A stretch of 13,805 nt of DNA from Candidatus Thorarchaeota archaeon (GTDB taxonomy: Archaea > Asgardarchaeota > Thorarchaeia > Thorarchaeales > Thorarchaeaceae): NCBI GenBank assembly GCA_046758445.1, contig JBHIAE010000068.1, forward strand, positions 1 to 13,805, read 5' to 3'. Positions 1 through 13,805 of this stretch are shown here, one piece after another. The translations under genes and the position numbers were made by a program. The notes beneath the pieces were generated by a model. It saw only the letters and a program-made list of their open reading frames with translations. It made no database searches and had not been told where the DNA came from. Positions within the stretch are counted from its first letter, which is position 1, and the number at the start of each line of letters is the position of its first letter.

Positions 1-168
1 TCCCGCAAACGTGATTGGGCGGATGTCTTCCAACCCGAACTTTATGATGACCCATGAGGAGGCCCAAAGCACTGTGACAAAGAGGGCCTCACCTACTGCC
101 CTGTAGTGCCGACCGGTAGCTGTTTCTGTTTCAGCGTTCCTGATATCGAAATCAGACTCCGAGGTCAT
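1..168 (-). CDS. DMT/EamA family transporter, N-terminal part (runs off the window edge)
   Basis: Not in the ORF track. Manual translation of the minus strand from ATG at 168 gives MTSESDFDIRNAETETATGRHYRAVGEALFVTVLWASSWVIIKFGLEDIRPITFAG. The LW(A/G)SSW..IK.GL...P..FA pattern is typical of the first EamA helices. GGTGA RBS lies upstream. Confidence 0.8.
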   Translation of the reverse strand, partial: MTSESDFDIRNAETETATGRHYRAVGEALFVTVLWASSWVIIKFGLEDIRPITFAG

Positions 169-244
169 CTGACATGCTTCACCTGCTTCATCCGAATGAT
201 TAATCATAGATTATTCTAGTGCCGTCGTAAGACGGGTGCTTATA

Positions 245-889
245 ATGGTGATACAGTGCACGATTGAGGTTGGAGCTGAGGACTACTACTCATGTGATTT
301 GACCCGGCAGATTCCTGTTCGTGTGACACTTGTGACCATCAATCAGGACACGGGGTTTGGAATCACTGAGTCTTTGGATGGGGACGAGGCATCAATCCAA
401 GCCTATGTCAAGGGACTTGAAGGCTCGCCGAGTATTCGTAAGGTGGAGATTATACACAAGTCCTCTGATGCATATTGGACGCGAGTAGTTCATCAACTTG
501 ACAAAGACTCTATTCATGAAACAATCCTGCAAAGTGGATGCATGACTCGCCTTCCAATAGTGATCGAACGTGGACTACAATATCATATTGTACTGGCTCC
601 CTCCCAAAGTACTCTGAGTAACCTTATTCGAACGCTCAGAACGCGTTTCGCGCATGTGAGTATAAGGAAATTGAAGTCCCAACCAACTGCATCAATTCCA
701 GTACTGCTCACAGAGAAACAACAGGAAGCCTTTCTCTTGGCCTATCGGTCAGGCTATTACGAGATGCCACGCAAGTCACGCATTGGAGAGCTATGTAAGA
801 AGTTGGGCATAAGACGCGTTGCAATGCAAGAGCGACTAAGGCGTGCTGAGATGAGAATCCTGTCAGACTTCGCAGACGCTCTGACTTGA
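245..889 (+). CDS. Bacterio-opsin activator-type (HTH_10) helix-turn-helix transcriptional regulator
   Basis: C-terminal LTEKQQEAFLLAYRSGYYEMPRK..IGELCKKLGI...MQERLRRAE matches the archaeal HTH_10 pattern. ATG at 245 follows a GGGTG RBS (234-238); the ORF track start is 236. Confidence 0.85.
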   Translation: MVIQCTIEVGAEDYYSCDLTRQIPVRVTLVTINQDTGFGITESLDGDEASIQAYVKGLEGSPSIRKVEIIHKSSDAYWTRVVHQLDKDSIHETILQSGCMTRLPIVIERGLQYHIVLAPSQSTLSNLIRTLRTRFAHVSIRKLKSQPTASIPVLLTEKQQEAFLLAYRSGYYEMPRKSRIGELCKKLGIRRVAMQERLRRAEMRILSDFADALT

Positions 890-934
890 ACGTTTCAGAA
901 TTTGATTCTCTTGAAGTATTCAAGGCATTGAAGG

Positions 935-1423
935 TCAAGTCAGGACAAGTTCGTATAGCTCAACATCTGCTCCCCAGAAATGTCGTTTCAGGTGGCCACA
1001 CTTCACAAAGCCCAGTTTCTTGTAGAGTGATATTGCCTCCTTGAGGATAGGAACCGTATCTAGCCACACCTTGAACGCACCGCTGTTCTTGGCGTATTGA
1101 ATTACCTTCTTGGTTAGAGCAGTACCGATACCCTGTCTTCTATAGGTCTTCTCAATTGCCATGTGAGTGAGAAGACAAGCCCCATGCTCCAAAATACAAC
1201 CCACTACACCGACAATCTCATCATCATCCAAAGCAACAAAATAGGTTTCACGTCCCAACCACGTCTTCATCTCCTCAGGAGAAGGCTGCCTCGATATTCT
1301 CAATTCATCTGGGAATTCATCTCTGTACTCGTCCCAAACATCCTTGTAGAGCCCTGAGATCTGCTCGGCATCAGTGGACTTCGCCCGTCTAATTGATGTA
1401 TGGTCATTCACTGTCACGCTCAT
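935..1423 (-). CDS. GNAT family N-acetyltransferase
   Basis: Acetyl-CoA motif A (YRRQGIGTAL) and AISLYKKLGF. ATG at 1423 lies 1 nt past the tkt stop; the alternative TTG start is 1438. Confidence 0.85.
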   Translation of the reverse strand: MSVTVNDHTSIRRAKSTDAEQISGLYKDVWDEYRDEFPDELRISRQPSPEEMKTWLGRETYFVALDDDEIVGVVGCILEHGACLLTHMAIEKTYRRQGIGTALTKKVIQYAKNSGAFKVWLDTVPILKEAISLYKKLGFVKCGHLKRHFWGADVELYELVLT

Positions 1424-1424
1424 C

Positions 1425-3437
1425 TCATCCTCGGCCAATCAGCCTCTTAGCATGTGCGATGACACTGTCTACCGTGAAACCATATTTCTCAAAGAGAACT
1501 CCATATGGTGCCGACGAACCGAATCTGTCAATAGACATTATCGCCCCGCAATCGCCCACCCACCGCTCCCATCCTTGTGATCTGCCTGCCTCAACTGCAA
1601 GACGTGCAGTAGTGGTCGGTCGGAGGACTGAGTCACGGTAGTCCTTGTCCTGTGCTTGGAAGAGCTCCCAGCTGGGGAAGGAAACCAGTCTTACATTAAC
1701 TCCCTCATTAGCAAGCTTCTGACCGGCTTTGACTATCAGATTGACCTCTGAGCCGGTCCCCATCAAGATGATGTCAGGGTCCCCTTTCCCTAGGTCGGCC
1801 AACACATAGGCACCCTTTGCTAGTCCCTTTGCAGAACCGTATTCCTTGCGATTGAGGATGGGAATCTTCTGGCGACTCAAGGCCATCAGCGTTGGCCCCT
1901 CAGTGCGAGTAATGGCGATTCTCCATGCCTCAACAACCTCGTTTGCATCACATGGTCGGATTACGACAAGGTCAGGGATTGCGCGTAGCGAAACCAACTG
2001 CTCCACTGGTTGATGGGTCGGTCCATCTTCTCCAAGGCCGACACTGTCATGCGTGAATACCCATATGCTCCGATGTCGCGAGAGGGCTGAGATGCGGATT
2101 GCAGGTCTCATGTAATCGGAGAAGATAAGGAATGAAGCTCCAAAAGGCAAGATTCCGCCATGAGCAGCCAGGCCATTGACGATTCCGCCCATTATGTGTT
2201 CGCGTACTCCAAAGAAGAAGTTGCGTCCCTCAGGGGTATCTTTCTGAAACGCGATGCTCTCTTTAATCCAAGTCTTCGTCGAACCAGTGAGGTCTGCTGA
2301 GCCGCCCACTAGTTCTGGTAATAGTGGGGCAACCACGTTAATGACATCTCCAGACGGATTTCGTGTTGCGACCCCTGATTCATCCTCATCATATGAAGGA
2401 AGGTCTGCATCCCAGTCTGCTGGAAGTTCGCCCTGAACGCGACGGGTCAGCTCATCGGCAAGTTCTGGATGTGCCTTCCGATAGGCTTCTAGTTTCTTCT
2501 GCCAGTCAGATTCGAGCTTCTCGCCTCTAGAAATGGCCTCGCGGAAGTATTCTAGCACGTCATCTGGGACATAGAACATTGGCTCAAGGGGCCAACCAAG
2601 CTTCTTCTTGGCCCCTTCCAGCTCTTCCCAACCCGGTGGTTCTCCATGCGCCTTGGCCGTGTCCTGTCTTGTTGGCAAGCCATAGCCTATGTGGGTACGA
2701 CACAGGATTATCGACGGGCGGGGGTCCTCCTTTGCTTTCTTTATGGCCACATCAATCGCATCTACATCATTACCATTAGATACACTCTGAACGTGCCAGC
2801 CTAGGGCTTCAAAGCGAGCTCCTCTATCTTCAGTGAATGTGATGTCGGTGCTTCCATCGATTGAAACTCGGTTGTCGTCGTAAAGGAGCACCAGCTTCCC
2901 TAATTGAAAATGCCCTGCCAATGAAGCCGCCTCGTAGGATATCCCCTCCATGAGATCGCCATCGGTGACAATTGCATAGGTGTAGTGGTCGACAATGTCG
3001 TGATTCGGTCGGTTGAATACTGCAGCCAAGTGTTTCTCTGCTATCGCCATCCCGACAGAGTTTCCAAGTCCTTGTCCAAGCGGACCGGTGGTAACCTCGA
3101 CACCTGGGGTGCAGAAGCACTCGGGATGACCAGGAGTACGGCTTTCCCATTGCCGGAAGTTCTCTATCTCTTCTTTCGGCAGGTCATATCCAGTAAGATA
3201 GAGTAGTGAATAGAGTAACATAGACCCATGACCCCCGGAAAGGACAAAGCGGTCACGATCAGCCCAATCTGGATTGCGTGGATTGAAGCGCAGGTGTCTT
3301 GTCCAAAGGGTGTAAGCCATGGCGGCGGCGCCCATTGGCATCCCAGGATGACCGGAGTTAGCTGATTGTACAGCATCGGCAGACAAGAATCTGATAGTAT
3401 TGATAGCTCGTGCCTCAAGATCTGATTGGGGGGACAT
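1425..3437 (-). CDS. tkt: Transketolase (single-chain, bacterial type)
   Basis: [33 protein letters not shown], ThDP motif DGDLMEG...[32 protein letters not shown] upstream. Confidence 0.97.
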
Positions 3438-3634
3438 GTCGGTAATCCTCCTCAGGAACGTTCCAGATTCGAGATAGTGGCTAGGGTAGTAGCCTTACAG
3501 GGAAGATTTGGTTGTTACGCTTGTCGTCATCTCTACCCCTATACAACTCTTGTCGTTGTCTGACAATGGCAAGGAACACCCTGATGCTGGCGCTCCGATA
3601 GACAGTGAACTCAACTTCGGAATACTAAGAACGC

Positions 3635-4204
3635 TCACTCTTCGCCCACGAAGGTCCCAGGTGGATACATTTCCAAGAACTCGTGCCTCAGGATGTCCAT
3701 TGCTAGAAAATCATGGAACTCGCCCTGCATGTAGATTGCCTTCCTGAAGAAACCACATCTCTTGAAGCCAGCTTTCTCATACGCACGTTGTCCTCTCTCG
3801 TTGAACGCTGTGGTGTACAGATAGATGCTGTTCAGGCCAAAGACATGAAACCCAATCCATAGCATTACTCTGGTGGCATCAGTTCCGTACCCCTTTCCGA
3901 AGTTCTCAGGATCGTGAATTGCGATTCCAAATTCTGCCCTCTGACTTGCCCTGTTTATGTCGAATAGACTCACCGTTCCCAAGAATTCGCCAGTCTTCTT
4001 GTCTTCAATGGCCAGGGTCATTTCTCCATCCTTCCATGGGTCGGATTTCGTGACCTTCTCTAGCCACTCCCTCTCCCTGTTCTCGGACATTGGTACTGCG
4101 CTTGCCAGAAAACGTCGCATCTCGAACGTGTTCCAGCCTTTCACTATGTCATCAAGATCTGACATCTCCATTGCGCGCAACTTGACCTTTTCACCGTAGT
4201 ACAT
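3635..4204 (-). CDS. GNAT family acetyltransferase, RimJ/RimL-like
   Basis: VKLRAME..D, RAEFGIAI, GKGYGTDA, N.RGQRAYEKAGF, G.FHD...M.IL. Confidence 0.88.
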   Translation of the reverse strand: MYYGEKVKLRAMEMSDLDDIVKGWNTFEMRRFLASAVPMSENREREWLEKVTKSDPWKDGEMTLAIEDKKTGEFLGTVSLFDINRASQRAEFGIAIHDPENFGKGYGTDATRVMLWIGFHVFGLNSIYLYTTAFNERGQRAYEKAGFKRCGFFRKAIYMQGEFHDFLAMDILRHEFLEMYPPGTFVGEE

Positions 4205-4421
4205 ACGGATGCGTGGAATTCATTGTGGTTAAGAATGCTACCATCTTTCTAGACCCAGATACCCCGGGACAACCTGAAGCAGATTGAAGTTGTCTGTGAG
4301 TTACCGTAGAGGTAGAATTTGCTAGACCAATTGGTTCTGGAAGACACTTGAATGGAAACGGGCTGGGCCTTGGCCCACAGTAAGAGCAGGCCAAATCCCA
4401 TAATAAACAGCCAAGTTTCTA

Positions 4422-4832
4422 CTAGAGCTTCAGCTCTGCTTCACTCTTCCAGAGTCCATGAATGTTGCAGTATGAAGTGGCCATCAGAGTCCCTGACTTC
4501 TCGGTCTTAAAGACAAATACCGCGATTGGCTCACTGTATATCGTGCTCGAGTCAGCTCCTTGGGCCGACTCACCATGGTGGTCAAAAGTTGTGTACCCGA
4601 TCTCAATCGGAAACTTTTCTCCATCCGGGATGAAAAACGCGTCCGCCCATCGCATTGGACGTATCGAAGTGATATGTCATTTAATGTGGTGCGCCGTCGT
4701 ATTCGGATGGGGAATCTCTTTCCCTACTGAAACCCTGATTTCGACTTTTCCGTCCTCTATCTTCACAATCTCAATGACAGGAACATGTTTCTCGGTTTTC
4801 CAGTCATCAGTCTGTATCCATTTCTTCGACAT
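4422..4832 (-). CDS. sor: Superoxide reductase (neelaredoxin / 1Fe-SOR), two exons: 4832-4681 and 4650-4422, 126 aa after joining
   Basis: Exon 1 (not in ORF track): MSKKWIQTDDWKTEKHVPVIEIVKIEDGKVEIRVSVGKEIPHPNTTAHHI. Exon 2: (K)WADAFFIPDGEKFPIEIG...YCNIHGLWKSEAELKL. All iron ligands are present (E14, H16, H42, H48, C112, H115). GGAGG RBS upstream of ATG 4832. Confidence 0.92.
4651..4680 (-). other. Putative 30-nt bulge-helix-bulge (BHB) intron in the sor mRNA
   Basis: Minus-strand insert AUGACAUAUCACUUCGAUACGUCCAAUGCG carries an in-frame UGA. The junctions form a CAUU/AAUG 4-bp helix flanked by 3-nt bulges AAA and CGA, an exon stem CCA/UGG + CGC/GCG, and an internal hairpin GACAUAUC-ACUUC-GAUACGUC. 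Confidence 0.85.
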
Positions 4833-4916
4833 CTAATTTCCTCCCTCAAAGCAATAGGATACTCAGGATTTCGTTTCAGCGACATAAAACAGTTCGCTTA
4901 GGTACGAAGATAACCA

Positions 4917-6410
4917 TCAGTGTTCCAGCTTCTCCAGTTGACTAAGGGTCCATTTGCCTCTCTCTGACAGAGCATAGTAACTCCTCCGCCTGTTCTCGTG
5001 GGTCTGCTCTGTCCGAGTGCTGATTACAAGTCCGCTACTGGTGAGTTCGGTGAGATGCTGATACACACTCGGAATCTTGAGATTCAGTCCGTGCGTGTCC
5101 CTGAGTGATTTCCAAATACCATAGCCATATGACTCTCCTCCAGAGAGTATTCGGAGGATTTGGATCTTGGTCTGACCAAGCTTTGTAGATGCTCTTCGCC
5201 GTTCCACTCTGCTTAGGAGATGCTCTAGATTGCCCTTGCCCCTCACGAATGTCCGCGCTATCTCTGGATACTTCAGTCCCATTCCTGTAATGACACAGAC
5301 AACTTTGTCATCGTGATCAATACGGCCTGAGGCAACTAACTTACGAAGAACGGCCACAGTGGTTGCAGAAGCCGGTTCTGCGAAGACTCCTTCAAGTCTG
5401 GCGAGGAGCCTTACTGCTTCCAATATTTCTCTGTCTGATACTGCCATGGCCAAGCCACGGGATTCACGAATGGCCGCCAGTGCGGCGCGTCCACAGAGAG
5501 GGTTCTTCACTCCGATATCATATGCGACTGTTGTAACCATCGAAGCCGGAGCGATGGTCTTCTTTCCTTTCTCAAATGCATCAGCGATGGGTGAACAGCC
5601 AGTCGCCTGAGTACCCACTAGCCGGACTTCAGAGTCCAAGATCAAACCGATTTGCTCTAACTCTCTGAGCCCCTTCCAAATCATCGAAACGTGTCCGCCA
5701 TTACCCATAGGGGCTACAATCCAGTCAGGTGTGGTCCATCCCAGCTGGTCACAAATCTCATAGACGGTTGTCTTCTCCCCCTCCAAGAAATGAGGGTTCT
5801 GAGCCGTGACGTAATGGCTTCTACCACCTTCCCGCAGTGCCCTTGCCACTGCCTCATCATGATTCTTCACCACCTCAACATCAGAAGCATATGCCAAGAT
5901 CTGGTAGAACTTGCCAATGTCCACACTGCTCTGTTGCCCGATGAAGACTTTGCTCTTGAAACCTGCTCGAGCTGCATATGCCACAAGAGAAGCGGCCAGG
6001 TTGCCAGTGGAACCACAGCAGACAGACTTGATCCCACGTTCCTTTGCCGCAGAAATCTCAACTGCCGTCCCTCTGTCGATGAACGCTCCTGTCGGGTTGG
6101 TTGTCTCGTCCTTCAGATATAGCTCGTCTAGTTCGACCTCCTTGGCAAGTCGGTCCGACTTGTGAAGATATGTCCCTCCTTCCCCCAATGAAACCCTGTT
6201 GCCCTGTTTCGCAATGGGTAGAAGCTCGAAGTACTTCCAGACGCTGGGTCTGCGGTTCCTGAGCTTCCTTGCACTTAACCTGTTTCTGATACTTTCAAGG
6301 TCATATTCAATCTGTAGTGCGTTTCCACATTCAGTACAGATTGCCATGTACATCTCTGCCTTGTAGTCCTCACCGCAATGTGTACAAATGAGTCTGGAGA
6401 GAAATGACAT
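4917..6410 (-). CDS. Threonine-synthase-like (fold-type II PLP) domain lacking the catalytic Lys, fused to a C-terminal PadR-type winged HTH; probable transcriptional regulator
   Basis: N-terminal CxxC...CxxC ribbon, SLGEGGT, LYLKDETTNPTGAFIDRG (I where ThrC has K), STGNLAASLVAYAARAG, PMGNGG, EPASA, TGMGLK. C-terminal ILRILSGGESYGYGIWKSL...SVYQHLTEL..SGLV...RRRSYYALSERG is PadR-like. Confidence 0.85.
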   Translation of the reverse strand: MSFLSRLICTHCGEDYKAEMYMAICTECGNALQIEYDLESIRNRLSARKLRNRRPSVWKYFELLPIAKQGNRVSLGEGGTYLHKSDRLAKEVELDELYLKDETTNPTGAFIDRGTAVEISAAKERGIKSVCCGSTGNLAASLVAYAARAGFKSKVFIGQQSSVDIGKFYQILAYASDVEVVKNHDEAVARALREGGRSHYVTAQNPHFLEGEKTTVYEICDQLGWTTPDWIVAPMGNGGHVSMIWKGLRELEQIGLILDSEVRLVGTQATGCSPIADAFEKGKKTIAPASMVTTVAYDIGVKNPLCGRAALAAIRESRGLAMAVSDREILEAVRLLARLEGVFAEPASATTVAVLRKLVASGRIDHDDKVVCVITGMGLKYPEIARTFVRGKGNLEHLLSRVERRRASTKLGQTKIQILRILSGGESYGYGIWKSLRDTHGLNLKIPSVYQHLTELTSSGLVISTRTEQTHENRRRSYYALSERGKWTLSQLEKLEH

Positions 6411-6420
6411 CGTGGACTCG

Positions 6421-6434
6421 GCCTATATATAGGC
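6421..6434. promoter_or_regulatory. Perfect 14-bp palindrome GCCTATATATAGGC, candidate operator in a divergent promoter
   Basis: Exact inverted symmetry. It lies between the ThrC-PadR start (6410) and a TATA-like TTATATATT at 6441-6449, upstream of the divergent ECF gene. Confidence 0.5.
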
Positions 6435-6481
6435 TCAAAGTTATATATTCCCTTTGCATTCTCCATCTTGGGTGAGCAAGG

Positions 6482-7075
6482 CTGGAGTACTTCGTTTCAA
6501 AGACATCGGACACCTCACTCTATGTAGCTCTTCTAGCAATACTGACTGCATTGACTACTGTTGCCACGGCGGTACTCGTAGTGCCGTTTCCCTCCACACA
6601 AGGTTATTTCAATCTCGGAGACTCTCTTGTGATGATAAGTGGATTCCTCCTCGGTCCTGCTGGAGGGTTTTTTGCAGGAGGAGTGGGCTCCGCAATGGCC
6701 GATCTGATTCTTGGATTTCCGGGATTTGCCCCAATCACTTTCATCGCGAAAGGTCTGGAAGGCCTTGTGGTTGGTTTCCTGAGCTTTCGGACAATGCGAA
6801 AGAAGACTCTCAGTGGATGGGACATACTCGGACTGCTCCTAGGTTCAGTAGCGATGCTGTTGGGCTACCTACTTGGAGAGATGTTCATGCTCGGCTACAC
6901 ATTTGAGGTGGCGGCATTGGAGCTTGTCACCATCAACTCTATCCAGGTGACAATGGGATCGATAGTCACAATTCTAATAGGACCCCTCTTGAGAGTCTAC
7001 CTTAGAGATGTTCTTTACGAGCCTCCTGCCACGTCACCATGGGAATTGGAAACTGAAGCAGCAGCTGACCATTAG
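6482..7075 (+). CDS. ECF transporter S component (substrate-binding membrane subunit)
   Basis: Hydrophobic multi-helix protein with P.TQGYFNLGDS...GFLLGP..GFFAGGVGSAMADL..GF..FAPITFIAKGLEG. The frame stays open upstream of the ORF-track TTG (6551) to a CTG at 6482 that follows GGTGA (6471-6475). Confidence 0.85.
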   Translation: MEYFVSKTSDTSLYVALLAILTALTTVATAVLVVPFPSTQGYFNLGDSLVMISGFLLGPAGGFFAGGVGSAMADLILGFPGFAPITFIAKGLEGLVVGFLSFRTMRKKTLSGWDILGLLLGSVAMLLGYLLGEMFMLGYTFEVAALELVTINSIQVTMGSIVTILIGPLLRVYLRDVLYEPPATSPWELETEAAADH

Positions 7076-7203
7076 ATCTCGCATCCGATATGAAATCTCC
7101 TCCTCCGCGTCCTGACAGTCAGAATCGTTATTTAGGGTGGACCGCTCTAATAGGTTGTCTAGCTGGTCTAGATACCTTCTAGACCTTAGCGGGTGTTCGT
7201 TAC

Positions 7204-8484
7204 ATGACTAACAGGCAGAAGCTTAAGATAGAAACGAAACGGCTCAATGAGATCAATGACTTCCTTCTCCGAGAAGACAATCCACTAGTCACCGGCATCA
7301 TTGAGGTGATTGAGAAATATGGGGGCGTCGATGAGATCAACAGTGAGGCTAGCGAAGCCCGAAAGCTTGAGAACCTTATGGCAATGCTGGAGAAGAAGAA
7401 CTCGTCATACGTGGCCGACCTGCAATGGTTGCAGGAGCAGCGTGACAACGATGCTTTCGTCAGCATTCCCGAGTACCGCCGCAAGGTCTTAGGAGAGAAA
7501 GCTGACAGCATGGACTTTGATGAGAGCTTCGCAGTCACGCTGGAGATCAGTGCGTGTCAGTACTTCCCTTGGGTGATTGAGGAGGCCAAACAATCAATCA
7601 CAAATCAGGAGCTAATGCCTAGGCGTTTCATAAGAGTACGAAACATGCAGGAACAGAGTAATGACGATGACGTCATTGCATTTGCAGCAGCTATGCAAAT
7701 AGTGGACTCGTCCTATGTCGAAACCCTTGATACAAAGGGAACCTTTCCAGGACCCGATGGTGCACCGGCTAACATCCACCTTGGGGGTCCAGATACAATC
7801 ACTGGATACTTTGGCGGAGTCGGCATGCCAAACGACTTCGCATTGAAATGGGCAGATGAATACCTACACTACTTCACAAAGTATGGGGTCAAGCAGGTCC
7901 TTAACATCAATCCGGGTAGTGTGCTCGTAGGCTACATGATGCACAAGTTGGGCATTGACATGGAGTTCAAGATCAGCGTCTTCATGGGTAACGACAATCC
8001 CTATGCATGTCTGTGGACTCTAATGACTGCGAAGATGTTCAGCAGAGAGGACGGCACTTCTCCTCTTATTGGGTTCAACCTTTCCAACAGTGTAAACAAC
8101 GAAACCATAGAGCTTGCTGCATATGCCAGGGAGAACTTTGGCTTCGAAGATGTAGTCAGGATTGAACACCACATCACTGAAACCTACAAGAGCATCGTCC
8201 GCCAGCCCTATGATCGTCTAGATGAACTAGTCGAGCTTGCTGACCACGTCAAGAACATCAGTGCCAAACATGAAGGTGGACCTCCGGACATAGATGGGAA
8301 ACGTGAACATCCTAGCGACATTCTAGATTACTTCAGACAGAAGTCCGAGGTCATCGAAGCAGGCGACATGCCCCATCTATTGAGAAACTATCTCGACAAG
8401 CATGACGCAGTGAATAGGACTGCTCGAGCACTGACAGAAAATGGCTTCTCCTTCATAGCAGCACAGAAACTACACAAGTTGTAG
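7204..8484 (+). CDS. Hypothetical protein (426 aa, soluble, enzyme-like composition)
   Basis: Long ORF with natural amino-acid composition and a GGGTG RBS upstream. I recognise no family motif with confidence. Confidence 0.8.
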   Translation: MTNRQKLKIETKRLNEINDFLLREDNPLVTGIIEVIEKYGGVDEINSEASEARKLENLMAMLEKKNSSYVADLQWLQEQRDNDAFVSIPEYRRKVLGEKADSMDFDESFAVTLEISACQYFPWVIEEAKQSITNQELMPRRFIRVRNMQEQSNDDDVIAFAAAMQIVDSSYVETLDTKGTFPGPDGAPANIHLGGPDTITGYFGGVGMPNDFALKWADEYLHYFTKYGVKQVLNINPGSVLVGYMMHKLGIDMEFKISVFMGNDNPYACLWTLMTAKMFSREDGTSPLIGFNLSNSVNNETIELAAYARENFGFEDVVRIEHHITETYKSIVRQPYDRLDELVELADHVKNISAKHEGGPPDIDGKREHPSDILDYFRQKSEVIEAGDMPHLLRNYLDKHDAVNRTARALTENGFSFIAAQKLHKL

Positions 8485-8530
8485 GGAACACCTCTAATGG
8501 AGCAAATGAGGTCTAAGGGAAAACCCCTTC

Positions 8531-9001
8531 CTACATCCAAGGCCGAATCTGTTCATCGTATATGCTTTCTAGGCGGTCCTTGTGGCTCTGTTCTTCCTTG
8601 GCAAGGGTTTCAAACACAATTCGGTGGTCTGCGCTTGTAGTTAGTTCTGAGAGGGAAGTATAGAAGTCACGGGCTTCCTCCTCACGCTTTATCGCCACTA
8701 TCAGAATGTCCTGAGAGCTTGAGCCTGGCTCGAGCGGAACGTCGATGAGATACCGAGAGAGATCATGACCCTCAAACTCTTCAATGGTAGCACAAGTGAA
8801 GGTTTCACACACACCCTCTCCGATGGCACTTTCAAGTTTCTTCTTATGTCCAGCTTCCTGCTGCGCTAGTTCCTTTAGCAGTTGTGCGGATGAAGGCAGC
8901 TCCGCATGCTCGGCCGCTTGCATATAGAAATCGTATGCCTCTTCTTCCTTCTGGATTGCAATTGAAATCAGTCTCTCGAAAGAGTCTTGGACACTGGTCA
9001 C
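8531..9001 (-). CDS. Ferritin-like / rubrerythrin-family di-iron protein without a rubredoxin domain
   Basis: Two repeats of AIxxEEEAxDFY...LAxxExxH (EAGH and EQSH). GTG start after GGGGA. Confidence 0.88.
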   Translation of the reverse strand: MTSVQDSFERLISIAIQKEEEAYDFYMQAAEHAELPSSAQLLKELAQQEAGHKKKLESAIGEGVCETFTCATIEEFEGHDLSRYLIDVPLEPGSSSQDILIVAIKREEEARDFYTSLSELTTSADHRIVFETLAKEEQSHKDRLESIYDEQIRPWM

Positions 9002-9136
9002 TGGCTATCCCCAAGCTGGGTGTTATGTGCGCTCGTTTTAAGCATGATGATTGTACCGAGTCAAATGACTCTAGGCGTAAGACAGAAGTGGTAGCGTTCC
9101 CATGTAGCACTGACTTCCGAATGAGGTGAAGCGAAA

Positions 9137-9568
9137 TTGCGACTATGGAGCAACGACTTCGCGGAAGGGCAGCCGATACCTGATCAGTGTGCTTACGGAA
9201 ATGAGAATGTCAGTCCACACCTAGCTTGGGATGATGTTCCAGATGGAACTCTGAGCTTTGCCCTGACCTGCAATGATCCTGATGCCCCTAGGAAGGACTG
9301 GATTCACTGGCTTGTTCACGGGATTCCATCCGAAGTCCGAGAGATAGCATCAGGTGCGCCCGTTCCAGGCACAGAGGTGGAGAATGACTTTGGGAAGCCT
9401 GGGTGGGGTGGACCCGCACCCCCCTCGGGAACGCATCGATATTTCTTCACACTGTACGCTCTCAGTGTTCCCACTCTTGAAGGTGCAAAGAAGAAGAACT
9501 TCAAGAAACTGTGTGAGAAGTACATGATTGATTCAGCCCAGACCATGGGCGTCTATTCGAAGAAATAA
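9137..9568 (+). CDS. YbhB/YbcL family PEBP (Raf kinase inhibitor-like) protein
   Basis: NVSPHLAW, DPDAP..DWIHW, NDFG..GWGGPAPPSGTHRYFFTLYAL. TTG start after GAGGTGA. Confidence 0.93.
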   Translation: MRLWSNDFAEGQPIPDQCAYGNENVSPHLAWDDVPDGTLSFALTCNDPDAPRKDWIHWLVHGIPSEVREIASGAPVPGTEVENDFGKPGWGGPAPPSGTHRYFFTLYALSVPTLEGAKKKNFKKLCEKYMIDSAQTMGVYSKK

Positions 9569-9616
9569 AATCAGCCCTTCCCAAAAGCCTCCGAGCTATG
9601 GAGGTTCTGCCCAAAT

Positions 9617-10912
9617 TCACTTCTTACGGGGAAGAATCACTCTCATGTCTGATGGGAGATACTTGTGTAATGCCTTCGGAATAACGACACTACCGTCTTC
9701 CTTCTGGCAGGTTTCCAAGATTGCCACCAGGTTCCGAGGGTTAGCCATCATTGTACTATTGAGTGTATGGAGGTAGTCCTTTTCAGTACCTCCCTTCTTG
9801 ATTCTGTACTTGATATTCAGACCTGTGGCCTGATAGGCAGTGCAGTTGCTACAGGAGCCTCCCTCCCGATACTTGTTCTGCCCAGGCATCCAAAACTCAA
9901 GGTCGTACCGCTTGGCGGCCACTGTTCCCATGTCTCCCGTGCACACATTGACTATCCGGTACGGTAGTTTTAGGGCCTGCACGAACTCCTCCTCGTTCTG
10001 GATCAGCTCCTCAAGACTGTTCCACGAATCATCAGGATGACTGAAGACGAACTGTTCTACCTTGCTGAACTGGTGAACCCTAAAGATGCCCTTTGTGTCC
10101 TTTCCATGGGTGCCGGCCTCTTTCCGAAAACACGCACTCACACCTGCGAACTTGATGGGCAGGTCGCCAGGTTCAAAGACCTCTCCCATATACATTGCCG
10201 CAATTGGATGTTCAGATGTCGCAATCAAGTAGAGGTCCTCTTCCTCTATCTTATACATCACATCTTGAAAGTCAGCGAGGTCTGTGACACCTTCATAGGG
10301 CGCCCGCCTCATCATGAATGGGGGATAGATGGGCGTGTACCCTTTGGCCAACAACATGTCTAGGGCCATTCGCTGCATGGCGAGATCCAGAAGCACCAAC
10401 TCATTCTTGAGATAGTAGAATCTAGAACCTGCGATTTTCGCTGCTCGAGGGATGTCAGCTACATCGAGACTTTCAAGAAGGTCAACATGACTCTGTATTT
10501 GAAAGCCAAACTGTGGTTTTCCTCCCCACTCTCTCACTGTCTGGTTGTCTTCTTCGCTCTCTCCGTAAGGTACACTCTCATGAAGGATGTTCGGGATACT
10601 CATCTGGATCAGTCTGAGCTCTTCCTCAAGTTTTCCAGTTTCATCCTCTGTCAACTTGATCTCCCGGTTCACTCGGTTGGCTTCCTTTGTTAGAGCTGCA
10701 GTATCCTTGCTGGCCTTCTTCAGCTTCCCAATCTCTCTTGAAACCCGATTCCTGTCTGTTCTTAATTCCTGTATCTTCCGCTTTAGTTCTCTGACCTTGG
10801 AGTCCAGTGAGAGGAGCTTGTCAAACGCCTTCAACTTGGCGTCATCTCTACGCTTCCTTAGGTCGTTTCGAATCAGCTCCGGATTCTCACGAATGAACTT
10901 GATGTGCAACAT
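9617..10912 (-). CDS. serS: Serine--tRNA ligase
   Basis: N-terminal coiled-coil arm, LIATSEHP, motif 2 FRKEAGTHGKDTKGIFRVHQFSKVEQF, YDLEFWMP, SCSNC, HTLNST. ATG at 10912 (MLHIKFIRENPE) follows GGTGA and fits better than 10954. Confidence 0.97.
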   Translation of the reverse strand: MLHIKFIRENPELIRNDLRKRRDDAKLKAFDKLLSLDSKVRELKRKIQELRTDRNRVSREIGKLKKASKDTAALTKEANRVNREIKLTEDETGKLEEELRLIQMSIPNILHESVPYGESEEDNQTVREWGGKPQFGFQIQSHVDLLESLDVADIPRAAKIAGSRFYYLKNELVLLDLAMQRMALDMLLAKGYTPIYPPFMMRRAPYEGVTDLADFQDVMYKIEEEDLYLIATSEHPIAAMYMGEVFEPGDLPIKFAGVSACFRKEAGTHGKDTKGIFRVHQFSKVEQFVFSHPDDSWNSLEELIQNEEEFVQALKLPYRIVNVCTGDMGTVAAKRYDLEFWMPGQNKYREGGSCSNCTAYQATGLNIKYRIKKGGTEKDYLHTLNSTMMANPRNLVAILETCQKEDGSVVIPKALHKYLPSDMRVILPRKK

Positions 10913-10993
10913 GGGAGTTTCACCTGCTTGTGAGCAGATGTTCACAGGAACCACTATGGCTGCTTTTTAGACTCTTCGTTATACTTGAAACAG

Positions 10994-11632
10994 TCACAAC
11001 TCGGCTGATGGACACAGCTGGTTGATTGCACAGTTCCGACACCGGGGCTCTCTTGCGATGCATGTTCGTCTGCCATGGGCGCCAATGAGTCGTACATATT
11101 CATACCATCGCTCACGGGGAAGCAACTTCATCAAGTCCTTCTCGGTCTTATCCCGATTCTTCTCTTCCTTCGTGAACTCCAATCTCTTTGTGACTCTCAT
11201 GACATGCGTGTCTACCACGACACCTTCATTGATACCAAACATGACCGACAGGACCACATTCGCCGTCTTTCTGCTGACTCCGGGAAGCTCAATCAGTTCT
11301 CTGAGAGTCTTGGGAACCTGACCAGAGAATCGTTCTACAATCATCAATGCAGTGTCATGAACATAGACCGCCTTTCGGTTGTATGTGCCACAAGGGCGAA
11401 TTATCTCAATCAGCGCTTTGATTTCCGCCCTCATCATCGATTCTGGGTCTGGGTACCTCCTGAAGAGCTCAGGGGTTATCCTATTCACGCATGCATCAGC
11501 AGTATGGGCTGACAGGATAGTTGCAATTAACATCTCAAAGGGATCTCGATGGTTAAGATAAGTGGCAGGAGCATCAGGGTAGGCGATACCAAGGAGTCTA
11601 ACTACTTCTTGGATTCTCTTCTTCACCTGCAC
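10994..11632 (-). CDS. nth: Endonuclease III (HhH-GPD DNA glycosylase/AP lyase with 4Fe-4S cluster)
   Basis: PFEMLIATILSA, HhH LIELPGVSRKTANVVL, VDTHV, C-x6-C-x2-C-x5-C at the C-terminus. GTG start after GAGGAGG. Confidence 0.95.
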   Translation of the reverse strand: MQVKKRIQEVVRLLGIAYPDAPATYLNHRDPFEMLIATILSAHTADACVNRITPELFRRYPDPESMMRAEIKALIEIIRPCGTYNRKAVYVHDTALMIVERFSGQVPKTLRELIELPGVSRKTANVVLSVMFGINEGVVVDTHVMRVTKRLEFTKEEKNRDKTEKDLMKLLPRERWYEYVRLIGAHGRRTCIAREPRCRNCAINQLCPSAEL

Positions 11633-11764
11633 TAATTATCCTCCTCGTTGAGCAGTGTGAGTCTAGTTGACGACATCCGCATTCAGGAATGCATCATCCT
11701 ATGTATATAGGTGGTCCTACAAGAACAAATCATTGAGAGTCTTGACTCCCAGAATCCTTATGGT

Positions 11765-13210
11765 TCAGAGTTTTCTCTGGGTTCTGAAGTCTTCAATCTC
11801 CCGCCTCAGCTTCTGAATCCTTGATTCCAGTGCATCTATTCTTCCGGTCAAGGTATCTGGGTTTTCGCGTTCGAAACGGTATCTTGCGATTCCCAGGAGA
11901 ATCAGTAGGTTGGTAACCATAACCACCGCGAACATAGTCGATGGGTTCATGAACTGGTAGATCAGCCCTCCAAAGAACGGTCCGATCGAGGAGACAATGT
12001 AGACAATCGTCCAGAAGACCCCTAGTACCTTGGCTGTGTCGGTACGAGGCATGCTCTTCTGAATCAAAGTAATCAGAACCAGGGCCCAAAGGCTATCATT
12101 GATGAGTTTGGCAACGATCGCCAAGAATGGCGTGGTAAAGACAACTCCCAATCCATCAATCAGCGAGTCTGCCGCAACGATGACAGACTGAGGAGCCCAG
12201 ATAGGAAAGGCTGGCGCCACAATGAGCAATCCTGCGCAGATCGGCATGACTGAGTATACAAGAAGAGTTGCTCTCTTGATTCCCCTTGTATCCGAAAGGC
12301 GACCTACCTTGAGCAAGAGTGGAAGAGACACAATGAGTGGGATTAGCACCATTATGTTGATGCCGCCGACGTCAATCCTCAGAATCTCATTCGTGTAGAT
12401 CAGAGCACCATATCGCCAGATAGAATCACTAATTCCATCCAACACTACGATTGCCAGAACACCTGGCATGAACGAGAGTATCAGTTTCACCGCTTGCTTG
12501 TTCTCAGAAATGAAGTCACGCCAGAGTGGTTTGTCCTTTGCTCTCCCTTTCTGAGGACTTGGACTGAGAAGGGCGGCTCTTGCCACCGTGCTAGCAAGCA
12601 GTAGCAGTCCAGAGATTAGGTACAAGAGTCGTAGACCTTCTGGAAAGCCTACCACGGGCATCATCAATCCAAAAGCTGTCAGAGTCAAGATTCCCCACGA
12701 CCTACCAGACTGAAAGAGCGACAGTGCTAGACCACTATGTTCCTTTGGAATGTTCTCCATGATGTATGCTGTTGAACCTCCTTTTGCTAGGTCCATCGAG
12801 GCATAGATTATGAGTGCGCCGAGAATGAATATGAAGTCTGTAAATATCCCAAGAATCAGGTGATTGGTCGCCAACATGAACATGGCCACGACAGAGAGCT
12901 TCTTTCTGTCCGTAACATCTCCAATATACCCTCCCACAAACCTGGCGATTGCACTGATTGCCAGTATAACACTCACTACGACTCCGATTAGAACAAAGTC
13001 CCATCCCAACTTTCTGAGATAGAGATTGAAGAATTCGTAGATTACAGTGAAACCGCTGTAGACCCACACAGTGAACAAATAAACAGAGTAGTTCCGCCAA
13101 GAGAAGACTACTCTTAGAGATTGCCGGACGCTCTTACTCTCTTTCGATTCTTGAGCCCTTGTTTCGGTTTCTTCACTTGCTCCGGACTCTCTTGGGGGGC
13201 TTTCTTCCAA
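11765..13210 (-). CDS. MFS transporter
   Basis: About 12 hydrophobic segments and MFS motif A-like GGYIGDVTDRKK and GRLSDTRGIKR. TTG start after GGGGTGG. Confidence 0.88.
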   Translation of the reverse strand: MEESPPRESGASEETETRAQESKESKSVRQSLRVVFSWRNYSVYLFTVWVYSGFTVIYEFFNLYLRKLGWDFVLIGVVVSVILAISAIARFVGGYIGDVTDRKKLSVVAMFMLATNHLILGIFTDFIFILGALIIYASMDLAKGGSTAYIMENIPKEHSGLALSLFQSGRSWGILTLTAFGLMMPVVGFPEGLRLLYLISGLLLLASTVARAALLSPSPQKGRAKDKPLWRDFISENKQAVKLILSFMPGVLAIVVLDGISDSIWRYGALIYTNEILRIDVGGINIMVLIPLIVSLPLLLKVGRLSDTRGIKRATLLVYSVMPICAGLLIVAPAFPIWAPQSVIVAADSLIDGLGVVFTTPFLAIVAKLINDSLWALVLITLIQKSMPRTDTAKVLGVFWTIVYIVSSIGPFFGGLIYQFMNPSTMFAVVMVTNLLILLGIARYRFERENPDTLTGRIDALESRIQKLRREIEDFRTQRKL

Positions 13211-13540
13211 AGTTGTTTCGCCACCCCTATATCAAAACTAGAAGTATTATTCTCCCCCGATTTCAGGACCTCGGCCTGACAGCTCCCTGGCCTTGTTCAT
13301 GCATCTGACTTCCACCCGTCCACTACTCAACGGCCTAGAGTCCACATGCTCTTCCAAACCGGAACCTCTACGGGAACTGAACACCACGAGGTCTTCCTCC
13401 AGTGTGAAGGCTTTGGAGTGAGCCTATGTATTGTCTAGTGCCCTCTTAAGCCATCAGACTCGTTGTTCCCATCTGGGACTCTTGGGAAACCTAAGTGTTC
13501 CCCAAATAGGTAAGCTAGACCACTTGGCTCTGACTCAGCC

Positions 13541-13789
13541 TCACTCGAACACAAGCACTCTTACGTCGCCACTTCTCGTTGGCATAGCGACAAGTCTGCA
13601 GGTGCCGATGTCCGCACAGAGTGTTAGACATTCAGGTGGAGTGTTTGATTCAATCAAGTTCCTAACTGCGAGTTCCAAGTTGACTGCAACGAGTCTGACG
13701 AGTTGCGAGTCCACGAATGGATCGACTTCTCGTCCCTCTTCTGAATTCACGACATCTATGAAAGCTGTCGCAGCTTTTTCGCTTATCAT
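13541..13789 (-). CDS. Small hypothetical protein (82 aa)
   Basis: GGAGG RBS upstream of ATG, protein-like composition and same strand as its neighbours. No recognised motif. Confidence 0.6.
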   Translation of the reverse strand: MISEKAATAFIDVVNSEEGREVDPFVDSQLVRLVAVNLELAVRNLIESNTPPECLTLCADIGTCRLVAMPTRSGDVRVLVFE

Positions 13790-13805
13790 TCACGTTTTCC
13801 TCCGT

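What the first reader, a model, noticed from the sequence alone, without database searches (positions are those of the whole stretch)
4651..4680. Bulge-helix-bulge intron interrupting a protein-coding gene (superoxide reductase)
Seen: the minus-strand mRNA reads ...CGC A CCA CAUU AA^A U GACAUAUC ACUUC GAUACGUC C AAUG CG^A UGG GCG... CAUU pairs with AAUG (4-bp central helix), and each strand is followed by a 3-nt bulge (AAA, CGA). The exons pair outside (CCA/UGG, CGC/GCG), and the insert closes in an 8-position stem with one mismatch, preceded by a U-C mismatch next to the bulge. Established: archaeal tRNA splicing endonuclease (EndA) cuts BHB motifs after the second nucleotide of each bulge and RtcB ligates the exons. 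The classic mRNA example is the crenarchaeal cbf5 intron. Applying that rule removes exactly 30 nt and gives CAC AUU AAA UGG GCG = H-I-K-W-A. This restores the conserved SOR HHI(K/R)W segment with no indel and all metal ligands intact. Inference: this is an EndA-spliced mRNA intron in a non-cbf5 gene, which gene callers would miss or call a pseudogene.
Basis: partly seen in the sequence, partly recalled or inferred. Interest (0 to 1): 0.95.

Follow-up and report, generated by a model that had tools for sequence, protein, structure and literature searches.

The report
Spliced mini-intron in archaeal SOR gene
The only superoxide reductase gene of this Asgard (Thorarchaeota) archaeon is interrupted by a 30-base hairpin shaped like a tRNA intron, and comparison with relatives indicates it is cut out of the mRNA by the tRNA-splicing enzymes, which papers document for only one other archaeal protein-coding sequence (cbf5).

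Summary
On the minus strand, 30 nt (4680-4651, in-frame UGA at 4679-4677) split a 126-codon 1Fe superoxide reductase (SOR) gene after HHIK. [quoted passage not shown]

- About 74 family relatives have the uninterrupted gene.
- Four divergent insert alleles (30, 30, 30 and 31 nt) sit at the identical site in sister species, in many independent assemblies.
- The helices keep pairing through four compensatory changes; one links a synonymous exon base to an intron base.
- Both exons stay under strong purifying selection (dN/dS 0.02-0.08).
- The 31-nt allele shifts the frame, so the insert cannot be translated.
- The genome encodes a crenarchaeal-type catalytic subunit and a His-less structural subunit of the splicing endonuclease EndA, plus the ligase RtcB. 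It also has intron-rich tRNAs, a 30-nt insert in its 16S rRNA and a 32-nt BHB insert in hutU.
- This SOR gene is the only one found in the genome.

I found no RNA evidence, so splicing is inferred (confidence about 0.85). Papers describe a coding-sequence BHB intron only for crenarchaeal cbf5. This scan has already flagged similar mini-introns in other Thorarchaeota genes on other DNA. The 31-nt allele needs a non-canonical 4-nt bulge, which remains unexplained.

The parts
4681..4832 (-). SOR exon 1: ATG at 4832-4830 through the first two bases of the Lys51 codon. Encodes M1 to K51 and carries the inferred ligands E14, H16, H42 and H48.
   Evidence: Pfam PF01880 profile 2-45, E 5.5e-11. Ligand assignment is by homology to P. 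furiosus SOR (own knowledge).
4840..4845 (-). Shine-Dalgarno-like GGGAGG, 7 nt (4839-4833) upstream of the SOR start codon.
   Evidence: Read directly. Function is inferred.
4651..4680 (-). 30-nt BHB mini-intron (allele A), AUGACAUAUCACUUCGAUACGUCCAAUGCG.
4677..4679 (-). In-frame UGA, the first full codon of the intron. It ends translation of unspliced mRNA after 51 residues. These three bases are invariant in all four alleles.
   Evidence: columns 16-18 invariant.
4683..4686 (-). Central helix H, exon strand CAUU. Its last base is the synonymous third position of Ile50.
   Evidence: pair 12-39 covaries, U-A in allele A and C-G in alleles B, C and D.
4680..4682 (-). 5' bulge AAA. The predicted cut lies between 4681 and 4680.
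   Evidence: The rule of cutting between the 2nd and 3rd bulge residue is stated in PMC2738675.
4657..4679 (-). Intron hairpin h': U GACAUAUC / loop ACUUC / GAUACGUC C. 7 of 9 positions pair in allele A and 9 of 9 in allele C.
4653..4656 (-). Central helix H', intron strand AAUG.
4650..4652 (-). 3' bulge CGA. The predicted cut lies between 4651 and 4650.
4687..4693 (-). Outer exon-exon helix h, 5' strand: CGC A CCA (His48/His49 codons).
   Evidence: RNAalifold predicts this helix independently.
4644..4649 (-). Outer exon-exon helix h, 3' strand: UGG GCG (Trp52/Ala53 codons).
4422..4650 (-). SOR exon 2: third base of Lys51, then W52 to L126 and the stop codon (4424-4422). Carries the inferred ligands C112 and H115.
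   Evidence: Pfam PF01880 reaching profile position 97 of 98, E 5.3e-10.

Best explanation
Window 4680-4651 (minus strand) is a 30-nt archaeal bulge-helix-bulge intron in the pre-mRNA of the genome's only detected superoxide reductase gene. Shown here: the exon bases CCA-CAUU-AA and A-UGG pair with the intron to give an outer helix, a 4-bp central helix, two 3-nt bulges and a 9-position inner hairpin. Inferred: the heterotetrameric (alpha-beta)2 splicing endonuclease EndA cuts after the second base of each bulge (AA^A and CG^A). RtcB then joins the exons, recreating the AAA Lys51 codon and an mRNA for a normal 126-residue 1Fe-SOR; the intron is probably released as a small circle. Unspliced mRNA would stop at the UGA that begins the intron and give a 51-residue fragment lacking the Cys and His ligands. 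The intron is young and lineage-restricted: it occurs in a few species of one Thorarchaeota genus. It is one of several such mini-introns in this genome.
For: 1. Seamless join. Exon 1 matches PF01880 profile positions 2-45 and exon 2's best stretch matches 63-97. About 74 of 86 family genomes have an uninterrupted 378-nt gene reading HHIKW at this exact point.
2. Four homologous alleles at the identical site. Allele A: G000 plus Logan runs SRR29324601 and SRR29324602. Allele B: G012 plus 18 contigs from JGI, ENA, Logan and NCBI. Allele C: GCA_975970015.1. Allele D: G007 (= GCA_964345915.1) plus GCA_012974965.1.
3. The named BHB structure pairs 90.6% of cells, against 21-41% when partners are slid. 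Four pairs changed on both sides, including exon Ile third base with intron base. RNAalifold independently predicts the outer helix and the hairpin.
4. Allele D is 31 nt in two distinct strains, so the insert cannot be a translated insertion.
5. Both exons are under purifying selection among intron-bearing alleles. B vs C: dN/dS 0.02 at dS 0.34. D vs D2: 0.06. Exon 2 alone: 0.02-0.08.
6. Machinery is present. There are two PF01974 genes. One is closest to the A. pernix and P. aerophilum catalytic subunits and aligns without gaps through the region that I take, from memory, to be the Crenarchaea-specific loop. The other lacks the catalytic His. This agrees with the published (alpha-beta)2 plus L1-loop EndA of Asgard archaea (PMC5829648). 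RtcB is present.
7. Same-genome precedents. 20 of 36 predicted tRNAs carry introns. A 30-nt hairpin insert sits in a universally conserved 16S site. A 32-nt BHB insert splits hutU, with Urocanase_N profile 3-44 on one side and 47-126 on the other.
8. This is the sole PF01880 match in a 92.7%-complete genome.
Against: No RNA-level evidence was obtained. In alleles B and C the central helix has an A.G mismatch (3 of 4 pairs, the 'relaxed' class). Allele A has a U.C mismatch where the hairpin meets the central helix. Allele D cannot be excised in frame by any canonical register: it needs a 4-nt 3' bulge cut after its third base. There are only four distinct alleles, so the covariation statistics are thin (5 of 500 shuffles reach the observed values). 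The intron has no detectable sequence relatives elsewhere in the genome, and its loop motif is not enriched (20 hairpins against 11-19 in controls). It therefore cannot be tied to the tRNA and rRNA introns by sequence.
Confidence: 0.85

Rival explanations
1. The gene is a pseudogene, inactivated by a 30-nt insertion that happens to be a hairpin. The in-frame stop truncates SOR and nothing removes the insert.
For: The insert carries an in-frame TGA. No spliced product was found in any database searched. Some SOR genes elsewhere are truly broken at or near this codon (L181 has TGG changed to TGA, L182 has frameshifts).
Against: The insert has persisted through speciation into four alleles while both exons kept intact frames with dN/dS 0.02-0.08, including downstream of the stop or frameshift. 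Compensatory changes preserve the RNA structure. It is the only SOR match in G000 and, with this query, in G012 and G007. Chance BHB geometry at the exact homology-defined borders is about 4e-5.
Confidence: 0.07
2. The gene is a split gene whose two halves (51 aa and about 75 aa) are translated separately and assemble into a two-piece SOR.
For: Gene callers find an ATG-initiated downstream ORF in alleles A, B and C.
Against: The downstream starts are not homologous: MRW in A, MQQRKW in B, MHQRQW in C. In allele D the first ATG lies after WCDLF, so conserved residues would be lost. No Shine-Dalgarno-like motif precedes 4655. This model does not explain the conserved BHB pairing between exon and insert.
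Confidence: 0.03
3. The interruption is handled during translation: UGA read-through giving a 10-residue insertion, or ribosomal bypassing of the hairpin as in T4 gene 60.
For: Three alleles are multiples of three. Allele B has matching AAA codons on both sides of the insert. A stop codon followed by a hairpin resembles the gene 60 gap.
Against: Allele D is 31 nt, so read-through fails. The putative insert peptides are unrelated (HITSIRPMR, CINSMQQRK) and would sit three residues after a metal-binding His. Matching take-off and landing codons are absent in alleles A, C and D.
Confidence: 0.02
4. The insert is an assembly or binning artefact.
For: The genome is a 113-contig MAG.
Against: The identical allele A sequence occurs in three contigs, from independent assemblies of two Logan runs. 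Allele B occurs in 18 contigs from four data sources, and allele D in two NCBI assemblies of different strains.
Confidence: 0.01

Closest known systems
BHB intron in the cbf5 (pseudouridine synthase) pre-mRNA of Desulfurococcales and Sulfolobales (Watanabe 2002; Yoshinari 2006; Yokobori 2009, PMC2738675)
   Same: Both are short introns inside an archaeal coding sequence whose borders lie between the 2nd and 3rd residues of the two bulges of a BHB-like fold. Both are cut by a hetero-oligomeric EndA, are patchy among related species (gain and loss), and are mis-called by gene finders.
   Different: The gene differs (SOR, not cbf5) and so does the phylum (Asgard/Thorarchaeota, not Crenarchaeota). 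This intron is restricted to a few species of one genus rather than ancestral to two orders. Splicing here is inferred, whereas cbf5 splicing was shown by cDNA and in vitro cleavage.
BHB intron in the 5' UTR of Haloferax volcanii HVO_1309 mRNA (Schwarz 2020, PMC7714728)
   Same: Both are EndA substrates within an mRNA rather than a tRNA or rRNA.
   Different: That intron lies in the untranslated leader, so removal does not rebuild a reading frame. Its enzyme is the homodimeric alpha'2 EndA.
Non-canonical tRNA introns of Asgard archaea and Thermoproteales (Marck and Grosjean 2003; Kaneta 2018, PMC5829648; bioRxiv 10.64898/2026.10.13.758758)
   Same: The motif definition is the same (hBHBh' or relaxed, with half the motif supplied by the exon). 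The (alpha-beta)2 EndA with L1 loop is the same. Gains are likewise frequent and lineage-specific. This genome's tRNA introns are of similar length, about 22-36 nt.
   Different: The host RNA here is a protein-coding message, so splicing must precede or compete with translation. The preprint's text does not contain the word mRNA and mentions protein-coding genes only as neighbours of tRNA loci.
Earlier notes of this scan: Thorarchaeota mini-introns in oppB, actin, EF-1alpha, tfb, porA, hutU and peroxiredoxin (AI notes)
   Same: These are also hairpin inserts of about 30-33 nt with BHB geometry in coding sequences of the same phylum.
   Different: They lie in different genes and genomes. Two of those notes claim metatranscriptome junctions, which I did not verify. 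I checked only the hutU case in this genome.

Membership tests
Archaeal BHB intron (EndA/RtcB-spliced) | [quoted passage not shown] | tested here: met
   Allele A (this window): CAUU/AAUG, 4 of 4 pairs. Allele D: CAUC/GAUG, 4 of 4. Alleles B and C: CAUC/GAGG, 3 of 4 with an A.G mismatch (relaxed class).
Archaeal BHB intron (EndA/RtcB-spliced) | Two 3-nt bulges on opposite strands, each holding a cut site | tested here: met
   Bulges are AAA and CGA in this window, AAA/AAA in allele B and AAA/CAA in allele C. Allele D has a 4-nt 3' bulge (UAGA), so the feature is not met for that allele.
Archaeal BHB intron (EndA/RtcB-spliced) | [quoted passage not shown] | tested here: met
   h: CCA/UGG plus CGC/GCG. 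h': 7 to 9 of 9 pairs. Both were also predicted by RNAalifold without constraints.
Archaeal BHB intron (EndA/RtcB-spliced) | Cutting between the 2nd and 3rd bulge residues restores the functional sequence | tested here: met
   The cuts remove 30 nt and give HHIKW, identical to about 74 uninterrupted orthologues. The rule is taken from PMC2738675.
Archaeal BHB intron (EndA/RtcB-spliced) | Structure maintained by compensatory substitutions among homologous introns | tested here: met
   Four pairs changed on both sides across four alleles. 90.6% of cells pair, against 21-41% for slid controls. The sample is small.
Archaeal BHB intron (EndA/RtcB-spliced) | Host encodes the splicing endonuclease and the RtcB ligase | tested here: met
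   Two PF01974 genes: an alpha-like subunit with the Tyr/His/Lys context and a beta-like subunit lacking the His. One PF01139 RtcB gene.
Archaeal BHB intron (EndA/RtcB-spliced) | Intron is physically excised from the RNA (spliced junction, circular intron) | not testable with these tools
   No RNA reads are available. The look-ups for spliced forms found nothing, which is uninformative.
cbf5 pre-mRNA intron family | Located in the cbf5 gene of Desulfurococcales or Sulfolobales at the conserved cbf5 site | tested here: not met
   The host gene is PF01880 SOR in a Thorarchaeota genome. It works like the cbf5 intron but is not a homologue of it.
1Fe superoxide reductase (Desulfoferrodox domain, class II SORL) | PF01880 domain with the His4-Cys iron site and the Glu of the EKH motif | tested here: met
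   PF01880 hits on both exons. The spliced translation has E14, H16, H42, H48, C112 and H115. Assignment of these as ligands is by homology to P. furiosus SOR (own knowledge).

The most novel reading that the evidence does not exclude
Thorarchaeota, close prokaryotic relatives of eukaryotes, carry a turnover population of about 30-nt tRNA-type introns. These colonise ordinary protein-coding genes (here SOR and hutU in one genome) as well as tRNAs and rRNA, and they are gained or lost between species of one genus. Expression of these genes would then depend on EndA/RtcB splicing of mRNA in a cell without a nucleus. The invariant UGA at the start of the intron would act as a fail-safe against translating unspliced message. 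The lineage's EndA would also tolerate a 4-nt bulge (the 31-nt allele).
Probability: 0.6. Interest if true: 0.9.

Novelty: new member of a known kind. Interest (0 to 1): 0.8.

Why it matters
For more than twenty years the literature has held one confirmed BHB intron inside an archaeal coding sequence (cbf5) and one in a 5' UTR. A second, unrelated gene in a different phylum, with intron-plus and intron-minus sister species and four covarying alleles, shows that mRNA is a regular substrate of the tRNA-splicing machinery in Asgard archaea.

This has practical and conceptual consequences. Practically, gene callers split such genes into fragments or pseudogenes: public records-aa plus 70-80-aa pieces. 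Metabolic reconstructions of these MAGs therefore under-count functions such as oxygen defence.

Conceptually, it raises the question of how a cell with coupled transcription and translation copes with introns in messages. That question is relevant to ideas on the origin of the nucleus. The intron-plus and intron-minus sister alleles offer a natural system for studying intron gain and loss. The 31-nt allele is a ready-made test of how the broad-specificity EndA places its 3' cut.

Tried and rejected
- Spliced-junction pattern GCRCACCACATYAAATGGKSSGAY in JGI metagenome contigs: 0 hits. This is uninformative about splicing.
- Protein look-ups for a 126-aa product identical to any spliced allele: none. 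The best database protein is only 88-90% identical.
- My genome-contig scan with a 14-base pattern was far too unspecific.
- A second metagenome scan for more alleles found only alleles B and D again.
- BLAST of the four intron sequences against G000 found no paralogues. The two marginal hits (C57, C42) do not look like introns.
- The loop motif C-A[ACU]UUC-G on hairpins of at least 7 of 8 pairs is not enriched: 20 against 11-19 in controls. I therefore dropped the idea of a sequence family.
- A brute-force BHB plus ORF-joining scan of G000 gave 1,282 and then 105 candidates. The ten with the longest flanking frames were all adjacent independent genes by Pfam. Only hutU was recovered, and SOR allele A itself failed the strict stem filter.
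- P0133/L181 and P0134/L182, short SOR ORFs ending at HHI[RA], are a TGG-to-TGA change and frameshifts, not introns.
- The interrupted G004 match (L024) is a scaffold gap of Ns.
- No 12-mer or longer spanning the spliced junction occurs elsewhere in G000. There is thus no sign of an RNA-guided nuclease guide aimed at the intron-less SOR site.
- Origin of the intron: the exon tree places allele A with intron-less G010, apart from the B/C/D clade, which needs at least two changes. However, an AU test does not reject one clade of all intron-bearing alleles (p = 0.115). Single versus multiple gain or loss remains undecided.
- Rfam and tRNA scans of the window found nothing.

Full report
**Observation.**
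A 51-codon ORF (4832-4680) ends HHIK and runs into TGA (4679-4677). A second ORF (4655-4422) reads MRWADAFF.... Both pieces hit the Pfam superoxide reductase (SOR) domain PF01880. Exon 1 covers profile positions 2-45, and exon 2's best stretch (residues 24-69) covers 63-97 of 98.

Deleting 4680-4651 joins AA|A into a Lys codon. The result is a 126-residue protein reading ...PHPNTTAHHIKWADAFF....

The RNA geometry is as described:
- an outer exon-exon helix, CGC-A-CCA with UGG-GCG;
- a central helix, CAUU with AAUG;
- two bulges, AAA and CGA;
- an inner hairpin, U-GACAUAUC / ACUUC / GAUACGUC-C, with one A.C and one U.C mismatch.

The unconstrained MFE fold finds the outer helix and the hairpin. 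It leaves the 4-bp helix open and is not unusually stable (z = -0.89), which is normal for this motif. The informative statistic is the coincidence of the motif with the borders set by homology. Only 4e-5 of 200,000 shuffles of the insert give 4/4 central pairs plus at least 7/9 hairpin pairs at those borders. A comparable filter fires about 1e-4 times per position and length across the genome.

**Host.**
The window is contig C68 of a 3.25-Mb, 113-contig genome that is 92.7% complete. Source names on the closest SOR proteins are Candidatus Thorarchaeota.

The genome has two tRNA-intron-endonuclease genes.
- The 195-aa product is most similar to the catalytic subunits of the Aeropyrum pernix and Pyrobaculum aerophilum heterotetramers (3P1Z_B at 3e-45, 2ZYZ_B). 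It aligns without gaps through the segment that I take, from memory, to hold the Crenarchaea-specific loop.
- The 250-aa product has the fold but lacks the catalytic His.

[quoted passage not shown] RtcB is present. Aragorn predicts introns in 20 of 36 tRNAs.

**Comparative evidence.**
I searched 86 genomes of the same family with the read-through protein. 77 have a match at E <= 1e-20, and about 74 of them have an uninterrupted 369-384-nt gene that reads HHIKW at this point (two more matches are cut by a scaffold gap or a contig end). Only G000, G012 and G007 are interrupted here, and all three belong to the same genus.

Exact-protein look-ups of the 51-aa exon-1 ORFs then recovered the same loci from many independent assemblies:

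| Allele | Length | Sources |
|---|---|---|
| A (this window) | 30 nt | G000, plus Logan assemblies of SRR29324601 and SRR29324602 |
| B | 30 nt | G012, plus 18 contigs from JGI, ENA, Logan and NCBI |
| C | 30 nt | GCA_975970015.1 |
| D | 31 nt | G007 (= GCA_964345915.1), plus GCA_012974965.1, a different strain |

The insert is therefore real DNA, sits at one site and is homologous across the alleles. They share AUGA at the 5' end and a UUCGAU loop-stem junction.

On the four-allele alignment (A1), the BHB structure I named pairs 90.6% of cells. When the 3' partners are slid by 1-3 columns, only 21-41% pair. Four pairs have changes on both sides.
- Three of these lie in the hairpin.
- The fourth lies in the central helix. 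There the synonymous third base of the Ile50 codon (U in allele A, C in B, C and D) covaries with the first base of the intron strand (A versus G).

Only 5 of 500 column shuffles reach the observed values. With four sequences this is suggestive, not conclusive. RNAalifold independently predicts the outer helix and the 9-bp hairpin.

**Selection.**
If the insert had killed the gene, the exons should have decayed since the alleles diverged. They have not (Nei-Gojobori estimates):
- B vs C: dN/dS 0.02 at dS 0.34.
- D vs its sister strain: 0.06 at dS 0.11.
- Exon 2 alone, downstream of the stop or frameshift: 0.02-0.08.

All alleles keep full-length open exons and identical C-termini. This SOR gene is the only PF01880 match in G000. 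With this query, it is also the only SOR match in G012 and G007.

Allele D settles the translational alternatives. A 31-nt insert shifts the frame, yet exon 2 is conserved in the frame reached only by removing all 31 nt.

**Same-genome precedents.**
- The 16S rRNA gene is 1,588 nt against a 1,478-position model. It carries a 30-nt hairpin between the universally conserved GUCGUAA and CAAGGU, and its ACUUC loop is the same as in SOR allele A.
- The urocanase gene hutU is split by a 32-nt insert with BHB-like geometry: ACGG-AG^A...CCGG-CG^A. Its two halves hit Urocanase_N profile positions 3-44 and 47-126.

**Mechanism.**
Shown: the motif, its conservation, the machinery genes and the need to remove the insert to make the conserved protein.

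Inferred:
- EndA cuts at AA^A and CG^A. The rule of cutting between the 2nd and 3rd bulge residues is stated for cbf5 in PMC2738675.
- RtcB ligates the exons.
- The intron is probably circularised.
- Unspliced mRNA terminates at the UGA that forms intron bases 2-4.

That UGA is invariant in all four alleles, while its pairing partners vary. This is compatible with selection for a fail-safe stop. I rate a true regulatory switch as unproven and unlikely to be the reason the intron exists.

**Open points.**
1. No register of allele D with a 4-bp helix and two 3-nt bulges removes 31 nt. It needs either a 4-nt 3' bulge (UAGA, cut after G) or a 5-bp helix plus a bulged U. Either this EndA places the 3' cut relative to the outer helix, or something is missing from the model.
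2. Alleles B and C have an A.G mismatch in the central helix, which puts them in the published 'relaxed' class (definitions in bioRxiv 10.64898/2026.10.13.758758).
3. Origin. The exon tree puts allele A next to intron-less G010 and puts B/C/D next to intron-less G006, so at least two events are implied. An AU test does not reject a single clade of intron-bearing alleles (p = 0.115).
4. The intron has no sequence relatives elsewhere in the genome, and its loop motif is not enriched. There is no guide-like copy of the spliced junction.

**Comparison with the literature.**
Papers in the library describe one BHB intron inside an archaeal coding sequence, cbf5 of Desulfurococcales and Sulfolobales (PMC2738675). 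They describe one in a 5' UTR, HVO_1309 (PMC7714728, which states that cbf5 was the only earlier mRNA case). The 2026 preprint on Asgard tRNA introns does not contain the word mRNA and mentions protein-coding genes only as neighbours of tRNA loci.

The SOR intron works like the cbf5 intron but is not homologous to it. The gene, phylum and age all differ.

Within this scan, similar mini-introns in other Thorarchaeota genes have already been noted on other DNA. Two of those notes claim metatranscriptome junctions. I did not verify them, and they are not counted as evidence here.

**Verdict.**
I put 0.85 on a spliced BHB mRNA intron. In kind it is a new member of a known but nearly empty class, and it is of high interest.

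Noticed in passing
L185:2433-2464 (G000:C1:123179-123210, minus strand): The urocanase gene hutU of the same genome is split by a 32-nt hairpin insert with BHB-like geometry (ACGG AG^A ... CCGG CG^A). The halves hit Urocanase_N profile 3-44 and 47-126, and the join reads YGESGQ. This is a second mRNA mini-intron candidate in this genome.
   Followed up: partly
L186:3053-3082 (G000:C2:123759-123788): The 16S rRNA gene carries a 30-nt hairpin insert between the universally conserved GUCGUAA and CAAGGU near its 3' end. Its 9-bp stem has the same ACUUC loop as SOR allele A. The gene is about 110 nt longer than the Rfam model, so more inserts are likely.
   Followed up: partly
L180:1653-1683 and L179:1653-1683 (allele D, G007 lineage): This is a 31-nt version of the SOR intron with a perfect CAUC/GAUG central helix but a 4-nt 3' bulge (UAGA). 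No canonical BHB register removes 31 nt, yet exon 2 is under purifying selection in that frame.
   Followed up: partly
window 4917-6410 (minus strand): The gene upstream of SOR encodes a 497-aa fusion of a PLP-dependent (PALP, threonine-synthase-like) enzyme with a C-terminal PadR winged-helix domain. It is syntenic with SOR in several related contigs (8 of 9 loci examined).
   Followed up: no
window 7204-8484 (plus strand): A 426-aa ORF has no Pfam match at E <= 0.01.
   Followed up: no
L181:1501-1665 (JGI 3300031928 contig): A SOR gene next to a Desulfoferrod_N ORF has TGA in place of the conserved Trp codon (HHIR*IRLFF) and continues in frame. It could be a TGA-recoding organism or a pseudogene. 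It is not an intron.
   Followed up: no
G000 contigs C8:70841-71536, C25:9538-11106, C34:3011-4385: Aragorn calls tRNA-Val, tRNA-Ile and tRNA-Arg genes with 599-, 1472- and 1285-nt introns. These could be large introns or false joins. I did not examine them.
   Followed up: no
window 4677-4679 and alignment A1 columns 16-18: The UGA at intron bases 2-4 is invariant in all four alleles, although the bases it pairs with vary and sometimes mismatch. This hints at selection for an immediate stop in unspliced mRNA.
   Followed up: partly

Follow-up and report, generated by a model that had tools for sequence, protein, structure and literature searches.

In fold-type II PLP enzymes, a single lysine serves as both the Schiff-base anchor and the catalytic base. 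The gene that we describe here encodes a protein of the threonine synthase (ThrC) type that has an isoleucine in place of this lysine and a winged helix-turn-helix at its C-terminus, which raises the question of what role such a protein could have. From comparisons of sequences, predicted structures and gene neighbourhoods, we conclude that the gene probably encodes a transcription factor, not an enzyme, that would sense vitamin B6 (PLP) non-covalently, repress its own expression and control B6 uptake.

The window (the whole stretch of DNA that was analysed, 13,805 nucleotides) is the entire contig C68 of a metagenome-assembled genome of 3.25 Mb in 113 contigs, with 92.7% completeness and 3.95% contamination. 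The nearest named relatives of the proteins encoded in the window belong to Candidatus Thorarchaeota, a member of the Asgard group. The features on which the analysis draws are the following, with positions counted along the window:

4917..6410, minus strand: putative regulator gene, 497 aa, with a zinc ribbon, a ThrC-type PLP fold without the lysine and a PadR winged helix-turn-helix (wHTH) (open ORF, Pfam, AF2, Foldseek)
6303..6392, minus strand: N-terminal four-cysteine zinc ribbon, residues ~7-36 (C9, C12, C25, C28), from cysteine conservation
5283..6194, minus strand: presumed sensor, a fold-type II PLP domain at residues 73-376 (PF00291, E 1.8e-66)
6078..6080, minus strand: codon ATC, encoding Ile111 at the Schiff-base lysine position (codon reading and alignment)
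4941..5159, minus strand: PadR-type wHTH, residues 418-490 (PF03551, E 9.4e-12)
6422..6433, unstranded: candidate operator, the perfect 12-bp palindrome CCTATATATAGG, 11 nt upstream of the regulator ATG
6441..6449, unstranded: TATA-like box, reading AATATATAA on the regulator strand, at a fixed distance of 7 nt upstream of the palindrome
6479..7075, plus strand: gene for a PdxU/HmpT-family ECF S-component, divergent from the regulator (PF07155, E 1e-29)

Architecture of the putative regulator

The four zinc-ribbon cysteines are conserved in fused and unfused relatives alike, and a whole-genome search placed the PALP domain at the same coordinates (73-376). The AF2 model of the protein, built on 56 family members, had a pLDDT of 92.8. 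A PadR winged helix at the C-terminus had been proposed in an earlier reading made from the sequence alone (the sequence-only reading), and it was recovered both by Pfam (residues 418-490, 45.2 bits against a cut-off of 27) and in the model, in which a flexible linker (405-409) leads into a unit of three helices and a two-strand wing (413-496). PadR matches of this region in the PDB were 5dym and 3l7w. Between the two paralogues of this genome the presumed recognition helix (IPSVYQHL.ELTSSGL) does not differ at all, and across the family it hardly varies.

Threonine synthases were the best Foldseek matches of the model (TM 0.84-0.88 by target; 0.86 for 2zsj), and no solved chain in this search covered the fused ThrC-PadR form. 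The ThrC structures 2zsj, 2d1f, 6cgq and 1uim share the fold, 36-40% identity and most motifs with the window protein. The phosphate-binding loop and the STGN, EPASA and TGxGLK motifs, described as retained in the sequence-only reading, were all located in the translation, as PMGNGGH (234-240), GSTGNL (133-138), EPASA (345-349) and TGMGLK (375-380). The protein also exceeds the cut-offs of two ThrC-type models, TIGR00260 (219 bits, cut-off 167) and NF006050 (338 bits, cut-off 303), and passing the latter accounts for the public 'threonine synthase' labels. Phe207 (in NPHFLEG) aligns under the arginine of NPYRIEG, NPVRIEG and NPYRLEG in 2zsj, 2d1f and 6cgq. This arginine, which we take from the 1v7c structure to hold the substrate phosphate, is absent from every fused locus. 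Neither this substitution nor the zinc ribbon was mentioned in the sequence-only reading.

Read on the minus strand, positions 6080-6078 spell ATC in the sequence aac ccg aca gga gcg ttc ATC gac aga ggg (NPTGAFIDRG), and HMMER alignments to 2zsj, 2d1f and 6cgq place Ile111 exactly under the K of NPTGSFKDRG; codon and alignments agree with the isoleucine originally claimed. The accompanying claim that ATC lies two base changes from a lysine codon is also correct, for AAA and AAG alike. Since the source is a metagenome-assembled genome with some contamination, we considered whether the substitution arose as an artefact of sequencing or assembly, or in a pseudogene undergoing decay. However, the frame is open, the lysine codons are two changes away, the same class of substitution occurs in hundreds of independent assemblies, and isoleucine is also present in the other fused, Lys-less copy that this genome carries (a paralogue on contig C14, 67% identity to the window protein). 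We give an artefact or pseudogene next to no credence; that reading is refuted by the family-wide conservation.

The genome additionally carries two unfused, Lys-bearing ThrC genes, on contigs C11 and C26. Their NF006050 scores were 466 and 328 bits, both over the cut-off of 303, and the separate intact thrC envisaged in the sequence-only reading is thus present twice.

Loss of the lysine within the family

All of the 120 nearest proteins (52-73% identity) have the PALP+PadR architecture, and each of the 117 with a readable motif has Ile or Leu at position 111. Among representatives obtained by 50% clustering, fused proteins carry I, L, V, M, T, N, A or F at this position and unfused proteins (~410 aa) carry Lys. 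The column in the 56 group-A representatives consists of I (19), L (19), V (7), M (5), T (3) and one each of N, A and F; Lys is found in 0% of these versus 100% of 77 unfused relatives. In reference genomes from several archaeal phyla (Bathyarchaeia, Nitrososphaerota including Terraquivivens, Odin, Jord and others), the lysine is missing from 52 of 59 fused genes, and the 7 that keep it all fall in a second fused group. Conservation of the loss across PALP+PadR homologues therefore held for the readable close homologues, for nearly all fused representatives at 50% identity and for most reference genes, but not for these seven.

A FastTree phylogeny restricted to the PLP domain united 55 Lys-less fused proteins in one clade with 99% local support, with which one 519-aa protein without the C-terminal domain also grouped. 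A second, smaller fused group with the motif NPTNSF[R/K/S]DR fell between this clade and the unfused Lys-bearing proteins. Judging from these motifs, fusion and lysine loss are not strictly coupled, as a distant fused subfamily has Arg or Lys, and the argument for non-covalent sensing does not extend unchanged to that subfamily.

We compared the main fused clade with ThrC at ~70 positions that are at least 80% conserved in the 77 Lys-bearing relatives, and Lys111 was the only one wholly lost. NPT, F110, D112-R113, G136-N137, G236/G238, E345-P346 and T375-G376-x-G378 were kept at 88-100%. The only clade-specific conserved residues were L138, Y169 and D298; a nearby lysine taking over, the objection that the sequence-only reading had raised against itself, found no counterpart in the alignments of this clade, which contain no clade-specific conserved lysine.

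This pattern bears on whether the protein might be a bifunctional enzyme-regulator similar to the archaeal riboflavin regulator RbkR, catalysing a PLP reaction with its cofactor either free or anchored in some other way. RbkR remains active as a kinase (PMC5397151), and almost all ThrC motifs except the lysine are intact here, in a protein over the NF006050 cut-off. Yet the residue that would anchor the cofactor and act as catalytic base has become I, L, V or M throughout the clade with no conserved lysine to compensate, and the genome has two Lys-bearing ThrC genes. We consider bifunctionality very improbable. Read as a regulator and not as an enzyme, the family would provide a clean case of pseudoenzyme evolution, with one catalytic residue removed, the cofactor pocket kept and a DNA-binding domain attached.

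Linked genes and the candidate operator

The regulator and S-component genes are divergent across 68 bp. The S-component scored 117.7 bits with PF07155 in the genome search, and its sole significant match in the PDB was 4hzu_S (HmpT, E 6e-15). It has CTG at the conserved MEYF start, a position that is ATG in orthologues and TTG in the paralogue, and its first canonical in-frame start is a TTG at 6551. PdxU and PdxU2/HmpT have been placed in COG4720/PF07155 (PMC9997740); the substrate of HmpT is pyridoxamine, and the residues that contact it have been named (PMC4860826). Because the S-component retains these contact residues only in part (E41 is aligned with D and H84 with K), its substrate may be another vitamer or compound.

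The regulator was present in 37 of 201 Asgard genomes (E <= 1e-100). A PF07155 S-component adjoins it in 28 of the 29 Asgard loci that were retrieved for neighbourhood comparison, and the paralogue on C14 has the same divergent S-component partner. The exception, locus G041, has pdxS-pdxT as its divergent neighbour. In locus G007 the regulator is followed by pdxS and pdxT, with a gap of 44 nt; pdxS-pdxT abut the regulator also in a Nitrososphaerales locus (L097), and in G048 an S-component of the PdxU/HmpT family lies beside pdxST. In the reference genomes, tblastn found an S-component or pdxS within 400 nt of 45 of the 59 fused genes, and Pfam added one more. The same scan, applied as a control to 21 unfused Lys-bearing ThrC genes, found such a neighbour for none of them. 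Threonine-pathway genes were never among the linked genes of the regulator in the loci examined.

These neighbours help to weigh what the sensor might read other than B6. The protein could be a regulator that responds to a metabolite of the ThrC pathway (O-phosphohomoserine, threonine, homoserine or a PLP-amino-acid aldimine) and not to the B6 pool; nearly the whole ThrC pocket is conserved, beyond the motifs that contact the cofactor, and the group-specific L138, Y169 and D298 could reshape the substrate site. We judge this unlikely, as the linked genes encode a PdxU/HmpT-type importer or pdxS-pdxT and never the threonine pathway, and the arginine of NPyRiEG in solved ThrC enzymes is Phe here. 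It is also quite unlikely, in our estimation, that the protein regulates a transporter for another micronutrient (hydroxymethylpyrimidine or riboflavin) and binds that compound with its sensor. PF07155 is functionally mixed and labelled in Pfam as a riboflavin transporter family, hydroxymethylpyrimidine was the original HmpT prediction, and not all HmpT contact residues are kept; but the alternative neighbour of the regulator is pdxS-pdxT, the cofactor motifs of the PLP-fold sensor are intact, and riboflavin control in archaea is already assigned to RbkR (PMC5397151).

Several nearby genes were set aside. A PNPOx-like gene beside the paralogue was considered as PdxH and rejected, as it encodes an F420-dependent PPOX-class protein, and it was not counted as B6 evidence. 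A 426-aa gene 3' of the S-component was rejected as a member of the regulon: it occurs in 39 of 41 family genomes, regulator-less ones included, and is a syntenic neighbour only. Its AF2 model (pLDDT 59) was too poor for a structure search.

The palindrome CCTATATATAGG was found by eye and by pattern search; a repeat finder, which omits short-unit runs, listed no inverted repeats between the two genes. The layout, read along the regulator strand, is AATATATAA - 7 nt - CCTATATATAGG - 11 nt - ATG, with AATATATAA as the putative promoter TATA. The palindrome occurs once in the window versus 0.01 expected and three times in the 3.25 Mb genome. Two of these sites precede the regulator paralogues, and the third is on C14, between an HTH_10 gene and a GNAT gene. 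With a symmetrised PWM the three sites scored 24-28 bits, and everything else in the genome scored at most 14.5. The palindrome is TATA-like in sequence and could also act as a promoter element.

Across 41 family genomes we found 24 sites of the exact 12-mer, against 8 for a reversed control pattern, and 22 of the 24 lie before the regulator. The exact 12-mer is present in 16 of 20 regulator-bearing family genomes (the other 4 have one-base variants) and in 0 of 12 regulator-less ones. The TATA-N7-palindrome-N(~11)-ATG layout, with ATATATAA-N7-palindrome spacing, recurs in ~28 Asgard loci, and G041 has two palindrome boxes between pdxS and the regulator. Outside the Asgard loci, a group-A Bathyarchaeia locus has the palindrome with small variants at the same place. 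The variant in Terraquivivens is CCTACATATAGG, and that in Nitrososphaerales/Nitrosopumilales, including a locus with a pdxS neighbour, is CCTATATATCGG. The fused subfamily with Arg or Lys (group B) has a different, AACCGATAAAAG-like upstream motif. Linkage of the GNAT gene is recurrent: in G179 and G200 an orthologue separates the operator from the S-component, and in two Hermodarchaeum-type loci an orthologue lies 3' of the S-component.

We are highly confident in predicting that the protein is a DNA-binding regulator that uses CCTATATATAGG as its operator, and its predicted control of the importer gene is very likely. The B6 component of the sequence-only reading had been proposed from the fold; it is independently supported, at the level of gene context, by the PdxU/HmpT-family importer or pdxST neighbour together with the conserved operator.

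Searches of this genome (92.7% complete) found neither PdxS nor PdxJ, and no PdxK-family kinase exceeded the cut-off (best score 19 bits); two ECF T components were found. In the Asgard sample tested for PdxS, 12 of 15 regulator-bearing genomes lack it, this one included, and in 2 of the 3 that have it the regulator abuts pdxS. The regulator and the missing pdxS and pdxJ together point to B6 auxotrophy and regulated scavenging in Thorarchaeota-like organisms. The absence of a match to a pyridoxal kinase, which would convert an imported unphosphorylated vitamer towards PLP, counts against the B6 reading.

Predicted mechanism and comparison with known systems

In the mechanism that we propose, the ThrC-type PLP domain keeps its cofactor pocket, with a hydrophobic residue replacing the Schiff-base lysine. 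A B6 vitamer, most likely PLP, would be bound reversibly only, and occupancy of the site would follow the free cofactor pool. On the evidence of the fold and the linked genes, a B6 vitamer is the likely effector, and we favour PLP or PMP because a site that binds its cofactor reversibly and non-covalently is well matched to sensing the free PLP pool. The PadR winged helix, presumably dimeric, would bind the palindrome CCTATATATAGG between the TATA box and the regulator start, inside the 68-bp region shared with the importer. When B6 is plentiful, the liganded protein would probably sit on the operator and shut off its own gene, and it would modulate, most likely repress, the importer; we somewhat prefer a repressor that acts when liganded. 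In B6-making relatives the same family may act on pdxS-pdxT instead.

With the TATA box centred ~26-27 nt upstream of the transcript start, the palindrome would fall at about -16 to -5 of the regulator promoter. Archaeal repressors at such a position block polymerase recruitment. On the importer side, the palindrome would lie just upstream of the importer TATA element or double as it, so that its occupancy would have to affect the importer promoter, with either sign.

The operator core is common to the two regulator/importer pairs of this genome, and a third operator precedes the GNAT gene. We lean slightly towards a broader picture, that of an undescribed archaeal family of B6 regulators that respond to free PLP (or PMP) with no Schiff base being formed. 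In the present organism, which would be a Thorarchaeota-like B6 auxotroph, the regulator would have been duplicated with its importer, giving two cross-talking sensor/transporter modules, perhaps tuned to different vitamers, with one operator in common with the GNAT gene. Our literature search found no description of a ThrC-PadR regulator or of an archaeal B6 regulator, and B6 transporters are poorly known (PMC9997740). Archaeal B6 homeostasis has been without a described regulator, and this family would offer a regulator, an operator and a regulon (pdxST or a PdxU-type importer).

Unlike the ThrC enzymes with which it shares its fold, the window protein lacks the Schiff-base lysine and the NPyRiEG arginine, carries a DNA-binding domain in addition and has B6 genes as linked neighbours. 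The NCBIfam model NF004170 (PRK05638, 'threonine synthase') has 442 positions and the same architecture as the window protein, a PLP fold with a C-terminal wHTH. The window protein scored 289.6 bits over residues 8-492, under the cut-off of 421, and so falls outside this equivalog; small PadR-like ORFs in the genome match positions 357-440 of the model. Reading the protein as a regulator contradicts the enzyme name of NF004170. By the same reading, 'threonine synthase' labels would inflate the apparent redundancy of the threonine pathway and hide the regulator in Asgard, Bathyarchaeia and Nitrososphaerota genomes.

Classical PadR proteins are 110-180 aa in length and bind their ligand at the dimer interface. 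As in stand-alone PadR proteins (LmrR 3f8b, 5dym), the wHTH of the window protein is over the Pfam cut-off and its target, here a predicted one, is palindromic. Unlike in these proteins, the wHTH forms the end of the protein, and an enzyme fold of 400 aa serves as the sensor.

Enzyme-wHTH vitamin regulators are known from archaea, ThiR being an example. RbkR (PMC5397151) similarly joins a vitamin-related enzyme fold to a wHTH, and its operators precede both its own gene and genes for the synthesis and uptake of the vitamin. The riboflavin kinase in RbkR is active, whereas the window protein appears to be a disabled cofactor-using enzyme with a DNA-binding domain of another family. The two share a design logic and, by their domains, no homology, the sensor here being PF00291 and not a riboflavin kinase.

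The closest functional parallel is bacterial. PdxR regulons include pdxST, pdxK and pdxU, and MocR regulators, to which PdxR belongs, have been reported absent from Archaea (PMC5320631). Like PdxR/MocR, the window protein combines a sensor derived from a PLP enzyme with a winged helix, and its regulon, predicted from adjacency and operator placement, would likewise cover the synthesis (pdxST) and uptake (pdxU) of B6, with the regulator controlling its own gene from a divergent promoter. MocR proteins have an N-terminal GntR wHTH and a fold-type I aminotransferase domain that retains the Schiff-base lysine, whereas the window protein has a C-terminal PadR wHTH and a fold-type II ThrC domain with a zinc ribbon, in which the lysine is replaced; Pfam found no GntR or Aminotran_1_2 match in it. 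The protein is not a member of the PdxR family and shares neither of its domains, but from its predicted regulon and layout it would work like PdxR.

A second regulator copy and a third candidate operator in the same genome

The genome carries a second Lys-less ThrC-PadR paralogue, on contig C14, and a third exact copy of the candidate operator on that contig, with the same TATA-N7 layout:

C14:53420-54904 (positions 1501-2994 of locus L010), Lys-less ThrC-PadR paralogue
C14:60949-60960 (positions 12950-12961 of locus L019), third exact operator copy

The paralogue is 67% identical to the window regulator, with the same presumed recognition helix and a common operator core. Its divergent partner is a separate PF07155 S-component that shares about 50% identity with the one in the window. 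In same-genus genomes, the single-copy regulator is the ortholog and syntenic counterpart of the window copy, not the C14 copy.

The third operator precedes a GNAT acetyltransferase gene (L019:13011-13565) that diverges from an HTH_10 regulator gene. GNAT orthologues (44-53% identity) also occur in the S-component operons of two sampled genomes (G179 and G200) and of two Hermodarchaeum-type loci. These data suggest that the GNAT gene is an unexplained member of the regulon. Distant paralogues of the C14 pair, at 32% (HTH_10) and 39% (GNAT) identity, are found in the window, where the operator is absent beside them:

236-889 (+), HTH_10 regulator
935-1438 (-), GNAT gene

Genes around the window regulator

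The window also contains these two ORFs:

4422-4655 (-), 77-aa ORF matching PF01880 (profile positions 57-97)
7204-8484 (+), highly conserved gene for a 426-aa protein

The match of the 77-aa ORF is limited to the C-terminal iron-binding part of desulfoferrodoxin/neelaredoxin. The ORF could represent either a fragment or a short gene of the superoxide-reductase-like type.

In the start region of the window S-component gene (6473-6551 (+)), the conserved M-E-Y-F position holds no canonical start codon: the codon there is CTG (6479), against TTG in the C14 paralogue and ATG in same-genus orthologues. The earliest in-frame ATG, GTG or TTG is the TTG at 6551, and translation from there would omit a large part of the first transmembrane helix. 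The window copy may use a rare CTG start or be in early decay, or the codon may stem from an assembly error.

The 426-aa gene frequently lies directly after the S-component. Among Thorarchaeota-like genomes its product shows 73-95% identity, and 39 of the 41 family genomes encode it, including those with no regulator. Searches of Pfam, NCBIfam and PDB gave no match for it, and its AF2 model was poor (pLDDT 59).

Related fusions and database annotation

A second fused subfamily (loci L068-L113; Bathyarchaeia, Odin, Jord) carries the motif NPTNSF[R/K]DR[A/C/S], in which the catalytic residue is Arg in most members and Lys in some. The gene usually lies upstream of an S-component and is co-directional with it, and its upstream motif is AACCGATAAAAG-like, unlike that of the main fused clade. 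Separately, ThrC-like proteins of ~611-633 aa (P0181, P0197, P0204-P0207, P0215, P0227, P0261) retain the Lys and bear a different C-terminal extension of ~200 aa.

Against the equivalog NF006050, called 'threonine synthase', the Lys-less regulator scores 338 bits, above the curated cut-off of 303. NF004170 bears the same name, and the architecture that it models is the wHTH fusion. Misannotation arises systematically from these two NCBIfam models.
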